In this document: positions 1 through 64,000 of the stretch, piece after piece | How the letters are laid out: every line of letters starts with the position of its first letter | Numbering within the stretch: the stretch's first letter is position 1 | The notes under the pieces: generated by a model | What the model was told of the DNA's origin: nothing | Databases searched by the model: none | Seen by the model: only the letters and a program-made list of their open reading frames with translations | Made by a program: the position numbers and the translations under genes | From: Escherichia phage vB_EcoM-G28 | Length of the DNA stretch: 64,000 nucleotides | Direction: 5' to 3' (one strand) | Sequence record: NC_054916.1

Positions 1-154
1 CATCCTTTGAATACACCCTTTTGTAATTTGTATTGCTTGGGATAAAATTCGCTCAAAATGTTATTATTTGCTAAAATTTCAAAATGATTCACCAATTTAT
101 TTTTAATAGTTTTTGGCGAAAAATAGAGATATTCGAAAAGCTGTGTGTCTGTCA

Positions 155-742
155 TCATTGCATTCCGATTACGAAAAACTGTGGACGAGTAATACCACCA
201 ATACAACATTTAATATTACAGCAGCAGTGTACAGTGTCAATATGGACACTATAAATCTTATCCATATCAGGAGATTTGACAGGCTCATCAATTATATACA
301 AAATTCGCGAAAGCGATAAACCTCTGAACTTACTTCCTTTATTACCAATAAAACTGCGTACAGAATCAGTAAATAAACGAAAACGTATATCATCATTAGA
401 ATAACGCGAAAATTCCTTTTTGATGTTATTTGCAGAAATTTTAGCATAAGCTGAAGTATTAGAAAGAACAATAACTGTTCCGCCATCATACAACCAATTA
501 GCAGCGAAGTTAGTCACAGCAATTGATTTACCGGATTGACGTCCACCATCTAGTCGAAGTGTGCAATACTGTTTAAGTAAGTCTTCAAATGGCGGGATAT
601 ATTCGTTTTTACAAATTTCTTCTACTCTAGCATCAGAATGGTGTGTAAAAGCATTCATCAGGGATAGATAAGGACCAGTTAAAAATGTTCTCATTTTGTT
701 CTCTCTAGGTTTGGGCCATTCCATGGCGCATGAATTGTCCAT
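155..742 (-). CDS. Hypothetical P-loop NTPase-like protein (Walker A DGGRQSGKS, Walker B-like ILYIIDE); true start probably the internal Met at 694
   Basis: Six-frame ORF; Walker A/B motifs read directly from the translation; sits in the ipII/ipIII-equivalent slot beside e. Cys-rich odd C-terminus (HCCCNIKCC) could indicate a frame problem. Confidence 0.45.
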   Translation of the reverse strand: MDNSCAMEWPKPRENKMRTFLTGPYLSLMNAFTHHSDARVEEICKNEYIPPFEDLLKQYCTLRLDGGRQSGKSIAVTNFAANWLYDGGTVIVLSNTSAYAKISANNIKKEFSRYSNDDIRFRLFTDSVRSFIGNKGSKFRGLSLSRILYIIDEPVKSPDMDKIYSVHIDTVHCCCNIKCCIGGITRPQFFVIGMQ

Positions 743-835
743 TTCTGTATTTACCCATTACCGCACTTGGGCTCGACCTTATTACAGGTTGGCGGGAATC
801 CCTTATAGAATCATAAGGTCCAGGTTGTTCCCATA

Positions 836-1309
836 TTATTTGAACGATTTAACGTACTGAATAGAACCTTTACTATTTACAAAGGCAATTTTACCATTTT
901 TATTATACATGGTAGCAGTACGTTGATAGCCATAAGTTTGTTTACCAGATTGATAACCAACTAATGCGAAATTATCTTCACCCATTTTATTCTGTTTAGC
1001 GCGAATGCGTTCATGACCATGTGCCATAAGAACCTTAGCATCACCAGTTGCAATGGATCGACGAGTTTTTTCATCTTCAACTGTATTAACAAAGTCGTCA
1101 AATGAATCAAATTTAGCATGAGATTTATTATACAATTTTCCATCTACTGCATAATTATATCCCTGTACATCCATCTCAACTTCTGTACCATCATCCAATA
1201 CAGCAGTGATTTTTTGACCTTTTTTAAATTTCAAAAGATCAGTAAAAGATTCAGCAATAATTTGAGAATTAATAGCTGCTTCAGTGATAAATTCTTGATA
1301 TGTTTTCAT
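836..1309 (-). CDS. Internal head protein (IP family) with N-terminal capsid-targeting sequence MKTYQEFITEA
   Basis: N-terminus matches the T4 IP capsid-targeting sequence (MKTYQEFIAE) including an I-x-E gp21 cleavage motif; position next to e equals the T4 ipIII/ipII locus; length 157 aa differs from my recollection of T4 IPII/IPIII. Confidence 0.65.
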   Translation of the reverse strand: MKTYQEFITEAAINSQIIAESFTDLLKFKKGQKITAVLDDGTEVEMDVQGYNYAVDGKLYNKSHAKFDSFDDFVNTVEDEKTRRSIATGDAKVLMAHGHERIRAKQNKMGEDNFALVGYQSGKQTYGYQRTATMYNKNGKIAFVNSKGSIQYVKSFK

Positions 1310-1363
1310 ATATTTCCTTTAAATATTTTAATTAGCAATTTGTCTCTTCAAGCAACTGTGAAT

Positions 1364-1393
1364 ATACTATCACAATTCTAGGAGAAAGTAAAC
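1364..1393 (-). promoter_or_regulatory. Early-type sigma70 promoter (-35 GTTTAC, 18-nt spacer, -10 TACTAT) upstream of the IP gene
   Basis: Reverse complement reads GTTTAC...TAGTAT with canonical spacing; same motif recurs upstream of other minus-strand early genes. Confidence 0.5.
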
Positions 1394-1397
1394 AACT

Positions 1398-2366
<969 letters not shown>

Positions 2367-2385
<19 letters not shown>

Positions 2386-2855
2386 TCAGTGATAAAGTTA
2401 TTTAAATTTTGAGTATATTTCTTTTCATCAAAAATCTTTTGTTGTCTGCGTAAACGCCATGGCATTTCAATGAACATACGCCATATTCCTGATAATACTG
2501 CTGCTGTAAAAATATTAACAAGTATAGTTAAAAGAACCCAATCTCCTATTCTGTCCATTGGATTTTTTATAAAAAAGTAAAATACGAACGATGATATAGG
2601 AAGACTAATGATATACCACAGAAGAACCTTCTTATCTGTGAACCAATCAGCATTCGTTAACTTAGCGCGACCGTTTTGAATACATACGAACTTATCATCT
2701 GTTACAGTAAATGGCTTAGCTGCTTGATATCCCATTCTAAACTCCCTAATCAACAAATTTTTCATATCTTCGGAACAACCATTCCAGTCAACTCTATCAA
2801 CTGAAATGCCATCATCCCCATCATCTAAATCATACCAGCGAGTTTTTAAAATCAT
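2367..2855 (-). CDS. Hypothetical membrane protein (e.2 position)
   Basis: ORF with two clear hydrophobic segments; synteny with T4 e.2. Confidence 0.6.
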
Positions 2856-3214
2856 TTAATTTTCCTACAATCACTCACAAACTCTTTCATTGATTCATTT
2901 TCAATATAAGACATGTAGCTATTATATTCTTTTAATTGTATTTTGTAATCCTTTTTTCTTTGCCAATTTATTTTAAAATTATCATAATAAAAATATAACA
3001 TGGTACCAAAGAATGAAAATAATGAAATAATTTTAGTATAGTGAAGTTCACTCCAAACTTCTATTATATTTACTGTGCCGTCGATGTTTAAAATAATACA
3101 GTCAATTAACAATCCAAAAAGACTACCCGCAAGAGCTGCAGCCAACGCCACAGCAAAAATTAAAAATGACTCAGGAAGCGAATATTTGACTTTATTTAGT
3201 TTTGGCTTTTGCAT
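2852..3214 (-). CDS. Hypothetical membrane protein (e.3 position)
   Basis: ORF with hydrophobic helices; ATGA start/stop overlap with neighbour. Confidence 0.6.
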   Translation of the reverse strand: MQKPKLNKVKYSLPESFLIFAVALAAALAGSLFGLLIDCIILNIDGTVNIIEVWSELHYTKIISLFSFFGTMLYFYYDNFKINWQRKKDYKIQLKEYNSYMSYIENESMKEFVSDCRKIK

Positions 3215-3609
3215 CGTGATTCCTTAACAAATTTCATAATTTCATCAAATTCATGCGCAGCAAGTTTAAGCTGATGTTCCTTTTTAATCTTTTTACACTG
3301 AGCTTTCCAATCACATACACGTTTACGATAGTGTCTTCCTTGATACCAGTATCCTATCCAATTTATAGGTACTAATAAAAGCGGAACTACCAATGGAAGA
3401 ATTAGTGTTGCTCCAAATATTGCACCAGATTCAATATCAGTCATAACGTCTATAACTATTCCAGCAATCAGCAGAATCACAAATGATACGGCTACCACAG
3501 GACCTATTAACACATCAGTAGAAATTATCTGACGCTTTAGTTCATACTTCAAAGGTTTACTTGGAAGGTATAGTGATGGCTTTGACATATTCTCTACATT
3601 CCTTAACAA
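3196..3609 (-). CDS. Hypothetical membrane protein (e.4 position)
   Basis: ORF with multiple hydrophobic segments. Confidence 0.6.
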   Translation of the reverse strand: MLRNVENMSKPSLYLPSKPLKYELKRQIISTDVLIGPVVAVSFVILLIAGIVIDVMTDIESGAIFGATLILPLVVPLLLVPINWIGYWYQGRHYRKRVCDWKAQCKKIKKEHQLKLAAHEFDEIMKFVKESRCKSQN

Positions 3610-4165
3610 ATTTTTCTAGTAATAAATCGCTTTCAAAACTAGGATTTTCCACGAATTTATCAAAAAGATCATCAACAATATTCAAGATATTCCTTTTACT
3701 AAGAATACGTTTATTTTCATGCTTCGTTTCAGAATCAACTATAAGAGTAAAGAAATATTTCTTTCCCTGAAATTTTACCGTAGTATCAATATAAAATAAA
3801 TTTGACTTTTGTAAGTTACGTTTAAACCATGCGTCACTTAAACTATAAACACCGAGATAATCAAAATCGTCGTTTAAATAACAAACTGTCCATTCAGGAG
3901 AAATGAAATCAGTAAATTCAACATCAAAATCACACGTCAGTGAATGAATTGATTCAATACTGTTAATAAGTATTCCAGGACGTATTAAAGACTTTTTACC
4001 TCTAGAAAATCTTCCAGAAAGACTTTCATCAGTTTCATATGAAGAACCCCAATAATAATTACGTCCTTCTGCCATACGTTTAAGAGCATTTAGTAATTGG
4101 TCTGGAACATCAACTTGTCTTTGGAACTCTTCAAACATTGAATTGAAATCATTTTGCATTCTCAT
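3557..4165 (-). CDS. Hypothetical protein (e.5 position)
   Basis: 202-aa ORF, soluble-looking; synteny. Confidence 0.6.
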   Translation of the reverse strand: MRMQNDFNSMFEEFQRQVDVPDQLLNALKRMAEGRNYYWGSSYETDESLSGRFSRGKKSLIRPGILINSIESIHSLTCDFDVEFTDFISPEWTVCYLNDDFDYLGVYSLSDAWFKRNLQKSNLFYIDTTVKFQGKKYFFTLIVDSETKHENKRILSKRNILNIVDDLFDKFVENPSFESDLLLEKFVKECREYVKAITIPSK

Positions 4166-4186
4166 TTCTATTTACTCCAAGTAATA

Positions 4187-4200
4187 GGGGCCGAAGCCCC
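4187..4200. terminator. GC hairpin GGGGC-CGAA-GCCCC (possible weak terminator/RNA stability element)
   Basis: Perfect 5-bp stem with tetraloop; flanking T-tracts are weak on both strands; the identical 14-mer recurs at 44479-44492. Confidence 0.3.
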
Positions 4201-4206
4201 TTATCA

Positions 4207-4800
4207 TTATTTAAGAGAATTAATGTATTCCTGAACATCGGCAGAGGTAGTTTCAACCCCAGAAATATTACCATTAAAGGTTTCAACTCGAGCAAGAGTA
4301 TCTTCAATATCAACCTTAGTCAGTGCTGCAATTTCAACTACATCATCAGCAGTACTAATTCCAAGGGCATTTGCTGCACGAGTTTCACGGATATATTCCA
4401 ATTTAACCGCAAGTTCTTGGCGTGCATCATCTAACTCAACTACTTTCTTGGCGATTTCAATTCGCATTTCAGCATAACCATCAGCTTTAGTAGTCAACTG
4501 CTCAGCTGTTCGACGATATAGCAAGCCGAGTTTAGCATGCATTGTTACATCTTGACCTTCGGAAAGAAGCTTGCGAATTTCACGCTCTTTTGATTCGGCC
4601 TGCTTATTCTTTTCGACAATAAGTTCACGAATACGCTTTTCTTCATTAATAGATTTAACAGAAGCAGTTTTTAGGTCTTTAATTTTATCAAGCAGTTTTG
4701 CTGCTGCGGCAGTATACTGTTCTTCAACAGATAGATTTTTAGCCATAGCAGAACCAAGTTTAGTGCGAATAAACTCAACAATTTTCTTCAGTGTGTTCAT
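4207..4800 (-). CDS. Coiled-coil protein with PspA/IM30-like character (e.6 position)
   Basis: 197-aa ORF, highly charged heptad-like sequence; PspA-like assignment is by eye only. Confidence 0.55.
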
Positions 4801-4843
4801 AGTAGTTCCTTAGGTTGATTAAGATTTAAAATCCATGAGAGTA

Positions 4844-5020
4844 TTATACTCCGGATAGTTTGTAAACTATTTCAACATCGCCTTTTGCTGCTTTATAACC
4901 TTCAGCCCAAGATACAACCGAGTTTTTATCCGAAGATTCAAATTCTGGCATTGGGCTTTCGCCAATGTTCACGCAGTATGTTTCTTCATTTTCGTCGAAC
5001 CAAATAATTAAAGTAGTCAT
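4844..5020 (-). CDS. Small hypothetical protein, 58 aa (e.7 position)
   Basis: Below the ORF-track cutoff; hand-translated; strong RBS GGAGAAATAA before the ATG. Confidence 0.4.
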   Translation of the reverse strand: MTTLIIWFDENEETYCVNIGESPMPEFESSDKNSVVSWAEGYKAAKGDVEIVYKLSGV

Positions 5021-5088
5021 TTATTTCTCCGTTTCTGTGTTTATTTTGATAAGTCTATAATAACACCGTCCTTAGTGTTTGTACACAA

Positions 5089-5364
5089 TTATTTCATATT
5101 ATTGAAATGTTCTTCTGCAATTTCGTCGTTATCATGGTAAACTTTAGAAGACAGTTTAACATAACTTTCAGCAGTGAACATGTTAATCACAACTTTTACA
5201 GTATACCACTGACCGTCTTCATTACCCATTACCGCATAGGTTTCAAACATCGGATGATCAGGACCGATAACTTTAATATCATTCACTGTACGACCGAAAT
5301 CTTCTGAAACGCATTTCATAAAGAAGTTGAACAGTTCGCCGTAATTATCCATTTCATTCTCCAA
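5089..5364 (-). CDS. Hypothetical protein, 91 aa (e.8 position)
   Basis: ORF preceded by an early-type promoter. Confidence 0.55.
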   Translation of the reverse strand: MENEMDNYGELFNFFMKCVSEDFGRTVNDIKVIGPDHPMFETYAVMGNEDGQWYTVKVVINMFTAESYVKLSSKVYHDNDEIAEEHFNNMK

Positions 5365-5395
5365 ATTGTTTTCTGTATCAGTAGTTGATAGTTGT

Positions 5396-5425
5396 ATAGT
5401 ACCATGGAAGAACGGGGATGTAAAC
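5396..5425 (-). promoter_or_regulatory. Early-type promoter (-35 GTTTAC, -10 TACTAT)
   Basis: Same motif architecture as the other early promoters; sits about 30 nt upstream of the 5364 start. Confidence 0.5.
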
Positions 5426-5455
5426 CGTTTTGTGAAAAAATTTTAAAAATTTTTA

Positions 5456-5478
5456 GGGAATTCTAGGGCGGGGAGGGG
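5456..5478 (+). other. G-run motif GGG-N7-GGG-N1-GGGG-N1-GGGG (potential G-quadruplex; C-rich on the transcribed minus strand)
   Basis: Four G-runs within 23 nt in an otherwise AT-rich intergenic region. Confidence 0.3.
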
Positions 5479-5555
5479 CAATTAAAAGATAGGATAATAT
5501 ATTATAAAGGGTAGAAACTAAATGATGCCTAGAGAGGCCCAGAAAGGCCTAGATA

Positions 5556-5583
5556 CCAAAAAGCCCCAACCTTTTGGTCGGGG
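5556..5583 (-). terminator. Intrinsic terminator (CCCCGACC-AAAA-GGTTGGGG + T5)
   Basis: Hairpin plus T-run read on the minus strand; near-identical copy at 6113-6140. Confidence 0.6.
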
Positions 5584-5592
5584 TTAAGAATG

Positions 5593-5862
5593 TTATTTGA
5601 TTTGTTTAGCAGACCAAATGCGGTCTTTAATAATTTTTTGGATGTCTTCAACATACTCAAGAGAGTGAACATGTGGATTATCTTTGAAACTATAGGCACG
5701 GGCTAACTTTTGGCCTTCGGTTTTGATTACTAAAAGCTCTTTAAGGATAGCTTCATACTTAGCGATAATTCCTTTAACAATATTTTTTTTCTTGTGTAGC
5801 TTTAGGATCTGCTTTAGGAGCAGGTTTACCCGAAGCCTTTGCAAAAGCAGCGCCAGTAGCAA
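5593..5862 (-). CDS. Hypothetical ORF; no in-frame ATG after the upstream stop, possibly joined to the 5774-6067 ORF by slippage at an A8 run
   Basis: C-terminal 60 residues look protein-like; N-terminal part overlaps the neighbouring ORF out of frame. Confidence 0.3.
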   Translation of the reverse strand: MLLALLLQRLRVNLLLKQILKLHKKKNIVKGIIAKYEAILKELLVIKTEGQKLARAYSFKDNPHVHSLEYVEDIQKIIKDRIWSAKQIK

Positions 5863-6067
5863 CTAGACTTTTCCAGGCCATACTAACCGCATTTCCCGTA
5901 AATCCTTCTGCTTTCATGTCGCGAGCAAATTGGAATCGTGATTCGTCAGAAGCATCTTTATAGGAATATTTACCCGCTGCAATGGCTGCTTTTGCAACAG
6001 CTTGAATTTCGGTGCTAGATGCTTCATTTAACACCGCTTCATTTAAAAATTGAGCATATGATTTCAT
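5774..6067 (-). CDS. IP-like small protein with capsid-targeting-like N-terminus MKSYAQFLNEA
   Basis: N-terminus resembles the IP capsid-targeting sequence with L-x-E cleavage motifs; own TATAAATA late promoter 37 nt upstream. Confidence 0.5.
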   Translation of the reverse strand: MKSYAQFLNEAVLNEASSTEIQAVAKAAIAAGKYSYKDASDESRFQFARDMKAEGFTGNAVSMAWKSLVATGAAFAKASGKPAPKADPKATQEKKYC

Positions 6068-6103
6068 CTTATTTCCTGTTTTAATTCGTAGATTTAATAT
6101 ACT

Positions 6104-6111
6104 TATTTATA
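6104..6111 (-). promoter_or_regulatory. Late promoter box TATAAATA
   Basis: Reverse complement of tatttata immediately downstream of the tRNA-cluster terminator. Confidence 0.55.
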
Positions 6112-6112
6112 C

Positions 6113-6140
6113 TAAAAAGCCCCAACCTTTCGGTCGGGGC
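6113..6140 (-). terminator. Intrinsic terminator after the tRNA/stable-RNA cluster (GCCCCGACC-GAAA-GGTTGGGGC + T5)
   Basis: 9-bp stem with one G-U pair, GAAA loop, T-run on the minus strand. Confidence 0.7.
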
Positions 6141-6144
6141 TAAG

Positions 6145-6458
6145 CCTTGCGGCAACCTTGTCGGGGTTCCACCTGCTAAGGCAAGTGTTTGTACGAAACG
6201 CCGGGATTCGAACCCGGTTATTAAGCAGTTGACGCTACTCAATATTTTTAAAAGGCCATATCTCGACCATATCCGAACGTTCCGTCAAAAACGCTACTCG
6301 GCTTACGGCAAAGATATTTCCTCGAATCGATAATTCGGTGCGCCGTTTCTGCTGTGATGTAAGGGGATATTAACAAATCATAAAGATTTATTAAGACCAG
6401 TCCTTACTCAGGGAACATCAGTCCGACGTCTTGCCGGTAGCGACCCGGCTTCTTGTCT
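6145..6458 (-). ncRNA. Small stable RNAs downstream of tRNA-Arg (probable homologues of T4 species 1/2 RNAs, RNA C/D); boundaries approximate
   Basis: No credible ORF; tRNA-like T-arm CCGGGTTCGAATCCCGG at 6201-6217 and other stems; position matches T4 subcluster II. Confidence 0.4.
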
Positions 6459-6460
6459 GG

Positions 6461-6533
6461 TCGAGGCAGTAGGGATCGAACCTACGACCCAGGACTTAGA
6501 AGGTCCTTGCTCTTCCTTCTGAGCTATGCCCCG
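6461..6533 (-). tRNA. tRNA-Arg: tRNA-Arg (anticodon UCU)
   Basis: Hand-folded cloverleaf: acceptor CGGGGCA/TGCCTCG, D-stem GCTC/GAGC, anticodon loop CTTCTAA, T-arm GTAGG-TTCGATC-CCTAC. Confidence 0.8.
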
Positions 6534-6536
6534 TAA

Positions 6537-7202
6537 TTAAAATTTCATTTTTCGACCTTTAAACCATCCTTCTGGAATTGGGTCAGTTTTCTTAATACGT
6601 TTAGAAACTTTTTCATCTAATGAATGAATCCACATCATACCAAATTGGGAATTCTTTTCGCCCTGTTGGTGTTTATTTCTGGCGTGAGATTCTTTCATTT
6701 TATTAATAGTTTCATCTGAATGGGACTTACCCAAGAAAGATTTAGTATTTGAAAATTTCTCTCTATACTTAGGATTATCCCAAAGCTGTTTAAACCTTTC
6801 TGAACCCATTTTACGATATTTTTCTTTAAGGTCTGGGTCGTTCTCAAATCTGGTTTTAAAAGCGGCAACTCCTTTTAAGGAAGCTTCTTTCTTTTTATCC
6901 AAATATTCTTTAGTGTTTAAATGGTCCCAACCACCTTCACCACCTAATTTCAAATTATAAACGTCAGGGCGCTTTAAAAACTCTTCAGTCACAATATTCT
7001 TTTCTGACTCAAACATAGAGGTTTTATCGTCAAAGAACTCTAATATTTCTTTAGAGAAATTTTCTATACCATACTTGTCTTGGGCTCTTTTTAATAATTT
7101 ACCAGAACCCATATATCCATCATCTAAATTTTCGGTAGAATGAGCGCCTATATAGATTTTATTATTAATTTTATTTGTTATTTTATAAGTGTAATGGAAC
7201 AT
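6537..7202 (-). CDS. segB: GIY-YIG homing endonuclease SegB, 221 aa
   Basis: GIY-YIG motif (KIYIGAHS...YMGSGK) at the N-terminus; embedded in the tRNA cluster as in T4. Confidence 0.85.
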   Translation of the reverse strand: MFHYTYKITNKINNKIYIGAHSTENLDDGYMGSGKLLKRAQDKYGIENFSKEILEFFDDKTSMFESEKNIVTEEFLKRPDVYNLKLGGEGGWDHLNTKEYLDKKKEASLKGVAAFKTRFENDPDLKEKYRKMGSERFKQLWDNPKYREKFSNTKSFLGKSHSDETINKMKESHARNKHQQGEKNSQFGMMWIHSLDEKVSKRIKKTDPIPEGWFKGRKMKF

Positions 7203-7243
7203 AAATATCTCCTATTTCTAAGAGTATTTATGTTCCCAAAATA

Positions 7244-7315
7244 TGGCCCTGGGTGGAATTGAACCACCATCTGGCGATTATGAGTCGCTTGCTTGAACCT
7301 TCCAGCTACAGGGCC
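7244..7315 (-). tRNA. tRNA-Ile: tRNA with anticodon CAU (Ile by T4 analogy; Met by anticodon alone)
   Basis: Cloverleaf folded by hand: acceptor GGCCCTG/CAGGGCC, anticodon loop CTCATAA, T-arm GGTGG-TTCAATT-CCACC. Confidence 0.75.
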
Positions 7316-7322
7316 TTGATAT

Positions 7323-7394
7323 GCTGATTGACGGAATCGAACCGCCGACGTCCTCATTACAAGTGAGGTGCTCTACCTACTGAGCTAAATCAGC
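7323..7394 (-). tRNA. tRNA-Thr: tRNA-Thr (anticodon UGU)
   Basis: Acceptor GCTGATT/AATCAGC, D-arm TAGCTCAGTAGGTAGAGC, anticodon loop CTTGTAA, T-loop TTCGATT. Confidence 0.8.
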
Positions 7395-7401
7395 GAAATT
7401 A

Positions 7402-7488
7402 CGGAGGCGATAGGATTTGAACCTATGAGTCGCCGGAGCGACTGCCGGTTTTCAAGACCGGTGCATTAAACCACTCTGCCACGCCTCC
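7402..7488 (-). tRNA. tRNA-Ser: tRNA-Ser (anticodon UGA), long variable arm
   Basis: Acceptor GGAGGCG/CGCCTCC, anticodon loop CTTGAAA, long extra arm, T-loop TTCAAAT. Confidence 0.8.
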
Positions 7489-7490
7489 AG

Positions 7491-7564
7491 TCTCCATACA
7501 AGGATTTGAACCTTGGACCTCCTGATCCCAAATCAGGCGCTCTACCAAACTGAGCTACACGGAG
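7491..7564 (-). tRNA. tRNA-Pro: tRNA-Pro (anticodon UGG)
   Basis: D-arm TAGCTCAGTTTGGTAGAGC, anticodon stem-loop CCTGA-TTTGGGA-TCAGG, T-loop TTCAAAT. Confidence 0.75.
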
Positions 7565-7576
7565 TAAATTAAATTT

Positions 7577-7648
<72 letters not shown>

Positions 7649-7654
7649 AAACTT

Positions 7655-7741
7655 TGGTACGAGAAGTGGGACTCGAACCCACAAGGAAATCATTCCGCAG
7701 CATTTTAAGTGCTGTGCCTTTACCAATTTGACCATTCTCGC
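7655..7741 (-). tRNA. tRNA-Leu: tRNA-Leu (anticodon UAA), long variable arm, CCA encoded
   Basis: Acceptor GCGAGAA, anticodon loop CTTAAAA, extra arm, T-arm GTGGG-TTCGAGT-CCCAC, 3' ACCA. Confidence 0.8.
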
Positions 7742-7742
7742 G

Positions 7743-7815
7743 CTGGGAATAAAGGACTCGAACCTTTGCATCCTGGAATCAAAATCCAGTGCCTTACCAA
7801 CTTGGCTAATTCCCA
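7743..7815 (-). tRNA. tRNA-Gln: tRNA-Gln (anticodon UUG)
   Basis: Acceptor TGGGAAT/ATTCCCA, anticodon stem-loop CTGGA-TTTTGAT-TCCAG, T-loop TTCGAGT. Confidence 0.8.
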
Positions 7816-7912
7816 ATTATTAACAAAGGCTCTTAAGCAAGAACCCTTGATGATAGAGGGTATTAATCAGTGCGGTATGAGTTAATAATAACAAATAATT
7901 CTTAAAGCATAT

Positions 7913-8206
7913 TTACCATTTATGATAATACATATTTACGATGCATTCAAGACCCAAAGGATTCTTGAAAATATCATATTCAAGAGGACCTTTTTCTGTT
8001 TCAATAAAGAAATCAAAATTTACTGTATTAAATTTACGGTCTTCCTTTACTAATTTAACTTGAGAAGATGAACGGTCAATGTAAACCTTTTCAACTTCAA
8101 AACATGTTAAAATGCCATAATCATCAATCAAGGCTTTAGCTGCTTCTTGATCATATTTATATCCATTTTCAATGGATGATACTTTCGCATAAAGAATCAT
8201 TATCAA
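7913..8206 (-). CDS. Hypothetical protein, 97 aa
   Basis: ORF, start overlaps upstream stop (coupled). Confidence 0.5.
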   Translation of the reverse strand: MIMILYAKVSSIENGYKYDQEAAKALIDDYGILTCFEVEKVYIDRSSSQVKLVKEDRKFNTVNFDFFIETEKGPLEYDIFKNPLGLECIVNMYYHKW

Positions 8207-8586
8207 CCTTCATCAACAATAGTGTGCGTATTGGCATTAACTATTTGCCACCAATCAAAGCGATTAAAACCATACATCGGTTTGTTTTCATTTTCTTTGA
8301 TAATGTCACGGAGTTCATCTTCGGTAGCGGCTTTCGCTATTAAATCAGCATATCCACCACGAGGATAATAATTATCACCTGCAAAAAGTAAAAAGTTTGG
8401 TTTAATGTTATTGAACTCTTCAAGAGTAATAACTTTTCCTGATGGTAGTTGAACAATCTCTACATATTTATATCCCAATTTTTGAGCAGCATCTACTGCT
8501 TCAAGCAAAGTATCATGAGCCCATCCAATTTGACAACCTGGCTTTTCAGATGGATTAGCCTGATAATCCGCATACACTTTGTACAT
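8203..8586 (-). CDS. Hypothetical protein (start chosen at ATG 8586 with GGTG RBS; the longer ORF to 8625 begins with TTG)
   Basis: ORF plus RBS inspection. Confidence 0.5.
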   Translation of the reverse strand: MYKVYADYQANPSEKPGCQIGWAHDTLLEAVDAAQKLGYKYVEIVQLPSGKVITLEEFNNIKPNFLLFAGDNYYPRGGYADLIAKAATEDELRDIIKENENKPMYGFNRFDWWQIVNANTHTIVDEG

Positions 8587-8587
8587 T

Positions 8588-8773
8588 CTATTCACCTTTA
8601 GAAATTTTATCCATAACGATAGCAATTAAACCAATTAAAAATGCTACTACAAGTGAAAAAACATTTTCTGCTGTAGTCAATAATCCGCATATAAATCCAA
8701 CAAACATTGAAAAACTAAAAGCGGAAGCAGAAATTGCAATAGCAACATTTCGAATTAATTCACAACGTTTCAT
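8588..8773 (-). CDS. Small hydrophobic (membrane) protein, 61 aa
   Basis: Strong GAGGAG RBS; hydrophobic sequence; early promoter upstream. Confidence 0.55.
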   Translation of the reverse strand: MKRCELIRNVAIAISASAFSFSMFVGFICGLLTTAENVFSLVVAFLIGLIAIVMDKISKGE

Positions 8774-8802
8774 TTTATTCTCCTCAGTAGTTGATAGGGT
8801 AA

Positions 8803-8831
8803 TAGTATCACAACTAAAACCCTATGTAAAC
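8803..8831 (-). promoter_or_regulatory. Early-type promoter (-35 GTTTAC, -10 TACTAT) with flanking inverted repeat TAGGGT/ACCCTA
   Basis: Motif and 17-nt spacing read on the minus strand. Confidence 0.5.
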
Positions 8832-8849
8832 AACTTTGTGAAATATTTA

Positions 8850-9140
8850 TTACAAAAGATTTTTAGCAATAATCTTGAGATGTGCCGCAGAAATGTGTTT
8901 AGCTTTAAACAACGCAGTTTCTTCAGCAGGAGAGATAACGATTGTAGCACCATCCTTTTTAGCAGACCACCCATCACCTAGGTAAACAGTACCTTTGATT
9001 TCTTCGCCATCAACCAGACTAATCATTGGTTTACCTTCTCGTCCTTTATTTGCTTTAATAACTTCAGAAGTAAGAGTAGCTTCGGTAATGGTAGAAACCG
9101 GGGTAGTTGTAGTAGAAGTAAATTCTTTAAATGTTTTCAT
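8850..9140 (-). CDS. ipI: Internal protein I (IPI-like), 96 aa
   Basis: Position between tRNA region and 57B; body of the protein matches my recollection of T4 IPI; N-terminus MKTFKEF... is capsid-targeting-like. Confidence 0.75.
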   Translation of the reverse strand: MKTFKEFTSTTTTPVSTITEATLTSEVIKANKGREGKPMISLVDGEEIKGTVYLGDGWSAKKDGATIVISPAEETALFKAKHISAAHLKIIAKNLL

Positions 9141-9170
9141 TTTATTTTCCTAATTAATTTTGATGAGGTA

Positions 9171-9200
9171 ATAGTATCACTACCTCATCAGTATGTAAAC
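9171..9200 (-). promoter_or_regulatory. Early-type promoter for ipI (-35 GTTTAC, -10 TACTAT) embedded in a 10-bp inverted repeat TGATGAGGTA/TACCTCATCA
   Basis: Motif read on the minus strand; perfect inverted repeat at 9161-9190. Confidence 0.5.
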
Positions 9201-9212
9201 AACTTTGTGAAA

Positions 9213-9909
<697 letters not shown>

Positions 9910-9910
<1 letters not shown>

Positions 9911-10635
9911 TATAGTACCTTTAGTGTATTTTTAATTTTAGAAAAAAGTTCTTCAAGAGAACCATCGTTTGTAATTACTAAATCGCCATCACGAATTGGC
10001 AATCCAGCTTCTGTAATATGTGTATCATTGGATTTTTGACCAGGACGAACTACATGAATTACTGTAGCACCCATCGCCCTAGCCGCATCCATTTCATGAT
10101 CTTGACGGGTATCAGGAACGATATAATAATCATAACCTGAGTTAAATTTATCAAGATAATCTAAAGCAAATAATTTTACCCAGTACATGCGGTCGAAGTT
10201 ATTAACAATCAAATCCGTACCTAGGGCTTGCATCAGACGACGGACTGACCATTGATCTTCAATATTATTTATAACGTCAATAATCTTGTTAAATGCTACG
10301 GAATTAACTGATTCTTGTCCTTCGTCATCAAAAACAAACACACCCTTAATTGGGCTTTTACCATTAAGATAGCAAAATGCTTGTTCCATAATCGTGATTA
10401 CTTCTAATTTAGTCAGATTTAAATTAGTCTCACGATCATAGTCAATTCCTTCAAACTCTTTACGAGTTAAGCAAGGATAGTCAGTGTTTGCTGCAAATAC
10501 TCCCCATGCATAAGCCAATGCATCCTTAATAGGACCAGCAAGTTGGTATTTAACTGCAGAATAATTGCTCATGATAAAATCAGCAGTAGTATCTTTTCCA
10601 CTACGCTTTACACCGCTTAAAAAGATTAGTTTCAT
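9910..10635 (-). CDS. 1: dNMP kinase gp1, 241 aa (start at MKLIFLSG with GAGGAG RBS)
   Basis: P-loop GVKRSGKDT; sequence recognised; the ORF-track start 10674 is an upstream alternative. Confidence 0.9.
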
Positions 10636-10684
10636 GTGTTTCTCCTCAAATTTAATTAAGATTATAACACACAAAACTGAAGCA

Positions 10685-11215
10685 TTAAACTTCTGCTATA
10701 ATTTTTCCATCTTTTTCTACTTGAAAATAGGTGTAAGGAATCGTTGCAGTACATACTAAAGCCGGGTCTGAATCTTCTGTGTAGCTAAATTCTACTTCAG
10801 ATAGGTCAGAAACCCAAGGCTTATAAAAATTTATTGACATCACGATTTCAGTTTTGCTATTATCTAAGATGTAAAGCGTAATGTACTCAGGACCTGTTTT
10901 TTGGGCAGTATTTTCACCTGTAAGATAGTTGCTAGTTCCTAGCATCCATTCATACATTCCTATCCACGACTTAAGTTCTTCATCAACTATAAATCTCACG
11001 ATGAGTGGATCGTACTCAAATGTAACTCCTGGACGTTGTGCTCGGCCCAGTCCAAATGGCCCAGTCACGGTATCAGTAACAGGTATTCTAATTCCTGGAA
11101 TAGGAACTGACTGGGCATTTAAAGTAAAAGCAGATGTAGTATTACTATGTGGTATTGATACTACAAAGTTAGTTGTATTTGCTTGGTTAAAAATTTGTTG
11201 CAGAGCTTGCGACAT
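10685..11215 (-). CDS. 3: gp3 tail tube terminator/sheath stabiliser, 176 aa (start MSQALQQ)
   Basis: Sequence and synteny with T4 gene 3; longer ORF to 11296 considered N-terminal read-through. Confidence 0.85.
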   Translation of the reverse strand: MSQALQQIFNQANTTNFVVSIPHSNTTSAFTLNAQSVPIPGIRIPVTDTVTGPFGLGRAQRPGVTFEYDPLIVRFIVDEELKSWIGMYEWMLGTSNYLTGENTAQKTGPEYITLYILDNSKTEIVMSINFYKPWVSDLSEVEFSYTEDSDPALVCTATIPYTYFQVEKDGKIIAEV

Positions 11216-11321
11216 ATATTCCTCATAATGCTTTATAACTGTTGGTGGTATAATGGGTCTAAGTCCCTTCCATTCAATTCCATTTAGAACAAACAACAGA
11301 AAAGAATGGAAGATAATAGAA

Positions 11322-12146
11322 TTAGATATTTGACCAGACTTTGTTTGCAGAGAAACGTTTTCCTTTTGAAACGAACTGCTGAAGTGGCATCAACACAACG
11401 TTCGCCCAGTCTTTCGGGGCGATTTCAACAAGGCTACCCATAATATTACCGGGTATATATGCCTTAATCATTTGGTCTGCACCCCTAAATCCTTTCACTT
11501 GACTCCAATCAATTTTTAATTTCGTTTTATTAGTAATAGTAGGTGTATTTGCATATTGCTTTAAAAGCTCTTCTAGGAATTGCTGACGAGCTTTAGGTGG
11601 AATATAGTGCAAGTTTAATCCGTACATTAAATTATGCTTACCTAAACCAAGGTAAATTATCAAAGGAAATTTATCCCAGTAAGGAAGAGTTTCCTTGTGT
11701 TTAGCATCATAAGCAAAAGCATATATTCGTCCCGGCTGCGGGCGAACAACTTTATGTCCTTTTACTTGCTTAATAGTTTCAGCAAACCACTTTCTGGTTT
11801 TATTATTAATTGCTGCACCTTCATTACGAATTTTATCACGCAATGTTTGTCTGAATGAATTTATCATAAGCAGTTGTCTTTCTTGCTTATTGAGTTTATT
11901 CATTGGTTTTGATTCAAGCTTTTGAATCTTTTCAGCCGTTTTAATTCCTGAAGCATATTTTGACATTGCTGAAGTAAACGTAGAGTATTTGATTCCTCTT
12001 TCTTCAGCAAATTGCTTTCCTGTCATTCCTTTTGCTTTGGCCTTTTTATATTCAAGACCTATCTGAATCCATTTCTTTTCGTTTAATGATTGCTTAACCT
12101 TTGGAACTTGGGGAGTGCTTTCATTAATTATTTGAAAAATAGCCAT
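11322..12146 (-). CDS. 2: gp2 DNA end-protector protein, 274 aa
   Basis: Size and synteny. Confidence 0.85.
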
Positions 12147-12598
12147 TATGCCCCCTTAAAGCCAAGAGCTCGTAATCCATCTTCTGTTAGAATTCTAAAT
12201 TTTATTCCACGCTTTTCAGCTAAAGACTGTGCTGCTTTCCATTTGTCGGTATTAACAGAATATGTATAAATTTCATTCATAAATCTTTTCTTCGCTGCAG
12301 TTGTTAGATGTGCTGGTTTAACTGGTGGTTGTGTTTCTTTTTTAGGTTTTATTTCAATAAAAAATTCTTGTCCAGAAGAATCTTTCATCCAAATATCCAT
12401 GAAGTATCTACGTTTTTTCCCTTCGGCATTACAAAAATAAGGAATTACTGCTGTTTCACTACCCCATGCAATAATTTCTGGATTTTTATCTAACCATTCA
12501 AAAAAGAATTTTTCCCAATTTGATCTATACGTAATTTTTTTAGGGTCACCTCTATACTTTGATATATTTTTAGGAACCCATTTTCCAGAATATGCCAT
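12146..12598 (-). CDS. 4: gp4 head completion protein, 150 aa
   Basis: Size and synteny. Confidence 0.85.
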
Positions 12599-12609
12599 TG
12601 GATTCTCCT

Positions 12610-12617
12610 TATAAATA
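12610..12617 (+). promoter_or_regulatory. Late promoter TATAAATA for gene 53
   Basis: Exact box about 30 nt upstream of the start. Confidence 0.6.
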
Positions 12618-12624
12618 GATAATA

Positions 12625-12632
12625 TATTTATA
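12625..12632 (-). promoter_or_regulatory. Late promoter TATAAATA (minus strand) for gene 4
   Basis: Reverse complement of tatttata, 27 nt upstream of the gene 4 start. Confidence 0.55.
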
Positions 12633-12645
12633 AACAGGAGGGCCC

Positions 12646-13236
12646 ATGCTCTTTACATTTTTTGATCCGATTGAATATGCGGCCAAAACTGTGAATAAAA
12701 ACGCGCCGACTATTCCTATGACAGATATTTTTAGAAACTATAAAGACTATTTTAAACGCGCTCTTGCGGGATACCGCTTACGTACTTATTATATCAAAGG
12801 TTCACCACGCCCAGAAGAATTAGCAAATACTATATATGGAAATCCGCAGTTGTATTGGGTTTTATTGATGTGTAATGATAATTATGATCCGTATTATGGA
12901 TGGATTACTTCACAAGAAGCAGCTTATCAAGCATCTATACAAAAATACAAAAATGTAGGTGGAGACCAAATAGTATATCATGTGAATGAGAACGGTGAAA
13001 AATTTTATAATTTAATATCATACGATGATAATCCATATGTTTGGTATGATAAAGGCGATAAAGCTAGAAAATATCCTCAATATGAAGGAGCACTTGCTGC
13101 GGTCGATACGTATGAAGCTGCTGTTCTTGAAAATGAAAAACTTCGTCAAATAAAAATAATAGCAAAATCAGACATCAATTCATTTATGAACGACCTTATA
13201 CGTATAATGGAGAAATCTTATGGAAATGATAAGTAA
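12646..13236 (+). CDS. 53: gp53 baseplate wedge protein, 196 aa
   Basis: Size and synteny. Confidence 0.9.
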   Translation: MLFTFFDPIEYAAKTVNKNAPTIPMTDIFRNYKDYFKRALAGYRLRTYYIKGSPRPEELANTIYGNPQLYWVLLMCNDNYDPYYGWITSQEAAYQASIQKYKNVGGDQIVYHVNENGEKFYNLISYDDNPYVWYDKGDKARKYPQYEGALAAVDTYEAAVLENEKLRQIKIIAKSDINSFMNDLIRIMEKSYGNDK

Positions 13237-14947
13237 TAACCTTAATTGGTTTGTCGGTGTTGTTGAAGATAGAATGGACCCATTAAAATTAGGTCGTGTT
13301 CGTGTTCGTGTGGTTGGTCTGCATCCACCTCAAAGAGCGCAAGGTGATGTAATGGGTATTCCAACTGAAAAATTACCATGGATGTCAGTTATTCAACCTA
13401 TAACTTCTGCAGCGATGTCAGGAATTGGAGGTTCTGTTACAGGACCAGTAGAAGGAACTAGAGTTTATGGTCATTTTTTAGACAAATGGAAAACTAACGG
13501 AATTGTCCTTGGCACGTATGGTGGAATAGTTCGCGAAAAACCGAATAGACTTGAAGGATTTTCTGACCCAACTGGGCAATATCCTAGACGTTTAGGAAAT
13601 GATACTAACGTATTAAACCAAGGCGGAGAAGTAGGATATGATTCCTCTTCTAACGTTATTCAAGATAGTAACTTAGACACTGCAATAAATCCCGATGATA
13701 GACCACTATCAGAGATTCCAACCGATGATAATCCAAATATGTCAATGGCTGAAATGCTTCGCCGTGATGAAGGATTAAGACTAAAAGTTTATTGGGATAC
13801 CGAAGGATATCCGACAATTGGTATTGGTCATCTTATCATGAAGCAGCCAGTTCGTGATATGGCTCAAATTAATAAAGTTTTATCAAAACAAGTTGGTCGT
13901 GAAATTACTGGAAACCCAGGTTCTATTACAATGGAAGAGGCGACGACTTTATTTGAGCGTGATTTGGCTGATATGCAACGGGACATTAAATCACATTCTA
14001 AAGTAGGACCAGTCTGGCAAGCTGTCAACCGTTCTCGTCAAATGGCATTAGAAAATATGGCATTTCAAATGGGTGTTGGCGGTGTAGCTAAATTTAACAC
14101 AATGTTAACTGCTATGTTAGCCGGAGATTGGGAAAAAGCATATAAAGCCGGTCGTGATTCATTGTGGTATCAACAAACAAAAGGCCGTGCATCCCGTGTT
14201 ACCATGATTATTCTTACGGGGAATTTGGAATCATATGGTGTTGAAGTGAAAACCCCAGCTAGGTCTCTATCAGCAATGGCTGCTACTGTAGCTAAATCTT
14301 CTGACCCTGCTGACCCTCCTATTCCAAATGACTCGAGAATTTTATTCAAAGAACCAGTTTCTTCATATAAAGGTGAATATCCTTATGTGCATACAATGGA
14401 AACTGAAAGCGGACATATTCAGGAATTTGATGATACCCCTGGGCAAGAACGATATAGATTAGTTCATCCAACTGGAACTTATGAAGAAGTATCACCGTCA
14501 GGAAGAAGAACAAGAAAAACTGTTGATAATTTGTATGATATAACAAATGCTGATGGTAATTTTTTGGTAGCCGGTGATAAAAAGACTAACGTCGGTGGAT
14601 CAGAAATTTATTACAACATGGATAATCGTCTTCACCAGATAGATGGAAGTAATACAATATTTGTACGTGGCGATGAAACTAAGACAGTTGAAGGTAATGG
14701 AACTATCTTAGTTAAAGGTAATGTTACTATTATAGTTGAAGGTAATGCTGACATTACAGTTAAAGGAGATGCTACCACTTTAGTTGAAGGAAATCAAACC
14801 AATACAGTAAATGGAAATCTTTCTTGGAAAGTTGCCGGGACAGTTGATTGGGACGTTGGTGGTGATTGGACAGAAAAAATGGCATCTATGAGTTCTATTT
14901 CATCTGGTCAATACACAATTGATGGATCGAGGATTGACATTGGCTAA
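13220..14947 (+). CDS. 5: gp5 baseplate hub / cell-puncturing device with lysozyme domain, 575 aa
   Basis: Internal lysozyme domain paralogous to e (RRDEGLRLKVYWDTEGYPTIGIGHL); C-terminal VxGxxxxx beta-helix repeats. Confidence 0.95.
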   Translation: MEMISNNLNWFVGVVEDRMDPLKLGRVRVRVVGLHPPQRAQGDVMGIPTEKLPWMSVIQPITSAAMSGIGGSVTGPVEGTRVYGHFLDKWKTNGIVLGTYGGIVREKPNRLEGFSDPTGQYPRRLGNDTNVLNQGGEVGYDSSSNVIQDSNLDTAINPDDRPLSEIPTDDNPNMSMAEMLRRDEGLRLKVYWDTEGYPTIGIGHLIMKQPVRDMAQINKVLSKQVGREITGNPGSITMEEATTLFERDLADMQRDIKSHSKVGPVWQAVNRSRQMALENMAFQMGVGGVAKFNTMLTAMLAGDWEKAYKAGRDSLWYQQTKGRASRVTMIILTGNLESYGVEVKTPARSLSAMAATVAKSSDPADPPIPNDSRILFKEPVSSYKGEYPYVHTMETESGHIQEFDDTPGQERYRLVHPTGTYEEVSPSGRRTRKTVDNLYDITNADGNFLVAGDKKTNVGGSEIYYNMDNRLHQIDGSNTIFVRGDETKTVEGNGTILVKGNVTIIVEGNADITVKGDATTLVEGNQTNTVNGNLSWKVAGTVDWDVGGDWTEKMASMSSISSGQYTIDGSRIDIG

Positions 14948-15476
14948 TATATTTCCAATGAGCGCTGATTTAGGAGAATCCATGGAAGGTTCTTCTATCG
15001 ACGTCACCTTTACCGCTCAATTAGAAACAGGTGAAACGTTAGTATCTATAAATATAACTAGTTATGAAGAAACTCCTGGGGTTTTAGTAGAAGAAAATCG
15101 CTTATATGGAACATATGAATCTGTATTTGGATTTGGAAATGACGCATTGAAATATCGTTTAGGCGATGAATTTAAAACTGCTGCTTCATGGGAAGAACTT
15201 CCTACTGATTCTGATACTCAGTTGTATTTGTGGAAAGCTCCTCAAAACCTCCAGAAGACATTCACTTACGAAGTAACATTAATATATGACTACCAAGAAC
15301 AAAGTGAATCTGGAGGTTCTGGCAGTAATTCTAGGTCATCTTCTGATACTACTGAACCGACAGATCCTCCTGCTCCAGTAAGAAAAACACTTGTTAAAAA
15401 TTATACTAAAACTATAGTTGGAAATTGGAGTCGTTGGGCTAATAAACTGAGAAGCTATGTATATGAGAGGCCATAA
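14922..15476 (+). CDS. 5.1: gp5.1-like hypothetical protein (start uncertain; 14958 is an alternative)
   Basis: ORF between 5 and 5.4. Confidence 0.55.
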   Translation: MDRGLTLANIFPMSADLGESMEGSSIDVTFTAQLETGETLVSINITSYEETPGVLVEENRLYGTYESVFGFGNDALKYRLGDEFKTAASWEELPTDSDTQLYLWKAPQNLQKTFTYEVTLIYDYQEQSESGGSGSNSRSSSDTTEPTDPPAPVRKTLVKNYTKTIVGNWSRWANKLRSYVYERP

Positions 15477-15770
15477 ATGTCAGGATTAAGTTATGATAAG
15501 TGTGTTACTGCTGGCCATGAAGCGTGGCCTCCAACAATTGTGAATGCTACACAAAGTAAAGTATTCACTGGAGGAATTGCTGTTCTCGTAGCAGGCGATC
15601 CAATTACAGAACATACAGAAATTAAAAAGCCGTATGAAACACATGGCGGAGTGACACAACCCAGAACTTCTAAAGTATATGTCACTGGAAAGAAAGCTGT
15701 TCAAATGGCTGATCCAATATCATGCGGTGATACTGTGGCTCAGGCATCATCTAAAGTATTCATTAAATAG
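15477..15770 (+). CDS. 5.4: gp5.4 PAAR-repeat spike-tip protein, 97 aa
   Basis: Size and position after gene 5; small Gly/Pro-rich protein. Confidence 0.8.
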
Positions 15771-15778
15771 GATTTAAA

Positions 15779-17761
15779 ATGGCAAATACCCCTGTAAATT
15801 ATCAATTAACAAGAACAGCAAATGCTATTCCCGAGATATTCGTCGGGGGTACGTTTGCTGAAATAAAACAAAACCTCATTGAATGGCTTAATGGCCAAAA
15901 TGAATTTTTGGATTATGATTTTGAAGGCTCAAGATTAAACGTTCTGTGCGACCTTTTAGCTTATAATACATTGTACATTCAGCAGTTTGGTAATGCTGCT
16001 GTGTATGAAAGCTTTATGCGTACTGCTAACTTACGAAGTTCAGTTGTTCAGGCTGCACAAGATAATGGATATTTACCTACTTCAAAATCCGCTGCACAGA
16101 CCGAAATTATGTTAACATGCACTGACGCATTGAATAGGAATTACATTACAATTCCTCGCGGAACTCGCTTTTTAGCATATGCAAAAGATACTTCTGTTAA
16201 TCCATATAACTTCGTTTCTACCGAAGACGTTATTGCTATTCGTGATAAAAATAACCAATATTTTCCGCGTTTAAAATTGGCCCAGGGACGTATAGTAAGA
16301 ACTGAAATCATTTATGATAAATTAACACCTATTATCATTTATGATAAAAATATTGATAGAAACCAGGTTAAATTATATGTTGATGGAGCGGAATGGATTA
16401 ACTGGACGAGAAAGTCAATGGTTCATGCTGGTTCAACATCAACGATTTATTATATGCGTGAAACTATTGATGGAAACACTGAATTCTATTTTGGTGAAGG
16501 TGAAATTTCTGTTAATGCTTCTGAAGGAGCTTTGACCGCTAATTATATCGGAGGTCTTAAACCTACTCAGAACTCTACGATTGTTATTGAGTACATCAGT
16601 ACTAATGGTGCTGACGCGAACGGAGCAGTCGGATTTTCATACGCAGATACATTAACAAATATAACTGTCATCAATATTAATGAAAATCCAAACGATGACC
16701 CAGATTTTGTTGGGGCAGATGGCGGCGGTGATCCAGAAGATATTGAGCGTATTCGCGAATTGGGTACTATTAAACGCGAAACCCAACAACGATGCGTAAC
16801 TGCGACTGACTACGATACATTCGTTTCAGAGAGATTTGGTTCTATTATTCAAGCTGTTCAGACTTTCACTGATTCTACTAAACCTGGGTATGCATTTATT
16901 GCTGCTAAACCTAAATCAGGATTGTATTTAACTACTGTGCAACGTGAAGATATTAAAAATTATCTCAAAGACTATAATTTAGCTCCTATTACGCCATCAA
17001 TTATTTCTCCTAATTATCTTTTTATTAAGACTAATTTAAAAGTCACATATGCTTTAAATAAACTGCAAGAATCCGAGCAGTGGCTTGAAGGTCAAATAAT
17101 TGATAAAATTGATCGCTATTATACCGAAGATGTAGAAATTTTTAACTCGTCTTTTGCCAAGTCTAAGATGTTGACATATGTAGATGATGCAGATCATTCT
17201 ATCATTGGTTCATCAGCGACAATTCAAATTGTTCGTGAAGTACAAAACTTCTATAAAACGCCTGAAGCAGGTATTAAATACAATAATCAAATAAAAGATC
17301 GTTCTATGGAATCTAATACGTTTTCATTTAATTCTGGACGAAAGGTTGTAAATCCTGATACTGGTTTAGAAGAAGATGTATTATACGATGTTCGTATAGT
17401 ATCAACAGACCGAGATTCTAAAGGAATTGGTAAAGTTATTATTGGTCCATTTGCTTCTGGCGATGTTACAGAAAATGAAAACATTCAGCCGTATACAGGC
17501 AACGATTTTAACAAATTAGCAAATTCTGATGGACGCGACAAATACTATGTTATTGGTGAAATAAATTATCCAGCTGACATGATTTATTGGAATATCGCTA
17601 AAATTAATTTAACATCTGAAAAATTTGAAGTTCAGACTATTGAATTATATTCTGACCCAACCGATGATGTTATCTTTACTCGCGATGGTTCACTGATTGT
17701 ATTTGAAAATGACTTACGTCCACAATACTTAACTATCGATTTGGAGCCTATATCACAATGA
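15779..17761 (+). CDS. 6: gp6 baseplate wedge, 660 aa
   Basis: Size and synteny. Confidence 0.9.
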   Translation: MANTPVNYQLTRTANAIPEIFVGGTFAEIKQNLIEWLNGQNEFLDYDFEGSRLNVLCDLLAYNTLYIQQFGNAAVYESFMRTANLRSSVVQAAQDNGYLPTSKSAAQTEIMLTCTDALNRNYITIPRGTRFLAYAKDTSVNPYNFVSTEDVIAIRDKNNQYFPRLKLAQGRIVRTEIIYDKLTPIIIYDKNIDRNQVKLYVDGAEWINWTRKSMVHAGSTSTIYYMRETIDGNTEFYFGEGEISVNASEGALTANYIGGLKPTQNSTIVIEYISTNGADANGAVGFSYADTLTNITVININENPNDDPDFVGADGGGDPEDIERIRELGTIKRETQQRCVTATDYDTFVSERFGSIIQAVQTFTDSTKPGYAFIAAKPKSGLYLTTVQREDIKNYLKDYNLAPITPSIISPNYLFIKTNLKVTYALNKLQESEQWLEGQIIDKIDRYYTEDVEIFNSSFAKSKMLTYVDDADHSIIGSSATIQIVREVQNFYKTPEAGIKYNNQIKDRSMESNTFSFNSGRKVVNPDTGLEEDVLYDVRIVSTDRDSKGIGKVIIGPFASGDVTENENIQPYTGNDFNKLANSDGRDKYYVIGEINYPADMIYWNIAKINLTSEKFEVQTIELYSDPTDDVIFTRDGSLIVFENDLRPQYLTIDLEPISQ

Positions 17762-20700
17762 CAGTAAAAGCACCTTCAGTCACTAGTCTCAGAATTTCCA
17801 AGTTATCCGCAAATCAGGTGCAAGTACGCTGGGATGACGTTGGTGCTAATTTCTACTATTTTGTAGAAATCGCTGAGACAAAAACAGACTCGGGGGAAAA
17901 TCTCCCGAGTAATCAATACCGATGGATTAATTTAGGATATACAGCAAATAATAGTTTCTTTTTTGATGATGCTGATCCACTAACATCATACATCATTAGA
18001 GTAGCTACGGCGGCGCAAGATTTTGAGCAATCTGATTGGGTTTATACAGAAGAGTTTGAAACTTTTGCTACGAATGCTTATACATTTCAAAACATGATTG
18101 AAATGCAATTAGCCAATAAATTCATTCAGGAAAAATTTACTCTTAATAATTCTGATTATGTTAATTTTAATAATGATACTATAATGGCTGCATTGATGAA
18201 TGAATCGTTCCAATTCAGCCCATCATATGTTGATGTTTCATCAATCAGTAATTTTATTATTGGTGAAAATGAATATCATGAAATACAAGGTTCCATTCAG
18301 CAAGTATGTAAGGATATTAACCGAGTTTATTTGATGGAATCAGAAGGGATTCTATATCTTTTTGAGCGCTATCAACCCGTAGTTAAAGTATCTAATGATA
18401 AAGGACAAACCTGGAAAGCTGTAAAGCTCTTCAATGACCGTGTAGGATATCCTTTATCTAAGACAGTATATTACCAATCTGCAAACACGACATACGTTCT
18501 AGGATACGACAAGATTTTCTACGGCCGCAAATCTACTGATGTTAGATGGTCAGCTGATGATGTCAGATTTAGTTCACAGGATATAACATTTGCTAAATTA
18601 GGAGACCAACTTCATTTAGGATTTGATGTAGAAATTTTTGCCACTTACGCGACTTTGCCAGCTAATGTATACCGCATTGCAGAAGCTATTACTTGCACCG
18701 ATGATTACATTTACGTTGTCGCCAGAGACAAAGTTAGATACATAAAAACGAGTAATGCACCTATAGATTCTGATCCATTATCTCCAACATATTCGGAAAG
18801 ACTTTTTGAACCTGATACAATGACTATAACTGGAAATCCTAAAGCAGTATGCTATAAAATGGATTCTATCGGTGATAAAGTTTTTGCTCTTATTATTGGA
18901 GAAGTTGAAACATTAAATGCCAATCCGAGAACATCAAAAATAATTGATTCTGTTGATAAAGGAATATATGTTTTAAATCATGATGAAAAAACATGGAAAA
19001 GAGTTTTCGGTAATACCGAAGAAGAAAGAAGACGTATTCAACCCGGATATGCGAATATGTCAACTGACGGTAAATTAGTTTCTCTGTCTTCGAGTAATTT
19101 TAAATTTTTAAGTGATAATGTTGTTAATGACCCTGAAACTGCAGCAAAATATCAGTTAATTGGCGCTGTTAAATATGAATTTCCTCGTGAATGGTTAGCT
19201 GATAAGCATTATCATATGATGGCATTTATAGCGGATGAAACATCTGATTGGGAGACTTTTACTCCTCAACCAATGAAATACTACGCAGAACCGTTCTTTA
19301 ACTGGTCTAAAAAATCTAACACACGTTGTTGGATAAACAACTCTGATAGAGCTGTAGTAGTTTATGCTGATTTAAAATACACTAAAGTTATAGAAAATAT
19401 TCCGGAAACATCACCAGATAGATTAGTTCATGAATACTGGGATGATGGTGATTGCACTATAGTAATGCCAAATGTTAAATTCACTGGATTTAAAAAATAT
19501 GCGTCTGGGATGCTTTTCTATAAAGCCTCCGGTGAAATAATTTCTTACTATGATTTTAACTATCGTGTGAGAGATACAGTAGAAATTATTTGGAAGCCAA
19601 CTGAAGTATTTTTAAAAGCATTTTTACAAAACCAAGAGCACGAGACTCCTTGGTCACCAGAAGAAGAGCGTGGATTAGCTGACCCCGATTTAAGACCATT
19701 AATTGGCACAATGATGCCTGATTCTTATTTGTTACAGGATTCGAATTTTGAAGCATTTTGCGAAGCATATATTCAATATCTTTCTGACGGATACGGAACT
19801 CAGTATAACAATTTACGAAATTTAATTCGTAACCAATATCCACGAGAAGAGCATGCATGGGAATATTTGTGGTCAGAGATATATAAAAGAAACATTTATT
19901 TAAATGCTGATAAACGTGATGCTGTTGCGAGATTCTTTGAATCGCGTAGCTATGATTTTTATTCTACTAAAGGAATTGAAGCATCATACAAGTTTCTTTT
20001 TAAAGTTCTTTATAATGAAGAAGTTGAAATTGAAATTGAATCTGGGGCTGGTACTGAATATGATATAATCGTTCAATCTGATTCTTTGACTGAAGATTTA
20101 GTAGGACAAACGATTTATACGGCAACAGGAAGATGTAATGTTACTTATATAGAAAGAAGCTATTCTAATGGTAAATTGCAATGGACCGTAACTATTCATA
20201 ATCTTTTGGGACGATTAATTGCTGGTCAAGAAGTTAAAGCAGAAAGACTCCCTAGTTTTGAAGGCGAAATTATTCGTGGAGTTAAAGGAAAGGATTTGCT
20301 TCAAAACAATATAGACTATATTAATAGAAGTAGATCATACTATGTAATGAAAATTAAATCCAATTTACCTTCTTCCCGTTGGAAATCTGACGTTATTCGT
20401 TTTGTTCATCCAGTAGGATTTGGATTTATAGCAATTACCCTTTTAACGATGTTTATTAATGTTGGTTTAACTCTTAAACATACAGAGACTATAATTAATA
20501 AATACAAAAACTATAAATGGGATTCTGGATTGCCTACTGAATATGCTGATAGAGTAGCTAAATTAACTCCAACCGGTGAAATTGAACATGATTCAGTAAC
20601 AGGCGAAGCAATTTATGAGCCTGGCCCAATGGCTGGTGTAGAATATCCTCTTCCTGATGACTATAATGCTGAAAATAATAATTCAATATTTCAAGGTCAA

Positions 20701-20856
20701 TTGCCGTCTGAACGACGTAAATTAATGAGTCCTTTATTTGATGCATCTGGAACAACATTTGCGCAATTTAGAGATTTAGTTAATAAACGTCTAAAAGATA
20801 ATATAGGAAATCCAAGAGACCCTGAAAATCCAACACAGGTTAAAATAGATGAATGA
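17758..20856 (+). CDS. 7: gp7 baseplate wedge, 1032 aa
   Basis: Size and synteny. Confidence 0.9.
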   Translation: MTVKAPSVTSLRISKLSANQVQVRWDDVGANFYYFVEIAETKTDSGENLPSNQYRWINLGYTANNSFFFDDADPLTSYIIRVATAAQDFEQSDWVYTEEFETFATNAYTFQNMIEMQLANKFIQEKFTLNNSDYVNFNNDTIMAALMNESFQFSPSYVDVSSISNFIIGENEYHEIQGSIQQVCKDINRVYLMESEGILYLFERYQPVVKVSNDKGQTWKAVKLFNDRVGYPLSKTVYYQSANTTYVLGYDKIFYGRKSTDVRWSADDVRFSSQDITFAKLGDQLHLGFDVEIFATYATLPANVYRIAEAITCTDDYIYVVARDKVRYIKTSNAPIDSDPLSPTYSERLFEPDTMTITGNPKAVCYKMDSIGDKVFALIIGEVETLNANPRTSKIIDSVDKGIYVLNHDEKTWKRVFGNTEEERRRIQPGYANMSTDGKLVSLSSSNFKFLSDNVVNDPETAAKYQLIGAVKYEFPREWLADKHYHMMAFIADETSDWETFTPQPMKYYAEPFFNWSKKSNTRCWINNSDRAVVVYADLKYTKVIENIPETSPDRLVHEYWDDGDCTIVMPNVKFTGFKKYASGMLFYKASGEIISYYDFNYRVRDTVEIIWKPTEVFLKAFLQNQEHETPWSPEEERGLADPDLRPLIGTMMPDSYLLQDSNFEAFCEAYIQYLSDGYGTQYNNLRNLIRNQYPREEHAWEYLWSEIYKRNIYLNADKRDAVARFFESRSYDFYSTKGIEASYKFLFKVLYNEEVEIEIESGAGTEYDIIVQSDSLTEDLVGQTIYTATGRCNVTYIERSYSNGKLQWTVTIHNLLGRLIAGQEVKAERLPSFEGEIIRGVKGKDLLQNNIDYINRSRSYYVMKIKSNLPSSRWKSDVIRFVHPVGFGFIAITLLTMFINVGLTLKHTETIINKYKNYKWDSGLPTEYADRVAKLTPTGEIEHDSVTGEAIYEPGPMAGVEYPLPDDYNAENNNSIFQGQLPSERRKLMSPLFDASGTTFAQFRDLVNKRLKDNIGNPRDPENPTQVKIDE

Positions 20857-21853
20857 TTCAAGTGTTATCTATCGTGCGATAGTTACTTCAAAATTTAGAA
20901 CAGAAAAAATGTTGAATTTTTATAATTCAATTGGAAGTGGTCCGGATAAAAACACTATCTTTATCACATTTGGAAGATCAGAACCGTGGTCATCAAATGA
21001 AAATGAGGTGGGCTTTGCCCCACCTTATCCAACCGATTCTGTATTAGGCGTAACTGACATGTGGACGCATATGATGGGAACAGTAAAGGTTCTTCCATCA
21101 ATGCTTGATGCAGTTATTCCTCGTCGAGATTGGGGAGATACTAGATATCCGGATCCGTATACATTTAGAATTAACGATATTGTAGTGTGTAACTCAGCTC
21201 CTTACAATGCTACTGAATCAGGCGCAGGCTGGTTAGTATATCGTTGTTTAGATGTTCCTGATACTGGAATGTGTTCAATAACATCTTTAACTGATAAGGA
21301 TGAATGCCTCAAATTAGGTGGAAAATGGACACCTTCTGTTAGGTCAATGACTCCTCCTGAAGGCCGAGGAGATGCTGAAGGAACAATTGAACCTGGAGAC
21401 GGATATGTTTGGGAATATCTATTTGAGATTCCGCCTGATGTATCTATAAATAGATGCACGAATGAATATATCGTGGTTCCTTGGCCTGAGGAATTAAAAG
21501 AAGACCCGACTAGATGGGGGTATGAAGATAATCTCACTTGGCAACAAGATGATTTTGGATTAATTTACCGTGTTAAGGCAAATACTATCCGTTTTAAAGC
21601 ATATTTAGATTCAGTTTATTTTCCTGAAGCTGCATTGCCGGGAAATAAAGGATTTAGACAAATATCAATAATTACGAATCCTCTTGAAGCTAAAGCTCAT
21701 CCAAATGACCCAAACGTTAAAGCTGAAAAGGATTATTATGACCCAGAAGATTTAATGAGGCATTCGGGTGAAATGATTTATATGGAAAATAGGCCACCTA
21801 TTATTATGGCAATGGATCAAACAGAAGAAATCAATATTCTGTTTACATTTTAA
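20849..21853 (+). CDS. 8: gp8 baseplate wedge, 334 aa
   Basis: Size and synteny. Confidence 0.9.
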   Translation: MNDSSVIYRAIVTSKFRTEKMLNFYNSIGSGPDKNTIFITFGRSEPWSSNENEVGFAPPYPTDSVLGVTDMWTHMMGTVKVLPSMLDAVIPRRDWGDTRYPDPYTFRINDIVVCNSAPYNATESGAGWLVYRCLDVPDTGMCSITSLTDKDECLKLGGKWTPSVRSMTPPEGRGDAEGTIEPGDGYVWEYLFEIPPDVSINRCTNEYIVVPWPEELKEDPTRWGYEDNLTWQQDDFGLIYRVKANTIRFKAYLDSVYFPEAALPGNKGFRQISIITNPLEAKAHPNDPNVKAEKDYYDPEDLMRHSGEMIYMENRPPIIMAMDQTEEINILFTF

Positions 21854-21858
21854 ATTAA

Positions 21859-21885
21859 GGGAGCCCATGGGCTCCCTTTTTCTTT
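21859..21885 (+). terminator. Intrinsic terminator after gene 8 (GGGAGCCC-ATGGGCTCCC + TTTTTCTTT)
   Basis: Perfect palindrome followed by T-run. Confidence 0.8.
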
Positions 21886-21892
21886 ATAAATA
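21885..21892 (+). promoter_or_regulatory. Late promoter TATAAATA for gene 9
   Basis: Exact box 25 nt upstream of the start. Confidence 0.65.
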
Positions 21893-21916
21893 CTATAAAC
21901 TCATAAGGAAACCGCT

Positions 21917-22783
21917 ATGTTCATTCAAGAACCAAAGAAATTGATTGATACCGGCGAAATTGGTAACGCTTCTACTGGTGATATCTTATTCGACGGTGGT
22001 AATAAAATTAATAGTGATTTTAACGCAATTTATAATGCGTTTGGCGATCAGCGTAAAATGGCAGTAGCAAATGGCACTGGAGCTGATGGTCAAATTATCC
22101 ATGCTACTGGATATTATCAAAAACACTCTATTGCTGAGTATGCAACTCCAGTAAAAGTTGGCACTAGACATGATATTGATACCTCTACTGTAGGTGTTAA
22201 AGTTATCATTGAAAGAGGAGAACTTGGCGATTGTGTTGAATTCATTAATTCTAATGGATCAATATCAGTTACTAATCCTTTAACGATTCAGGCTATTGAT
22301 TCAATTAAAGGTGTTTCAGGTAATTTGGTAGTAACTACTCCATATAGTAAAGTTACTTTACGCTGTATTTCATCTGATAATTCTACGTCGGTTTGGAATT
22401 ATTCTATTGAAAGCATGTTTGGTCAAAAGGAATCACCAGTTGAAGGTACGTGGAATATTTCTACATCTGGATCAGTTGACATTCCATTGTTTCATCGCAC
22501 TGAATATAACATGGTTAAATTGTTAGTTACATGCCAGTCAGCAGATGGAAGAAAAATTAAAACAGCAGAAATAAATATTCTTGTGGATATTGTTAATTCA
22601 GAGGTCATTTCTTCTGAATATGCTGTCATGCGAGTTGGGAATGAAACCGAAGAAGACGAAATCGCTAATATTGCATTTAGTATTAAAGAAAATTATGTAA
22701 CGGCGACTATAAGTTCTTCAACTGTCGGTATGAGAGCAGCAGTTAAAGTTATCGCTACGCAGAAAATCGGGGTGGCTCAATAA
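21917..22783 (+). CDS. 9: gp9 baseplate wedge / long-tail-fibre socket, 288 aa
   Basis: Size and synteny. Confidence 0.9.
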   Translation: MFIQEPKKLIDTGEIGNASTGDILFDGGNKINSDFNAIYNAFGDQRKMAVANGTGADGQIIHATGYYQKHSIAEYATPVKVGTRHDIDTSTVGVKVIIERGELGDCVEFINSNGSISVTNPLTIQAIDSIKGVSGNLVVTTPYSKVTLRCISSDNSTSVWNYSIESMFGQKESPVEGTWNISTSGSVDIPLFHRTEYNMVKLLVTCQSADGRKIKTAEINILVDIVNSEVISSEYAVMRVGNETEEDEIANIAFSIKENYVTATISSSTVGMRAAVKVIATQKIGVAQ

Positions 22784-24588
22784 TGAAACAAAATATTAAT
22801 ATCGGTAATGTTGTAGATGATGGTACCGGTGACTACCTGCGTAAAGGTGGTATAAAAATAAATGAAAACTTTGATGAGCTTTATTACGAGCTTGGTGACG
22901 GTGATGTTCCATATTCAGCTGGTGCCTGGAAAACTTATAATGCTTCATCAGGACAAACATTAGCAGCAGAATGGGGAAAATCATATGCCATTAACACTTC
23001 ATCTGGAAGAGTAACTCTACAACTTCCTAAAGGAACAGTTAATGATTATAATAAAGTAATTAAAGCTAGGGATGTATTTGCAACATGGAATGTTAATCCA
23101 GTTACTCTAGTAGCCGCTTCTGGTGATACTATTAAAGGATCATCGTCATCGGTTGAAATTAACGTTCAATTTAGTGATTTAGAGCTAGTTTATTGCGCTC
23201 CGGGTCGTTGGGAATATGTCAAAAATAAACAAATTGACAAAATTATTAGTTCAGACATTAGCAATGTAGCTCGTAAAGAATTTTTAGTCGAAGTTCAAGG
23301 ACAAACAGACTTTTTAGATATTTTCCGTGGAACTAGTTATAATGTTAATAACATCAGAGTAAAACACCGCGGTAACGAATTGTATTACGGCGATGTTTTT
23401 AGCGAAAACAGTGACTTTGGCTCTCCAGGGGAAAATGAAGGAGAATTGGTTCCTCTTGATGGATTTAATATTAGATTAAGACAGCCTTGTAATATTGGTG
23501 ACACTGTTCAAATTGAAACATTTATGGATGGTGTATCGCAGTGGAGAAGTTCATACACAAGACGTCAAATAAAAGTATTAGATTCAAAATTAACATCAAA
23601 AACTTCTTTGGAAGGAAGTATTTACGTTACTGATTTATCGACAATGAAATCAATTCCATTCTCCGCATTTGGATTAATTCCAGGAGAACCTATTAATCCT
23701 AATTCTCTTGAAGTTCGTTTTAATGGAATTTTACAACAACAAGCTGGAACAGCCGGATATCCTCTGTTTTTATGTGAAGGCGCTAATTCAGATACACAAG
23801 AAGGATGTATATCTCTTGGTGGTGAATGGAAAGAATCAAACACAGATTATTCTATAGAATATGAAGATGGAAAACCGATCAGTCTTTTATTTGATAGAAA
23901 ATTTGAATCAGGTGATATAATCGTTATAACATGGTTCAATAATGATTTAGGAACTCTTTTGGAAAAAGATGACATCATTGAATTAACTGATGAACGCTAT
24001 GTTAGCAAAGGATCATCTACTGAAGTTACTGGTGATGTAGCCTTAACTGATTTTGATAAAATCGGTTGGCCAAATGTTGAAAAAGTTGATTCTTATACTA
24101 GAACATATAATTCAATATCATCTATTTTCGATAGCATTTATCCCATTGGTTCAATTTATGAAAATGCTATAAACCCAAATAATCCGGTGACTTATATGGG
24201 ATTTGGTTCATGGAAATTATTTGGTAAAGGACAAGTTTTAGTAGGATGGAATGATGATGTTACGGATCCAAACTTTGCATTAAATAACAATGATTTAGAT
24301 TCTAGCGGAAATCCTTCGCATACTGCCGGTGGAACAGTTGGAACAACATCAGTGACACTTGAGAACGCAAATCTTCCTGCGACTAAAACTGATGAAAAAG
24401 TTTTAATTGAAGATGAAAACGGATCAGTTATTATTGGAGGTTGCCAATATGACCCAGATGAAACTGGTCCTATATATACAAAATATCGTGAAGACTACGC
24501 AACAACAAACTCTTCACATACTCCTCCTGCTAATATTAGTAATATTCAACCGTCTATTACTGTATACCGTTGGATAAGGATTGCATAA
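22783..24588 (+). CDS. 10: gp10 baseplate wedge, 601 aa
   Basis: Size and synteny. Confidence 0.9.
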
Positions 24589-25247
24589 TGAGTTTACTTA
24601 ATAATAAAGCGGGAGTTATTTCCCGCTTAGCAGATTTTCTTGGTTTTAGAACTAAGAAAAATGATATTTCGGTTATGAATAATCAGCCGGTAGGTGCTGT
24701 AACAATTTCACAAATAGCAAAAGGTTTTTATGACCCAAATGTAGAATCTGCTATCAATGATGTTAGAAATATGGCAGAGCAACAGGTTGGAGCTGTATTA
24801 GTTAATATAAGTGGCGTATCTCCTACTGGCGTGCAGCAAACAGACTATTGGTCATTTGAAGGAACTGTTACTGATACTTCAGCCAAACCGGGTGACCCAG
24901 TTATTGTTAATATGTTTGGCATTCCTGTTAAAGCTACTAATGGAATGACTTCAATCGAATTTACCAGTGCCGTTAGAACAGCTCTGCAGGAAATGGTTGC
25001 AAAATTTATTGCAATTGATTCATTTGAAGACCATCCTACCATAGGAAATAAAATACAAGTTAAGTATTTAGATAACCAAGAACATATCTTAGAACAATAC
25101 TCTGATAAAGGAATTACTTTCAAACAGGAAATAATTTCTCCTTCTAAACCTGGGTATGGAACTTGGCAATTATTAGGTGCGCAAACTGTTACGCTAGATA
25201 GTCACACCCAACCTACAGTATTTTATTATTTTGAGAGAATAGCATGA
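24588..25247 (+). CDS. 11: gp11 baseplate wedge / short-fibre attachment, 219 aa (start MSLLNN, TAATG overlap)
   Basis: Synteny; the ORF-track start 24570 is TTG upstream. Confidence 0.85.
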
Positions 25248-26794
25248 GTAACAATACATATCAGCACGTATCAAATGAATCAAAATACGTTAAATTCGAT
25301 CCTGCAGGATCGAATTTTCCTGACACTGTCACGACAGTGCAGTCAGCATTATCAAAAATAAGTAATATCGGCGTAAATGGTATTCCTGATGCAACTATGG
25401 AAGTTAAAGGAATAGCAATGATTGCATCGGAGCAAGAGGTTTTGGATGGAACTAATAATTCTAAAATCGTTACACCAGCTACATTAGCAACAAGATTATT
25501 GTATCCAAATGCTACTGAAACTAAATATGGATTAACGCGCTATTCAACAAATGAAGAAACTTTAGAAGGCTCAGATAATAATTCATCAATAACGCCGCAA
25601 AAACTGAAATACCATACTGACGATGTATTCCAAAATAGGTATTCATCTGAATCATCAAATGGAGTTATTAAAATATCATCTACTCCTGCGGCTTTGGCTG
25701 GAGTAGATGATACTACGGCGATGACTCCGTTGAAAACCCAAAAACTCGCAATAAAATTAATTTCGCAAATAGCTCCTTCAGAAGACACAGCATCAGAATC
25801 TGTTAGAGGTGTAGTTCAGTTATCAACTGTCGCTCAAACTCGTCAAGGAACTCTCCGCGAAGGATATGCAATTTCTCCGTATACCTTTATGAATTCTGTT
25901 GCAACACAAGAATATAAGGGTGTTATACGTTTAGGAACACAATCAGAAATTAACAGTAATTTGGGAGATGTTGCAGTAACAGGTGAAACATTAAATGGTC
26001 GAGGAGCTACCGGTTCTATGCGTGGAGTAGTTAAATTAACGACGCAAGCCGGTATTGCCCCTGAAGGTGATAGTTCTGGAGCATTAGCATGGAACGCAGA
26101 TGTAATTAATACTCGTGGTGGACAAACTATTAATGGTTCTTTAAATTTAGACCATCTTACAGCAAATGGAATTTGGTCGCGCGGCGGAATGTGGAAAAAT
26201 GGCGATCAACCTGTTGCCACTGAAAGATATGCGTCCGAAAGGGTTCCAGTTGGAACTATTATGATGTTTGCTGGAGATTCAGCTCCTCCTGGTTGGATTA
26301 TGTGTCATGGTGGAACCGTGTCAGGAGATCAATATCCTGATTATAGAAACACAGTTGGAACGAGATTTGGTGGCGATTGGAATAATCCTGGCATTCCTGA
26401 TATGCGAGGTCTTTTCGTCAGAGGAGCTGGTACTGGTGGTCATATTTTAAATCAACGAGGGCAAGATGGTTACGGGAAGGATAGACTTGGTGTAGGATGT
26501 GACGGAATGCATGTTGGCGGTGTTCAAGCGCAACAGATGTCATACCATAAACATGCTGGTGGTTGGGGAGAATACCAAAGACATGAAGCTCCATTTGGCG
26601 CGTCCGTTTATCAAGGATATCTTGGAACTAGAAAATATGCCGACTGGGATAATGCTTCATACTTCACTAATGATGGATTTGAATTAGGTGGACCGAGAGA
26701 TGCCCTTGGTACACTTAATCGTGAAGGATTAATTGGTTATGAAACTAGACCATGGAATATATCATTAAACTATATTATTAAAATTCATTACTAA
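25244..26794 (+). CDS. 12: gp12 short tail fibre, 516 aa
   Basis: Size and synteny. Confidence 0.9.
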
Positions 26795-26803
26795 GGATTA
26801 CAA

Positions 26804-28261
26804 ATGATTGAATTAAAAGATTTACCTTTTGTTGATAGCGTTCCTGACGAAGGTCAGGAGCGTATTTCATGGATTAAAAATGGTGAAGAAATACTAGGAG
26901 CTAGTACTAAGTATGGAAACGATGGATCAATGAATAGACCAACTGTGTCCGTATTTAAAAATGTTGAGGTTCTTGATGAAAATATAGGAATTCTTAAAAC
27001 TGCCGTTGAAACATCACAGGAAGATATTAAAACAATTCAAGGCATTTTGGATGTATCTGGAGATATCGAAGCACTATCACAGATTAGCGTTAATAAAAAT
27101 GACATATCAAATTTAAAGACGCTTACGAATGAACATACTGATATATTAAATGGTACAAATGCCACTGTTGACCGCATTCTTTCTGATATAGGTCCATTTA
27201 ATGAACACGCAAATTCAGTTTATAGAACAGTTCGAAATGATTTGTTATGGATTAAAAGAGAATTAGGGCAATATGCTGGACAAGATATTAATGGTCTTCC
27301 TGTTGTAGGAAATAGCAGCACGGGTATGAAGCACCGTATCATTAATAATACAGATGCTATAACTTCCCAAGGAATACGTCTAAGTGATTTGGAAGAAAAA
27401 TTTATTGAATCTGATGTAGGTTCACTGACAATTGAAGTTGGAAATCTTAGACAAGAACTTGGACAAAGACCATCTTCATTTAGTGAAAGCATATATTCAC
27501 GTATGCATAATTTAGATCAATCGCAGATTAATCTTAGTTCCGAAATTAAATCTATCAAAACTTCTATTGGATATCCAGGAAATACTTCAATAATCACAGA
27601 TGTCAATGTCAATAGTCAAGAAATTTCAGCTTTAAATGATGAACTAAATAAAAGTGGCGGCGTTAAACAGCGATTAACTGTTATTGAAACATCGATTGGT
27701 TCAGATGATATTCCTTCTAGTATTAAAGGTCAAATTAAAGATAATACCACTTCTATTGAATCTTTAAATGGAATTGTAGGTGAAAACACTTCGTCCGGTT
27801 TAAGAGCTAACGTTTCATGGCTAAATCAGATAGTTGGAACTGATTCTAGCGGAGGTCAACCTTCTCCTCCGGGGTCTCTTTTAAATAGAGTTTCAACAGT
27901 TGAAACCTCTGTTAATAGACTTAACAATGATGTTCAAAACTTACAGGTTGAAATTGGTAATAACAATTCCGGAATTAAAGGGCAAGTTGTAACACTAAAT
28001 AAATTAGTAAATGGAACAAATCCGAATGGTTCAACTGTCGAAGAACGCGGATTGACTAATTCAATAAAAGCTAATGAGACTAACATTTCTTCAATTAATC
28101 AAGAGATTCGTAGTATTAAAGGTAATGTGTCCTCATTACAGAGGGATGTCCAGACTTTACAAGAAGCTGGTTATATTCCTGAAGCTCCAAAAGATGGTCA
28201 AGCTTACGTTCGTAAAGACGGCGAATGGGTATTGCTTTCTACCTTTTTATCACCAGCATAA
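26804..28261 (+). CDS. wac: Fibritin (whisker antigen control), 485 aa
   Basis: Coiled-coil segments and C-terminal foldon-like [27 protein letters not shown]. Confidence 0.92.
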
Positions 28262-28265
28262 CATG

Positions 28266-28290
28266 GGGCCGCAAGGCCCTAAAGGATTTT
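28266..28290 (+). terminator. Hairpin GGGCC-GCAA-GGCCC after wac (weak T-tract)
   Basis: Stem-loop seen; T-run imperfect. Confidence 0.3.
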
Positions 28291-28292
28291 AA

Positions 28293-29995
<1,703 letters not shown>

Positions 29996-30036
29996 TAAAT
30001 ATTATAAACTAATTAAAGCCCAGATTAGGAGAAATC

Positions 30037-33177
<3,141 letters not shown>

Positions 33178-33205
33178 TATTAAAGCATATTAAAGAGGAT
33201 TAAAA

Positions 33206-35185
33206 ATGACTTTATTATCTCCGGGCATTGAGCTCAAAGAAACTACGGTTCAAAGCACCGTGGTTAATAACTCTACTGGTACAGCAGCTTTGGCCGGTAA
33301 ATTCCAGTGGGGTCCTGCTTTTCAGATTAAACAGGTTACAAATGAAGTAGATTTAGTTAATACTTTTGGTCAACCAACCGCTGAAACTGCTGACTATTTT
33401 ATGTCTGCGATGAATTTCTTGCAGTACGGAAATGACTTACGAGTAGTTCGTGCTGTTGATAGAGATACCGCTAAAAACTCATCACCAATTGCTGGTAATA
33501 TTGAATACACAATTTCTACCCCAGGTAGTAACTATGCGGTTGGAGATAAAATCACGGTCAAATATGTTTCAGATGATATTGAAACTGAAGGTAAAATTAC
33601 TGAAGTAGACGCAGATGGAAAAATTAAGAAAATTAATATTCCTACTGCAAAAATTATCGCTAAAGCTAAAGAAGTCGGTGAATATCCAGAATTAGGTTCT
33701 AACTGGACTGCGGAAATTTCTTCGTCTTCCTCTGGTTTAGCTGCAGTAATAACTCTTGGAAAAATTATTACTGATTCTGGTATTTTATTAGCTGAAATTG
33801 AAAATGCTGAAGCTGCTATGACAGCGGTTGACTTTCAAGCAAATCTCGAAAAATACGGAATTCCAGGAGTAGTAGCTCTTTATCCAGGCGAATTAGGCGA
33901 TAAAATTGAAATTGAAATCGTATCTAAAGCTGACTATGCAAAAGGAGCTTCTGCATTACTCCCAATTTATCCGGGCGGTGGTACTCGCGCATCTACTGCT
34001 AAAGCAGTGTTTGGATATGGACCACAAACTGATTCACAGTACGCTATTATAGTTCGTCGAAATGATGCTATTGTTCAAAGCGTTGTTCTTTCAACTAAGC
34101 GTGGTGAAAAAGATATTTACGATAGTAACATCTATATCGATGACTTTTTCGCAAAAGGTGGTTCAGAATATATTTTTGCAACTGCACAAAACTGGCCAGA
34201 AGGCTTCTCTGGAATTTTAACTCTGTCTGGTGGATTATCATCAAATGCTGAAGTAACAGCAGGAGATTTGATGGAAGCTTGGGACTTCTTTGCTGACCGT
34301 GAATCTGTTGACGTTCAACTGTTTATTGCGGGTTCTTGTGCTGGTGAATCTTTAGAAACAGCATCTACTGTCCAAAAACACGTCGTTTCAATTGGTGATG
34401 CTCGTCAAGATTGCTTAGTATTGTGCTCACCACCGCGTGAAACTGTAGTTGGAATTCCTGTAACCCGTGCTGTTGATAACTTAGTCAATTGGAGAACTGC
34501 AGCAGGTTCATACACTGATAATAACTTTAATATCAGTTCAACCTACGCAGCAATTGATGGTAACTACAAATATCAGTATGACAAATATAATGATGTGAAT
34601 CGTTGGGTCCCATTAGCAGCTGATATTGCTGGATTGTGTGCAAGAACCGATAACGTTTCTCAGACTTGGATGTCTCCAGCTGGTTATAATCGTGGCCAGA
34701 TTCTTAACGTTATTAAACTTGCTATTGAAACTCGCCAGGCTCAGCGCGACCGTTTATACCAAGAAGCTATCAACCCGGTAACTGGTACAGGTGGTGATGG
34801 TTACGTATTGTATGGTGATAAAACAGCTACTTCTGTTCCTTCTCCATTTGATCGTATTAACGTTCGTCGTCTGTTTAATATGTTGAAAACGAATATCGGA
34901 CGCAGTTCAAAATATCGTTTGTTCGAATTAAACAATGCGTTTACTCGTTCTTCATTCCGTACAGAAACTGCTCAGTACTTGCAAGGAATTAAAGCTCTTG
35001 GCGGAATTTATGAATATCGTGTAGTTTGCGATACAACAAATAACACTCCGTCAGTAATTGATAGAAATGAGTTTGTTGCAACATTCTACATCCAACCGGC
35101 TCGTAGTATAAATTATATCCAACTTAATTTCGTCGCAACTGCTACTGGTGCAGATTTCGATGAGTTAACTGGTCTTGCAGGTTAA
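33206..35185 (+). CDS. 18: gp18 tail sheath, 659 aa
   Basis: Size and synteny. Confidence 0.95.
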   Translation: MTLLSPGIELKETTVQSTVVNNSTGTAALAGKFQWGPAFQIKQVTNEVDLVNTFGQPTAETADYFMSAMNFLQYGNDLRVVRAVDRDTAKNSSPIAGNIEYTISTPGSNYAVGDKITVKYVSDDIETEGKITEVDADGKIKKINIPTAKIIAKAKEVGEYPELGSNWTAEISSSSSGLAAVITLGKIITDSGILLAEIENAEAAMTAVDFQANLEKYGIPGVVALYPGELGDKIEIEIVSKADYAKGASALLPIYPGGGTRASTAKAVFGYGPQTDSQYAIIVRRNDAIVQSVVLSTKRGEKDIYDSNIYIDDFFAKGGSEYIFATAQNWPEGFSGILTLSGGLSSNAEVTAGDLMEAWDFFADRESVDVQLFIAGSCAGESLETASTVQKHVVSIGDARQDCLVLCSPPRETVVGIPVTRAVDNLVNWRTAAGSYTDNNFNISSTYAAIDGNYKYQYDKYNDVNRWVPLAADIAGLCARTDNVSQTWMSPAGYNRGQILNVIKLAIETRQAQRDRLYQEAINPVTGTGGDGYVLYGDKTATSVPSPFDRINVRRLFNMLKTNIGRSSKYRLFELNNAFTRSSFRTETAQYLQGIKALGGIYEYRVVCDTTNNTPSVIDRNEFVATFYIQPARSINYIQLNFVATATGADFDELTGLAG

Positions 35186-35201
35186 TACAGTGCATTCTAA
35201 A

Positions 35202-35219
35202 GGCCTGTTTCGACAGGCC
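35202..35219 (+). terminator. Hairpin GGCCTGT-TTCG-ACAGGCC after gene 18 (possible attenuating terminator)
   Basis: 7-bp stem with tetraloop; weak T-tract. Confidence 0.35.
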
Positions 35220-35220
35220 A

Positions 35221-35228
35221 TATAAATA
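35221..35228 (+). promoter_or_regulatory. Late promoter TATAAATA (distal) for gene 19
   Basis: Exact box. Confidence 0.55.
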
Positions 35229-35279
35229 CACTATATCCTTAATTCTTTAATTCTATATGCCCTAGGTTAAACATAGGGA

Positions 35280-35287
35280 TATAAATA
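35280..35287 (+). promoter_or_regulatory. Late promoter TATAAATA (proximal) for gene 19
   Basis: Exact box 15 nt upstream of the ATG. Confidence 0.5.
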
Positions 35288-35301
35288 CTACAGAGGTTAA
35301 T

Positions 35302-35793
35302 ATGTTTGTAGATGATGTAACACGAGCGTTTGAATCTGGTGATTTTGCTCGACCTAACTTATTCCAAGTAGAAATTTCTTATCTTGGACAAAATTTTACG
35401 TTCCAATGTAAAGCCACTGCTTTACCAGCTGGTATTGTAGAAAAAATTCCAGTCGGATTTATGAACCGTAAAATTAACGTGGCAGGCGATCGTACATTCG
35501 ATGACTGGACTGTTACAGTAATGAACGATGAAGCTCATGATGCTCGCCAGAAGTTTGTTGATTGGCAAAGCATTGCTGCTGGTCAAGGAAACGAAATTAC
35601 TGGTGGAAAACCTGCAGAGTATAAAAAGAGCGCTATTGTTCGTCAATATGCTCGTGATGCTAAAACAGTAACAAAAGAAATTGAAATTAAAGGTCTGTGG
35701 CCTACTAACGTGGGTGAACTTCAATTAGATTGGGATTCAAACAATGAAATCCAAACCTTTGAAGTAACTCTTGCTCTCGATTATTGGGAATAA
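35302..35793 (+). CDS. 19: gp19 tail tube, 163 aa
   Basis: Size and synteny. Confidence 0.95.
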   Translation: MFVDDVTRAFESGDFARPNLFQVEISYLGQNFTFQCKATALPAGIVEKIPVGFMNRKINVAGDRTFDDWTVTVMNDEAHDARQKFVDWQSIAAGQGNEITGGKPAEYKKSAIVRQYARDAKTVTKEIEIKGLWPTNVGELQLDWDSNNEIQTFEVTLALDYWE

Positions 35794-35825
35794 AATGAAT
35801 GGGGAGAAATCCCCATCCTGCTTAA

Positions 35826-37450
<1,625 letters not shown>

Positions 37451-37451
<1 letters not shown>

Positions 37452-37696
37452 TGGAAGGTTTAATTGAAGCTATTAAATCAAACGACCTCGTAGCCGCTCG
37501 TAAATTATTTGCTGAAGCCATGGCTGCAAGAACGATTGATTTAATTAAAGAAGAAAAAATCGCTATCGCTCGTAATTTCTTAATCGAAGGTGAAGAACCT
37601 GAAGACGAGGATGAAGATGAAGATGATGACGAAGATAGCGATGATAAAGACAACAAAAAAGACAAAGACTCTGACGAAGACGAGGATGATGAATAA
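37451..37696 (+). CDS. 67: gp67 prohead core protein, 81 aa, acidic C-terminal tail
   Basis: Size, synteny, poly-Asp/Glu tail. Confidence 0.9.
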
Positions 37697-38121
37697 TGCT
37701 TCTGATCCCTGAAACTCATGAATTAGTTCTCGAGAATGTCGAAGCACTTATTCCTGAAGCACAGGGTCGCTTTGACGAATTGTCTTCTGCTTTAAATAAA
37801 GACGATATAAATACAATTGTCGAGAATATGCTTGATGATGAAACTGATTTAGCGGTTGCATTAGCTTCTATTAATGAAAATATGCCGTTAAATGAATTCA
37901 TCGTTAAACATGTTTCCGCCCGTGGTGAAATTACTCGCACTAAAGACCGCAAAACGCGTGAACGTAATGCATTTCAAACCACTGGGCTGTCTAAAGCAAA
38001 ACGTAGACAAATTGCTCGTAAAGCTACCAAAACGAAGATTGCCAATCCAGCAGGTCAATCTCGTGCTCAGCGTAAGCGTAAAAAAGCTCTTAAACGCCGT
38101 AAAGCATTAGGATTAAGCTAA
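37696..38121 (+). CDS. 68: gp68 prohead core protein, 141 aa
   Basis: Size and synteny. Confidence 0.9.
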
Positions 38122-38759
38122 TGAATGAACCCCAATTACTAATTGAAACTTGGGGTCAACCTGGCGAAATTATTGATGGCGTGCCAATGCTTGAATCTCA
38201 TGATGGAAAAGACTTAGGTTTAAAACCGGGTTTATACATCGAAGGAATATTCATGCAAGCGGAAGTCGTCAATAGAAATAAACGTCTTTATCCAAAACGC
38301 ATATTAGAAAAAGCGGTAAAAGACTATATTAATGAGCAAGTTTTAACTAAACAAGCTCTCGGAGAATTAAATCATCCTCCACGCGCTAATGTTGACCCAA
38401 TGCAAGCCGCTATCATTATAGAAGATATGTGGTGGAAAGGAAATGACGTATACGGACGAGCTCGTGTTATTGAAGGTGACCACGGTCCTGGAGATAAATT
38501 AGCAGCTAATATTCGTGCCGGATGGATTCCAGGAGTTTCTTCTCGTGGATTAGGTTCATTGACTGACACAAATAAAGGTTATCGTATCGTAAACGAAGGA
38601 TTCAAATTAACTGTAGGTGTTGATGCAGTATGGGGTCCAAGTGCTCCAGATGCATGGGTAACTCCTAAGGAAATTACCGAATCACAGACGGCGGAAGCCG
38701 ATACAAGTGCCGATGACGCCTATATGGCTCTCGCAGAGGCCATGAAAAAAGCGTTATAA
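38121..38759 (+). CDS. 21: gp21 prohead core protease, 212 aa
   Basis: Size and synteny. Confidence 0.92.
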   Translation: MNEPQLLIETWGQPGEIIDGVPMLESHDGKDLGLKPGLYIEGIFMQAEVVNRNKRLYPKRILEKAVKDYINEQVLTKQALGELNHPPRANVDPMQAAIIIEDMWWKGNDVYGRARVIEGDHGPGDKLAANIRAGWIPGVSSRGLGSLTDTNKGYRIVNEGFKLTVGVDAVWGPSAPDAWVTPKEITESQTAEADTSADDAYMALAEAMKKAL

Positions 38760-38762
38760 ATA
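38755..38762 (+). promoter_or_regulatory. Late promoter TATAAATA for gene 22 (overlaps gene 21 stop)
   Basis: Exact box. Confidence 0.6.
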
Positions 38763-38789
38763 TTATTATCTAAACAACAGGACTACAAA

Positions 38790-39599
38790 ATGCTTAAAGA
38801 ACAACTGATTGCTGAAGCGCAAAAAATTGATGCTTCCGTTGCTCTTGATAGTATTTTCGAATCAGTTAATATTTCTCCGGAAGCAAAAGAAACTTTCGGC
38901 ACTGTATTCGAAGCTACCGTCAAGCAGCACGCCGTTAAATTAGCTGAATCTCATATCGCTAAAATTGCTGAAAAGGCAGAAGAAGAAGTAGAAAAAAATA
39001 AAGAAGAAGCCGAAGAAAAAGCTGAGAAGAAAATCGCTGAGCAAGCTTCTAAATTCATCGACCATCTTGCAAAAGAATGGCTCGCCGAAAATAAATTAGC
39101 AGTTGATAAAGGCATCAAAGCCGAACTGTTTGAATCCATGCTTGGTGGATTAAAAGAGCTCTTTGTTGAACACAACGTTGTTGTTCCAGAAGAATCAGTT
39201 GATGTTGTAGCTGAAATGGAAGAAGAGCTGCAAGAACATAAAGAAGAATCAGCTCGTCTGTTCGAAGAACTCAATATGCGCGACGCATATATCAATTATG
39301 TGCAGCGTGAAGTGGCATTGAGCGAAAGTACTAAAGATCTGACTGAGTCTCAAAAAGAAAAAGTCTCTGCTCTGGTCGAAGGTATGGATTATTCAGATGC
39401 ATTCTCAAGTAAATTGAGTGCAATCGTAGAAATGGTGAAGAAATCTAATAAAGATGAAAGCACTATTACTGAGGGTATAAATACTCCTGATACTGAAGCA
39501 GCCGGACTGAATTTCGTCACTGAAGCTGTAGAAGATAAAGCTGCACAGGGTGCAGAAGATATTGTAAGTGTATATGCGAAAGTCGCATCTCGTTTCTAA
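38790..39599 (+). CDS. 22: gp22 major prohead scaffolding core protein, 269 aa
   Basis: Highly charged Ala/Glu/Lys-rich helical protein; synteny. Confidence 0.92.
   Translation: MLKEQLIAEAQKIDASVALDSIFESVNISPEAKETFGTVFEATVKQHAVKLAESHIAKIAEKAEEEVEKNKEEAEEKAEKKIAEQASKFIDHLAKEWLAENKLAVDKGIKAELFESMLGGLKELFVEHNVVVPEESVDVVAEMEEELQEHKEESARLFEELNMRDAYINYVQREVALSESTKDLTESQKEKVSALVEGMDYSDAFSSKLSAIVEMVKKSNKDESTITEGINTPDTEAAGLNFVTEAVEDKAAQGAEDIVSVYAKVASRF
39476..39483 (+). promoter_or_regulatory. Late promoter TATAAATA inside the 3' end of gene 22, candidate promoter for gene 23
   Basis: Exact box 135 nt upstream of the gene 23 start. Confidence 0.5.
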
Positions 39600-39617
39600 T
39601 TTTAAAGGTTAACACAA

Positions 39618-41183
39618 ATGACTATCAAAACTAAAGCTGAACTTTTGAACAAATGGAAGCCATTACTGGAAGGTGAAGGTTTACCGGAAATTGCTAATAG
39701 CAAACAAGCGATTATCGCTAAAATCTTTGAAAACCAGGAAAAAGATTTCCAGACAGCTCCGGAATATAAAGACGAAAAAATTGCTCAGGCATTCGGTTCT
39801 TTCTTAACAGAAGCTGAAATCGGTGGTGACCACGGTTACAATGCTACTAACATCGCTGCAGGTCAGACTTCTGGCGCAGTAACTCAGATTGGCCCAGCTG
39901 TTATGGGTATGGTACGTCGTGCTATTCCTAACCTGATTGCTTTCGATATTTGCGGTGTTCAGCCGATGAACAGCCCGACCGGTCAGGTATTCGCACTGCG
40001 CGCAGTATATGGTAAAGACCCAATCGCTTCCGGTGCTAAAGAAGCATTCCACCCAATGTATGGTCCAGATGCAATGTTCTCTGGTCAGGGTGCTGCTAAG
40101 AAATTCCCGGCGCTGGCTGCTAGCACAGAAACCACAGTAGGTGATATCTATACTCACTTCTTCCAGGACACTGGTACTGTGTATCTGCAGGCTTCTGCTC
40201 AAGTAACAATTAGTGCAAGCGCAACTGATGCAGCTAAATTAGATGCTGAAATTAAGAAACAAATGGAAGCTGGTGTACTAGTAGAAATCGCTGAAGGTAT
40301 GGCTACTTCTATCGCTGAACTTCAGGAAGGTTTCAACGGTTCTACCGATAACCCATGGAATGAAATGGGCTTCCGTATCGATAAACAAGTTATCGAAGCT
40401 AAATCTCGCCAGCTGAAAGCTGCTTACTCTATCGAATTAGCACAAGACCTCCGCGCTGTTCACGGTATGGATGCTGATGCTGAACTGTCTGGTATTCTGG
40501 CTACCGAAATCATGCTGGAAATCAACCGTGAAGTTGTTGATTGGATTAACTACTCAGCTCAGGTTGGTAAATCTGGTATGACCCTGACTCCGGGTTCTAA
40601 AGCTGGTGTATTTGACTTCCAGGATCCGATTGATATTCGTGGTGCTCGCTGGGCGGGTGAATCCTTTAAAGCTCTGTTGTTCCAGATTGACAAAGAAGCA
40701 GTTGAAATTGCTCGTCAGACCGGTCGTGGTGAAGGTAACTTCATTATCGCTTCCCGTAACGTAGTTAACGTTCTGGCTTCAGTTGATACTGGCATTTCTT
40801 ATGCTGCACAGGGTCTGGCTACCGGCTTTAACACTGATACTACCAAGTCAGTATTTGCTGGCGTTCTGGGTGGTAAATACCGTGTATATATCGACCAGTA
40901 TGCTAAACAGGATTATTTCACTGTAGGTTATAAAGGTCCGAACGAAATGGATGCTGGTATTTACTATGCTCCATATGTAGCTCTGACTCCGCTGCGTGGT
41001 TCCGATCCGAAGAACTTCCAACCAGTAATGGGATTCAAAACTCGTTACGGTATCGGTATCAACCCATTTGCAGAATCCGCTGCTCAGGCTCCGGCTTCTC
41101 GCATCCAGAGCGGTATGCCTTCTATTCTGAATAGCCTTGGTAAAAACGCTTACTTCCGCCGTGTATATGTTAAAGGTATCTAA
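39618..41183 (+). CDS. 23: gp23 major capsid protein, 521 aa
   Basis: Sequence recognised; high-expression codon bias visible (GC-richer, CGT/CTG/GGT codons). Confidence 0.97.
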   Translation: MTIKTKAELLNKWKPLLEGEGLPEIANSKQAIIAKIFENQEKDFQTAPEYKDEKIAQAFGSFLTEAEIGGDHGYNATNIAAGQTSGAVTQIGPAVMGMVRRAIPNLIAFDICGVQPMNSPTGQVFALRAVYGKDPIASGAKEAFHPMYGPDAMFSGQGAAKKFPALAASTETTVGDIYTHFFQDTGTVYLQASAQVTISASATDAAKLDAEIKKQMEAGVLVEIAEGMATSIAELQEGFNGSTDNPWNEMGFRIDKQVIEAKSRQLKAAYSIELAQDLRAVHGMDADAELSGILATEIMLEINREVVDWINYSAQVGKSGMTLTPGSKAGVFDFQDPIDIRGARWAGESFKALLFQIDKEAVEIARQTGRGEGNFIIASRNVVNVLASVDTGISYAAQGLATGFNTDTTKSVFAGVLGGKYRVYIDQYAKQDYFTVGYKGPNEMDAGIYYAPYVALTPLRGSDPKNFQPVMGFKTRYGIGINPFAESAAQAPASRIQSGMPSILNSLGKNAYFRRVYVKGI

Positions 41184-41199
41184 GATATAACCTTATTAT

Positions 41200-41227
41200 G
41201 GGAGACTTCGGTCTCCCATTCTTGTTT
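41200..41227 (+). terminator. Intrinsic terminator after gene 23 (GGGAGAC-TTCG-GTCTCCC + T-rich)
   Basis: 7-bp stem, TTCG loop, ATTCTTGTTT tail. Confidence 0.8.
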
Positions 41228-41232
41228 CTATA

Positions 41233-41499
41233 CTACGCAATCTTAACTCGACGGTTGATGATGTCACGGAAGTCAATACGATTTTCTTGGATTTTCAGCC
41301 AGTTACCAGATTTGTCTTTGGTATGGGTAGAATATTCACCGTTCCACCAGAAGTCAGTAGCATAAGCCATGGTTTCATATTTCTTAACTAGGGCATTCAC
41401 TGCATTACCGTTAGGATTGGAACCATATTTTTCTACCAGGGCTTTGATGTCTTTATCAAGAGCGGACAGAGTAGTACGAATAAAGTTTAACTTGTTCAT
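41233..41499 (-). CDS. Hypothetical small protein, 88 aa, antisense to the late block (start MNKLNF with AGGAG RBS)
   Basis: ORF with RBS and own early-type promoter; occupies the position where T4 has segD. Confidence 0.5.
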   Translation of the reverse strand: MNKLNFIRTTLSALDKDIKALVEKYGSNPNGNAVNALVKKYETMAYATDFWWNGEYSTHTKDKSGNWLKIQENRIDFRDIINRRVKIA

Positions 41500-41529
41500 T
41501 TTTAATCTCCTCATGTTTTTGATAGGTCT

Positions 41530-41559
41530 ATAGTAACATGTGATAACCTTGCTGTAAAC
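41530..41559 (-). promoter_or_regulatory. Early-type promoter (-35 GTTTAC, -10 TACTAT) for the 41233-41499 gene
   Basis: Motif read on the minus strand. Confidence 0.5.
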
Positions 41560-41565
41560 AACTTT

Positions 41566-41573
41566 TATAAATA
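41566..41573 (+). promoter_or_regulatory. Late promoter TATAAATA for gene 24
   Basis: Exact box 29 nt upstream of the start. Confidence 0.6.
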
Positions 41574-41601
41574 AACATATACTCTCAACAAGGAAAGCGC
41601 A

Positions 41602-42885
41602 ATGGCTAAAATCAACGAACTTCTGCGCGAATCAACCACAACGAATAGCAACTCAATCGGTCGCCCAAATCTCGTTGCTTTGACTCGCGCTACCACTAAA
41701 TTAATATATTCTGACATTGTAGCAACGCAAAGAACTAATCAACCTGTTGCTGCTTTTTATGGTATTAAATACCTTAACCCAGATAACGAATTTACATTTA
41801 AAACTGGTGCTACTTACGCTGGCGAAGCTGGGTATGTAGACCGAGAACAAATCACAGAATTAACAGAAGAGTCTAAATTAACTCTCAATAAAGGCGATTT
41901 ATTCAAATATAATAATATCGTTTATAAAGTATTAGAAGATACACCATTTGCTACCATTGAAGAAAGCGATTTAGAATTAGCTCTTCAGATTGCAATTGTT
42001 CTTTTAAAGGTTCGTCTATTTTCTGACGCAGCGTCAACGAGCAAATTTGAAAGCTCTGATAGCGAAATTGCGGATGCTAGATTCCAGATTAATAAATGGC
42101 AAACCGCAGTTAAATCTCGTAAACTTAAAACTGGCATCACAGTTGAATTAGCACAAGATTTAGAAGCAAATGGATTCGATGCTCCTAATTTCTTGGAAGA
42201 TTTGCTTGCAACTGAAATGGCGGATGAAATCAATAAAGATATTCTACAGTCTTTGATTACAGTGTCAAAACGCTATAAAGTTACAGGAATTACTGATACT
42301 GGATTCATTGATTTGAGTTATGCATCTGCACCTGAAGCTGGTCGTTCATTATACCGAATGGTATGTGAAATGGTTTCACATATCCAAAAAGAATCAACTT
42401 ATACAGCAACGTTCTGTGTTGCTTCAGCTCGTGCTGCTGCGATTCTTGCTGCATCAGGTTGGTTAAAACATAAACCAGAAGATGATAAATATCTTTCACA
42501 AAATGCCTACGGGTTCTTAGCTAATGGTTTACCGCTTTATTGCGATACTAACAGCCCATTAGATTATGTAATCGTTGGCGTGGTAGAAAATATTGGCGAA
42601 AAAGAAATTGTTGGATCAATTTTCTATGCTCCGTATACAGAAGGTCTTGACTTAGATGACCCTGAACATGTAGGTGCATTTAAAGTTGTAGTTGATCCAG
42701 AAAGTTTGCAGCCATCTATCGGTTTATTGGTTAGATATGCTTTATCTGCAAATCCTTACACTGTAGCAAAAGATGAAAAAGAAGCAAGAATAATTGATGG
42801 TGGAGACATGGATAAAATGGCGGGTCGTTCAGATTTGTCTGTTTTATTAGGTGTTAAGCTACCAAAAATTATCGTTGATGAATAA
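41602..42885 (+). CDS. 24: gp24 capsid vertex protein, 427 aa
   Basis: Size and synteny; paralogue of gp23. Confidence 0.93.
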   Translation: MAKINELLRESTTTNSNSIGRPNLVALTRATTKLIYSDIVATQRTNQPVAAFYGIKYLNPDNEFTFKTGATYAGEAGYVDREQITELTEESKLTLNKGDLFKYNNIVYKVLEDTPFATIEESDLELALQIAIVLLKVRLFSDAASTSKFESSDSEIADARFQINKWQTAVKSRKLKTGITVELAQDLEANGFDAPNFLEDLLATEMADEINKDILQSLITVSKRYKVTGITDTGFIDLSYASAPEAGRSLYRMVCEMVSHIQKESTYTATFCVASARAAAILAASGWLKHKPEDDKYLSQNAYGFLANGLPLYCDTNSPLDYVIVGVVENIGEKEIVGSIFYAPYTEGLDLDDPEHVGAFKVVVDPESLQPSIGLLVRYALSANPYTVAKDEKEARIIDGGDMDKMAGRSDLSVLLGVKLPKIIVDE

Positions 42886-42892
42886 AACAAAG

Positions 42893-42917
42893 GGACCTTT
42901 CGGTCCCTTTTTATTTA
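42893..42917 (+). terminator. Intrinsic terminator after gene 24 (GGGACC-TTTC-GGTCCC + TTTTTATTT)
   Basis: Hairpin and T-run. Confidence 0.8.
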
Positions 42918-43919
42918 ACTTACCAATTCAATCCAAGCCGGACGAAGTACATCTTGTACCATTTTAACTAATTCCTTTTTAACCAAAGAAGGATTATCTG
43001 CTTGAGTTAGAGTAATACCTTCACGAGAAGTTTCTTCCAAAATATCTTGAACAGTTAGTCCCATCACCTTTCCAAAATCTTTTGGACCAATTTCGCCAAT
43101 TTTAGAAATAACGTTATTTACTCGGTTCAGTGTAACGTAACAAGCTAAAATTCCCACCAATTTGTTATCAGCTTCTGACAGTTCAACTTTAGCTTTAATA
43201 GGCTTATCAGACTTTTTCTTTTCACTAAATTTAGAATTCTTGCATTTAATCGCTACGCGATTGCCATTAGGCATCCAAGAAGGATAACAAGGTTTCAATA
43301 CATAACCTTCAGCGGTAAATACTTCGCCTTTTGCTTCGGCATTCCAAACGCATTTATTTGCATCAACTAATCCAGCATGGTCTACTGTAAAATTATAATC
43401 TTGGACGACAGAATCTAAATCATTTGGCAATTTAATAAGCTCTTCAAATTTACCGCGACCTAAAAGTGGAGCCATTTTAAATTTAAATGTATTACAGAAT
43501 GATTCCATCATATAATCATCGACATAAGTCACATCACCACTTTCGGTAGTAACAATAATGTCAAATACATAAAAATCTTTATCGCCATAATCGACATTCT
43601 TCTGAATGCCAGGTCCAGCAAATTCGCCAAAGACTTGATAAGATACAACTGCTGAAGTTTCCATAATATCTTGTACTGCTTTAATGGAATCAGCGTAATT
43701 CTTTAGAATAATTTCATACCCAAAGAAATCTTCAGCAGGAAGAATAGGACCAGTACGTTTAGCACAAGTTGCTTTATCGCGCTCAATAATCAACGAAAAA
43801 TTTGTACCATGAATCTTTTCACGAGCTACCCATTCGCCGCCAGTCAATCCTAAACTATAAAGTTTTTCAATGAATTTAGAATTGTAATGATTTTCAAGAC
43901 TGCTATACTTTTTAAACAT
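42915..43919 (-). CDS. rnlB: RNA ligase 2 (Rnl2, gp24.1), 334 aa
   Basis: Nucleotidyltransferase motif I KIHGTN; size and position match T4 rnlB. Confidence 0.88.
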
Positions 43920-43928
43920 AATTAATCC

Positions 43929-44207
43929 TCAAAATGTAATTTCTAACCAATCACCATCACGCTGGTCACTATTGACTTTAAAGCTAAATCCTTCTTTTCT
44001 CAGCCAATCACCAATTTCTTCAGTAATCAATTTATCGCGAGCAGTGCAATAATAACTAAAATATGTTTTACCTTGTTCAGCTGCTTTATTAGCAAGTTCC
44101 GAAAAATCTTTAATAAAACACTCTAGTTTAAACTGTTTACTTTTAAGTGCTTTTTCACGTAATTGATTAGCAAAAGATTCATTTTCATAAAGATCATACT
44201 GTTCCAT
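43929..44207 (-). CDS. Hypothetical protein, 92 aa (24.2 position)
   Basis: ORF, synteny. Confidence 0.55.
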   Translation of the reverse strand: MEQYDLYENESFANQLREKALKSKQFKLECFIKDFSELANKAAEQGKTYFSYYCTARDKLITEEIGDWLRKEGFSFKVNSDQRDGDWLEITF

Positions 44208-44409
44208 TTTTCACCTTTTTATTAATATGTCTTTTTCTATAGACAACTTTTTCTCGAGTCTCAAATTTATTTTTAGCAGTCATAGCTCGAGCCCATAATA
44301 CAGCCACTTCTTTTGCCTGTAAGTTCAATTCACGAGCAATTTCAATGAATGACTTTCCAGACTCATGAAGAGTAAACACCACAACCTCAGTTCTCATAAT
44401 CAATCTCAT
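44194..44409 (-). CDS. Small HTH-like protein, 71 aa (24.3 position)
   Basis: ORF; SFIEIARELNLQAKEVAVLWARA resembles a helix-turn-helix. Confidence 0.5.
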   Translation of the reverse strand: MRLIMRTEVVVFTLHESGKSFIEIARELNLQAKEVAVLWARAMTAKNKFETREKVVYRKRHINKKVKNGTV

Positions 44410-44464
44410 GTTATCGAGTTGGTGCCATTATATACATCATTTTCTGATTGTGTTTTGTGTGCTT

Positions 44465-44492
44465 TCAAAATGAAGAAAGGGGCCGAAGCCCC
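44465..44492 (-). terminator. Intrinsic terminator after hoc (GGGGC-TTCG-GCCCC + TTTCTTCATTTT)
   Basis: Read on the minus strand. Confidence 0.6.
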
Positions 44493-44497
44493 TAAGA

Positions 44498-45916
44498 TTA
44501 TGGATAGGTATAGATGATACCAGTTTCTAAAGCAGTTTTATGAATGATGTATCCATTACGCGATTCTTGAACATCAACTTCCGGATAGTCTTTCATCATC
44601 TTCTGAAGGGTGTAACGATGCAGGTAATATTTACTATCTGGATCGTCAGTTTTCCAATCTTTACCTTCTTCAGTCATTTTTTGGATTTCATCCATAACCC
44701 ACCAACCGCACCAGATGTAAGCTGAAGTACGGTGTGGAAGAGGATGAACATAAGGCAATTCACCTTCTGGTTCCGGAGCAACTTTATCAGTCACTTGAAC
44801 TTGACCTGTTGTTTTAACTGTTTTGCTATCATAATCAGTTGCTGCAACGACAGCAGTAACTTCAATAGTTTGACTTCCAACAGATGAGGTATCGACAGTA
44901 TATACGTTAGTTGACCCTTCTACAGGAGAAGAATCTTTCTTCCACGAGTAAGTAATTTGTGCTTCTTCTGGAGCATCCGTAACATTAGCAGTAAATGTAG
45001 CCGAAGCATCTTGCTGAACGTTAATAGAAGGAGGAGTCAATGTAACCTGTGGATTCATTGTCTTCTTATTAACTGTCAATGATACTTCATTAGAAGTAAC
45101 TTCCTTTTCATTGTAATTTTCTGCTGTTACTTGGGCTACGCATTTAATTCTTTTTACTCCACTTGTAGTTGGAGTATAGCTAAATGTAGAGCTAGTTTCT
45201 CCACCAACTTGTGAATCATCTACATACCACTGATACGTAGCAGATGCTCCATCAGGTTGAGAAGCTAAGGCAGCAGTAAATTGAACTGGGGTTCCAATTA
45301 CTCCAGCTGAAGGACTAGCAGGAGTTACTGCCAATGTAGTTGTCTGTGTCTTTTTATTAACAGTCAGTGATACTTCATTAGAAGTAACGGTTTTTTCATC
45401 ATAATTTGTCGCGGTTACTTGAGCTACACACTTGATTTTTTTAACTCCGCTTGCGGCAGGAGTGTAATTGAATGTAGCAGAAGTCGCTTCGTCTACAGGA
45501 GAACTGTCAACGTACCATTGATACGTAGCAGATGCACCTGATGGCTGCGAAGCTAAAGCAGCGGTAAATTTAACAGCTGTTCCAATTACTCCTGCTGGAG
45601 GACTATTGGGAGTTACGGCTAAGGTAGTCGTCTGAGTTTTGTTTTTGACTGTGATAGTTGTAGTAGCTTCTGCTGTTTCAGCATCAGTATCTGGAACTGT
45701 GTTTGTTGCAACTACTTTAATAGTCTTTTGACCGGCAGGTCCTTTTAGTACATAACTAAAAGTTGCTTCAGCTCCATCCTGTGGAACATCGTCTACAGTC
45801 CAAGCATAGGTAATAGTTCCACCTCCAGTTTCACCACTGGGTGTAGCAGTAAACTGCTGAGTCTGATCTATAACTCCAGTAGGTGTTTTAGGAGTTATAT
45901 CAACTGTAAAAGCCAT
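44498..45916 (-). CDS. hoc: Hoc (highly immunogenic outer capsid protein), 472 aa, with an extra tandem Ig-like domain
   Basis: Ig-like repeat units and conserved C-terminal capsid-binding region; position next to inh. Confidence 0.85.
   Translation of the reverse strand: MAFTVDITPKTPTGVIDQTQQFTATPSGETGGGTITYAWTVDDVPQDGAEATFSYVLKGPAGQKTIKVVATNTVPDTDAETAEATTTITVKNKTQTTTLAVTPNSPPAGVIGTAVKFTAALASQPSGASATYQWYVDSSPVDEATSATFNYTPAASGVKKIKCVAQVTATNYDEKTVTSNEVSLTVNKKTQTTTLAVTPASPSAGVIGTPVQFTAALASQPDGASATYQWYVDDSQVGGETSSTFSYTPTTSGVKRIKCVAQVTAENYNEKEVTSNEVSLTVNKKTMNPQVTLTPPSINVQQDASATFTANVTDAPEEAQITYSWKKDSSPVEGSTNVYTVDTSSVGSQTIEVTAVVAATDYDSKTVKTTGQVQVTDKVAPEPEGELPYVHPLPHRTSAYIWCGWWVMDEIQKMTEEGKDWKTDDPDSKYYLHRYTLQKMMKDYPEVDVQESRNGYIIHKTALETGIIYTYP
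45066..45637. repeat. Tandem direct repeat, 2 x about 286 bp, inside hoc (encodes two near-identical Ig-like domains)
   Basis: Direct comparison of 45066-45351 with 45352-45637 shows long identical runs. Confidence 0.8.
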
Positions 45917-45925
45917 AAGTTATCC

Positions 45926-46606
45926 TTATTTTAATGTTACGAAAGAAGAATTGCGTGTTTCACGAATTAAAACTGATCCGTCGCGATTAATGTAATAAAT
46001 TAAGCTAAACAAAGTTTGGTGTGCTGACGCGTGTTCAAAACTAGTTGGATGAGATTTCCAATCAGGAGTTTCAGCGATCCATTGATAAATCCACCAAGGA
46101 ACCGTACAGAATCCTGGATTTTTCCCCAATAATTGAAGATTCGGACTAAAGTTTTCCGGAAGAGTAAATACAGACGGCTTTTCAGATTCAATAATCTCAG
46201 CTACAGCTTGTTCAAACTTTTCTTCAACAAAAGGAGTGTCTTCAATCAAAACATCGGTATTTTCAGGAATTTTATCCGTTTCGACTACTTCAATTTTAAT
46301 ATCAGATTTAACCGGAGAATCAATCAGAAGTGCTGCTTCTGGATTAACTTCTTCATCGTCATATTTTAATCCCTCTGCAGCATCAGCAGCATTGATTAAG
46401 TCTTTAATAGATAACCCATCAGTCTCTGGCATAGGTTCACTAGCGAGCTTCTGGAGGGCTTCTTCAATATCAACAACGATATTATCAAAAGATTTATTCT
46501 TTTTGACCTTTATACCAAACTGTTCAGCGTATTCAGCTAATTTAGCTTTAGCTTCTTTATTATCATCAAGAGCCTTCAACTCTGCAATATAATCTTTATC
46601 TATCAT
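45926..46606 (-). CDS. inh: Inh (inhibitor of prohead protease gp21), 226 aa
   Basis: Size and synteny. Confidence 0.8.
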   Translation of the reverse strand: MIDKDYIAELKALDDNKEAKAKLAEYAEQFGIKVKKNKSFDNIVVDIEEALQKLASEPMPETDGLSIKDLINAADAAEGLKYDDEEVNPEAALLIDSPVKSDIKIEVVETDKIPENTDVLIEDTPFVEEKFEQAVAEIIESEKPSVFTLPENFSPNLQLLGKNPGFCTVPWWIYQWIAETPDWKSHPTSFEHASAHQTLFSLIYYINRDGSVLIRETRNSSFVTLK

Positions 46607-46619
46607 AATATTTCCTCAG

Positions 46620-46627
46620 TATAAATA
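46620..46627 (+). promoter_or_regulatory. Late promoter-like TATAAATA upstream of segE
   Basis: Exact box 29 nt upstream of the start. Confidence 0.4.
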
Positions 46628-46655
46628 TAGATATATTTATTACTCGGAAAATAGT

Positions 46656-47273
46656 ATGTACCACTTTGTATATGAAACAACAAATCTAATAAATGGTAAA
46701 AAGTATATAGGAAAACACTCTACTGATGACTTGAATGATGGTTACCTTGGTTCCGGTAAGGCAATTCAGCAGGCTATAAAGAAATATGGTGAAAACAATT
46801 TTTCTAGAACAATACTAAAAGAGTTTAAAACTTCCGAAGAAGCGTACATGTATGAAGAAGAAATTATAACTCCTGAAATAATAAAAAGCAAAAATTATTA
46901 TAATATGAAACCTGGTGGAATTGGTGGAATTGTTATGACTACAGAGGTTATAGCAAAGATGAAAGAATCTTCCGCTAAGAGATTTGAAAACTCACCGGGC
47001 ACGGTATTAGGTACAACTTGTTACACTAATGGAACTAAAAATATTTTTATTAAACCTGGAGAACTTGTTCCAGAAGGATTTGTAAAAGGGATGGTTCATC
47101 CTAATAGAAAGTCCAGAAAAGGATGTAAAGTCAAACCGACTACCACAGGAACTTTTTGGGTCAATAATGGTGCAATAAATAAATTAATACAACCAGACGG
47201 TATTATTCCCGACGGATTTATTAAAGGTCGTCTCATGAAAAGAGATTCTAAAGGCAAATTTAGTAAGGCATAA
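46656..47273 (+). CDS. segE: GIY-YIG homing endonuclease SegE, 205 aa
   Basis: GIY-YIG motif (KKYIGKHS...YLGSGK); position before uvsW as in T4. Confidence 0.85.
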   Translation: MYHFVYETTNLINGKKYIGKHSTDDLNDGYLGSGKAIQQAIKKYGENNFSRTILKEFKTSEEAYMYEEEIITPEIIKSKNYYNMKPGGIGGIVMTTEVIAKMKESSAKRFENSPGTVLGTTCYTNGTKNIFIKPGELVPEGFVKGMVHPNRKSRKGCKVKPTTTGTFWVNNGAINKLIQPDGIIPDGFIKGRLMKRDSKGKFSKA

Positions 47274-47275
47274 TT

Positions 47276-48784
47276 ATGGATATTAAAGTACATTTTCACG
47301 ACTTCAGTCATGTACGCATCGATTGTGAAGAGAGCACGTTCCACGAATTAAGAGATTTCTTTTCGTTTGAGGCCGATGGATATAGATTTAACCCTCGCTT
47401 CAGATATGGCAACTGGGATGGACGAATCCGTCTTTTAGATTATAATCGTCTTCTTCCATTCGGCTTAGTCGGGCAAATTAAAAAGTTCTGTGATAACTTT
47501 GGCTATAAAGCCTGGATTGACCCACAAATTAACGAAAAAGAAGAATTATCAAGAAAAGATTTTGATGAATGGCTTTCTAAATTAGAAATCTATTCAGGAA
47601 ATAAAAGAATTGAACCACACTGGTATCAAAAAGATGCAGTGTTCGAAGGATTAGTTAATCGTCGTAGAATTCTTAATCTTCCAACATCTGCAGGTAAATC
47701 TTTAATTCAGGCTCTGCTTGCGCGATATTATTTGGAAAATTATGAAGGTAAAATTCTTATCATTGTTCCAACAACTGCTCTGACAACTCAGATGGCTGAT
47801 GACTTTGTTGATTATCGTTTATTCAGTCACGCAATGATAAAGAAAATTGGTGGCGGAGCATCAAAAGATGATAAATATAAAAATGATGCACCAGTCGTTG
47901 TTGGTACATGGCAAACTGTAGTAAAACAACCAAAAGAATGGTTCTCACAGTTTGGAATGATGATGAATGATGAATGCCATCTTGCTACAGGAAAAAGTAT
48001 TTCATCTATCATATCAGGTTTAAATAACTGCATGTTCAAATTTGGTCTATCTGGTTCATTACGTGACGGCAAAGCCAATATCATGCAGTATGTTGGAATG
48101 TTTGGCGAAATATTTAAGCCAGTAACGACTTCTAAGTTAATGGAAGATGGGCAAGTAACTGAGCTAAAAATTAATAGTATTTTTCTTCGTTATCCTGATG
48201 AGTTCACTACTAAATTAAAGGGAAAAACTTACCAAGAAGAAATAAAAATTATTACTGGGCTCAGTAAAAGAAATAAATGGATAGCTAAATTAGCTATTAA
48301 GCTTGCGCAAAAAGATGAAAACGCTTTTGTCATGTTTAAACATGTATCACATGGTAAAGCTATTTTCGATTTAATTAAAAATGAATACGATAAAGTTTAT
48401 TACGTATCAGGGGAAGTTGATACCGAAACCCGCAATATAATGAAAACCTTAGCTGAAAATGGCAAAGGAATAATTATAGTAGCTAGTTATGGTGTATTTT
48501 CTACTGGTATTTCAGTTAAAAATCTGCATCACGTTGTTTTAGCGCACGGTGTTAAATCAAAAATCATTGTATTACAAACAATCGGTCGTGTATTACGTAA
48601 GCATGGTTCTAAGACAATAGCAACAGTCTGGGATCTTATAGATGACGCGGGCGTAGTTTCTAAATCAAAAACATCTTCTAAAAAATACTCGCATTTAAAC
48701 TATCTTTTAAAACATGGACTTGATCGTATTCAGCGTTATGCTGATGAAAAGTTTAATTATGTGATGAAAGAGGTTAAACTTTGA
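47276..48784 (+). CDS. uvsW: UvsW SF2 helicase, 502 aa
   Basis: Helicase motifs (PTSAGKS, DECH); size and synteny. Confidence 0.92.
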   Translation: MDIKVHFHDFSHVRIDCEESTFHELRDFFSFEADGYRFNPRFRYGNWDGRIRLLDYNRLLPFGLVGQIKKFCDNFGYKAWIDPQINEKEELSRKDFDEWLSKLEIYSGNKRIEPHWYQKDAVFEGLVNRRRILNLPTSAGKSLIQALLARYYLENYEGKILIIVPTTALTTQMADDFVDYRLFSHAMIKKIGGGASKDDKYKNDAPVVVGTWQTVVKQPKEWFSQFGMMMNDECHLATGKSISSIISGLNNCMFKFGLSGSLRDGKANIMQYVGMFGEIFKPVTTSKLMEDGQVTELKINSIFLRYPDEFTTKLKGKTYQEEIKIITGLSKRNKWIAKLAIKLAQKDENAFVMFKHVSHGKAIFDLIKNEYDKVYYVSGEVDTETRNIMKTLAENGKGIIIVASYGVFSTGISVKNLHHVVLAHGVKSKIIVLQTIGRVLRKHGSKTIATVWDLIDDAGVVSKSKTSSKKYSHLNYLLKHGLDRIQRYADEKFNYVMKEVKL

Positions 48785-49473
48785 ATTATAAATTAATATA
48801 TGATAATTTAATTAATAGAGCCCAGAATCGGGCTCGCCTTAATGGATACACTGAAACACATCATATAATTCCTAGATGTATGGGTGGTACAAATGATAAG
48901 TGTAATTTAGTAGAACTAACGGCTGAAGAACATTTTATAGCCCATAAACTTTTAGCTAAAATTCATCCAAACCATTACGGTATAATTAAAGCTGTTATAT
49001 GTATGGGGATGAATTCAAATACTCATGAAAGACACGTCAATAAATCTTACGCATGGGAACGTCGTAAAATGGCAGAACTTCAATCCGGCGAAGGTAATCC
49101 ATTTTACGGAAAACACCATACGGAAGAACATAAACAATATATGTCAAAACTCATGAAAAGTCGTCCAATTACATGGGGAAATAAAATTAGTAAAACTAAA
49201 AGAATGAACCCAACGAAATGGACTGAAGAAGCTAAAAGATTACATTCAATCAATCAATCGGGTAAAAATAACGGCATGTATGGAAGGAAACATTCCGCTA
49301 AATCTATTCAGAAAATTAAAGATAACATGCCAGATAATTCAGGAGCTAATAACCCAGCTGCTAAACCTATAGAAGTAAATGGTGTTAAGTATAAATGTAT
49401 GAAAGATGCTTCTAAAGCTACTGGATTATCAATGTACAAACTAAGAATACTTAGAAAAACAGTTAATTTATAA
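48781..49473 (+). CDS. Free-standing HNH homing endonuclease with NUMOD-like C-terminal DNA-binding repeats, 230 aa, TTG start overlapping uvsW stop
   Basis: HNH core TETHHIIPRCMGGTNDKCNLVELTAEEHFIAH; repeated N-P/N-G...K motifs and C-terminal HTH-like tail; AAAGAGG RBS before TTG. Confidence 0.75.
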   Translation: MNYKLIYDNLINRAQNRARLNGYTETHHIIPRCMGGTNDKCNLVELTAEEHFIAHKLLAKIHPNHYGIIKAVICMGMNSNTHERHVNKSYAWERRKMAELQSGEGNPFYGKHHTEEHKQYMSKLMKSRPITWGNKISKTKRMNPTKWTEEAKRLHSINQSGKNNGMYGRKHSAKSIQKIKDNMPDNSGANNPAAKPIEVNGVKYKCMKDASKATGLSMYKLRILRKTVNL

Positions 49474-49486
49474 GGGCTTCGGCCCT
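49473..49486 (+). other. GC hairpin AGGGC-TTCG-GCCCT between the HNH gene and uvsW.1
   Basis: Stem-loop seen; could be terminator/processing site or insertion-boundary structure. Confidence 0.3.
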
Positions 49487-49498
49487 TTGGAGAAAAAG

Positions 49499-49732
49499 AT
49501 GTTACTAGAATTTAAACAATTTCTTTATGAAGCTTCTATTGATGAATTTATGGGTAAAATTGCCTCTTGTCAAACATTAGAAGGTTTAGAAGAACTTGAA
49601 GCTTATTATAAGAAAAGAGTCAAAGAAACTGAATTAAAAGACACTGATGACATCTCTGTGAGAGATGCTTTGGCAGGAAAAAGAGCTGAATTAGAAGATT
49701 CAGACGATGATGAAGTAGAAGAAAGCTTTTAA
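49499..49732 (+). CDS. uvsW.1: UvsW.1, 77 aa (start MLLEFKQF)
   Basis: Size and synteny; acidic C-terminus. Confidence 0.7.
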   Translation: MLLEFKQFLYEASIDEFMGKIASCQTLEGLEELEAYYKKRVKETELKDTDDISVRDALAGKRAELEDSDDDEVEESF

Positions 49733-49741
49733 ATTAAAAAA

Positions 49742-49764
49742 GGCCCAACCGAAAAGGAAGGGCC
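49742..49764 (-). terminator. Hairpin GGCCC...GGGCC followed by T6 on the minus strand
   Basis: 5-bp stem, long loop; T-run on minus strand. Confidence 0.35.
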
Positions 49765-49787
49765 AAAACTATAGACTAAAGGTCACA

Positions 49788-49955
49788 CTATAGCAAAAGT
49801 TGTGTTTCATTTAATTGTTCTTCCGAACTTTCTGAAACTGGTAGTTCTTTAATGTAATTATAGCAAGGCCCAGGATGTACAGGACCTTTGTCTGTTTCAA
49901 CAACCAATGCAGAATCGATTGGAGTTTTACAGACAACACAAATCTTATCTGACAT
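49788..49955 (-). CDS. Small Cys-containing protein, 55 aa (uvsY.-2 position), possible zinc ribbon
   Basis: Hand-translated (MSDKICVVCKTPIDS...PGPCYNY); strong GAGGAG RBS. Confidence 0.5.
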   Translation of the reverse strand: MSDKICVVCKTPIDSALVVETDKGPVHPGPCYNYIKELPVSESSEEQLNETQLLL

Positions 49956-49983
49956 GATTGTCTCCTCTGAATTATATATCTAT

Positions 49984-50208
49984 TTATACAACTCTCATAT
50001 GCATATCAATGCCCATATCTTTAGAATAAAAATATTCATCAAGATATCCAGCAAATTTTCCTTTAATATAAAGGACATCTTCACCACATGGATGGTCGGC
50101 CAGGATACGAATATCCTGACGCTTAAGATTATACTTTTTCATTAAGAATTGAATTTCCGTTTCAAATTCTTCTTCATAATTAAAAGCATCATCAATGTTA
50201 TATCTCAT
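49984..50208 (-). CDS. Hypothetical protein, 74 aa (uvsY.-1 position)
   Basis: ORF, synteny. Confidence 0.6.
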   Translation of the reverse strand: MRYNIDDAFNYEEEFETEIQFLMKKYNLKRQDIRILADHPCGEDVLYIKGKFAGYLDEYFYSKDMGIDMHMRVV

Positions 50209-50621
50209 TATTTTCCAGCCTCAAATGCCCGCATGTCTTGAATATGCTTAATAGCAAATCCACGTGATTTAATAGCATCAAGAGCTCCGCTACAGAAATC
50301 CAATAAAATCCCCCAATACTGTAACGATGTATCAACCTTTAAAACATCCTTATCAGCTGATAGAACTGTCTTCATTTCTGATTTCTCGTAACGATCCATA
50401 CTAAATTCATCACCATCTCCTCGTCCCGAGTAGTAGTCTAATTTAGCTTTAAGAGCAACTTTTTTCTGTGCTTCAATTCTAAGCATTTCCTTTTTAATAC
50501 TTGAATGCTTATTAAGCCATTTACTATATAACATCACATTATTAGCTGCTTCATACTGTAATTTAGTCGAATCTATAAACACATCTTTCTTCAATTCTTC
50601 TTGAAGATCTTCTAATCTCAT
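50208..50621 (-). CDS. uvsY: UvsY recombination mediator, 137 aa
   Basis: Size and synteny. Confidence 0.9.
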   Translation of the reverse strand: MRLEDLQEELKKDVFIDSTKLQYEAANNVMLYSKWLNKHSSIKKEMLRIEAQKKVALKAKLDYYSGRGDGDEFSMDRYEKSEMKTVLSADKDVLKVDTSLQYWGILLDFCSGALDAIKSRGFAIKHIQDMRAFEAGK

Positions 50622-50687
50622 ATTGTTCTCTATTCAATTGTTATTGGATGGACTTAGATTCATTATACCACGTTTATACGTGAAGCA

Positions 50688-51086
50688 TTATACTCTGTTA
50701 CTGGAAGCCAGTTGTAGTTTTATCTGCTCAATATCATCAGGATTATCGATGACCGAAAAGCGTATTTCTACTATCAGAGTATAATCATCATAAACTGGTA
50801 TTACATTAACTGCTAATTTATCAATACGTGGCTCATAGTTTCTTACTGCGCTTTCGATGTTACGCTCAACAGTATCAGCAGTAAGAGGAGTCATATTCTC
50901 AAAAAGTTGATCAGATAAATCGCATCCAAATTCTGGGTCAAACGGTCTCGACCCTTTTCTGGTTGTGATAATTCCCAAAAGGCTATTTTTAATTGACCTT
51001 AATCCAAGAGATCTAGAAACATCTTTGTCCCAATCCATTTTCATTTCTGGGTCAATGTCAGAATAAAGCTTATTAATATTTGCCAT
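50688..51086 (-). CDS. 25: gp25 baseplate wedge (LysM-like fold), 132 aa
   Basis: Size and synteny. Confidence 0.9.
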   Translation of the reverse strand: MANINKLYSDIDPEMKMDWDKDVSRSLGLRSIKNSLLGIITTRKGSRPFDPEFGCDLSDQLFENMTPLTADTVERNIESAVRNYEPRIDKLAVNVIPVYDDYTLIVEIRFSVIDNPDDIEQIKLQLASSNRV

Positions 51087-51712
51087 TACAATAGCTCAAA
51101 GAATTCTTTGAGTCCTCTTATTACATGAGCGTGAGATTTTCCACACTCTGGACACTTAATTGGAACAGCCAAATAAACAGTAGGCTTTAAAAGCATATCT
51201 TTTATAGCTACAATATCTGACTCTGTGATGATAGAATATAAATCTTCCAGTTCTTTTTCATTTAAGTCTTCAATTGGAATGCTTTCCCCGTTAGCATGAA
51301 TCGTTTCTATGCATGATACTATCATGTGGGCTATATTTTTATCATCAAAAATTTTAGGGTAATGGAACTTAATTTTAATGTCACCCAGTGTATACCAGAG
51401 GTCTTCTGGTGCATCTATTTGTGTATGTAATAGATTTATATGGGTTGGTATTTCAGTTCCGCAGGTGCACTTCCAGGAGTTTTCGTGATTAACTTCGCCA
51501 AGAGAATGTGCCCATAAATGAATCAACAATAGTTCTGATTCTTGACGATTTAAATCTTTTGCATTTGTGCAGTCTTTGATTAGCTTTTTAACAATTACTT
51601 CTACGGAACCATTATTTTTGGCAGTAATAAGTTCTAGATATTCTTTAAGAGTAAATGCACGACAGTTGATTATTTTAGAACCAACTCTCACGTCAAATTT
51701 GTATTCATACAT
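51086..51712 (-). CDS. 26: gp26 baseplate hub, 208 aa
   Basis: Size and synteny. Confidence 0.85.
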
Positions 51713-51733
51713 ATTTAGCTCCTTTATTTATCA

Positions 51734-51741
51734 TATTTATA
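51734..51741 (-). promoter_or_regulatory. Late promoter TATAAATA (minus) for genes 26/25
   Basis: Part of the palindromic TATTTATAAATA element. Confidence 0.55.
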
Positions 51742-51745
51742 AATA
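51738..51745 (+). promoter_or_regulatory. Late promoter TATAAATA (plus) for gene 51
   Basis: Overlaps the minus-strand box by 4 nt. Confidence 0.55.
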
Positions 51746-51762
51746 GAATAAAAGGAGCATCT

Positions 51763-52512
51763 ATGGCAAACATTATTCGTTGTAAATTACCAGATGGTGT
51801 TCATCGTTTTAAACCATTTACGGTAGAAGATTATCGAGATTTTTTGTTAGTTCGAAACGATATAGAACATCGGTCACCACAAGAACAAAAAGAAATAATT
51901 GCTGATTTAATTGCCGATTATTTTGGAGACTATCCGAAGACTTGGCAACCATTTATATTTTTGCAGGTATTTGTAGGGTCAATAGGTAAAACTAAAGTAC
52001 CGGTCACATTTGTATGTCCAAAATGTAAAAAAGAAAAGACGGTTCCATTTGAAATATATCAAAAAGAATTAAAGGAACCTGTTTTTGATGTAGCTAATGT
52101 TAAAATTAAATTAAAGTTTCCTTCTGAGTTTTATGAAAATAAAGCAAAGATGATTACTGAAAATATTCATTCTGTTCAAGTAGATGAAACATGGTATGAT
52201 TGGAAGGAAATTAGTGAATCAAGTCAAATAGAACTTGTTGATGCCATCGAGATAGAAACATTAGAAAAAATTCTCGATGCATTGAATCCTATTAATTTAA
52301 CGCTACATATGTCCTGCTGTGATAAGTATGTAAAAAAATACACTGATATAGTAGATGTGTTTAAGCTATTAGTTAACCCAGATGAGATATTTACTTTTTA
52401 TCAAATTAATCACACACTCGTAAAAAGTAATTATAGTTTAAATTCAATAATGAAAATGATTCCTGCCGAGCGCGGATTCGTATTAAAACTGATTGAGAAG
52501 GATAAACAATAA
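51763..52512 (+). CDS. 51: gp51 baseplate hub assembly catalyst, 249 aa
   Basis: Size and synteny. Confidence 0.85.
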
Positions 52513-53687
52513 TGAGTATGTTGCAACGCCCAGGATATCCAAATCTCAGCGTTAAATTATTTGATAGCTACGACGCTTGGAGTAATAATAGATTTGTTGA
52601 ATTAGCTGCTACTATTACCACATTAACTATGCGGGATTCTCTTTATGGCCGAAATGAAGGAATGCTGCAGTTTTATGATTCTAAAAACATCCATACAAAA
52701 ATGGATGGAAATGAAATAATTCAGATTTCTGTAGCTAATGCAAACGATATTAATAATGTTAAAACAAGAATTTATGGATGTAAGCATTTTTCCGTGTCAG
52801 TAGATTCAAAAGGTGATAACATCATTGCTATTGAATTGGGAACTATTCATTCTATAGAAAATCTTAAATTTGGCAGACCGTTTTTTCCTGATGCAGGTGA
52901 ATCTATAAAGGAAATGCTTGGCGTCATTTATCAAGACCGTACGCTATTGACTCCAGCAATAAATGCTATAAATGCTTATGTTCCTGATATTCCGTGGACT
53001 AGTACATTTGAAAACTATTTGTCATATGTCAGAGAAGTTGCTCTAGCTGTAGGAAGTGACAAATTTGTATTTGTGTGGCAAGACATCATGGGAGTTAACA
53101 TGATGGACTATGATATGATGATAAATCAAGAACCATATCCAATGATTGTCGGTGAGCCATCTTTAATAGGTCAATTCATCCAAGAATTAAAATATCCATT
53201 AGCGTATGATTTCGTTTGGTTGACTAAATCGAATCCCCACAAACGTGACCCAATGAAAAACGCTACTATCTACGCTCATTCATTTTTAGATTCTTCATTG
53301 CCAATGATTACTACAGGAAAAGGCGAAAACTCTATTGTAGTGTCAAGGTCAGGTGCTTATTCTGAAATGACTTATAGGAATGGATATGAAGAAGCTATTC
53401 GTCTTCAAACTATGGCACAATACGATGGCTATGCTAAATGTTCTACTGTCGGTAATTTTAACTTGACTCCTGGCGTTAAAATTATTTTTAATGATAGTAA
53501 AAACCAATTTAAAACAGAATTTTACGTTGATGAAGTTATTCATGAATTATCCAATAATAATTCAGTAACTCATCTATATATGTTCACTAATGCAACGAAA
53601 CTGGAAACAATAGACCCAGTTAAGGTTAAAAATGAATTTAAATCTGATACTACCACTGAAGAAAGTAGTTCTTCCAATAAGCAATAA
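52512..53687 (+). CDS. 27: gp27 baseplate hub, 391 aa
   Basis: Size and synteny. Confidence 0.9.
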
Positions 53688-54165
53688 AGAAGTTTCTATT
53701 CCTAAAATGGGTCTTAAACATTATAACATTTTGAAAGATGTTAAAGGTCCTGATGAAAATTTAAAACTTCTTATTGATTCTATTTGTCCGAATTTATCAC
53801 CGGCAGAAGTTGATTTCGTTTCTATTCATTTATTGGAATTTAATGGAAAGATTAAATCTCGCAAAGAAATAGATGGCTATACTTATGACATTAATGATGT
53901 TTACGTGTGTCAAAGATTAGAATTTCAATACCAAGGAAATACATTTTATTTTAGACCTCCTGGAAAATTTGAACAATTTTTAACTGTGAGCGATATGTTA
54001 TCTAAATGCTTGCTTAAGGTCAATGATGAAGTTAAAGAAATTAATTTTCTTGAGATGCCAGCATTCGTTTTAAAATGGGCAAATGATATTTTTACAACTT
54101 TAGCAATTCCTGGCCCTAATGGTCCAATAACTGGAATTGGCAATATTATTGGATTATTTGAATGA
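53632..54165 (+). CDS. 28: gp28 baseplate hub distal subunit, 177 aa
   Basis: Size and synteny. Confidence 0.85.
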
Positions 54166-55934
54166 AAAAGCCACAAGAAATGCAAACGATGCGTAGAAAA
54201 GTTATTTCAGATAATAAACCAACACAGGAAGCGGCTAAATCCGCTTCTAACACTTTATCTGGACTTAACGATATATCTACGAAATTGGATGATGCTCAAG
54301 CTGCTTCTGAATTAATTGCTCAAACTGTCGAAGAAAAATCGAATGAAATAATTGGAGCAATTGACAACGTAGAAAACGCAGTGAGTGATACTACTGCCGG
54401 TTCTGAGTTAATTGCTGAAACTGTCGAAATTGGCAACAATATTAATAAAGAAATTGGTGAATCGCTCGGGAGCAAATTAGATAAATTAACAAGTTTACTA
54501 GAGCAAAAAATTCAGACAGCCGGAATTCAACAGACGGGAACTAGTTTAGCCACGGTTGAAAGCGCTATTCCTGTTAAAGTTGTTGAGGATGATACAGCTG
54601 AATCTGTGGGTCCTTTATTACCGGCTCCTGAAGCAGTTAATAATGATCCTGATGCTGATTTTTTCCCTACCCCTCAGCCAGTTGAGCCCAAACAAGAATC
54701 GCCAGAAGAAAAACAGAAAAAAGACGCATTTAACTTAAAATTATCTCAAGCTTTAGATAAATTAACAAAGACTGTTGATTTCGGATTTAAGAAATCTATT
54801 TCAATTACTGATAAAATATCAAGCATGCTATTTAAGTATACCGTCAGTGCTGCTATTGAAGCTGCTAAAATGACAGCAATGATATTGGCTGTTGTTGTCG
54901 GAATAGACCTGTTGATGGTTCATTTCAAATATTGGTCAGATAAATTTTCACAAGCTTGGGATTTGTTTAGTACAGACTTTACTAAATTCTCTAGCGAAAC
55001 CGGAACATGGGGTCCTTTATTACAAAGCATCTTTAGTTCTATCGATGAAATTAAAAAATTCTGGGAAGCGGGAGACTGGGGTGGTTTGACTGTAGCTATT
55101 GTAGAAGGGCTTGGAAAGGTTCTTTTTAATTTAGGAGAGCTTATTCAATTAGGTATGGCTAAATTATCTGCTGCAATTCTTCGAGTCATTCCTGGCATGA
55201 AGGATACCGCTGATGAAGTAGAAGGAAGAGCACTAGAAAATTTCCAAAATACTACAAATGCTTCTCTTAACAAAGAAGACCAAGAAAAAGTTGCAAACTA
55301 TCAATATAAAAGAATGAATGGAGAACTTGGTCCGATAGCAAAAGGACTAGACAAAATTGCGAACTGGAAAACTCGTGCATCTAACTGGATTCGTGGTGTT
55401 GATAATAAAGAAGCACTAACGACTGTTGAAGAGAGGGCAGAGGAAGAAGAAAAATTAAAGCAACTTTCTCCGGAGGAAGCTAAAATTGCTTTAATGAAAG
55501 CTAATGAAGCTCGTGCTGCTATGAATCGTTTTGATCAATATGCCGATTCAGCTGATATGAGTAAAGACTCAACAGTTAAATCAGTTGAAGCTGCCTATGA
55601 AGACCTTAAAAAACGGATGGATGACCCGGATTTAAATAATTCACCGGCAGTTAAAAAAGAGCTTGCTGCTAGATTTTCTAAAATTGATGCTACTTATCAA
55701 GAGCTCAAGAAAAATCAGCCTAATGCCAAACCTGAAACTTCTGCTAAATCGCCAGAAGCAAAACAAGTCCAGGTAATAGAAAAGAACAAAGCACAGCAAG
55801 CTCCTGTTCAACAAGCATCTCCTTCGATCAATAATACTAATAATGTTATTAAGAAAAATACTGTCGTTCATAATATGACACCTGTCACGAGCACGACTGC
55901 TCCTGGTGTATTCGATGCGACTGGAGTTAATTAA
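54162..55934 (+). CDS. 29: gp29 tail tape measure / baseplate hub, 590 aa
   Basis: Size and synteny. Confidence 0.9.
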   Translation: MKKPQEMQTMRRKVISDNKPTQEAAKSASNTLSGLNDISTKLDDAQAASELIAQTVEEKSNEIIGAIDNVENAVSDTTAGSELIAETVEIGNNINKEIGESLGSKLDKLTSLLEQKIQTAGIQQTGTSLATVESAIPVKVVEDDTAESVGPLLPAPEAVNNDPDADFFPTPQPVEPKQESPEEKQKKDAFNLKLSQALDKLTKTVDFGFKKSISITDKISSMLFKYTVSAAIEAAKMTAMILAVVVGIDLLMVHFKYWSDKFSQAWDLFSTDFTKFSSETGTWGPLLQSIFSSIDEIKKFWEAGDWGGLTVAIVEGLGKVLFNLGELIQLGMAKLSAAILRVIPGMKDTADEVEGRALENFQNTTNASLNKEDQEKVANYQYKRMNGELGPIAKGLDKIANWKTRASNWIRGVDNKEALTTVEERAEEEEKLKQLSPEEAKIALMKANEARAAMNRFDQYADSADMSKDSTVKSVEAAYEDLKKRMDDPDLNNSPAVKKELAARFSKIDATYQELKKNQPNAKPETSAKSPEAKQVQVIEKNKAQQAPVQQASPSINNTNNVIKKNTVVHNMTPVTSTTAPGVFDATGVN

Positions 55935-55942
55935 GGAATAAT

Positions 55943-57037
55943 ATGGCAATTGTTAAAGAAATAACTGCTGATTTAATTAAAAAGTCCGGTGAGAAAATTT
56001 CAGCCGGACAGAGTACTAAATCAGAAGTAGGAACTAAAACATACACAGCCCAGTTTCCAACTGGGCGTGCTAGTGGTAATGACACTACAGGGGACTTCCA
56101 GGTAACAGATCTATATAAGAATGGATTATTATTTACTGCATACAATATGTCATCTAGGGATTCTGGAAGTCTTAGATCGATGAGATCTAACTACTCTTCT
56201 TCATCTTCGAGTATTTTACGTACAGCTAGAAACACTATTAGTAGTACAGTATCAAAACTATCAAATGGATTAATATCAAATAATAATTCAGGAACAATAA
56301 GTAAATCTCCTATCGCAAACATTCTTTTACCGAGATCTAAATCTGATGTTGATACATCATCACATAGATTTAATGATGTTCAAGAAAGCCTCATCAGTAG
56401 AGGCGGAGGTACTGCTACTGGTGTGCTAAGTAATATTGCTTCAACTGCAGTATTTGGGGCGTTGGAAAGTATAACACAAGGTATAATGGCTGATAATAAT
56501 GAACAGATTTATACGACAGCCAGAAGTATGTATGGTGGTGCTGAAAATAGAACTAAAGTGTTTACATGGGATTTGACTCCACGTTCAACAGAAGATTTAA
56601 TGGCTATTATTAATATCTATCAATATTTTAACTATTTTTCTTATGGTGAAACGGGTAAATCTCAATATGCTGCTGAAATAAAGGGGTATTTAGATGATTG
56701 GTATCGTTCTACGTTAATTGAACCTTTATCTCCGGAAGACGCAGCTAAAAATAAAACACTATTTGAGAAAATGACATCGAGTTTAACCAACGTTCTAGTA
56801 GTTTCAAACCCGACAGTTTGGATGGTGAAAAACTTTGGTGCAACATCTAAGTTTGATGGAAAAACGGAAATATTTGGTCCATGCCAAATCCAGAGCATCA
56901 GATTTGATAAAACACCTAATGGTAACTTTAACGGATTAGCTATTGCTCCAAACCTCCCTAGTACATTTACTCTCGAGATTACTATGAGAGAAATTATCAC
57001 GTTAAACCGTGCTTCTTTATATGCGGGGACTTTTTAA
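55943..57037 (+). CDS. 48: gp48 baseplate-tail tube junction, 364 aa
   Basis: Size and synteny. Confidence 0.9.
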   Translation: MAIVKEITADLIKKSGEKISAGQSTKSEVGTKTYTAQFPTGRASGNDTTGDFQVTDLYKNGLLFTAYNMSSRDSGSLRSMRSNYSSSSSSILRTARNTISSTVSKLSNGLISNNNSGTISKSPIANILLPRSKSDVDTSSHRFNDVQESLISRGGGTATGVLSNIASTAVFGALESITQGIMADNNEQIYTTARSMYGGAENRTKVFTWDLTPRSTEDLMAIINIYQYFNYFSYGETGKSQYAAEIKGYLDDWYRSTLIEPLSPEDAAKNKTLFEKMTSSLTNVLVVSNPTVWMVKNFGATSKFDGKTEIFGPCQIQSIRFDKTPNGNFNGLAIAPNLPSTFTLEITMREIITLNRASLYAGTF

Positions 57038-58002
57038 TGTATTCTTTAGAGGAATTTAATAATCAAGCAATAAACGCAGATTTCCAACGTAATAATATGT
57101 TTAGCTGCGTTTTTGCAACAACTCCATCAACTAAAAGCTCTTCGTTGATAAGTTCAATTAGCAACTTTTCTTATAATAACTTGGGCCTAAATTCAGATTG
57201 GTTAGGATTAACTCAAGGTGATATTAATCAGGGAATTACCACGCTAATTACAGCTGGCACACAAAAACTGATAAGAAAATCAGGGGTTAGTAAATATCTT
57301 ATTGGTGCCATGAGTCAACGTACAGTTCAAAGTTTATTGGGCTCATTTACAGTTGGTACATATTTAATTGACTTCTTTAACATGGCATATAACTCATCTG
57401 GATTGATGATATATTCAGTAAAAATGCCAGAGAATAGATTATCCTATGAAACTGACTGGAACTATAATTCTCCTAATATTCGTATAACTGGGAGAGAATT
57501 AGACCCTTTGGTTATTTCATTTAGAATGGATTCAGAAGCATGTAACTATCGTGCAATGCAAGACTGGGTTAACTCTGTTCAAGACCCAGTAACTGGATTG
57601 CGTGCTTTGCCACAAGATGTCGAGGCAGATATTCAGGTTAATCTTCATTCTCGTAATGGACTGCCTCATACTGCGGTGATGTTCACCGGATGCATTCCAA
57701 TATCAGTGAGCGCTCCTGAGTTATCATATGATGGAGATAACCAAATAACTACATTTGATGTTACTTTTGCGTACAGAGTGATGCAGGCTGGAGCAGTTGA
57801 TAGGCAAGCTGCGCTTGAATGGCTTGAATCTGCTGCTATAAATGGTATTCAAAGCGTTCTTGGAAATAGTGGAGGTGTTACTGGACTATCTAATTCGCTT
57901 TCACGATTTAGTAGATTAGGAGGAACTGCAGGAAGCATTTCAAACATTAATACTATGACAGGGATTGTCAATTCACAGAGTAAAATATTAGGAGCAATAT
58001 AA
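57037..58002 (+). CDS. 54: gp54 baseplate-tail tube initiator, 321 aa
   Basis: Size and synteny. Confidence 0.9.
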   Translation: MYSLEEFNNQAINADFQRNNMFSCVFATTPSTKSSSLISSISNFSYNNLGLNSDWLGLTQGDINQGITTLITAGTQKLIRKSGVSKYLIGAMSQRTVQSLLGSFTVGTYLIDFFNMAYNSSGLMIYSVKMPENRLSYETDWNYNSPNIRITGRELDPLVISFRMDSEACNYRAMQDWVNSVQDPVTGLRALPQDVEADIQVNLHSRNGLPHTAVMFTGCIPISVSAPELSYDGDNQITTFDVTFAYRVMQAGAVDRQAALEWLESAAINGIQSVLGNSGGVTGLSNSLSRFSRLGGTAGSISNINTMTGIVNSQSKILGAI

Positions 58003-58006
58003 CAAT

Positions 58007-58036
58007 GGGGACCGAAAGGTCCCCATATTTTTATTT
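58007..58036 (+). terminator. Intrinsic terminator after gene 54 (GGGGACC-GAAA-GGTCCCC + ATATTTTTATTT)
   Basis: Hairpin and T-run. Confidence 0.8.
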
Positions 58037-58321
58037 ACGGAATGAAATAAAAGCAGCAACTGAAGCAACTAAACTGTCTTCAATATAAACTTCAATTTTT
58101 ACCGGAGCTTCTGACTCAAATTTACCTGTTACTACACCTTGGAAAATGCTTTCAGTCTGTTCTGGCTTTGAAAAATTTTCAGAAGGAAAAATTCCGAACT
58201 TTTTATCTGTTCCAAAAATTTTGATAAATTCATCGTAAACCGCTTCATTAAAAGCGTTATCAGCAGGAATAACGCCTTCAACTACGAGTTCTTGACCTAA
58301 AAAGCGCAAAGAAGATTTCAT
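58031..58321 (-). CDS. Hypothetical protein, 96 aa (alt.-3-like position)
   Basis: ORF, synteny. Confidence 0.55.
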   Translation of the reverse strand: MKSSLRFLGQELVVEGVIPADNAFNEAVYDEFIKIFGTDKKFGIFPSENFSKPEQTESIFQGVVTGKFESEAPVKIEVYIEDSLVASVAAFISFRK

Positions 58322-58381
58322 TTTGTGTTCCTCATGTTATGTCAGTAAGATTATTATAACACAACACGAGGGACTTGTAAA

Positions 58382-60439
58382 CTATATTTTGAACTTTTTA
58401 GACATTTCGTTGATGTTAACCAAAGAAGCCAAGATTTGAGAAACTTCGTTTTCCTCTTCTTTTGATTCTTCTACAAGGAATTGATTAAATCCAGCCATTG
58501 GACGAACTTCACCAGTTTCCATTAGATGGTCGCCATCATATACCGATTCTTCTAACTGTTCAGAAGGAGGAACGATTGTGCCTTCGATTAGATACTTGTT
58601 ATAAGCAGTTTCTTTCATCATGTACGTACTCACTTTATTAATCTTCAGCAAAATTCCACGCGGTAGAATAACTTCAGCTTCTGATGGAAATCCTGATAAA
58701 TGACCTGGAACGATAACTTTGATTCGCTCAGCTCCTTTAATTACCATACCCGCGCTAGTTTCAGCATCTTCATTGGCATACGTAGAATGACTGCCCATAT
58801 GCATCAAATCTTCAGCATCAACTGAACCTTCTCCTTCACCAGAAAATACTGTGCCGGAATCATCTAGAGCCATATAGTTTTTACCATACTCACCGAAGAT
58901 ATTTGGTTTAAGCGATGTGGATACGAAGTTCTTGAAGTAGAACATTTTATTTTCAATATTATGACGTAAAGTTTTAAAGGTAACTTCTTGTCCACGGTAA
59001 AGTGTAGTTCCTGGAGGAAGAACTGATCCTTTGGCAAAGGCAGAATCCATTGTCTCGATGTGTTTAATAGCTCGTTCCATATATTCTTCACGGGTAGAAT
59101 CCGGTTTACCTAAAAGGAACGAGTTCATTTCAACATATGAATCTGCACAATAATCTTCAATTACATCAGACTCAGCTTGAGTTAATCCTTTTGGAGTTAC
59201 TTCAGTACTTGCATATTCATACGCTTGAGAAGCAGACTCATTAATCAATTTATAAATGCCATTCATGACAAATTGAACAATAGCTACCTTTTCATCTGGT
59301 GTAGCTTTAGAACCTTTAACTAAATCATTGACGATTTTCTTAATAACATCAAAGCTATTAGAAATATTAATGTCAGCAAGATCACTTAAAATTTTATCAG
59401 TTTTATAATCAAAAAATTCTTTATTCTTTAAATATTCTTGAGAACCTTGATATGATATATCGCTCTGTAACTTGATAGATGGATCACGTAAACGCGCATG
59501 AGCCAATGCAATATGATTTCGGAAGCTTTCTAATTCATAATCGCTAGATTTAAAACGGGAAGCACTTCTCATACCACCGATAGCTCCTTTGCTGAAGTTT
59601 GAACCAACCTGAATAACGCCAGAGTTCATTGGTCCTTCTGCTTTATATACCGGAACTTTAGATTCAAACTCTTGATATTTCTTAGCAGCGAAGCTATCAC
59701 CCTGAAGTGAAGCATCGACAGTAGAATATTGAGCTTGTGCTGCTAATCGACGACTAATTTTAGTTTTCTGAATAACAGCTTGATCCGTACGCTTATCATT
59801 TTCTAAAGCAATAGAAGCAGCAACAGCAACAGCTTTAGGAACAGCATTGCCTGTTTTAACATCTACATAAACATCACCAACCTTTGATTCAACTTTTGTG
59901 AATAACTCAGTTGAAATAGGAGGTACACCTGGAATGTCTTCTAAATTGGCATTTTTACGGTAAACCATAATATATGCATATTTCTTATCATAGTCCCAGA
60001 TTTCCTTTAAAAGAACATATCGACCTGCTCCTTTAGTACGTACTAAACGGTCGGCAATAACTTGCATTTGACGAGCTGCACCGTTTGTTTTACTCTTTAG
60101 TACGCGGAATAAGCATGCGTCAATTTTGTACTGTTTCATTGTCTGAAGAGCAGTATCAAAAACCGCATTAATAACACCAATTGGATTTCCACCCAAGTTT
60201 TTAAGTTTAACGAGCGATAGTTTCTCATTAACACCTATCATTACGATATGCATCATTTTATCGCCTGGCTTAACGTTTTTATTTGTATCACCGCCAGAGG
60301 TGTATGTACAAAATCTAAATCCAGGAAGCACGCTTTCTTCACCGGCTTGAATAGCAAAAATTTGAGGTATTTTATGCTTAGGATTTAAGTTAACAACCGG
60401 CGCCGAAGCGCCGTCAAATAATTCTGTAATAAGTTCCAT
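58382..60439 (-). CDS. Alt-family mono-ADP-ribosyltransferase paralogue, 685 aa
   Basis: N-terminal region similar to the adjacent copy (MELITELFD..., QYKIDAC, RYVLLKE.WDYDKKYAY); ART-like R / S-T-S / E motifs (TLYRG, FVSTSL, EAEVILPRG). Confidence 0.75.
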   Translation of the reverse strand: MELITELFDGASAPVVNLNPKHKIPQIFAIQAGEESVLPGFRFCTYTSGGDTNKNVKPGDKMMHIVMIGVNEKLSLVKLKNLGGNPIGVINAVFDTALQTMKQYKIDACLFRVLKSKTNGAARQMQVIADRLVRTKGAGRYVLLKEIWDYDKKYAYIMVYRKNANLEDIPGVPPISTELFTKVESKVGDVYVDVKTGNAVPKAVAVAASIALENDKRTDQAVIQKTKISRRLAAQAQYSTVDASLQGDSFAAKKYQEFESKVPVYKAEGPMNSGVIQVGSNFSKGAIGGMRSASRFKSSDYELESFRNHIALAHARLRDPSIKLQSDISYQGSQEYLKNKEFFDYKTDKILSDLADINISNSFDVIKKIVNDLVKGSKATPDEKVAIVQFVMNGIYKLINESASQAYEYASTEVTPKGLTQAESDVIEDYCADSYVEMNSFLLGKPDSTREEYMERAIKHIETMDSAFAKGSVLPPGTTLYRGQEVTFKTLRHNIENKMFYFKNFVSTSLKPNIFGEYGKNYMALDDSGTVFSGEGEGSVDAEDLMHMGSHSTYANEDAETSAGMVIKGAERIKVIVPGHLSGFPSEAEVILPRGILLKINKVSTYMMKETAYNKYLIEGTIVPPSEQLEESVYDGDHLMETGEVRPMAGFNQFLVEESKEEENEVSQILASLVNINEMSKKFKI

Positions 60440-60442
60440 GAT

Positions 60443-62539
60443 TTATCCTTGAACGAACTTGTAAGGCATGTTTGTAATATCTATGCAAGACGCAATAATT
60501 CCAAGAGATGATTCTACTTTCTGTTTAACATTTGATGAAACAAATGATGCAAAGTCAACTCTGTCTTCTATTTCAATATCACCTGTCATTGCAATTACTT
60601 CACCAGTTTCCATTAGACGGTCACCGTCATAAATTACTGATTCGGTGAGTTCTTCCGTAGTCATAACTTCAGCTTGAATGAGTTTTGTATTATTAGATGT
60701 TGTTCCGTCATTATTAGAAGCATCAGTTATTTTATTAACTTTGACCATCAATCCGCGTGGTAGAATAACTTCAGCTTCTGTTGCTATTCCGAGACTTCCT
60801 GGATATACAACATTAACTTTATGAGCTCCATCAATTGCCCATCCTATTTGAACTTTAACGTATTCAGGATTTTCTTTATACGCTCTTATTTCGTTTGGAT
60901 TAATAGTTATTCCTTCTTCATTTTTATCAACTGTTAATTCATTACGAGCTTCTGGTTCTAAAAGACCAATGCCAGCATGTGTAATTCCAAAACGCCCAAA
61001 AATGATAGGAGTTAAAGAAGTAGATACAAAATTTCTGAAATAGAACACTTTATTTTTAACTAGCGCTTCGTATATAGGAGCAGTCATACTTTGAGCACGA
61101 TAAACTGTAATGCTTTCTGGTATACGGTCACCGTTTTCAAAAGCTGAATCTAAGTTATTTATAGCAGATTCAATTTCTTTTTCACTCATTACATCATATC
61201 GTTCTGGATTGTAGCGTCCTAAAAGAAGATTATTGATGTCAGTATATCCTGAACCGCAATACTCTCTAATGCCGCGCTTTTGTGATGGAGTATATTTAGA
61301 ACCATCACGGGCAATAGTAATATCAATCATTGGACCTGCACCAATTCCAGAAAAACTATAAATCATTCGTTTGATGAATTTAGTTTTTGCTGCGTTCCAG
61401 GAATTTTTAGTTATTTCTTCCCAGACTTCATCTGGCTGCCCTTTACGAGTTTTATTATGTTTATCAAGCCAAGTATCTTTATATTCTTCAAAGAATTTAT
61501 TAATAGCTGCTGCATACTTCTCTAAACATTTTATTGAAGTAGTTGGTTCATTTTTGATCGCGTTAAAAATTACGTCTTTAATTTTTTCAGAAACTTCATT
61601 AACCTCACTTTTTGAAAAGAATTTATAATCATAGTGAAGTTCATCTGCAGTTCCTTCGGCAATAATTTTTGCTGCTTTAGTTTTAGAAGCTAATGAATTA
61701 ATTCCAAGCTTCATTTCTTCTGCTTCGGGAATTAAAGGAGCGGTAGCAGGTTTATTGAAATTAGCTGCGGTAGATTCATACTTCTGGAATAATTCGCTTT
61801 CAAATCTAGAAGATTCCAATGACTGACTTTGCGCAATTGCTCTACGGGAAATTTTAACTTTAACGATTACAGCTTGGTCAGAACGTTTATCATTTTCTTG
61901 CGCAATAGATGCAGCAATTGCCTCATTTTTAGTTACTTGAGCTCCAGTATCTTTATTGATATAAACATCGCCGACTTTCGATTCAACTTTAGTAAAGAGC
62001 TCGGTACTAATTTCCGGAACTCCTGGAATGTCTTCTAGTGATACATTTTTGCGATGTATAAGAATATATGCATACTTTTTATCATAATCCCAGAGTTCCT
62101 TAAGAAGGACGTATCTGCCACCTGAACGACTACGGATAAGTCTATCAGCAATAACTTGAATTTGTTGAGCTTGACCAGCAGTTTTAGACTTAAGAATACG
62201 GAGCATACAGGCATCAATTTTATACTGACGCATCGTCTGCATTGCAACAGTAAAAACTGAATTGATATAATTAATTGGGCTTGGACCAAGACCTTTTAAT
62301 TTGGCAATTGAACCTTTAGCAGTTAATGTAAAAGGAACAATATGCATCATTTTATCGCCCATTTTTAAATCGCGATTAGTATCACCTCCAGATGTATAGG
62401 TACATAAACGAAAGCCCGGTTGTTCAATTGCATCATCAACGTGAACTGAAAAAATTTGTGGTATTTTCTTCTTTGGATTTAAGTTTGTAATCGGAAGAGT
62501 AGTATCTTCGTCAAATAATTCTGTAATGAGTTCCATCAT
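60443..62539 (-). CDS. alt: Alt ADP-ribosyltransferase (packaged, modifies host RNA polymerase), 698 aa
   Basis: Position adjacent to gene 30; ART motifs (TVYRAQ, FVSTSL, EAEVILPRG); own late promoter. Confidence 0.75.
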   Translation of the reverse strand: MMELITELFDEDTTLPITNLNPKKKIPQIFSVHVDDAIEQPGFRLCTYTSGGDTNRDLKMGDKMMHIVPFTLTAKGSIAKLKGLGPSPINYINSVFTVAMQTMRQYKIDACMLRILKSKTAGQAQQIQVIADRLIRSRSGGRYVLLKELWDYDKKYAYILIHRKNVSLEDIPGVPEISTELFTKVESKVGDVYINKDTGAQVTKNEAIAASIAQENDKRSDQAVIVKVKISRRAIAQSQSLESSRFESELFQKYESTAANFNKPATAPLIPEAEEMKLGINSLASKTKAAKIIAEGTADELHYDYKFFSKSEVNEVSEKIKDVIFNAIKNEPTTSIKCLEKYAAAINKFFEEYKDTWLDKHNKTRKGQPDEVWEEITKNSWNAAKTKFIKRMIYSFSGIGAGPMIDITIARDGSKYTPSQKRGIREYCGSGYTDINNLLLGRYNPERYDVMSEKEIESAINNLDSAFENGDRIPESITVYRAQSMTAPIYEALVKNKVFYFRNFVSTSLTPIIFGRFGITHAGIGLLEPEARNELTVDKNEEGITINPNEIRAYKENPEYVKVQIGWAIDGAHKVNVVYPGSLGIATEAEVILPRGLMVKVNKITDASNNDGTTSNNTKLIQAEVMTTEELTESVIYDGDRLMETGEVIAMTGDIEIEDRVDFASFVSSNVKQKVESSLGIIASCIDITNMPYKFVQG

Positions 62540-62559
62540 ATCCTCTCTAGTGTTTATTC

Positions 62560-62567
62560 TATTTATA
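62560..62567 (-). promoter_or_regulatory. Late promoter TATAAATA (minus) for alt
   Basis: Reverse complement of tatttata 21 nt upstream of the alt start. Confidence 0.55.
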
Positions 62568-62572
62568 AAATT

Positions 62573-62590
62573 AAAGGCCCGAAGGCCTTT
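62573..62590 (-). terminator. Hairpin AAAGGCC-CGAA-GGCCTTT upstream of alt (possible terminator for gene 30 operon read-through)
   Basis: Stem-loop with T-rich tail on the minus strand. Confidence 0.4.
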
Positions 62591-62777
62591 AATAATCTAT
62601 TGGTAAGAGAGTACGATATATTTCAAACTTTGGACCTTTTTCATAAGCATCAAAAGTTTCTGTGAATTTATTATAAGCATATGCATCTATAAATTCAATC
62701 ATGATTTGTGATACAGAAGTAGAAACATCTCCACCTTCTTTTTGAGCCACGACAATTGTTTCTAAGTAAGCTTTCAT
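62589..62777 (-). CDS. Hypothetical protein, 62 aa, translationally coupled to gene 30 (ATGA overlap)
   Basis: ORF, overlap with the gene 30 stop. Confidence 0.5.
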   Translation of the reverse strand: MKAYLETIVVAQKEGGDVSTSVSQIMIEFIDAYAYNKFTETFDAYEKGPKFEIYRTLLPIDY

Positions 62778-64000
62778 AAACCAGTTACCTCATGAAAATC
62801 ACCAAATACATCTTCGAATGTATTAGCTTTAGTTTTATCTTCGCGTAAACGAATCGCAATCGGAAGAAATAATTTAACGTAATCAGTGCGGCCATCAGAT
62901 TTTAACCAACCGTTGCATTCGCACTCTAGAATTTTTCCAATATAATAATTTTGGTTTTCCATAATGCGAGTACGGTCAAGTTCATGCGATTTTACACCGG
63001 CTTTATCTTTTAAGCCTGAACCAGCATTTACTTTAATTTTTCCACACTCTGACTCAAGAATAAATCCACCTGCTTTAGTAGGGTCTTTACGGTGAGGATA
63101 AATTCCTACAATTTTTAAATCAACATCAATTACTTCTTTAAATTTATAGAGATTTTTTGAACGAGCATTTTCCCATAATCCATCGATATTTTTGAGAATA
63201 ATACCTTCAAGACCTTGGTCAATATACTTTTTATAAATTACCTTAGCTTCATCTAGGTTATTTACTACCTGGTTTTCAATTAAAATTACTTTATCATATC
63301 CAGATGTCATTTGTTCTAGTTTAGAAAAACGTACATCATATTTCAAACGAAATGCAGGAAGACCGTATATTTCTACCAACGGTACATAATCCCAGACCTG
63401 AAACTTCATGCATTGAGCTTCTTTTTCAGAAATGGTTCCTTTTAAGGATTTATTGGCGATTCCATTAGAAGTAGTACGAGATTCCGCTACTTCGGCGAAT
63501 TCTTTAGCTTTACTAATTTCAGGATAAGCATCAAAAAGAAAATCTAGTCCTTCTGGTTCCTTTTTAACTTGCTCATGGTATACCAATTCGCCATCAATTA
63601 ACACACCTTCTGGATGAATCTGGCGGGCTTCAGCAGTCATTTTGATTAACTCTTCCTTAAGAAGATCTAATCCTAGATATTCATTACCAGCTCGCGATAA
63701 AAGACGAACATCATCTAATTCATCGCCTCGGACTTCAGCAAAACACCGAGCTCCATCTGCTTTTAACTGCGCAAAAGCTGGAAACTTGATATTCTTACTA
63801 ATGCCTTTTTCATCATAAGAACTTGCCAGCATTTGAGGTTGTTCAGGAATTAAACCCGGCCAAACTTTGTTTGCAATAGATACTGAAGCACCACATTCAA
63901 GGTCTCGCATCATAACTCGACGCAAAACTTCAACATCATCCTTTTTACCATCGGTGATATATCCAGTTAATTCCTCAATTGCTGCATTGCCAGTTAATTT
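62774..64000 (-). CDS. 30: ATP-dependent DNA ligase gp30, 5' end beyond the window (C-terminal 408 aa present)
   Basis: Ligase active-site motif KADGARC; sequence recognised as T4 DNA ligase; ORF open to the window edge. Confidence 0.95.
   Translation of the reverse strand, partial: KLTGNAAIEELTGYITDGKKDDVEVLRRVMMRDLECGASVSIANKVWPGLIPEQPQMLASSYDEKGISKNIKFPAFAQLKADGARCFAEVRGDELDDVRLLSRAGNEYLGLDLLKEELIKMTAEARQIHPEGVLIDGELVYHEQVKKEPEGLDFLFDAYPEISKAKEFAEVAESRTTSNGIANKSLKGTISEKEAQCMKFQVWDYVPLVEIYGLPAFRLKYDVRFSKLEQMTSGYDKVILIENQVVNNLDEAKVIYKKYIDQGLEGIILKNIDGLWENARSKNLYKFKEVIDVDLKIVGIYPHRKDPTKAGGFILESECGKIKVNAGSGLKDKAGVKSHELDRTRIMENQNYYIGKILECECNGWLKSDGRTDYVKLFLPIAIRLREDKTKANTFEDVFGDFHEVTGL

Follow-up and report, generated by a model that had tools for sequence, protein, structure and literature searches.

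We identified the open reading frame that lies beside an internal-protein gene in the window (the whole 64,000-nt stretch of the Escherichia phage vB_EcoM-G28 genome analysed here, NC_054916.1) as the ortholog of the T4 early gene vs.8 (NP_049732 / UniProt P13318; PHROG 1488). Taken as a whole, the data are best explained by a vs.8 ortholog whose 179-aa product is a P-loop ATPase of the ASCE (RecA-like) division, with one domain only and related to the ATPase domain at the N-terminus of the large terminase gp17, a reading that we hold at a probability of roughly 0.85. A preliminary description had noted this frame, with its DGGRQSGKS and ILYIIDE motifs, next to the internal-protein gene, and the ORF list confirmed it. 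The translated frame matched phrog_1488 with an E value of 2.8e-79 (profile positions 2-177 of 177, from residue 19 of the 195-aa version), and BLASTP against T4 vs.8 gave 2e-136, with ~98% identity from Met-17 on and a poor alignment, including an indel, before it. Using tblastn, vs.8 was detected in 1008 phage records, nearly full length in 1006 of them, at identities down to ~35%. When 1.84 billion representatives were searched exhaustively with the profile, only 50 family members came up, all of 66-259 aa. The T4 gene and its window counterpart share the motifs, a downstream vs.7 with overlapping stop and start codons and an upstream RNA leader, and differ in the upstream gene, which is denV in T4 and ip4 in the window. 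The gene is already known, in kind and in detail, and has already been described as a terminase-like ATPase. A distant relative (E = 2e-9), without an RNA leader, was found in a 163-kb phage genome (PP397179.1; 2840-4516), again near a glycyl-radical (vs.6-like) gene and with an HNH-like gene in between. The features of the locus are collected in Table 1.

Table 1 Features at the vs.8 locus of the window (nucleotide positions of the window; residues of vs.8 in the numbering of the 179-aa protein).
Feature	Position	Strand	Remarks
vs.8 ORF, long reading	155..742	-	195 aa; from the ORF list
vs.8 coding sequence, most likely start	155..694	-	179 aa; ATG 694-692, TGA 157-155
vs.8 Walker A	residues 50-57	-	GGRQSGKS
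vs.8 Arg-Gly	residues R124-G125	-	
vs.8 Walker B and catalytic Glu	residues 131-137	-	ILYIIDE
vs.8 variable Cys-rich loop	residues ~157-168	-	
vs.8 conserved final strand		-	FFVIGMQ
16 additional N-terminal codons in the 195-aa reading	695..742	-	contains H5, H6 and the Shine-Dalgarno-like GAGAG (~705-701)
vs.7, 5' part	1..158	-	gene cut by the window edge; first 53 codons present; phrog_2049
ip4, T2-type internal virion protein	836..1309	-	DUF7412, E 5.7e-96; phrog_3155 'internal virion protein', E 6e-102
Lysozyme e	1398-1892		
Structured RNA leader	713..834	-	~120 nt between ip4 stop and vs.8 start; covariance model R1
Leader P1	832-828/798-794	-	
Leader hairpin within P1	818-813/806-801	-	
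Leader P3	792-790/757-755	-	
Leader hairpin H4 within P3	789-776	-	ACCUGUAAUAAGGU
Leader conserved loop within P3	775-758	-	CGAGCCCAAGUGCGGUAA
Leader pseudoknot	823-821/747-745	-	5' strand inside P1; 3' strand after the linker beyond P3
Leader hairpin H5	742-740/732-730	-	T4-like-specific
Leader hairpin H6	727-724/718-715	-	T4-like-specific; just before the Shine-Dalgarno region

Conservation was assessed over 19 vs.8 homologs, down to 40% identity. Residues D49-G-G-R-Q-S-G-K56, R113, R124-G125, I134-I135 and E137-P138 were invariant among them, and D136 was nearly so (at least 90%; D/E). The Walker A pattern GxxxxGK[ST] is represented by an invariant GGRQSGK[ST], and Walker B with the catalytic Glu by L-x-I-I-(D/E)-E-P, in which E137 never varies; the set of catalytic and nucleotide-binding residues is intact. 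The AlphaFold2 model built from the homolog alignment (pLDDT 81.6, pTM 0.83) shows a five-stranded alpha/beta P-loop fold with the central parallel sheet of RecA-like proteins, the nearest structures being the RecA1 domains of SF2 helicases and the ATPase domain of T4 gp17; Foldseek also matched the packaging ATPases of P74-26, D6E, phi29 and phi28. The earlier assignment as a P-loop NTPase-like protein agrees with both the motif conservation in the 19 homologs and the predicted fold, and the fold on which that assignment had been made to depend is supported by AlphaFold2 and the structure search alike. Similar uncharacterized proteins of 140-175 aa were found in BFVD in many large myophages, including jumbo phages.

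Compared with the SF2 helicases whose RecA1 (DEAD) domains it resembles (Mfd, DDX1, DDX20), vs.8 has no second RecA domain, Q-motif, motif III or motif VI and, being a single 179-aa domain without these elements, is not a helicase on its own. We also consider it very unlikely that the ORF encodes a nucleotide or nucleoside kinase-type P-loop protein (dNMP kinase, zeta toxin or PhoH-like). Its small size, generic matches to Pfam AAA_14 and AAA_30 (E 0.03-0.3) and two 'PhoH-like' names among the weak BFVD matches would suit such a protein, but it comes closest in structure to RecA-like domains of helicases and terminases, the Glu right after the Walker B Asp is a hallmark of ASCE proteins, and no kinase family was matched in Pfam, NCBIfam or PHROGs. 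NCBIfam gave no match of any kind for vs.8. The preliminary description had entertained a fragment of a conserved T4 gene, for example a truncated kinase; a conserved T4 gene it is, but a complete one, and neither a fragment nor a kinase. A PADLOC match to HerA (E 0.033) was at chance level and was rejected, and marginal PDB matches of the family profile (E ~0.07) to a DNA translocase coupling protein and the SRP receptor were left unused.

Taken alone, the link between the vs.8 and terminase sequences is weak. PHROG phrog_2 'terminase large subunit' was matched with an E value of 1.5e-5, and Pfam Terminase_6N (PF03237) scored 12.5 bits against a cutoff of 22, below the gathering threshold. 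Alignment by hhalign with the gp17 of the window (31342-33174) and with an 18-member gp17 alignment gave E values of 2.5e-3 and 5.6e-4, with probabilities of 12-30%. It placed vs.8 residues 50-150 on gp17 residues 160-269 with Walker A, R-G and Walker B in register: ILYIIDEP fell on AMIYIDEC of gp17, the invariant terminase-type Arg-Gln of the P-loop (R52-Q53) on R162-Q163, and R124-G125 on R245-G246, in the gp17 block VRGNSFA. The Arg-Gly of vs.8 lies 13 residues before the catalytic Glu. In terminases, the Arg-Gly acts as a trans arginine finger, the Arg lying ~11 residues before the catalytic Glu (R139 in P74-26). By analogy, R124 is a possible trans arginine finger, and if R124-G125 does serve as one, Vs.8 would hydrolyse ATP only as an oligomer or together with a partner, which might be vs.7 or gp17.

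Several parts of gp17 are absent from vs.8. The gp17 ATPase domain (PDB 2O0H) comprises 360 aa within a 610-aa protein, compared with 179 aa for the whole of vs.8, and gp17 is late whereas vs.8 is early. The C-terminal RNase H-like nuclease domain was not found in vs.8, which ends at residue 179, after the fifth strand, whereas PF17289 is present in every gp17 homolog. Nor does vs.8 have an equivalent of the coupling motif, TTT 285-287, which never varies among the gp17 homologs: the corresponding strand of vs.8 ends V-I-G-(M/T/V)-Q, and the lid subdomain and the conserved adenine-binding Tyr-Gln are likewise missing.

The true start of vs.8 is most likely Met-17 (ATG at 694). All vs.8 homologs start with M-(R/K)-x-(F)-L-T, and this Met is invariably position 1 of the profile. 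Upstream of it, the frame stays open for anything between 3 and 54 codons, depending on the homolog; T4 and the window differ in frame there and their identity falls, and across genera the upstream nucleotides are kept while the frame is not. Since the homolog starts, the variable upstream frame and the difference in frame between T4 and the window all favour Met-17, the shorter of the two versions put forward in the preliminary description is to be preferred to the 195-aa version. The purine-rich, Shine-Dalgarno-like GAGAG stands 7-11 nt before ATG 694, and the Met-1 ATG (742-740) lies inside the conserved RNA hairpin H5; the segment 695..742 is most likely an untranslated leader. The T4 record annotates a vs.8 of 219 aa, compared with 195 aa for the longest ORF of the window and 179 aa for the conserved protein, and the sequence comparisons indicate that the T4 product, too, would have 179 aa. 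In RefSeq T4 (NC_000866, 64253-64912), the 219-aa vs.8 begins within the conserved RNA leader.

At the other end of the protein, a Cys-rich C-terminus had been reported. The stretch HCCCNIKCC is indeed present, but it belongs to a variable, low-confidence loop: it is not conserved among the 19 homologs, and residues 160-168 form the sole segment with pLDDT <50. The C-terminal frameshift suspected earlier is not indicated, because the terminal strand FFVIGMQ is conserved.

We then compared the gene neighbourhoods. The preliminary description was right that one internal-protein gene of non-T4 type stands beside e, namely ip4 (its counterpart is annotated ipIV in T2) where T4 has ipII and ipIII; it had gone on to read the next ORF as unexpected cargo in the hypervariable internal-protein slot, a claim that did not survive comparison, as T4 vs.8 occupies the same place and the gene is present, with conserved synteny, in more than 1000 genomes. 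The order is e, ipIII, ipII, denV, vs.8, vs.7, vs.6 in T4, e, ipIV, a disrupted vs.8, vs.7 in T2, and e, denV, ip4, vs.8 in teqhad; the same placement of vs.8 was seen in Gaprivervirus SP18, Marfavirus Potts1 and Winklervirus Vettismorki, and also in Tequatrovirus. The variable block is the segment between e and vs.8, which holds ipIII-ipII-denV in T4, ip4 alone in the window and in T2, and denV with ip4 in teqhad. As in T4, the conserved vs block (vs-regB) opens with vs.8, which lies outside the variable internal-protein slot. No denV was detected by tblastn in the whole 64 kb, where e is followed directly by ip4, without ipII or ipIII, matching the T2 layout; the phage probably has no endonuclease V at the e-ip4 locus. 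A scan of window positions 1-2000 for sigma-70 promoters and terminators gave results at chance level.

That a novel NTPase cargo gene was swapped into the hypervariable internal-protein locus, possibly for an injected product, is highly improbable. The neighbour ip4 does differ from T4 ipII/ipIII, but T4 has vs.8 at the same position relative to vs.7, and more than 1000 genomes show conserved synteny. The T-even internal proteins are defined by an N-terminal MKTYQEFI leader and are packaged late. While ip4 starts with MKTYQEFITEA, the N-terminus of vs.8 is MRTFLTGPYL, without this capsid-targeting leader, and none of the internal-protein PHROGs was matched by vs.8. The time of synthesis also speaks against cargo: the comparison of early with late expression proposed in the preliminary description can be made for the T4 ortholog, which, like T4 vs.7, is early as both RNA and protein (Wolfram-Schauerte et al. 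2022, PMC9697503, supplementary tables). The record is hereby corrected, in that no new NTPase cargo occupies the slot beside lysozyme.

The ATG of vs.7 (158-156) overlaps the stop codon of vs.8 (ATGA; ATGATG at 158). A 4-nt or 1-nt overlap of the vs.8 stop with the start of the vs.7 homolog (ATGA or TAATG) occurs at ~30 loci, and a detectable vs.7 homolog is present in 28 of these. The vs.8 gene is translationally coupled to vs.7, and vs.7 looks like its obligate partner. The vs.7 family carries a repeated G-P-F-x-G motif, and a Pfam search with it returned no match.

The dN/dS values of vs.8 against its homologs were 0.10-0.28, indicating that purifying selection acts on the gene, which changes much faster than gp17 (~40% versus ~85% identity between the same genera). 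In T2 (LC348380.1, 3155-3700), vs.8 has lost 2 nt near codon 31 and another 2 nt near codon 114 and otherwise shows only 5 mismatches to the window; it is a pseudogene there, of which the record annotates a 110-aa fragment only. The vs.8 of SV76 is also frameshifted. Because it is frameshifted in T2, vs.8 is dispensable. A decaying, functionless remnant of a duplicated gp17 might be read into these two frameshifts and the fast evolution, but it is scarcely credible: the dN/dS values are low enough to speak against it, the active-site residues are invariant, the frame is intact in nearly all 1008 records, and the protein is detected early in T4 infection.

A phenotype of the T4 protein has been published. 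In an AlphaFold 3 screen against EcAvs2, Evans et al. (Nat Commun 2026; PMC13601566) came upon T4 vs.8, which they described as an ATPase-like protein not yet characterized, with Walker A and B motifs and homology to the ATPase domain of terminase, a link supported by PSI-BLAST and AlphaFold 3. [quoted passage not shown] Ksap1 and Ksap2, two further non-terminase activators of Avs2, are likewise described there (PMC13601566) as small phage proteins whose fold resembles the terminase ATPase and which trigger EcAvs2; the paper reports them as restricted to other phage taxa. Each of Vs.3-Vs.8 has also been tested against type IV Thoeris, where Vs.3 (TadIV-1, an anti-Thoeris sponge) alone was active (PMC13243611, 2026).

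The main rival to the ATPase reading of vs.8 is a non-catalytic terminase mimic, that is, an early decoy of the ATPase domain that occupies host sensors or other proteins recognising ATP-bound terminase, and for which nucleotide binding matters and hydrolysis does not. We regard it as rather unlikely. A decoy would suit a protein made long before gp17, from a fast-evolving gene that lies among accessory and anti-defence genes such as vs.3, but the catalytic Glu and the Arg-Gly are invariant and would not obviously be needed for pure binding. To our knowledge, no sensor is inhibited by Vs.8. The predicted terminase-like fit in the EcAvs2 pocket, and the anti-defence origin raised by the authors, point towards mimicry, but co-expression activated EcAvs2 and did not block it (PMC13601566), and type IV Thoeris was not inhibited by Vs.8 (PMC13243611). 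Activation of EcAvs2 by Vs.8 would be harmful to the phage. According to the ATPase reading, which we prefer, Vs.8 would bind and probably hydrolyse ATP; alone it would neither translocate nor cut DNA, and it would act as an accessory factor of the early host-interaction phase, outside the packaging machine.

The interval between ip4 and vs.8 contains a structured RNA leader. Its fold was derived by hand and then tested for covariation on 22 T4-like sequences; RNAalifold on the raw MAFFT alignment yielded two invariant hairpins only. Over the 22 sequences, 87.5% of cells were paired in the fold versus 22-48% with slid partners, the covariation score was 0.233 versus at most 0.058, and changes on both sides occurred in 9 pairs versus 0-3. 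Covariation supports P1 and P3 as well as the pseudoknot. The pseudoknot helix shows compensatory changes in 5/6 pairs, one position being C-G, A-U, U-A or G-C, and a compensatory change also separates T4 (CCTCAT/ATGAGG) from the window (CCTTAT/ATAAGG). From its G-U pairs, the RNA is assigned to the same strand as vs.8. The covariance model R1 found the leader in the window with 89.8 bits (E ~1e-24), as one copy in 64 kb. The leader is nearly identical in T4 despite the other upstream gene there (denV), and its blocks are conserved among genera whose Vs.8 proteins are only ~40% identical.

Several variants of the leader were observed in T4-like phages. The pseudoknot is longer in SP18-type phages than in the window, and two T4-like contigs have two tandem leader copies upstream of vs.8 (L023, 5051-5305; L062, 8966-9220). 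In Klebsiella phage Potts1 (Marfavirus; L005, 2015-2570), gp22 (117 aa) lies between the RNA element and vs.8, and the 3' hairpin block GUGCCAAGGAAYGGCCC is duplicated, with one copy still directly before vs.8. A GTTTAC in the RNA linker was considered as a T4 early -35 box and rejected, as a matching -10 is not conserved; we read it as conservation at the RNA level.

The core ACCUGUAAnAAGGUC...GCGGUAA, with P1, P3 and the pseudoknot flanks, also occurs in unrelated phage contigs without vs.8. Non-T4-like copies were found in nine contigs, often in or near tRNA clusters and on the same strand; in one of these the core begins a few nucleotides after a tRNA-Ser gene. Searched by blastn, the core matched 444-764 GenBank phage records, including rV5-like phages, Campylobacter phages and Klebsiella phage KpCHEMY26, and among the matches listed from these records none had an RNA feature under the core. 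The non-T4 copies were described by eye, the automatic helix finder being too noisy for a formal count; on a gapped alignment inspected in this way, all 24 aligned copies seem able to form a 2-bp helix within the core, G-[C/U/G]...[G/A/C]-C.

Comparison with known RNAs gave no counterpart among those considered. The isolated element was without a match in Rfam 15, even at E <=10, ARAGORN recognised neither a tRNA nor a tmRNA in the leader, and the core was not found in the paper texts searched, although a description may exist beyond that literature. Hammerhead, twister, hatchet, pistol, HDV-like and theta ribozymes, tRNA-like elements, the SRP Alu UGUNR motif and known riboswitches were all rejected by sequence or by Rfam. 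Like the theta ribozymes, some non-T4 leader copies lie just after tRNA genes, and with the HDV-like ribozymes the leader shares the nested double-pseudoknot order (P1 5', P2 5', hairpin, P1 3', further domain, P2 3'). HDV-like ribozymes require a catalytic cytosine at the first J4/2 position (PMC10879173). The leader instead has U at this position, the first base after the P4-like domain, and after the P3 3' strand the 22 sequences continue with UUUACA or UUACA; its conserved bases, moreover, fall within the P4-like domain, a part that HDV-like ribozymes can do without. On account of this U and these conserved bases, the leader is not a member of the HDV-like family, and none of the Rfam HDV models matched it.

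We tentatively propose, with somewhat less than even confidence, that the leader represents an undescribed, widespread class of phage structured RNA, in which a nested double pseudoknot is built around a three-way junction with the conserved core ACCUGUAAnAAGGUC...GCGGUAA. On this proposal, T4-like phages carry the element joined to the 5' end of the vs.8-vs.7 message, while in rV5-like, Campylobacter, Klebsiella and jumbo phages it stands by itself, within tRNA gene clusters or close to them. Its role might be that of a stable non-coding RNA, of an element for processing or self-cleavage, or of a regulator acting on the early terminase-like ATPase. More unusual than the vs.8 ORF, the leader deserves a separate look and holds the real potential for discovery: T4 ranks among the best-studied phages, yet the element is unannotated in hundreds of GenBank phage records. 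For vs.8 itself, the live question, given the triggering of Avs2, is why T4-like phages keep an early and catalytically intact miniature of their packaging ATPase coupled to vs.7, and the probable true start, the retained Arg-Gly and the coupling to vs.7 make the question of its role easier to test.

Follow-up and report, generated by a model that had tools for sequence, protein, structure and literature searches.

The gene between the lysozyme gene e and vs.8 in Escherichia phage vB_EcoM-G28 raises two questions: is its product a new internal protein (IP) of the T4 type, and what might that product do in the infected cell? We analysed a 64,000-nucleotide stretch of the genome (sequence record NC_054916.1), referred to here as the window. 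The open reading frame (ORF) at 836..1309 (minus strand) starts with ATG and has 157 codons and a stop, with the N-terminus MKTYQEFITEAAINS. A sequence-only reading had placed a 157-aa ORF at these coordinates, and the ORF list and the sequence itself agree. That reading took the protein for a new IP with an intact capsid-targeting sequence (CTS), lying beside e, and proposed it as a candidate anti-defence effector.

The protein is not new. Pfam places it in DUF7412 (PF24183), with a full-length match (positions 1-157 of 158, E 6e-96) whose 319.4 bits far exceed the curated cutoff of 27. The PHROG match is to family 3155, "internal virion protein" (E 6e-102). Proteins of T2, RB3, RB18 and RB33 are 100% identical to that of the window, and UniProt Q38388, "Ip4" of phage K3, shares 99% identity and gives a TM score of 0.94 (BFVD entry). 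The name Ip4 or ipIV is already used in the records of ime09, Kha5h, RB14 and K3, and ipIV appears also in a 2025 preprint on T2. An NCBIfam search returned noise only (17 bits, where the cutoff is 300), and a PDB sequence search for remote homology of the body gave no match below E 0.5. As judged from these matches, the ORF is the known, named gene Ip4, with Pfam and PHROG families of its own. The claim of novelty therefore falls, and as a discovery the gene carries little weight, being long named, covered by family models and identical in T2. The order e-Ip4-vs.8 is the ordinary T2 type of arrangement in a Tequatrovirus genome, and its nearest relatives share about 96% identity with the window across the first 6 kb.

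Ip4 is widespread among T4-like phages. A tblastn search places it in 469 phage records, of which 289 show at least 99% identity; IPIII occurs in 261. T4-like phages, among them those of Klebsiella, Salmonella and Serratia, have homologues that are 61-82% identical. When 1.84 billion protein representatives were searched with a profile, seven matches came back, all phage Ip4-like proteins or fragments of them; by this measure (7 representatives among 1.8 billion proteins) the family is restricted to T4-like phages. Beyond the close T4-like group, the same search recovered three distant members with 34-36% identity. These carry another leader type, MNFxxFLNE|S (the bar marks the cleavage position), and either adjoin a denV-like gene or sit near a ValRS-modifier gene. 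Since the distant members retain a leader and the denV/vs neighbourhood, the pairing of leader and body, and the locus, are old. One database fragment (P0020, 39 aa) is identical to Ip4 for 30 residues and then runs out of frame; the break follows ...LLKFKK and falls at an A-rich stretch, AAAAAAGGTCAAAAAA. According to the T2 preprint, none of five populations had slippage variants at the ipIV repeat.

The N-terminus carries the hallmark of a packaged IP. Residues 1-10, MKTYQEFITE (1280..1309, minus strand), form a CTS of the MKTYQEF(I/L)xE type that ends in the cleavage motif I-T-E. The first 11 residues match MKTYQEFIAEA of T4 IPII and IPIII at 10 of 11 positions, and the DNA-level homology runs through the leader; the CTS and I-x-E motif read from the sequence were thus correctly recognized. 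In a six-frame search of the window, a relaxed CTS pattern, M[KRN]x[YFW]xxF in ORFs of at least 40 aa, found three ORFs only: Ip4, Ip1 and one further gene, all on the minus strand and in known IP regions. Because the pattern is rare in the window and the T4 DNA identity is 92% over 217 nt, the leader match reflects descent rather than chance.

Removal of the leader would fall to the prohead protease gp21. Its gene is present in the same phage (38121..38756, plus strand) and encodes a protein 99.5% identical to T4 gp21 over 212 aa. Cleavage is predicted at I-T-E|A, where E10 is invariant across 12 Ip4 family members. In T4, IPIII is annotated as a precursor numbered -10 to 183 (record X04567), with a loss of exactly 10 residues. 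Cutting Ip4 after Glu10 would leave a product of about 16.5 kDa with a pI of about 9.1, basic like IPI*, IPII* and IPIII*. A second hydrophobic-x-E motif, I18-A19-E20 (1250..1258, minus strand), was considered as a secondary gp21 site, with E20 invariant as well. A virion peptide of a Klebsiella orthologue, R.LATVGVMTESVGSNLLK.F, spans this site uncut, which weakens the case; the motif would be used at most partly.

How does the locus differ from that of T4? The adjoining ORF upstream (1398..1892, minus strand) is 97% identical to T4 lysozyme and matches Pfam Phage_lysozyme, so the position beside e is as the sequence-only reading described it; going further upstream, nudE comes after e. Alignment of the window with T4 DNA (blastn) gives 92% identity over a 217-nt block that takes in the 3' end of e, the intergenic region and the first ~32 nt of Ip4. 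The homology stops within the leader, at window position 1278, and restarts at 836, on the first base of the stop codon of Ip4. The T4 counterpart of position 836 is the base that directly follows the denV stop, 30 nt before T4 vs.8. Between these borders lies an Ip4-specific cassette (837..1277, minus strand) without DNA homology to T4. By this alignment, a body of about 440 nt replaces the ~1.4-kb ipIII-ipII-denV segment of T4, and ipII, ipIII and denV (endonuclease V, UV repair) are absent from the entire 64-kb window. Ip4 thus sits between e and vs.8, in the first of the two variable IP loci (e-denV-vs.8 and 57B-tRNA), and T2, ASO78A and Bas43 have the same cassette placement. We propose that the gene was acquired as a cassette, through recombination in the conserved promoter/leader region at one border and immediately before vs.8 at the other.

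The right edge of the swap is marked by the vs.8 homologue (155..742, minus strand; 92% identical to T4 vs.8 residues 26-219; PHROG 1488). Within the vs.8 region (155..806, minus strand) the T4 ATG start reads ATA, and the first ~40 residues of T4 vs.8 align in another frame than the remainder, which implies a later gene start than in T4. The homologue, a protein of no assigned function, has a weak P-loop or terminase-N-like signature, GGRQSGKS. A protein of Klebsiella phage ValerieMcCarty03, gp125 (L010 4561..5142), is annotated as "putative IpIII internal head protein" and is without the leader. By eye it resembles the vs.8-like P-loop protein, and the IpIII label is likely a misannotation in the public record.

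The region upstream of Ip4 is shared with T4 as well. At 1352..1393 (minus strand) lies an early-promoter/stem-loop (PeSL)-like element, TTTACT and TAGTAT separated by 17 nt, with an overlapping hairpin AGAATTGTGA...TCACAGTT. The motif is conserved in the T4 e-ipIII spacer, within the 92% block of 217 nt, and in the T4 ipIII-ipII spacer (73%); in ASO78A, the closest relative, it is annotated as a T4 early-promoter match. By its sequence the element fits the PeSL cassette type, for which the PST/T4 consensus is TTTACW-N17-TAYWAT; such cassettes have been put forward as a means by which T4-type phages shuffle modules (PMC4122927). Folding of the hairpin compared with shuffled sequences is not significant (z = -1.2), and conservation is its sole support. 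A pattern search for the exact T4 late promoter TATAAATA found none between e and Ip4 and one upstream of e (1919..1926, minus strand), from which late read-through into Ip4 is likely.

Two further genes in the window bear on the IP repertoire. Ip1 (8850..9140, minus strand), the second intact internal protein, is 99% identical to T4 IPI, a GmrSD inhibitor in T4, and matches Pfam IPI_T4 at E 7.5e-54; it adjoins 57B and has one extra Thr relative to T4. The G28 set is Ip1 and Ip4, not the Ip1, Ip2 and Ip3 of T4. A third leader-bearing gene (5593..6067, minus strand; MKSYAQFLNEA..., PHROG 2280, a family without assigned function) is preceded by an exact late promoter, TATAAATA, 37 nt upstream at 6104..6111 (minus strand), and looks from its sequence to be a further candidate internal protein that has no name. 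ASO78A and Bas43 carry it intact (157 aa); it is 97 aa long in the window, where a run of eight A (GAAAAAAAATA vs GAGAAAAATA) shifts the frame and truncates the protein. The frameshift could be real, homopolymer slippage or a sequencing error.

Published virion data bear on packaging through an orthologue. The Ip4 orthologues of Klebsiella phages ValerieMcCarty03 and ValerieMcCarty04, gp127 and gp119, lie beside lysozyme and are 69.8% identical over the full length. In CsCl-purified virions of the two phages they gave 66 and 66 PSMs (PMC13119998). By occurrence counts in the raw table, the peptides cover residue 13 onward and the leader peptide TYQEFLNESR is unmatched. Absence from virions had been named beforehand as an outcome that would count against the IP assignment; for the Klebsiella orthologue, to which this answer is confined, the protein is present. 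The structure predicted for Ip4 by AF2 has residues 1-20 disordered or at low confidence and a body with mean pLDDT 83.8 and pTM 0.78, concordant in five models. The mature protein is modelled as a small SH3-like beta-barrel with a helical insert.

What, then, would Ip4 do? T4 IPs are injected with the DNA, and Ip1, Ip2 and Ip3 each inhibit one different GmrSD type IV enzyme, without cross-protection (PMC12373910). The CTS protein Bas37_0260 inhibits McrBC (bioRxiv 10.1101/2025.11.20.689424), and all four characterised CTS proteins are inhibitors of type IV restriction enzymes. Taken as a whole, the best explanation is that Ip4 is packaged, cut by gp21 and injected, that it most probably blocks a host defence, and that its gene arrived as a cassette; we give this a probability of about 55%. 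Our analysis or cited data show which family the protein belongs to, its leader, the gene for gp21, where the cassette begins and ends, and the presence of an orthologue in virions. For Ip4 in G28 we infer the cleavage position, injection and the anti-defence role, as follows. The 10-residue leader would target Ip4 to the prohead's scaffolding core, where gp21 would cut after Glu10 (I-T-E|A) and release the basic ~16.5-kDa protein. The mature form would remain in the filled head and enter the cell with the DNA. There it would most probably bind and block a host nuclease or other early-acting defence that attacks the hydroxymethylcytosine-containing or glucosylated DNA of T-even phages. We regard Ip4 as probably an injected, stoichiometric inhibitor of a defence, the target being probably another modification-dependent nuclease.

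The target would be none of the GmrSD variants tried so far. Silas et al. 2025 tested ip4-10 against an active GmrSD panel and saw no reproducible inhibition (PMC12373910); their "ip4" is equated here with the window protein from the common name alone. T2, with an identical Ip4, is still restricted by GmrSD-ECOR21 and GmrSD-ECOR17 (PMC12373910). The proposal of an anti-defence candidate thus stands as a reasonable analogy, but it was already on the field's list and the GmrSD screen of ip4-10 was negative. Literature searches found no functional study of Ip4. We suggest, tentatively and well short of even odds, that Ip4 inhibits a non-GmrSD defence that is widespread in Enterobacteriaceae, either a modification-dependent nuclease or another early-acting system. 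Such a target would explain the negative GmrSD panel, and also why Ip4 is the commonest T4-like IP across Escherichia, Klebsiella, Salmonella, Serratia and Yersinia hosts. Once found, the target would add one more pair to the arms race between T-even phages and Enterobacteriaceae, and could aid the choice or engineering of therapeutic T4-like phages for restricting hosts.

The main rival is that Ip4 is chiefly bulk core or filler, building the prohead core or neutralising DNA instead of IPII and IPIII and having no specific target. Several observations suit this: Ip4 occupies the genomic slot of IPIII behind the IPIII regulatory region, ipII and ipIII are missing within the window, and the protein is basic like IPII* and IPIII*. 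The 66 PSMs show the orthologue to be abundant in virions, the 61-82% identity marks strong conservation between phage genera, and the GmrSD screen was negative. However, basic character, abundance and conservation (87-92% in Klebsiella phages) are traits of IPII and IPIII too, and each of these targets a specific GmrSD. Bas37, moreover, lacks any IP gene at the e locus, so an IP is not structurally required there. We consider a chiefly filler role a real but minority possibility, and on the unlikely side.

Could Ip4 instead be an injected enzyme, one that modifies some component of the host in the way Alt does, and not a stoichiometric inhibitor? The close family does keep the motifs GYNY, GKLYNKSHAKF, GEDNFAL and YGYQRT, together with two invariant His. 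Both His and the acidic residues of GEDNF are missing in the distant homologues (P0015-P0017), and an enzymatic role argued from the invariant His and Asp was rejected on that account. Pfam, NCBIfam and PDB give no match to an enzyme family, and the predicted fold is a small beta-barrel. An enzyme is accordingly improbable.

Even less probable is that the leader is a relic of recombination and Ip4 an unpackaged, cytoplasmic early protein. The early-type promoter directly upstream, and the absence of an exact late promoter between e and Ip4, would fit such a protein, but T4 ipIII is preceded by that same region. Conservation of the leader and of E10 extends through the whole family, distant members with the other leader type included, and the orthologue is present in purified virions.

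Least credible of all, and already refuted by the alignments, is an ordinary diverged orthologue of IPIII or IPII: position beside e, leader and upstream region are all shared with IPIII, but the similarity of the bodies is not significant, the Pfam and PHROG families are distinct, and Klebsiella phages have Ip4 alongside IPII and/or IPIII. With the first 12 residues removed, pairwise BLASTP of the Ip4 body gave E 29 for IPI, 0.03 for IPII and 2.4 for IPIII, so Ip4 has no detectable body homology to any of the three T4 proteins. DUF7412 is its sole Pfam match, with IPI_T4 (PF11634) unmatched. Other PHROG IP families reach about E 0.008 at best with no stretch significant alone, and where the match could be localised it covers the N-terminal leader only. 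The sequence-only reading was right that the body is unlike IPII or IPIII; the ordinary IPIII orthologue, which it had named as the finding that would overturn it, is ruled out.

Among known systems, the closest are the Ip4/ipIV proteins of T2, K3, RB14, RB3, RB18, RB33 and ime09, which are 99-100% identical, equal in length and encoded in the same e/denV/vs.8 region; nothing substantial sets them apart, though some, such as ime09, have denV and another small IP between e and Ip4. T4 IPIII (Ip3), which inhibits the two-gene GmrSD of ECOR17, shares with Ip4 the slot beside e, the promoter/stem-loop and ribosome-binding region, the leader (10 of 11 residues) and the basic character of the mature form. 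Its body is unrelated, and T2, which has Ip4 without Ip3, is restricted by GmrSD-ECOR17. T4 IPI* (PF11634), an inhibitor of the GmrSD of E. coli CT596, belongs to the same packaged, gp21-processed and injected class; it differs in its 19-residue leader MKTFKEF...ITE|A, its 57B-tRNA locus and its unrelated body. Bas37_0260 of phage KarlGJung, the McrBC inhibitor, has the leader MKTYQEFIAE, of the same type as Ip4. It is not Ip4: it is 77 aa long with an unrelated body, has only the leader in common, belongs to the ipI locus and is absent from the window, and Bas37 is without Ip4. Its activity against McrBC shows that IP targets reach past GmrSD to other type IV enzymes.

Follow-up and report, generated by a model that had tools for sequence, protein, structure and literature searches.

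Reportedly, two polymorphic loci of internal-protein (Ip) genes were recognised in the T-even phages by Repoila and co-workers (1994, EMBO J 13:4181), as their findings are related by later papers. Comeau and colleagues (2007) are said to have listed more than 30 internal-protein variants, among which the locus considered here may be included. All three of the T4 internal proteins have been shown to be injected and to inhibit different GmrSD type IV restriction enzymes, and the 'two Ip loci' are treated as a hotspot for such inhibitors (PMC12373910). IPI, IPII and IPIII of the T-even phages (Mullaney & Black 1996) are, like the product of the cassette described below, small, non-essential basic proteins whose only common part is an N-terminal leader, roughly 10 aa long, that ends in L/I-x-E. 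Residues 4 and 7 of this capsid-targeting sequence (CTS) have been shown to govern targeting, and residues 8 and 10 processing, the gp21 motif being L/I-X-E (PMC9026906). At the Ip loci, as at the present site, gene number and identity vary between close relatives, and conserved regulatory blocks on both sides have been proposed to mediate shuffling. The promoter-early stem-loop (PeSL) cassettes of RB49, phi1 and other T4-like phages (Arbiol 2010, PMC2839356; Comeau 2014, PMC4122927) are also closely comparable. In these, a single ORF likewise lies between two composite motifs with an effective stem-loop terminator, and the cassette is transcriptionally self-contained, so that its gain or loss spares the neighbouring genes. 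A further mark of PeSL cassettes is the excised mini-circle produced when two motifs recombine. Lambdoid morons (Juhala/Hendrix; PMC2839356) resemble the cassette in being extra genes, with their own promoter and terminator, inside another transcription unit.

The DNA analysed here (the window) is a stretch of 64,000 nt from Escherichia phage vB_EcoM-G28 (NC_054916.1), a Tequatrovirus. The polymorphic site lies between rnaC, which closes the tRNA cluster, and gene e.8. Overall, the data indicate that this interval is probably a swappable accessory cassette, consisting of a leader-bearing gene with terminator hairpins as linkers, and that it is represented in this phage by a truncated allele. 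The relevant features are these:

6192-6330 (approximate), minus strand: homolog of rnaC (species 1 RNA), with which the tRNA cluster ends, placed by means of the RB33 annotation.
6109-6144, minus strand: upstream repeat copy, hairpin and T-run (stem 6141-6118, T-run 6118-6114), from repeat search, terminator call and fold.
6104-6111, minus strand: putative T4-type late promoter TATAAATA, a motif match abutting the terminator T-run.
6074-6077, minus strand: Shine-Dalgarno sequence AGGA, read from the sequence, upstream of the ATG at 6067-6065.
5774-6067, minus strand: shortened allele of the cassette A gene, 97 aa, comprising leader, N-terminal helical domain and linker, and ending in QEKKYC and a stop.
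5783-5790, minus strand: A8 homopolymer, site of a +1 frameshift (A7 or AGAAAAA in full-length alleles).
5593-5782, minus strand: remnant of the ancestral 157-aa gene, here out of frame (the part for the C-terminal helical hairpin domain) and open as far as the TAA at 5595-5593.
5553-5588, minus strand: downstream repeat copy, hairpin and T-run (stem 5583-5564, T-run 5562-5558), from repeat search, terminator call and fold.
5396-5424, minus strand: early-type promoter of e.8 (TTTACA-17-TACTAT with TG), the downstream boundary of the polymorphic site.
5089-5364: e.8, a listed ORF and the next gene past the downstream hairpin.

The rnaC coordinates were obtained from the RB33 annotation with an offset of 3588 taken from the alignment; the same offset reproduced the tRNA-Arg found by ARAGORN at 6458-6533. 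The Rfam search found tRNAs alone, and rnaC is covered by no Rfam family. At the place homologous to the e.8 promoter, a T4 early promoter is annotated in SA20RB and SA21RB. The window also contains the internal-protein genes of the canonical loci, at 836-1309 and 8850-9140.

An earlier, sequence-only reading of this DNA had described two near-identical repeats (5555-5592 and 6111-6150, about 34 of 38 nt). The repeats are real, but the correct count is 33 of 36 nt with a spacing of 556, as determined by repeat search, the spans given earlier overrunning by a few bases at the high-coordinate end, where the two sequences are no longer alike. With up to three mismatches allowed, the 31-nt core of the repeat was found at just these two places in the window, and there were no occurrences in 100 shuffles. 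The minus-strand terminator form proposed for each copy agrees with both the terminator calls and the RNA folds. The upstream stem has 10 pairs, 7 of them GC, followed by TTTTT (−20.3 kcal/mol, z = −3.7), and the downstream stem 8 pairs, 6 of them GC, followed by TTTTT (−17.3 kcal/mol, z = −2.1). Both copies thus have, on the transcribed strand, the GC-rich hairpin and immediate U-run of a putative intrinsic terminator, and homologous sites are annotated as terminators (TransTermHP/WebGeSTer) in SA20RB, SA21RB and fPS-90. Identity between the copies reaches past the stem into the loop and the non-pairing flanks (CTTA..., ...GTAT). The upstream copy is the counterpart of T4's single hairpin, approximately 57 nt after rnaC, and we infer that it ends the tRNA/rnaC transcription unit. 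That single T4 hairpin is presumably the tRNA/species 1 RNA terminator reportedly described by Broida and Abelson (1985); in vB_EcoM-G28, in contrast, the terminator occurs in two copies, one of them joined directly to the late promoter.

The site was compared across T-even genomes, and, as had been predicted, the module is present, absent or replaced between the repeats. It is apparent that there are four states, with all junctions situated in the hairpin or T-run. Cassette A, the gene described above, occurs in 493 phage records (approximately 490 sequenced phages), including RB33 and SA20RB. A different leader-bearing gene, cassette B, is found in 165, and occupies the site in Killian and RB69. 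Both are present together in SA21RB, fPS-90 and OES_C-1. Neither cassette is found in T4 or T6, and everywhere they occur they are annotated as hypothetical. The empty site contains one hybrid hairpin in T4, T6, RB3 and BYEP01; in T4, which has no gene here, the upstream flank and loop of the hairpin match the first repeat copy, and its tail matches the second. The downstream haplotypes of empty sites equal those of cassette-bearing lineages (RB3 that of RB33, and BYEP01 that of Killian and fPS-90), which suggests repeated events of cassette change. Variants private to one genome are common to both of its repeat copies, namely CCCCAACC in SA21RB and CCCCTTCC in Shf125875. The earlier description of the module as gained was not borne out: in both Mosigvirus and Klebsiella phages a member of this gene family likewise comes after the tRNA cluster, with the promoter/terminator junction GGGGCTTTTTAGTATAAATA identical in a Klebsiella phage. 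Loss of cassette A in the T4 lineage therefore appears at least as likely as gain.

As to the further proposal, that the module was gained by recombination at the tRNA-cluster terminator, the position of the junctions suggests that hairpin-to-hairpin crossing-over may have taken place. Against this, the change from A+B to A involves no more than a 9-nt match, GGGCTTTTT. In RB69, moreover, a tract of about 1.5 kb, from rnaD through the end of e.8, is approximately 95% identical to Tequatrovirus and shows no identity step at the hairpins. The hairpins were consequently rejected as the crossover points by which cassette B entered RB69, and exchange via the conserved flanking genes explains at least some events. 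It could be argued from this that the two hairpins are no more than conserved terminators, and that the gene states all result when co-infecting phages undergo ordinary homologous recombination in the sequence on either side (rnaC/rnaD and e.8). Across hundreds of phages these flanks share 92-97% identity, and the repeat is merely 36 nt, a length that, according to Singer and co-workers (1982), is reportedly short for T4 homologous recombination. Such exchange, however, moves existing states between phages and can turn neither an occupied site into an empty one nor an empty site into an occupied one. Nor does it sit easily with the junctions in T4, T6, RB3 and BYEP01, each made up of precisely one hybrid hairpin, complete and without extra sequence, with repeat identity that extends beyond the stem, or with the private variants on both copies within one genome. 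Flank recombination as the whole explanation is thus considered tenable but rather doubtful, and the hairpins are retained here as the linkers of a swappable cassette.

The late-promoter motif previously noted between the repeats was confirmed: TATAAATA lies on the minus strand immediately after the upstream T-run, and in SA20RB, SA21RB and fPS-90 the element at its position carries a late-promoter annotation. With the repeats and the ORF also confirmed, the interval has the order terminator, late promoter, gene, terminator. The 97-aa product begins MKSYAQFLNEAVLNEA, and its capsid-targeting-like N-terminus, likewise pointed out earlier, was examined residue by residue. MKSYAQFLNEA may be set beside the MKTYQEFIAEA of T4 IPII/IPIII. 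Compared with the IPIII leader MKTYQEFIAE, 5 of the 10 residues of MKSYAQFLNE are identical, Y4 and F7 among them, and there are conservative S/T and L/I replacements. As judged from the alignment, the four experimentally critical CTS positions appear to be kept (Y4, F7, L8, with L for I, and E10). Candidate gp21-type sites are present at L8-N9-E10|A11 and L13-N14-E15|A16, so that trimming would be predicted to leave an N-terminus of AVLNEASSTEIQAVAK (from Ala11) or ASSTEIQAVAK (from Ala16). The computed pI of the mature protein is approximately 9.5, i.e. basic. The leader of cassette B is MKTYAEFLTEA. BLASTP comparison of cassettes A and B showed the 11-residue leader as their only common part, and yet both match the same PHROG family, 2280 ('unknown function').

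Neither the 157-aa protein encoded by the full-length gene of relatives nor the 97-aa protein matched Pfam or NCBIfam. A search of 5.8 billion proteins yielded 14 clusters in all, every one of them a 'hypothetical protein' of T4-like phages. The AlphaFold2 model, based on an 11-sequence alignment (pLDDT 73.8), predicts an all-helical protein of two domains with a disordered linker. Foldseek comparison of this model with the PDB returned nothing with E < 0.1, and neither homology nor fold comparison linked the protein to IPI or to a solved structure. A literature search found no paper mentioning RB32ORF133c, and the paper on fPS-90 contains no proteomics. A full-length ortholog, g140 of Yersinia phage fD1, was flagged PPAP by LC-MS/MS of purified virions, in a dataset of low specificity: 113-137 of the 277 gene products were called particle-associated, including DenV, NudE and lysozyme. 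As about half of the proteins were flagged, non-structural enzymes among them, the detection of g140 is weak evidence of specific packaging.

The ORF at 5774-6067 exists, as had been stated, but it is not a 97-aa gene in its own right; it is a frameshift-truncated allele of a gene that measures 474 nt (157 aa) in relatives. The TAA of the ancestral frame (5595-5593) is 4 nt from the downstream repeat. The extra A in the A7 run of vB_EcoM-G28 truncates the protein after the N-terminal domain and linker. The exact 97-aa product was found on at least 15 contigs (NCBI, ENA, Logan), those of T4_ev240 and vB_EcoM-G28 included, in two nucleotide haplotypes and differing gene neighbourhoods. Its occurrence in independent sources argues against a one-off assembly error, and A8 is a real, minority, circulating allele. 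A separate truncation to the same QEKKYC end is present in the diverged homolog P0008 (68% identical to the query), and a frameshift in the opposite direction arose twice, in P0006 and P0009, at the same A-run. Programmed slippage at the run was considered and is not favoured, as it is broken synonymously (AGAAAAA) in RB33 and fD1 and is thus not conserved.

Two other readings bear on what the gene makes and where the product goes. The protein might be a late cytoplasmic accessory protein that is not packaged, its leader likeness being vestigial or coincidental. Consistent with this are the absence of a family annotation, the unspecific fD1 proteome and the location of the gene at rnaC-e.8, outside the two recognised Ip loci (PMC2839356; PMC12373910), as well as a GC hairpin and late promoter unlike the early promoter and AT-palindrome of T4 ipI-III. 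On the other hand, all four mutationally defined CTS positions are conserved, and among the homologs (Tequatrovirus, Mosigvirus, Klebsiella, Yersinia) the leader is retained, and it is the C-terminal domain that is exchanged. The second occupant of the site has the same leader, late-promoter timing would fit prohead assembly, and a six-frame scan of the window for the leader pattern gave one other ORF, which belongs to a PHROG annotated 'internal virion protein'. A cytoplasmic role accordingly seems distinctly improbable. It might also be held that in vB_EcoM-G28 the module has decayed, or is decaying, into a pseudogene (a less likely variant being that the extra A is an assembly error) and that nothing functional is made. 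A8 in place of A7 shifts the frame with a loss of 60 residues; frameshift alleles are a small minority, nearly all matches among phage records being 474 nt; and cassette B is split as well, in RB69. Exact-pattern scans of IMG/VR gave 8 matches for A7 and none for A8 or A6, which are too sparse to inform. The allele nevertheless retains the leader, the linker and the complete N-terminal domain, which is the portion that different genera conserve. In addition, the same or the opposite frameshift arose independently at the A-run (P0008, P0006, P0009), and no A8 allele has acquired a stop in its downstream frame. The pseudogene reading is therefore considered unlikely.

In the preferred interpretation, that of a swappable cassette, the upstream hairpin would stop tRNA/rnaC transcription and TATAAATA, abutting its T-run, would start late transcription. 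The product would be a basic, two-domain helical protein, the first 10 residues of which form a putative T4-type capsid-targeting sequence; on the strength of that leader it would enter the prohead core, be processed after L-N-E by the gp21 protease, and be injected with the DNA. The downstream hairpin would end the transcript and insulate e.8, which has its own early promoter. As near-identical 36-nt direct repeats, the two hairpins would also provide homology that travels with the cassette. By recombination of one hairpin with the other, or with a co-infecting relative, the cassette could be removed, added or swapped with neighbouring regulation left undisturbed, and the empty, A, B and A+B states would result. 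By analogy with T4 Ip1-3, the role of the protein is most plausibly that of an anti-defence factor. It may be suggested, as a tentative extension to which we give limited credence, that the site is a third, so far unrecognised Ip locus, that A and B are packaged and injected anti-defence effectors, and that the A7 tract, situated at the domain linker of A, is a recurrent on/off switch between two-domain and N-domain-only forms.

In annotation, the 97-aa ORF ought to carry a note that it is a frameshift allele of the 157-aa gene. Should A and B prove to be packaged, they would be two common further candidates beyond Ip1-3, and leader-bearing genes would not be confined to two loci, contrary to the explanation given in PMC2839356. 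With its four states and precise junctions, rnaC-e.8 is a clean natural example of a terminator that doubles as a recombination linker, testable in culture-collection phages (RB32, RB33, RB69 and fD1).

It is of interest, finally, to set the differences from the known systems alongside the likenesses. As in PeSL cassettes, an ORF between two motifs (the window, RB33 and SA20RB) gives way to a single motif in close relatives (T4, T6, RB3 and BYEP01). The composite motif of PeSL, however, is lacking: the promoter here is late (TATAAATA) rather than σ70-like early, and it is found at the upstream copy only, outside the repeat, so that what is duplicated is the hairpin, the T-run and 4+4 flanking nt. 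The early promoter of e.8 lies approximately 135 nt beyond the downstream copy, and the motif is not dispersed, occurring just twice in 64 kb. Morons are not thought to move via regulatory sequences and are without conserved flanking repeats (PMC2839356), whereas the cassette has a duplicated terminator, which marks every junction. In comparison with the T-even internal proteins, the cassette lies at neither denV-e nor trna.4-57B; its linker is a GC-rich intrinsic terminator with TATAAATA, in place of an early-type promoter and AT-rich palindrome; and its protein family, PHROG 2280, is unannotated and not among the ip4-10 genes tested (PMC12373910). The cassette thus follows the known principle of T-even internal-protein shuffling, and what sets it apart is its site outside the two recognised Ip loci and its linker of terminator and late promoter.

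Two direct repeats of 36 nt, at 5553-5588 and 6109-6144, were found in the window, with 33/36 identity and a spacing of 556 nt. The 31-nt core of this repeat (up to three mismatches) occurs at two sites in the 64-kb window, both of them the repeat copies, and gave no match in 100 shuffled sequences. On the minus strand both copies form a GC-rich hairpin followed by TTTTT. The elements of the resulting unit (cassette A) are as follows.

6141-6118, minus strand: stem of the upstream repeat (copy 1), 10 pairs; -20.3 kcal/mol, z = -3.7
6111-6104, minus strand: late promoter TATAAATA, starting 2 bases past the upstream T-run
6077-6074, minus strand: AGGA, upstream of the ATG at 6067
5774-6067, minus strand: ORF, 97 aa, N-terminus MKSYAQFLNEAVLNEA
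5583-5564, minus strand: stem of the downstream repeat (copy 2), 8 pairs; -17.3 kcal/mol, z = -2.1

The duplicated hairpins, late promoter and ORF of the sequence-only reading are thus confirmed; its repeat was present, although the spans assigned to it were slightly too long. Another terminator-like minus-strand hairpin, bearing a loose resemblance to these (GGCCCTTCCTTTTCGGTTGGGCC, then TTTTTT), was observed at ~49715-49784; it has more than three mismatches to the 36-nt repeat and is probably unrelated.

The region matches Tequatrovirus genomes at 90-96% identity, with hundreds of matches. Upstream on the minus strand are eight tRNA genes, a segB-type GIY-YIG ORF, a tRNA-Arg and homologs of rnaD and rnaC; the downstream neighbour is e.8, with an early promoter, and the cassette lies precisely at the boundary where the tRNA cluster ends and gives way to e.8. 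The segB-type homing-endonuclease ORF is situated within the tRNA cluster (6537-7202, minus strand), and ARAGORN assigns 7244-7315 (minus strand) as tRNA-Met (CAT), where the T4 record annotates tRNA-Ile. In T4 the e.8-rnaC interval is 284 bp, without an annotated gene.

Alignment with T4 revealed a clean indel, the rnaC side being followed by one hairpin and then the e.8 side. The T4 hairpin is a hybrid: its upstream flank and loop (CGAAAG) match copy 1 and its tail (TTTTTGGTATCTA) matches copy 2. The same junction is present in T6, RB3 and BYEP01. Other relatives carry cassette A, a second leader-bearing gene (cassette B), or both.

States of the rnaC-e.8 site in a spread of 60 of the 735 records matching the T4 empty-site query
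Empty, one hairpin: about 6 of 60 rows (T4, T6, RB3, BYEP01)
About +556 bp, cassette A: 24 of 60 rows (RB33, SA20RB)
About +689 bp, cassette B alone: 2 of 60 rows (Killian, ECO07P1)
Match on the e.8 side only, those examined having A and B: 10 of 60 rows (SA21RB, ECML-134)

Cassette A was found in 493 records and cassette B in 165, the latter all at least 95% identical. The cassette B gene (810-1373 and 716-1279 in the relatives' loci L004 and L005, 1129-1691 in the RB69 locus L018) encodes a protein of 187 aa with the N-terminus MKTYAEFLTEA; the RB69 version, interrupted by a frameshift, consists of two ORFs, ORF148c and ORF149c. Upstream of it there is no canonical TATAAATA, only AATAAATA. 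The hairpin that follows cassette B differs (CCCTATCTAAATGATAGGG) but has the same tail, CTTTTTGGTATCTAGG.

Every state fits the scheme rnaC-H-(A-H)-(B-H')-e.8, in which H and H' are the hairpins of the respective junctions, and all joints fall within a hairpin or T-run. The module is therefore present, absent or replaced between the repeats among relatives, as predicted, and the junctions suggest crossing-over mediated by the hairpins. Empty-site phages differ in downstream haplotype, and each haplotype is identical to the one in a separate occupied lineage: RB3 agrees with RB33, and BYEP01 with Killian and fPS-90. In addition, CCCCAACC is common to both SA21RB hairpins and CCCCTTCC to both hairpins of Mosigvirus Shf125875. 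These stretches are short, so that the data are suggestive of, but not conclusive for, repeated events.

Exchange via conserved flanks also occurs. RB69, a Mosigvirus, is ~95% identical to a Tequatrovirus over rnaD-rnaC-cassette B-e.8, a tract of ~1.5 kb with a sharp drop on either side (L018 versus L005), suggesting that the entire segment was recently exchanged between genera. The hairpins were considered as limits of the transfer of cassette B into RB69, and this was dropped, as the ~95% tract starts at rnaD and reaches the end of e.8.

The module had been viewed as a gain. At the same place, Mosigvirus Shf125875 has a diverged gene A (~75% nucleotide identity) between two related hairpins; a Klebsiella T4-like phage has a homolog after the tRNA cluster, with a different hairpin and an identical 20-nt junction, GGGGCTTTTTAGTATAAATA; and Yersinia phage fHe-Yen9-01 has two tandem leader-bearing ORFs served by one TATAAATA, the second of them being the homolog. 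These cases indicate that the order terminator, late promoter, cassette-A family is old. Loss in T4 is accordingly more likely than gain here, and the empty T4-type site would be more simply explained by deletion between two hairpin copies. The two Yersinia phage ORFs (L015 2384-3537; 189 and 178 aa; MLQYNEFLKE... and MLEYSEFLKE...) both have a TPDLY motif in the C-terminal part, suggestive of tandem duplication in this family.

The 97-aa ORF did not hold up as the gene: it is a frameshift allele of a gene of 474 nt (157 aa) in RB33, SA20RB, SA21RB, fPS-90 and fD1. Window positions 5783-5790 are A8, where aligned relatives have A7 or AGAAAAA; owing to the extra A the window product ends in ...QEKKYC*, and the remaining 60 codons are open in the other frame to the TAA at 5595-5593, 4 nt from the downstream repeat. 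An identical 97-aa product was found in at least 15 contigs (NCBI, ENA, Logan), including T4_ev240 and vB_EcoM-G28, in two nucleotide haplotypes with differing neighbour genes, which argues against a one-off error. The diverged homolog P0008 (68% identity to the query) has a 93-aa QEKKYC* form, frameshifted at the same run, and the opposite shift at this run yields 111- and 108-aa forms in other homologs (P0006, P0009; SfPhi01, F26 and others). Independent shifts of the A7 tract, which lies at the domain linker, have thus occurred in both directions and affect several lineages. The downstream frame is still free of stops in every A8 allele read. Programmed slippage is disfavoured because frameshift alleles are rare, almost every sampled gene match being 474 nt, and because RB33 and fD1 break the run synonymously. 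The run is consequently read as a mutational hotspot. Exact-pattern scans of IMG/VR gave 8 matches for A7 and none for A8 or A6. A further protein, P0014 (94 aa, encoded on a 2898-nt Logan contig), is a chimera: its N-terminal part matches the C-terminal half of window ORF 8203-8625 (precomputed Pfam Phage_T4_Y07C) and is joined in frame to the C-terminal ~30 residues of the cassette-A protein. The fusion implies a natural deletion that took out the entire tRNA cluster together with the greater part of cassette A.

The cassette-A protein had no Pfam or NCBIfam match and belongs to PHROG 2280, 'unknown function'. Its AlphaFold2 model (pLDDT 73.8; no PDB neighbour with E <0.1) has three parts.

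Residues 18-71: N-terminal three-helix domain, pLDDT 83-90
Between the N- and C-terminal parts: disordered linker KPAPKADPK
Residues 88-155: C-terminal helical hairpin

The frameshift falls just past the linker, so that both the leader and the conserved N-domain are retained in the window's allele. Across genera the leader is the best-conserved feature, the C-terminal domain being replaced; the mature protein is basic (computed pI ~9.5).

In T4 IPII and IPIII the N-terminus is MKTYQEFIAEA. The first 10 residues of IPIII are enough for encapsidation, residues 4 and 7 control targeting, 8 and 10 control processing, and gp21 cleaves after L/I-X-E (review PMC9026906). The cassette-A leader retains Y4, F7, L8 and E10, with a second LNE at 13-15. 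The window also contains two canonical Ip-locus genes, at 836-1309 (minus strand; 157 aa, DUF7412/PHROG 3155 'internal virion protein', MKTYQEFITEA...) and 8850-9140 (minus strand; 96 aa, IPI-type, MKTFKEFTST...), which brings the number of separate sites with leader-bearing genes to three. By LC-MS/MS, fD1 g140 (157 aa; 98% identity to the repaired window protein) is marked as particle-associated (Table S3), a mark shared by roughly half of all fD1 proteins, DenV, NudE and lysozyme among them; its detection is consistent with packaging, not proof of it. Of the internal-protein-like character proposed earlier, the leader stands, and packaging is plausible. Ip1-3 each inhibit one GmrSD variant (PMC12373910), and by analogy our best guess is that the cassette-A protein may be an injected anti-defence factor. 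That study tested ip4-10; neither the A nor the B leader was found in the available parts of its supplements.

Two T-even Ip loci, with variable leader-bearing genes between conserved regulatory blocks that mediate shuffling, were described by Repoila et al. 1994 (as cited in PMC2839356, PMC4122927 and PMC12373910), and PeSL cassettes (Arbiol 2010, PMC2839356; Comeau 2014, PMC4122927) generalised the principle. T4 ip genes have early-type promoters with AT-rich palindromes upstream (PMC2839356), a context different from that of cassette A. In contrast to the Ip loci and PeSLs, the linker here is a GC-rich intrinsic terminator adjoining a late promoter, and the cargo consists of unannotated protein families. 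The rnaC-e.8 site also differs in position from both recognised Ip loci, denV-e and trna.4-57B. The rnaC-e.8 cassette, a locus that may already be listed in Comeau et al. 2007, extends the known T-even shuffling principle.

Follow-up and report, generated by a model that had tools for sequence, protein, structure and literature searches.

Among the mobile genes of phage T4, the closest described systems to the element analysed here are the free-standing HNH endonucleases of the Mob type. The gene of MobE lies between nrdA and nrdB, and both a strand-specific nick and high-frequency inheritance depend on its product; a hairpin internal to mobE terminates 30-50% of the transcripts (PMC2790892). 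MobB, MobC and MobD share with the protein described below the nuclease domain MNY...HHIIPRCMGG...NLV.LT..EHF.AH (43-57% identity, E 1e-19 to 1e-25), but differ in their C-terminal domains, in their insertion sites and in having no hairpin in the 5′ coding region. A second kind of free-standing homing endonuclease gene, segE, occupies the inh/uvsW junction of T4, and uvsW is the listed target gene of its product (PMC2988022 Table 1). A third point of comparison is I-TevI, an intron-encoded enzyme with a GIY-YIG catalytic domain, which resembles the present protein in its DNA-binding domain only.

The window, a stretch of 64,000 nucleotides of the T6-like Escherichia phage vB_EcoM-G28 (NC_054916.1), contains a further candidate of this type at the 3′ end of uvsW, in the following setting:

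46620..46627, + strand: TATAAATA, putative late promoter 5′ of segE (match to the T4-type consensus)
46656..47273, + strand: segE, free-standing GIY-YIG homing endonuclease gene (Pfam SegE_GIY-YIG, E 3e-9)
47276..48784, + strand: uvsW helicase gene, 502 aa (Pfam UvsW_N, ResIII, DEAD and Helicase_C)
48781..49473, + strand: predicted HNH homing endonuclease ORF of 230 aa, beginning with TTG and overlapping uvsW by 4 nt
49499..49732, + strand: uvsW.1, 77 aa, ATG at 49499 (Pfam UvsW-1, E 5.8e-29), preceded by GGAG at 49489-49492

As a reading of the sequence alone had proposed, the TTG start of the ORF (48781-48783) falls within the uvsW stop codon (TGA, 48782-48784), and the same overlap of the uvsW stop with the start of the HNH gene occurs in all 12 lineages examined. 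The start position is supported by the N-terminus MNY..., common to the ORF, T4 MobB-E and 11 homologue lineages; the next in-frame ATG corresponds to M33, and a start there would lose the HH of the HNH motif. The ORF matches PHROG 655 (homing endonuclease, 3.9e-60) and is already annotated in the record of phage T6 as "homing endonuclease" (BBF63601.1), in that of Yersinia phage PST, where it is labelled 'mobD' with the note 'MobE', and in further phage records. Its sequence is thus not new and represents an ordinary member of its kind, and the element is undescribed in the literature that our search, which covered few subscription journals, could find.

The domain composition of the protein can be outlined as follows:

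48847..48954, + strand: HNH nuclease core, aa 23-58, YTETHHIIPRCMGGTNDKCNLVELTAEEHFIAHKLL, with invariant or near-invariant alignment columns
49060..49146, + strand: NUMOD3 repeat 1, aa 94-122, the best PF07460 stretch
49255..49329, + strand: NUMOD3 repeat 2, about aa 159-183, QSGKNNGMYGRKHSAKSIQKIKDNM, the second Pfam stretch, with limits drawn from its sequence pattern and from alignment with I-TevI
49360..49461, + strand: C-terminal two-strand and helix-turn-helix module resembling the I-TevI DNA-binding domain

When compared as a whole with Pfam, the protein matches only NUMOD3 (PF07460; two stretches, E 7.6e-14 and 51.8 bits, the cut-off being 20.4), the HNH family PF01844 remaining below its cut-off (E 0.006, 17.1 bits against 21.4) and HNH_5 giving E 0.077. 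The HNH motif is complete (H27, H28, C33, G35, G36, N42, L46, E50, H51, A54 and H55), with residues that are invariant or near-invariant in homologue alignments of 28 and 30 sequences and with the HH...N...H arrangement (H27, H28, N42, H51 and H55) that in the HNH (beta-beta-alpha-metal) superfamily comprises the catalytic His, the structural Asn and the metal-ligand His/Asn. The previous description of a 230-aa ORF with an HNH core and NUMOD-like C-terminal repeats is therefore borne out, and the motif is not degenerate. A PDB sequence search matched only the I-TevI DNA-binding domain, recovering no HNH structure and no I-HmuI, and fold searches with the whole predicted model gave only weak matches to HNH domains.

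Among T4 proteins, the best match is MobE (51% identity over 106 aa, E 1e-31), which is restricted to the N-terminal nuclease domain. The blastp similarity to MobE, MobB, MobD and MobC (E 1e-31 to 4e-19) is confined to residues 1 to about 105-122, and the C-terminus of the ORF is unrelated to those of MobB-E. Of the two enzyme groups suggested for comparison by the sequence-only reading, the Mob family is thus the one that applies, whereas no similarity to I-HmuI was detected. Both MobE and the HNH protein are encoded by free-standing genes with no promoter of their own, a start overlapping the upstream stop, a GC-rich hairpin at the same 5′ codons (a proven weak terminator in mobE) and a block of polymorphism in the neighbouring gene that is tied to the presence of the element. 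They differ in their sites, mobE lying at nrdA/nrdB and the HNH ORF at the uvsW 3′ end, and in architecture, T4 MobE being a protein of 141 aa with no similarity past about residue 105 and without NUMOD3 repeats or the I-TevI-like tail. An orthologue of MobE or MobD, as the labels of the PST record would imply, is ruled out by the position at the uvsW 3′ end together with the similarity limited to the nuclease domain; the sites to be compared for such orthologues are nrdA/nrdB for mobE and nrdC.11/mobD.1 for mobD. With regard to SegE, the likeness lies in being a free-standing homing endonuclease gene beside uvsW, but its nuclease family is unrelated, it sits on the opposite side of uvsW and it is present in T4 as well as here, the two segE genes being about 99% identical. 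In summary, the ORF most likely represents a T4 Mob-type homing endonuclease gene that is free-standing; it combines a MobE-like HNH domain with two NUMOD3 repeats and an I-TevI-like helix-turn-helix tail, and uvsW is flanked, as previously noted, by genes of two different endonuclease families.

Pairwise global alignment with T4, used to set the limits of the insertion, resolves the junction into the following elements:

48649..48784, + strand: variant uvsW 3′ block, differing from T4 by about 30 substitutions over the final ~135 nt of the gene
48767..49455, + strand: segment absent from T4, the insertion proper, 689 bp
48770..48773, + strand: GAGG, a putative Shine-Dalgarno-like motif 7 nt 5′ of the TTG
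49456..49473, + strand: resident uvsW terminal codons, AAA ACA GTT AAT TTA TAA (KTVNL*), now serving the HNH ORF as C-terminus and stop
49472..49487, + strand: resident UUCG-tetraloop hairpin (GGGC-TTCG-GCCC at 49474-49485), directly after the ORF stop

The flanks are about 99-100% identical to T4, and the AAA on either flank leaves an ambiguity of 3-4 nt in the ends of the insertion. An insertion had been expected between uvsW and uvsW.1; the insertion itself stands, but it sits within the last codons of uvsW and not in the spacer. The cassette brings a substitute uvsW tail (KEVKL*), whose codons AAA GAG GTT give rise to the GAGG motif, whereas the T4 tail AAA ACA GTT lacks it; AAAGAGGT is also found in PSD2002 and L013. 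On the other hand, the last 18 nt of the ORF (five codons plus the stop) are those of the uvsW tails of T4, L021 and L022. A captured native tail also occurs in SP18 (IKQVEI*) and PSD2002 (MKQVDL*), so that in three lineages the C-terminal tail of the HNH protein equals the native UvsW tail of relatives without the gene. uvsW would remain unharmed in this way, since the cassette gives its host gene a substitute tail and uses the original tail and stop codon for its own ORF. The ORF does end at a GC hairpin just before uvsW.1, as had been described, but both this hairpin and the last 18 nt belong to the T4-identical backbone and not to the insertion. The GGGC-TTCG-GCCC hairpin is identical in T4, and L021 and L025 carry GGGCTTCGGCCC; as phages without the HNH gene have it too, the hairpin is not part of the element.

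Some database records suggest a different history, in which an endonuclease has split uvsW into two halves ('uvsW-A / uvsW-B') or the ORF is intron-encoded. The records of PST and UFV-AREG1 call the flanking ORFs two halves of uvsW, and the T4 reference record carries one fused uvsW of 587 aa. However, the fused T4 gene is a sequencing error, uvsW and uvsW.1 being separate in T4 and its relatives (PMC1524935, PMC6486255), and in each of the 30 empty loci surveyed uvsW ends at its own stop, with uvsW.1 following as a distinct ORF. Moreover, no group I intron model matched, and the Rfam scan, with no intron at E <= 1, returned only a chance match to a miRNA model. The HNH ORF lies between two complete ORFs, and a split gene or an intron is hardly credible here.

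The ORF is present in 47 of 749 matching phage records (about 6%), including T6 and PST, and in two of the 33 loci of an IMG/VR sample, whereas T4 has no ORF at the uvsW-uvsW.1 junction. These data agree with the earlier proposal of an additional mobile insertion that T4 lacks, its product being a Mob-type HNH/NUMOD3 protein, and the gene is far from universal among T4 and its relatives. This sporadic presence is the pattern of a selfish element and not that of a useful core function. Eleven homologue lineages with 54-70% amino acid identity, in phages of hosts that include Klebsiella, Shigella, Escherichia and Morganella, all occupy the same uvsW junction, and by sequence comparison the HNH genes at this junction form a site-specific clade. 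All nine copies read are full-length with the motif intact, and their variable codons (27 synonymous-only and 9 amino-acid-changing, for ~136 synonymous and 551 non-synonymous sites) give a dN/dS of about 0.08, which points to strong purifying selection.

These data bear on two other readings of the gene. It could be regarded as a defunct or dormant relic, persisting by linkage (for example through trans-homing upon cleavage of uvsW by SegE) or because its deletion would harm the uvsW tail: segE is 1.5 kb away, for mobE and I-TevIII it has been documented that an inactive endonuclease gene can be carried along by its neighbour through trans-homing (PMC2790892), a precise loss would also have to restore the terminal codons of uvsW, and one sublineage (ZN18/L020) carries the change G35D at a near-invariant motif position. 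The intact copies under selection argue against this, as do the intact same-site homologues in phages without segE (PSD2002, Rgz1, L010, L012 and L013), and a relic seems unlikely. The strong selection would also fit a domesticated nuclease useful to the phage, either as a weapon in competition, excluding the markers of co-infecting relatives, or taking part in recombination-repair with UvsW/UvsW.1, with homing being secondary or lost. The tight coupling to uvsW through the stop/start overlap in every lineage, and the location within a recombination gene cluster that is conserved across the sampled phage lineages, speak for such a role, but the sporadic presence of the gene does not, and MobE, its closest characterised relative, behaves as a mobile element; domestication is accordingly rather improbable. 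The most likely reading, to judge from these comparisons, is that of an active or recently active free-standing homing endonuclease of the Mob type.

The linked changes in uvsW are consistent with this preferred reading of a homing endonuclease. In the variant 3′ block the changes form a dense cluster at 48655-48692 (VKPKSANTKKKYV to VVSKSKTSSKKYS), accompanied by silent ones that are scattered and by the new tail. It is found in 9 of 9 copies read that carry the HNH gene and in none of the four relatives read that lack it (T4, L021, L022 and L025); 47 records match the block at >=95%, which equals the number carrying the ORF. However, Roth17 and SP18, which carry the HNH gene, keep a T4-like sequence at the position of the dense cluster, so that this cluster cannot be a general determinant of immunity, and its candidacy as an immunity determinant is weakened. 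When occupied and empty junctions are compared, the best single position is TAT against TAC in the NY codon (Fisher p 0.0009), which is not significant after Bonferroni correction (p 0.077), the lineages moreover not being independent, and may serve as a lead only. The stretch TTACGTAATGAAA, ~20 nt before the insertion point, occurs commonly at empty sites but at none of the 12 occupied ones.

A further feature shared with mobE lies at the beginning of the coding region:

48818..48835, + strand: 5′ coding hairpin, GAGCCC-AGAATC-GGGCTC, ORF nt 38-55

This hairpin (ORF nt ~33-57) is present in 12 of 12 lineages with at least seven different, covarying stem sequences, is invariant among nine tequatrovirus copies, and in the 12 lineages is more stable than synonymous recodes (fraction at or below the observed value 0-0.032). 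No U-tract follows it in any of the 12 lineages, unlike in mobE, so that it may not terminate transcription as the mobE hairpin does, and a classical intrinsic terminator is unsupported. A terminator for the minus strand was rejected, no minus-strand gene reading into the hairpin.

As for expression, the TATAAATA motif at 46620 is the likely start of a segE-uvsW-HNH-uvsW.1 transcript, since it is the only exact + strand match from there to uvsW.1, with no further match to the late promoter consensus between it and the HNH ORF; the window holds 24 such matches against 9.7 expected. A sigma-70 promoter scan, the scope of which does not extend to T4 late and middle promoters, was uninformative (13 sites against 17 in shuffles). 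The HNH gene would be transcribed late, probably from this promoter upstream of segE and as part of that message, whereas mobE is served by early and middle promoters, so that the timing probably differs. Translation would be low, probably through coupling to uvsW termination from the weak TTG start, and expression would probably be lowered further by the conserved hairpin, which lies 37 nt into the coding region, as it is by the internal terminator of mobE. In a mixed infection with a relative lacking the ORF (T4, for example), the enzyme would introduce a nick or a break in the region of the naive uvsW/uvsW.1 junction, and recombinational repair from the genome carrying the gene would transfer it to the recipient along with the uvsW 3′ block beside it. 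A genome that already carries the gene would be protected through the splitting of its site by the insertion, through the linked substitutions, or through both.

A broader proposal, which we put forward only tentatively and hold to be somewhat less probable than its negation, is that a single HNH lineage may long have used the uvsW/uvsW.1 junction as its homing site in T4-like phages infecting several enterobacterial hosts. The enzyme would recognise the highly conserved 3′ coding sequence of uvsW, with TTACGTAATGAAA as a lead, and the covarying 5′ coding hairpin, inherited along with the MobE-type domain, would limit the element's own expression; having no U-tract, it would act not as a classical intrinsic terminator but through, for instance, translational attenuation or RNase processing. 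If this is true, uvsW would, with segE on its other side, be subject to drive at both of its ends in T6-type phages.

In any case, the map of T-even homing endonuclease genes gains a further occupied site at the uvsW 3′ end, and the insertion there offers a clean case of a free-standing endonuclease gene entering the end of a conserved gene harmlessly. The labels 'uvsW-A/uvsW-B', 'mobD' and 'MobE' found in databases are misleading and should not be propagated. The presence of the gene in T6, a laboratory workhorse, makes the predicted homing easy to test. Finally, the 5′ coding hairpin can be regarded as a testable regulatory element, whose occurrence across 12 lineages widens the single-case observation of an internal terminator in mobE to a whole clade.

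The 3′ end of uvsW carries a sporadic, free-standing homing endonuclease gene of the Mob type, whose predicted function is apparently intact, and uvsW is bracketed, as the sequence-only reading had proposed, by two homing endonuclease families: segE (GIY-YIG) and this HNH gene. Identity over this region reaches 99.1-99.2% with Escherichia phages AV121 and T6, against 98.9% with Yersinia phage PST; its genes are arranged as follows:

46656-47273, segE (Pfam SegE_GIY-YIG)
47276-48784, uvsW (Pfam UvsW_N, ResIII, DEAD, Helicase_C)
48781-49473, + strand, HNH ORF, 230 aa, TTG start
49499-49732, uvsW.1, true start ATG at 49499 (Pfam UvsW-1 domain)

As had been described, the TTG (48781-48783) lies inside the uvsW stop, overlapping the TGA at 48782-48784. 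The T4 junction indeed lacks the endonuclease, with segE, uvsW and uvsW.1 following one another without an intervening ORF, and pairwise alignment of the window with T4 sets the insertion limits:

up to ~48633, ~99% identity to T4
48634-48766, divergent patch, the last ~45 uvsW codons
48767-49455, 689 bp missing in T4
from 49456, match to T4, except for the T4 reference boundary error and a 3-nt indel in uvsW.1

Beginning at 49456, AAAACAGTTAATTTATAA and then GGGCTTCGGCCC represent T4's own uvsW tail (KTVNL*) with its downstream hairpin, which places the insertion site within the 3′ end of uvsW. The gene is therefore extra relative to T4, as had been claimed, but it enters uvsW itself rather than the space between uvsW and uvsW.1. 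The cassette brings a substitute uvsW tail, AAA GAG GTT AAA CTT TGA (KEVKL*), containing a GAGG 7 nt before the TTG, and the HNH frame exits through the original uvsW tail codons to end at the original uvsW stop. The GC hairpin noticed at the ORF end (GGGC-UUCG-GCCC) does lie directly 3′ of the stop, but it is backbone sequence outside the insertion, also present in two relatives without the HNH gene (L021 and L025). A 3-nt indel lengthens the acidic C-terminal tail of UvsW.1 by one Asp (DSDDDEVEESF vs DSDDEVEESF in T4).

No residue of the HNH motif is missing (H27, H28, C33, G35, G36, N42, L46, E50, H51, A54, H55), and all are invariant or near-invariant across 28-30 aligned homologues. Only NUMOD3 scored in Pfam (two stretches, E 7.6e-14), corresponding to the C-terminal repeats previously noticed, and PHROGs assigned the protein to phrog_655, ‘homing endonuclease’ (3.9e-60). 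The suggested likeness to Mob and I-HmuI enzymes held for the former, since blast matched the nuclease domain, and only this domain, of T4 MobE (51% over 106 aa, E 1e-31), MobB (44%, E 9e-26), MobD (57% over 75 aa, E 4e-25) and MobC (43%, E 4e-19), whereas I-HmuI was not recovered in the PDB sequence search. The C-terminal ~60 residues align with the DNA-binding domain of I-TevI (1i3j, phmmer E 0.006; Foldseek prob 1.00; T4 I-TevI C-terminus, tblastn E 3e-5). The AF2 model (mean pLDDT 85.8) shows a strand-strand-helix at residues 25-61 and a tail of two strands plus a helix-turn-helix; fold searches with the whole model gave weak HNH matches only. An orthologue of MobD or MobE was considered and rejected, because the similarity is restricted to the nuclease domain and both the site and the DNA-binding module differ. 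The protein is a Mob-type enzyme that has a site and a DNA-binding module of its own, and the gene is free-standing, as no group I intron model matched in the region. With ORF limits, HNH motif, NUMOD3 and downstream hairpin all confirmed, the original description was accurate; its interpretation is essentially right.

The protein search returned full-length homologues of 54-70% identity, every one of them, where located, between uvsW and uvsW.1: in Klebsiella phage Roth17, Shigella phage SP18, Escherichia phage PSD2002, Morganella phage Rgz1 and seven metagenomic lineages. Counting the window, the overlap between HNH start and uvsW stop measures 4 nt in 11 of 12 lineages and 1 nt in the other (L016); six lineages start at ATG, five at TTG and one at GTG. 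The non-ATG starts occupy a conserved MNY position (window 48781; relatives L005:2942, L006:4001, L013:3001, L015:1645 and L010:3001). In three lineages the C-terminal tail of the endonuclease is the native UvsW tail of relatives lacking the gene (KTVNL in the window, IKQVEI in SP18, MKQVDL in PSD2002), which independently confirms an insertion point inside uvsW. Among 33 usable T4-like loci obtained from IMG/VR with a UvsW.1 profile, two carry the HNH gene and 30 are empty (-3 to 68 nt between genes). The remaining one (L051:2145-2504, IMGVR_UViG_2974786931_000001) has an unrelated, hydrophobic 119-aa membrane ORF (Pfam DUF3307, E 2.9e-13) with ATGA overlaps on both sides, indicating that the junction takes other cargo.

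Far from universal, the ORF is spanned by only 47 of 749 phage records matching 48200-50000. The ORF alone finds 47 records at ≥95% identity, and the 156-nt variant uvsW 3′ end likewise 47 at ≥95%, plus one at 90-95%, all remaining records being ≤90% or partial. Both sets are most likely the same records, since the spanning ones (best 40 of 47) match the whole query, variant block included, at 96.8-99.2% identity. Read base by base, this block is common to all nine copies with the gene (window, T6, PST, L020, L023, UFV-AREG1, Killian, ZN18, PYPS2T) and missing from T4, L021, L022 and L025, which do not carry the gene; among the copies read, polymorphisms farther upstream show no linkage to HNH status. 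The same pattern has been described for mobE and nrdB (PMC2790892). The nine tequatrovirus copies are all 693 nt long, with a TTG start and no internal stop, and their variable codons (27 synonymous only, 9 amino-acid-changing) give a dN/dS of ~0.08 (~136 synonymous and ~551 non-synonymous sites), a value indicative of purifying selection on the coding sequence. In the Yersinia phage ZN18 sublineage (L056/L020), whose ORF is otherwise intact, the near-invariant CMGG motif beside the catalytic HH is altered by G35D, which may be a first inactivation step or a tolerated change.

With the insertion in place, uvsW.1 no longer adjoins the conserved 3′ coding sequence of uvsW, and this by itself could destroy a junction-spanning target site. 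The linked uvsW substitutions could add immunity; alternatively, they may simply have come from a divergent donor as a co-conversion tract. Roth17 and SP18 carry the gene without the dense cluster at 48655-48692, which favours the divergent-donor origin for that part. A comparison of 12 occupied junctions and 24 distinct empty ones singled out one position, TAT vs TAC in the NY codon, inside a TTACGTAATGAAA stretch common in empty sites; with p 0.077 after multiple-test correction and non-independent lineages, this possible difference is a lead only.

A second hairpin, GAGCCC-AGAATC-GGGCTC, occupies ORF nt 38-55 (48818-48835), where the peptide varies most. A hairpin of 6-9 bp occurs within nt 32-57 in each of the 12 lineages, with at least seven different stem sequences and often a GAAA loop, folding alone at -10.4 to -14.4 kcal/mol. 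In every lineage the surrounding 39 nt (-12.0 to -17.6 kcal/mol) are stabler than synonymous recodings that keep the peptide: of 500, a fraction of 0-0.032 reached at least the native stability. At the equivalent codons T4 mobE has a TTCCCGAGC-TCAG-GCTCGGGAA hairpin, which was shown to cause termination of 30-50% of transcripts, an effect taken to keep endonuclease expression low (PMC2790892); no comparable hairpin was found in T4 mobB, mobC or mobD. Conservation and covariation make a regulatory role well supported, and the mechanism may be termination, translational attenuation or RNA processing; the hairpins of the 12 lineages lack a U-tract. The sole exact late-promoter consensus upstream on the + strand (46620-46627) precedes segE. 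On this basis the HNH ORF would likely lack a promoter of its own and share a late transcript with segE, uvsW and uvsW.1; its translation would be coupled to uvsW termination through a weak TTG with GAGG 7 nt upstream, and the hairpin would damp expression further. This picture agrees with the general pattern of T4 free-standing endonuclease genes, which lack promoters, overlap the genes preceding them and are subject to down-regulation (PMC2988022).

Regarding annotation, the ORF already appears in T6 as ‘homing endonuclease’ (BBF63601.1) and in the PST record as gene ‘mobD’ with the note ‘MobE’, and the SP18 record starts it at a later ATG, probably a mis-called start, losing the HH motif. 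No description of an endonuclease at this junction was found in the literature searched, including the table of T4 endonucleases in a 2010 review (PMC2988022). The fusion of uvsW and uvsW.1 in the T4 reference is a known sequencing error (PMC1524935; PMC6486255). The old frame error remains in NC_000866 (L003:2678-4441; AATTTAATAAGCTTCGG vs AATTTATAAGGGCTTCGG at window 49470-49490), fusing both genes as a 587-aa ORF, and propagates as ‘uvsW-A/uvsW-B’ or ‘uvsW_1/uvsW_2’ split-gene labels in PST, UFV-AREG1 and others. Elsewhere in the window, hoc (44498-45916, - strand) encodes 472 aa vs 376 aa (1131 nt) in T4, with a tandem 288-nt unit at 45059-45634 (2.0 copies, 77% identity) equivalent to an additional Ig-like domain; in the T6 record this stretch is split into two CDSs.

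The HNH gene belongs to a known kind and, though uncharacterised, has been annotated before; the present analysis adds the exact anatomy of the insertion, a linkage block, a site conserved among T4-like phages from several hosts, and a covarying mobE-like hairpin.

Follow-up and report, generated by a model that had tools for sequence, protein, structure and literature searches.

Alt of bacteriophage T4 is packaged at about 40 copies per head, is injected together with the DNA, and carries out NAD+-dependent arginine ADP-ribosylation of the RNA polymerase alpha subunit and other host proteins. Knowledge of injected phage ADP-ribosyltransferases comes almost entirely from T4, which has one intact alt gene. 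The stretch of DNA analyzed here (the window; 64,000 nucleotides of Escherichia phage vB_EcoM-G28, NC_054916.1) contains two adjoining minus-strand open reading frames (ORFs), termed ALT-A and ALT-B, both of which are full-length Alt-family ADP-ribosyltransferases. This raises the question of whether the second gene encodes a working enzyme and, if so, whether it does the same work as the first. The two genes probably form an operon for paralogous mono-ADP-ribosyltransferases of the arginine-specific type, both injected and most likely directed at different host targets.

Gene arrangement at the alt locus

The first-pass annotation described two tandem minus-strand full-length Alt-family genes of 685 and 698 amino acids, a description borne out by the ORFs, BLASTP, Pfam, and the motif residues (Table 1). 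Both lengths are seen in the ORF list, where ALT-A runs from the first ATG (60443..62539, minus strand, 698 residues); the true start is more likely the second ATG at 62536, giving 697 residues, because this ATG fits the MELITE start of T4 and the published ITE-6 processing numbering. The two genes are separated by 3 nt and occupy the position of the family, with gene 30/alt.1 on one side, alt.-3/gene 54 on the other, and a late promoter in front. On the upstream side, alt.1 overlaps the stop codon of the DNA ligase gene, gene 30, and gene 30 itself extends past the window end; a disruption of gene 30 was suspected from a 383-residue TTG ORF and rejected, as the translated frame merely leaves the window end. 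On the downstream side, the alt.-3 protein is 100% identical to T4 Alt.-3.

Table 1. Features of the alt locus, in positions of the window.
Feature	Coordinates	Strand	Description
alt.1	62589..62777	-	62 aa; Pfam Phage_blade PF24647; upstream neighbor
GC-rich hairpin AAAGGCCTTCGGGCCTTT, then T-rich run	62573..62590	-	Just upstream of the late promoter
Late promoter motif TATAAATA	62560..62567	-	T4-type; 24 nt upstream of ALT-A ATG 62536; the only one fronting the pair
ALT-A	60443..62536	-	697 aa; positional ortholog of T4 alt
ALT-A effector cassette	60600..61856	-	Gene nt 681-1937, aa ~227-646
In-gene TATAAATA	61156..61163	-	Inside ALT-A; codons for A-I-N-N; 717 nt before ALT-B begins
ALT-A catalytic Arg480	61097..61099	-	YRAQ
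ALT-A S-T-S motif	61016..61024	-	Residues 505-507
ALT-A E-A-E motif	60770..60778	-	E587/E589
Array junction AAGGA-TAA-ATC-ATG	60437..60450	-	ALT-B Shine-Dalgarno in the last ALT-A codons, then stop, 3 nt, ALT-B start
ALT-B	58382..60439	-	685 aa; second full-length Alt paralog; "alt.-2" of RB32
ALT-B N-terminal alpha/beta domain	59729..60439	-	aa 1-237; PF26846 in cluster representative; contains gp21 site ITE-6
ALT-B variable helical middle	59195..59728	-	aa 238-415
ALT-B ART domain	58547..59194	-	Up to predicted cleavage site LEE-631
ALT-B catalytic Arg482	58994..58996	-	YRGQ
ALT-B S-T-S motif	58913..58921	-	Residues 507-509
ALT-B E-A-E motif	58673..58681	-	E587/E589
ALT-B predicted C-terminal propeptide	58385..58546	-	aa 632-685; SVYDGDHLMETGEV...KFKI
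Sigma-70/T4-early-like promoter	58353..58381	-	TTTACA-17-TATAAT; 11/12 matches, TG extension; fronts alt.-3
alt.-3	58031..58321	-	96 aa; DUF5498; downstream neighbor (PMC11618068)
Bidirectional terminator hairpin	58005..58026	.	In the alt.-3/gene 54 interval; the alt late transcript likely ends here

Catalytic motifs and predicted fold

PF03496 (ADPrib_exo_Tox) is found C-terminally in both proteins, with 72.5 bits for ALT-B (E = 3.9e-20) and 129.5 bits for ALT-A (E = 1.3e-37) against a gathering cut-off of 23.4. Similarly, phrog_802 ("Alt-like RNA polymerase ADP-ribosyltransferase") covers residues 1-684 of ALT-B (E = 2e-254) and 1-696 of ALT-A (E = 1.6e-270). PF26846 (Tevenvirinae_ADPRT) is precomputed for the cluster representative P0001, 98% identical to ALT-B, and neither ALT-A nor ALT-B gave a PF26846 hit with the local copy of Pfam. 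The R / S-T-S / E-x-E residues of the ADP-ribosyltransferase (ART) type do not vary across a family alignment of 17 sequences; both copies keep them, as had been claimed, and neither is without catalytic residues on alignment. E-x-E is the arginine-specific type of ARTT motif, and arginine specificity is predicted for both. In T4 Alt, an "E577A" mutant is inactive (PMC11404850), the motif reading E574-M-E576 in RefSeq numbering.

No match to ALT-B was found by sequence among PDB chains at E <= 0.01, and the ART fold was therefore confirmed through the predicted structure. In the AlphaFold model of ALT-B (pLDDT 77), the ART domain matches the Vis toxin (4xzj; E = 1.1e-8, target-normalized TM 0.65), with further matches to Certhrax, C3bot, VIP2, and CDTa, so that the model can be superposed on R-S-E toxins of known structure. 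ALT-A and ALT-B have the ART fold and the R / S-T-S / E-x-E residues in common with the C3, VIP2, iota, Vis, and Certhrax toxins and with T4 ModA and ModB, whereas sequence identity to these proteins is only 14-20%, and the secreted toxins and the small early phage proteins ModA and ModB are without the Alt N-domain, the helical middle, and the gp21-processed termini. The locus thus apparently holds tandem, divergent, full-length, and catalytically competent ART genes.

Comparison with T4 and its remnant

Alignment of both ORFs with T4 Alt (NP_049811, a head-packaged NAD+--arginine ADP-ribosyltransferase) identifies the upstream ORF as the alt ortholog and the downstream ORF as a paralog. ALT-A shares position, late promoter context, catalytic motifs, and gp21 sites with T4 Alt, being 98% identical in the N-domain, 31% in the middle, 62-67% in the ART region, and 87-90% at the C-terminus; it differs in the middle and ART regions, where synonymous sites are saturated, which points to cassette replacement and not to in-place drift. 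ALT-B is alike in architecture and motifs and 41-44% identical overall.

Whether T4 has a second full-length copy was left as a query by the first-pass annotation; T4 holds only a frameshifted and truncated remnant, in the form of the ORFs alt.-1 (61 aa; NP_049810) and alt.-2 (67 aa; NP_049809), which match ALT-B residues 1-57 and 62-118 (phrog_23015, phrog_15247). The alt.-2 tail SLQVPRVVL extends into the sequence 3' of the ALT-B stop. Two lesions separate the remnant from the intact gene of the window: the loss of 1 nt at ALT-B nt 160, which shifts the frame, and a 1,699-bp deletion of ALT-B nt 340-2038, which falls at the direct repeat CTAAA(G/A)AG. In the T4 record, alt.-1 and alt.-2 are already described as an old duplicate of the initial portion of alt. 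From this comparison, ALT-B is the intact version of alt.-1 plus alt.-2, which T4 lost by the frameshift and the large deletion.

Transcription and translation of the pair

The earlier claim that only the upstream copy has a late promoter stands, with a small correction: TATAAATA precedes ALT-A, and the 3-nt gap leaves no room for a comparable promoter before ALT-B; a second TATAAATA lies within ALT-A. The in-gene motif is absent from T4 and L007, has a chance expectation of about 0.16 in a gene of this size (shuffle mean), and is probably a coding coincidence and not a dedicated ALT-B promoter. The motif (T/C)ATAAATA occurs once per array. Both genes would therefore be read late from the single TATAAATA at 62567-62560, on one transcript, and ALT-B would be translated from the Shine-Dalgarno inside the last ALT-A codons; the junction AAGG(A/G)-TAA-NNN-ATG is kept in the window, L007, JS10, and MX01. 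The hairpin AAAGGCCTTCGGGCCTTT looks like a terminator ending the early 30/alt.1 transcript; it was missed by a simple scan for terminators, and the order of hairpin then promoter is also present in T4, L007, JS10, MX01, and SP18.

Processing sites and proposed delivery

Cleavage of T4 Alt at ITE-6 and LTE-619 leaves a product of 68.2 kDa (PMC5694885), which agrees with the calculated mass of residues 7-619 (68.2 kDa). The corresponding gp21 motifs are ITE-6 and LTE-632 in ALT-A and ITE-6 and LEE-631/SVYDGD in ALT-B, with E6 and E631 invariant in the family alignment; by sequence, both termini of both proteins carry the sites mapped in T4 Alt, the C-terminal one being of the form L-x-E ahead of S-x-x-YDGD. 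The predicted C-terminal propeptide of ALT-B has its homolog in the 63-residue stretch that gp21 takes off T4 Alt (PMC5694885). The two proteins would thus have a common delivery module, composed of the N-terminal alpha/beta domain, ITE-6, and a C-terminal propeptide beginning L-x-E/S-V-YDGDxLMETGE. As with T4 Alt, both would be put into the prohead core, trimmed by gp21 at both ends to about 69-70 kDa, and injected together with the DNA. For ALT-B, we infer packaging, processing, injection, and enzymatic activity from the sequence, and nothing specific on virion proteomics or biochemistry of ALT-B or a second copy was found in the searchable literature.

ALT-B might instead be expressed and active but unpackaged, acting late in the producing cell, as its packaging is deduced from motifs and T4 ModA and ModB work intracellularly (PMC10468400). 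This is improbable, since ALT-B retains the entire N-domain and both gp21 motifs at homologous positions, appears to be co-transcribed with ALT-A from the late promoter, and in ECML-134 and PST supplies the cassette on the ALT-A N-terminus in the sole Alt protein.

The Alt N-domain would act as a delivery handle, and structural models hint that its fold may be a more general one. The T4 internal proteins IPI-IPIII with their capsid-targeting sequences and MuF-fused/polymorphic effectors likewise combine a conserved packaging element with fast-varying injected cargo at a recombination-prone locus (PMC9026906, PMC9503650). They have no sequence kinship with Alt, which, set against them, loses just 6 residues at the N-terminus and carries a propeptide at the C-terminus as well. 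Among 1.84 billion cluster representatives, phmmer matched the N-domain to only 69 clusters, and eight of the 10 scanned carry an ART domain (one under the Pfam cut-off); with so few clusters, and mostly ART among those scanned, the sequence evidence gives no support to a handle common to effectors of other kinds.

A lead comes from Foldseek, by which the N-domain fold recurs N-terminally in large uncharacterized proteins of unrelated myoviruses, some proteins with this fold carrying zeta-toxin or deaminase domains.

Divergence and selection

The two proteins are 41% identical overall (BLASTP, E = 9e-162). The similarity that had been noted over some 230 N-terminal residues amounts to 67.5% over residues 1-237, and the strong divergence reported for the central and catalytic regions is seen as about 17-21% identity in the middle (238-415) and about 37-41% in the ART region, while the YDGDxLMETGE block reaches 71%. 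In the loop between S-T-S and E-x-E, identity drops to about 6% and there are indels; this most divergent loop is also the least confident stretch of the ALT-B model (pLDDT 56-63). Between the N-domains, dS is 1.58 (saturated) and dN/dS is 0.18, and the duplication is therefore old, with both copies constrained and no recent gene conversion, which was rejected as the source of the N-terminal similarity.

ALT-B is under strong purifying selection, its dN/dS against orthologs being 0.05-0.15, including one ortholog only 75% identical. The selection analysis largely refutes the idea that ALT-B, as a redundant copy, is decaying into a pseudogene, or that it is a structural protein of the core with a dead catalytic site. 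The idea draws on the destruction of ALT-B in the T4 lineage and on alt being non-essential in T4 (PMC9026906), and it is set against an intact 685-codon ORF, invariant catalytic residues, the many records that keep ALT-B, and independent fusions that retain the ALT-B cassette and drop that of ALT-A, all of which leave it very improbable.

Distribution and exchange of cassettes

ALT-B is present at at least 95% identity in about 395 phage records, usually labeled "Alt-like RNA polymerase ADP-ribosyltransferase (x2)"; the whole 4.8-kb block is found in 355 records and the T4-type deletion junction in 91. Of the sequenced Tequatrovirus records, about four in five have two copies, the majority state of the genus. 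For instance, second Alt copies are annotated in RB32 ("alt.-2"), PP01, AR1, and SHFML-11/6phi13. Other T-even genera also have tandem arrays, with two or three copies: JS10 has two copies, MX01 three, SP18 alta/altb, and the Aeromonas phages 31/44RR ORF187c. Across these phages the tandem arrangement is the same, and often so is the gene (95-99% identity). The window does not differ materially from these and is one more case of a common genotype. The tandem arrangement was remarked on in 2006 (PMC1524935) and in 2026 (PMC13600099), the latter paper already proposing an expanded target range for such paralogs. The two-gene state is thus already known and the ordinary annotated one. The first-pass annotation had allowed for the pair being both annotated and characterized elsewhere; the identical arrangement is annotated in hundreds of T-even genomes, but functional characterization of the second copy was not found in searchable papers.

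A single A/B fusion gene, with the ALT-B cassette as the only Alt effector, is found in ECML-134, SCS4, PST, and Logan contigs, the cassette being joined to the ALT-A N-terminus in ECML-134 and PST. Such fusions arose by unequal crossover in the shared N-domain. Assembly artefacts are unlikely to explain the Logan chimeras, as the longest exact N-domain DNA run shared by the copies is 20 nt and the same fusions are present in complete GenBank genomes; in P0004 and P0007, the contig stops just past the fusion gene, so the single-copy state is only partly supported there. In addition, the ALT-A effector cassette has 80% DNA identity to alt copy 1 of Dhakavirus JS10, with no blastn match in the flanking N-domain and C-tail; the ART cassette has been swapped between phage genera.

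Both copies could be packaged and active but share one target set (the RNA polymerase alpha subunit and further Alt substrates), which would serve dosage or robustness and not new specificity. The arginine-type E-x-E and the overall architecture are common to both, phages with a single A/B fusion and those with ALT-A only are both viable, and T4 Alt is itself a promiscuous enzyme that hits many targets (PMC10468400; PMC5512222, the latter citing Depping 2005). Nevertheless, purifying selection conserves each paralog lineage despite the very low identity of the middle and of the indel-bearing S-T-S to E-x-E loop, and both lineages are retained side by side across genera, which is hard to square with dosage alone; the same-target explanation is accordingly unlikely. 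Under the preferred two-target operon, a variable effector cassette (helical middle plus ART domain, 17-40% identical between copies and most different in the S-T-S/E-x-E loop) would lie between the delivery parts, which makes it most likely that the two enzymes modify different host protein sets at the start of infection. Different targets for ALT-A and ALT-B are thus a reasonable inference from sequence divergence. T4 and 90 further records fare well in the absence of ALT-B, which is therefore dispensable, at least on laboratory hosts.

Implications for T-even phages

More broadly, the alt locus may function as a modular array whose effectors are delivered from the capsid, in which a lineage-specific frame (N-domain plus C-terminal propeptide) holds interchangeable ART cassettes that are duplicated, fused, deleted, or swapped between genera, and ALT-B may have its own host target, possibly a defense or stress-response protein missed by Alt; this wider proposal is tentative, its chances falling a little short of even. 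If it is true, T4, being without ALT-B, understates the ADP-ribosylation activities that a typical T-even phage injects. Natural genotypes for comparison exist as two copies, ALT-A only (T4 type), and the single A/B fusion (ECML-134, PST). If ALT-B has its own targets, the takeover by a typical T-even phage, many therapeutic isolates included, would start with a wider range of protein modifications than T4 would lead one to expect.

Two divergent Alt paralogues in a T4-type gene block

The end of the window carries a T4-type block composed of 48 (+), 54 (+), alt.-3 (-), two long ORFs (-), alt.1 (-) and the gene 30 ligase (-), the frame of which continues past the window end. The two ORFs, ALT-A (upstream) and ALT-B (downstream), had been described in the first-pass annotation as divergent tandem genes of the Alt ADP-ribosyltransferase family with R, S-T-S and E motifs, and this description is confirmed. 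They share 41% identity (BLASTP, E = 9e-162), very unevenly spread along the protein: residues 1-237 agree at 67.5% and the YDGDxLMETGE block at 71%, the ART domain at about 37-41%, the helical middle (238-415) at about 17-21%, and the loop from S-T-S to E-x-E at about 6%. Both pass Pfam PF03496, both are matched end to end by phrog_802 (Alt-like RNA polymerase ADP-ribosyltransferase), and both contain the catalytic R, S-T-S and E-x-E, which are invariant among 17 aligned members. In the AlphaFold model of ALT-B (pLDDT 77), the N-domain is alpha/beta and the middle helical, and the ART domain that follows can be superposed on Vis, Certhrax, C3bot, VIP2 and CDTa. ALT-A is most likely 697 aa long, since its second ATG, at 62536, gives MELITE..., the start seen in T4 Alt, and agrees with the ITE-6 processing numbering in the literature.

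Features of the alt region and their counterparts in related phages (window positions unless a genome is named)
Feature	Position	Strand	Description
Bidirectional terminator	58005-58026		after alt.-3
alt.-3	58031-58321	-	96 aa, DUF5498; protein 100% identical to T4 Alt.-3
alt.-3 promoter	58381-58353	-	sigma-70/early type, directly after ALT-B stop
ALT-B	58382-60439	-	685 aa ORF
Inter-copy junction	60437-60450	-	AAGGA in last codons of ALT-A, TAA, 3 nt, ALT-B ATG
ALT-A	60443-62539	-	698 aa ORF as first called
Second exact TATAAATA	61163-61156	-	inside ALT-A, 717 nt upstream of ALT-B start
Promoter motif TATAAATA	62567-62560	-	after hairpin; followed by GAGAGGA and ALT-A ATG
GC-rich hairpin	62590-62573	-	after alt.1
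alt.1	62589-62777	-	62 aa, Phage_blade PF24647 (E = 7.5e-29)
Cassette counterparts	L008 (JS10) 2913-4997; L009 (MX01) 1864-3948		
Single-copy fusion alt genes	L005 (ECML-134) 2501-4561; L006 (PST) 2501-4561; L002 6001-8055; L003, L004, L012		
alt.-1/alt.-2 remnant	L001 (T4) 5066-5451		compared with window 58382-60439

Prevalence and the T4 exception

The tandem pair is real and correctly described, but it is commonplace among T-even phages, where it has been annotated before. The 4.8-kb block was found in 355 phage records (95-99% identity, at least 80% of its length), mostly annotated as "Alt-like RNA polymerase ADP-ribosyltransferase (x2)"; ALT-B is present at 95% identity or more in about 395 records, and its 90%-identity cluster in a large protein collection has 772 member sequences. 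Array size differs between relatives: JS10, MX01, SP18 (alta/altb), Aeromonas phage 31 and a contig of greater divergence (L007) likewise have two or three copies in tandem. MX01 has three full-length copies in tandem (L009 1864-8124), and Aeromonas phage 31 has two together with the 319-aa ORF188c (L011 2058-6926), whose 44RR counterpart was listed as an alt paralogue (Nolan et al., 2006; PMC1524935). Among the alt paralogues given in that study is a full-length one from 44RR, and a 2026 paper proposed an expanded target range for the two Alt-like paralogues of 6phi13 and SHFML-11, which are 43% identical (PMC13600099). Given these reports and the wide annotation, both the arrangement and the earlier suggestion that the copies could have different host targets are already on record.

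The unusual genome is T4, which has lost the second copy. Its alt gene is the orthologue of ALT-A, and its gene 54 to alt interval (NC_000866) holds alt.-3, alt.-2 (67 aa) and alt.-1 (61 aa), of which the latter two go back, in the depositors' annotation, to an old duplication of the beginning of alt. Together, alt.-1 and alt.-2 represent what in the window is an intact gene, ALT-B. Relative to the window, T4 lacks 1 nt at ALT-B nt 160 and a further 1,699 bp (ALT-B nt 340-2038) between CTAAAGAG and CTAAAAAG, a direct repeat of the form CTAAA(G/A)AG; therefore, the end of alt.-2 falls in sequence that is intergenic in the window. The T4-type deletion junction was found in 91 phage records.

Expression signals and neighbouring genes

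The layout of hairpin, promoter and junction is shared with L007, JS10 and MX01, with one late promoter per array (CATAAATA in JS10 and MX01) and each junction reading AAGG(A/G)-TAA-NNN-ATG. From this anatomy, ALT-A and ALT-B are inferred to be co-transcribed and translationally coupled. Arrays with this 3-nt spacing have a conserved junction: ...KF(V/I)QG-TAA closes the upstream copy, with AAGG(A/G) as ribosome-binding site for the copy that follows. The last copy has another ending, KFKI or KFKM. The TATAAATA inside ALT-A has no counterpart at the homologous position of T4 or L007 and is probably a chance product of the coding sequence.

As for the neighbours, C-terminal extension mutants of T4 alt.-3 are known to escape CmdTAC defence (PMC11618068). 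The alt.1 product, a member of a recent Pfam family, is 100% identical to T4 Alt.1, and its gene overlaps the ligase stop codon.

Age of the duplication and fusion genes

The dN/dS of ALT-B against its orthologues is 0.05 (PST), 0.075 (ECML-134) and 0.15 (L007, 75% amino acid identity). Between the N-domains of ALT-A and ALT-B, synonymous sites are saturated (dS 1.58) with a dN/dS of 0.18, which argues that the duplication is old and that the N-terminal likeness is due to constraint, not recent conversion.

A single fusion gene, in which an ALT-A N-terminus is followed by the remainder of ALT-B, was identified in ECML-134, SCS4, PST and a 65-kb Logan contig, with differing breakpoints (aa 147-158, 98-102 and 174-192). 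Two more Logan proteins are fusion-like, with breakpoints at 102-110 and 218-224, on contigs that stop just past the gene, giving at least three and probably five distinct breakpoints in the shared N-domain. Matches to the fused gene at 95% identity or above came from six records (ECML-134 twice, SCS4, PST twice and one more). K-mer assembly artefacts were rejected as their source because the longest exact run common to both N-domain DNAs is 20 nt. The fusions look like unequal crossovers that removed the ALT-A effector. The ALT-B effector part can thus be the sole Alt of a phage.

Predicted delivery and the exchange of the effector cassette

About 40 copies of T4 Alt are built into the prohead core and enter the host with the DNA; gp21 cleavage at ITE-6 and LTE-619 trims the protein to 68.2 kDa (PMC9026906; PMC5694885), the same mass as calculated for residues 7-619. 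ALT-A retains ITE-6 and LTE-632 (70.2 kDa predicted), and ALT-B retains ITE-6 and LEE-631|SVYDGD, with a predicted mature protein of 69.1 kDa; the motif L-x-E|S/N-x-(V/I)-YDGDxLMETGE occurs in nearly all copies examined. By analogy with Alt, ALT-B would be packaged, processed and injected.

In sequence comparisons the N-domain is tied to ART domains, and no informative solved relative of it was found. Foldseek against BFVD, with the predicted fold of the ALT-B N-domain (59729-60439), led to unrelated myoviruses such as phiEa2809, Dickeya RC-2014 and Vibrio VP-1, in which large uncharacterised proteins begin with a similar fold (E = 1e-7 to 1e-9, 12-15% identity, query-normalised TM about 0.5). 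An Atu_ph07 "zeta toxin domain" protein and one with a deaminase domain are among the weaker matches (E about 1e-5 to 3e-4). None of these proteins was reached by sequence searches. As a lead only, the N-domain may be a general delivery handle.

Against T4, the flanking genes (dS 0.03-0.16) and the ALT-A N-domain (dS 0.13) are close, while the middle and ART regions exceed dS 1.2. Against Dhakavirus JS10, saturation extends over the N-domain, C-tail and flanking genes, yet ALT-A nt 681-1937 (window 60600-61856) shares 80% DNA identity with JS10 alt copy 1 (79% with MX01), and the ART-to-ETGE segment has 92% protein identity to the JS10 copy with dS 0.49. These comparisons indicate that the effector cassette (helical middle and ART domain) has been exchanged between phage genera within a lineage-specific frame of N-domain and C-terminal propeptide.
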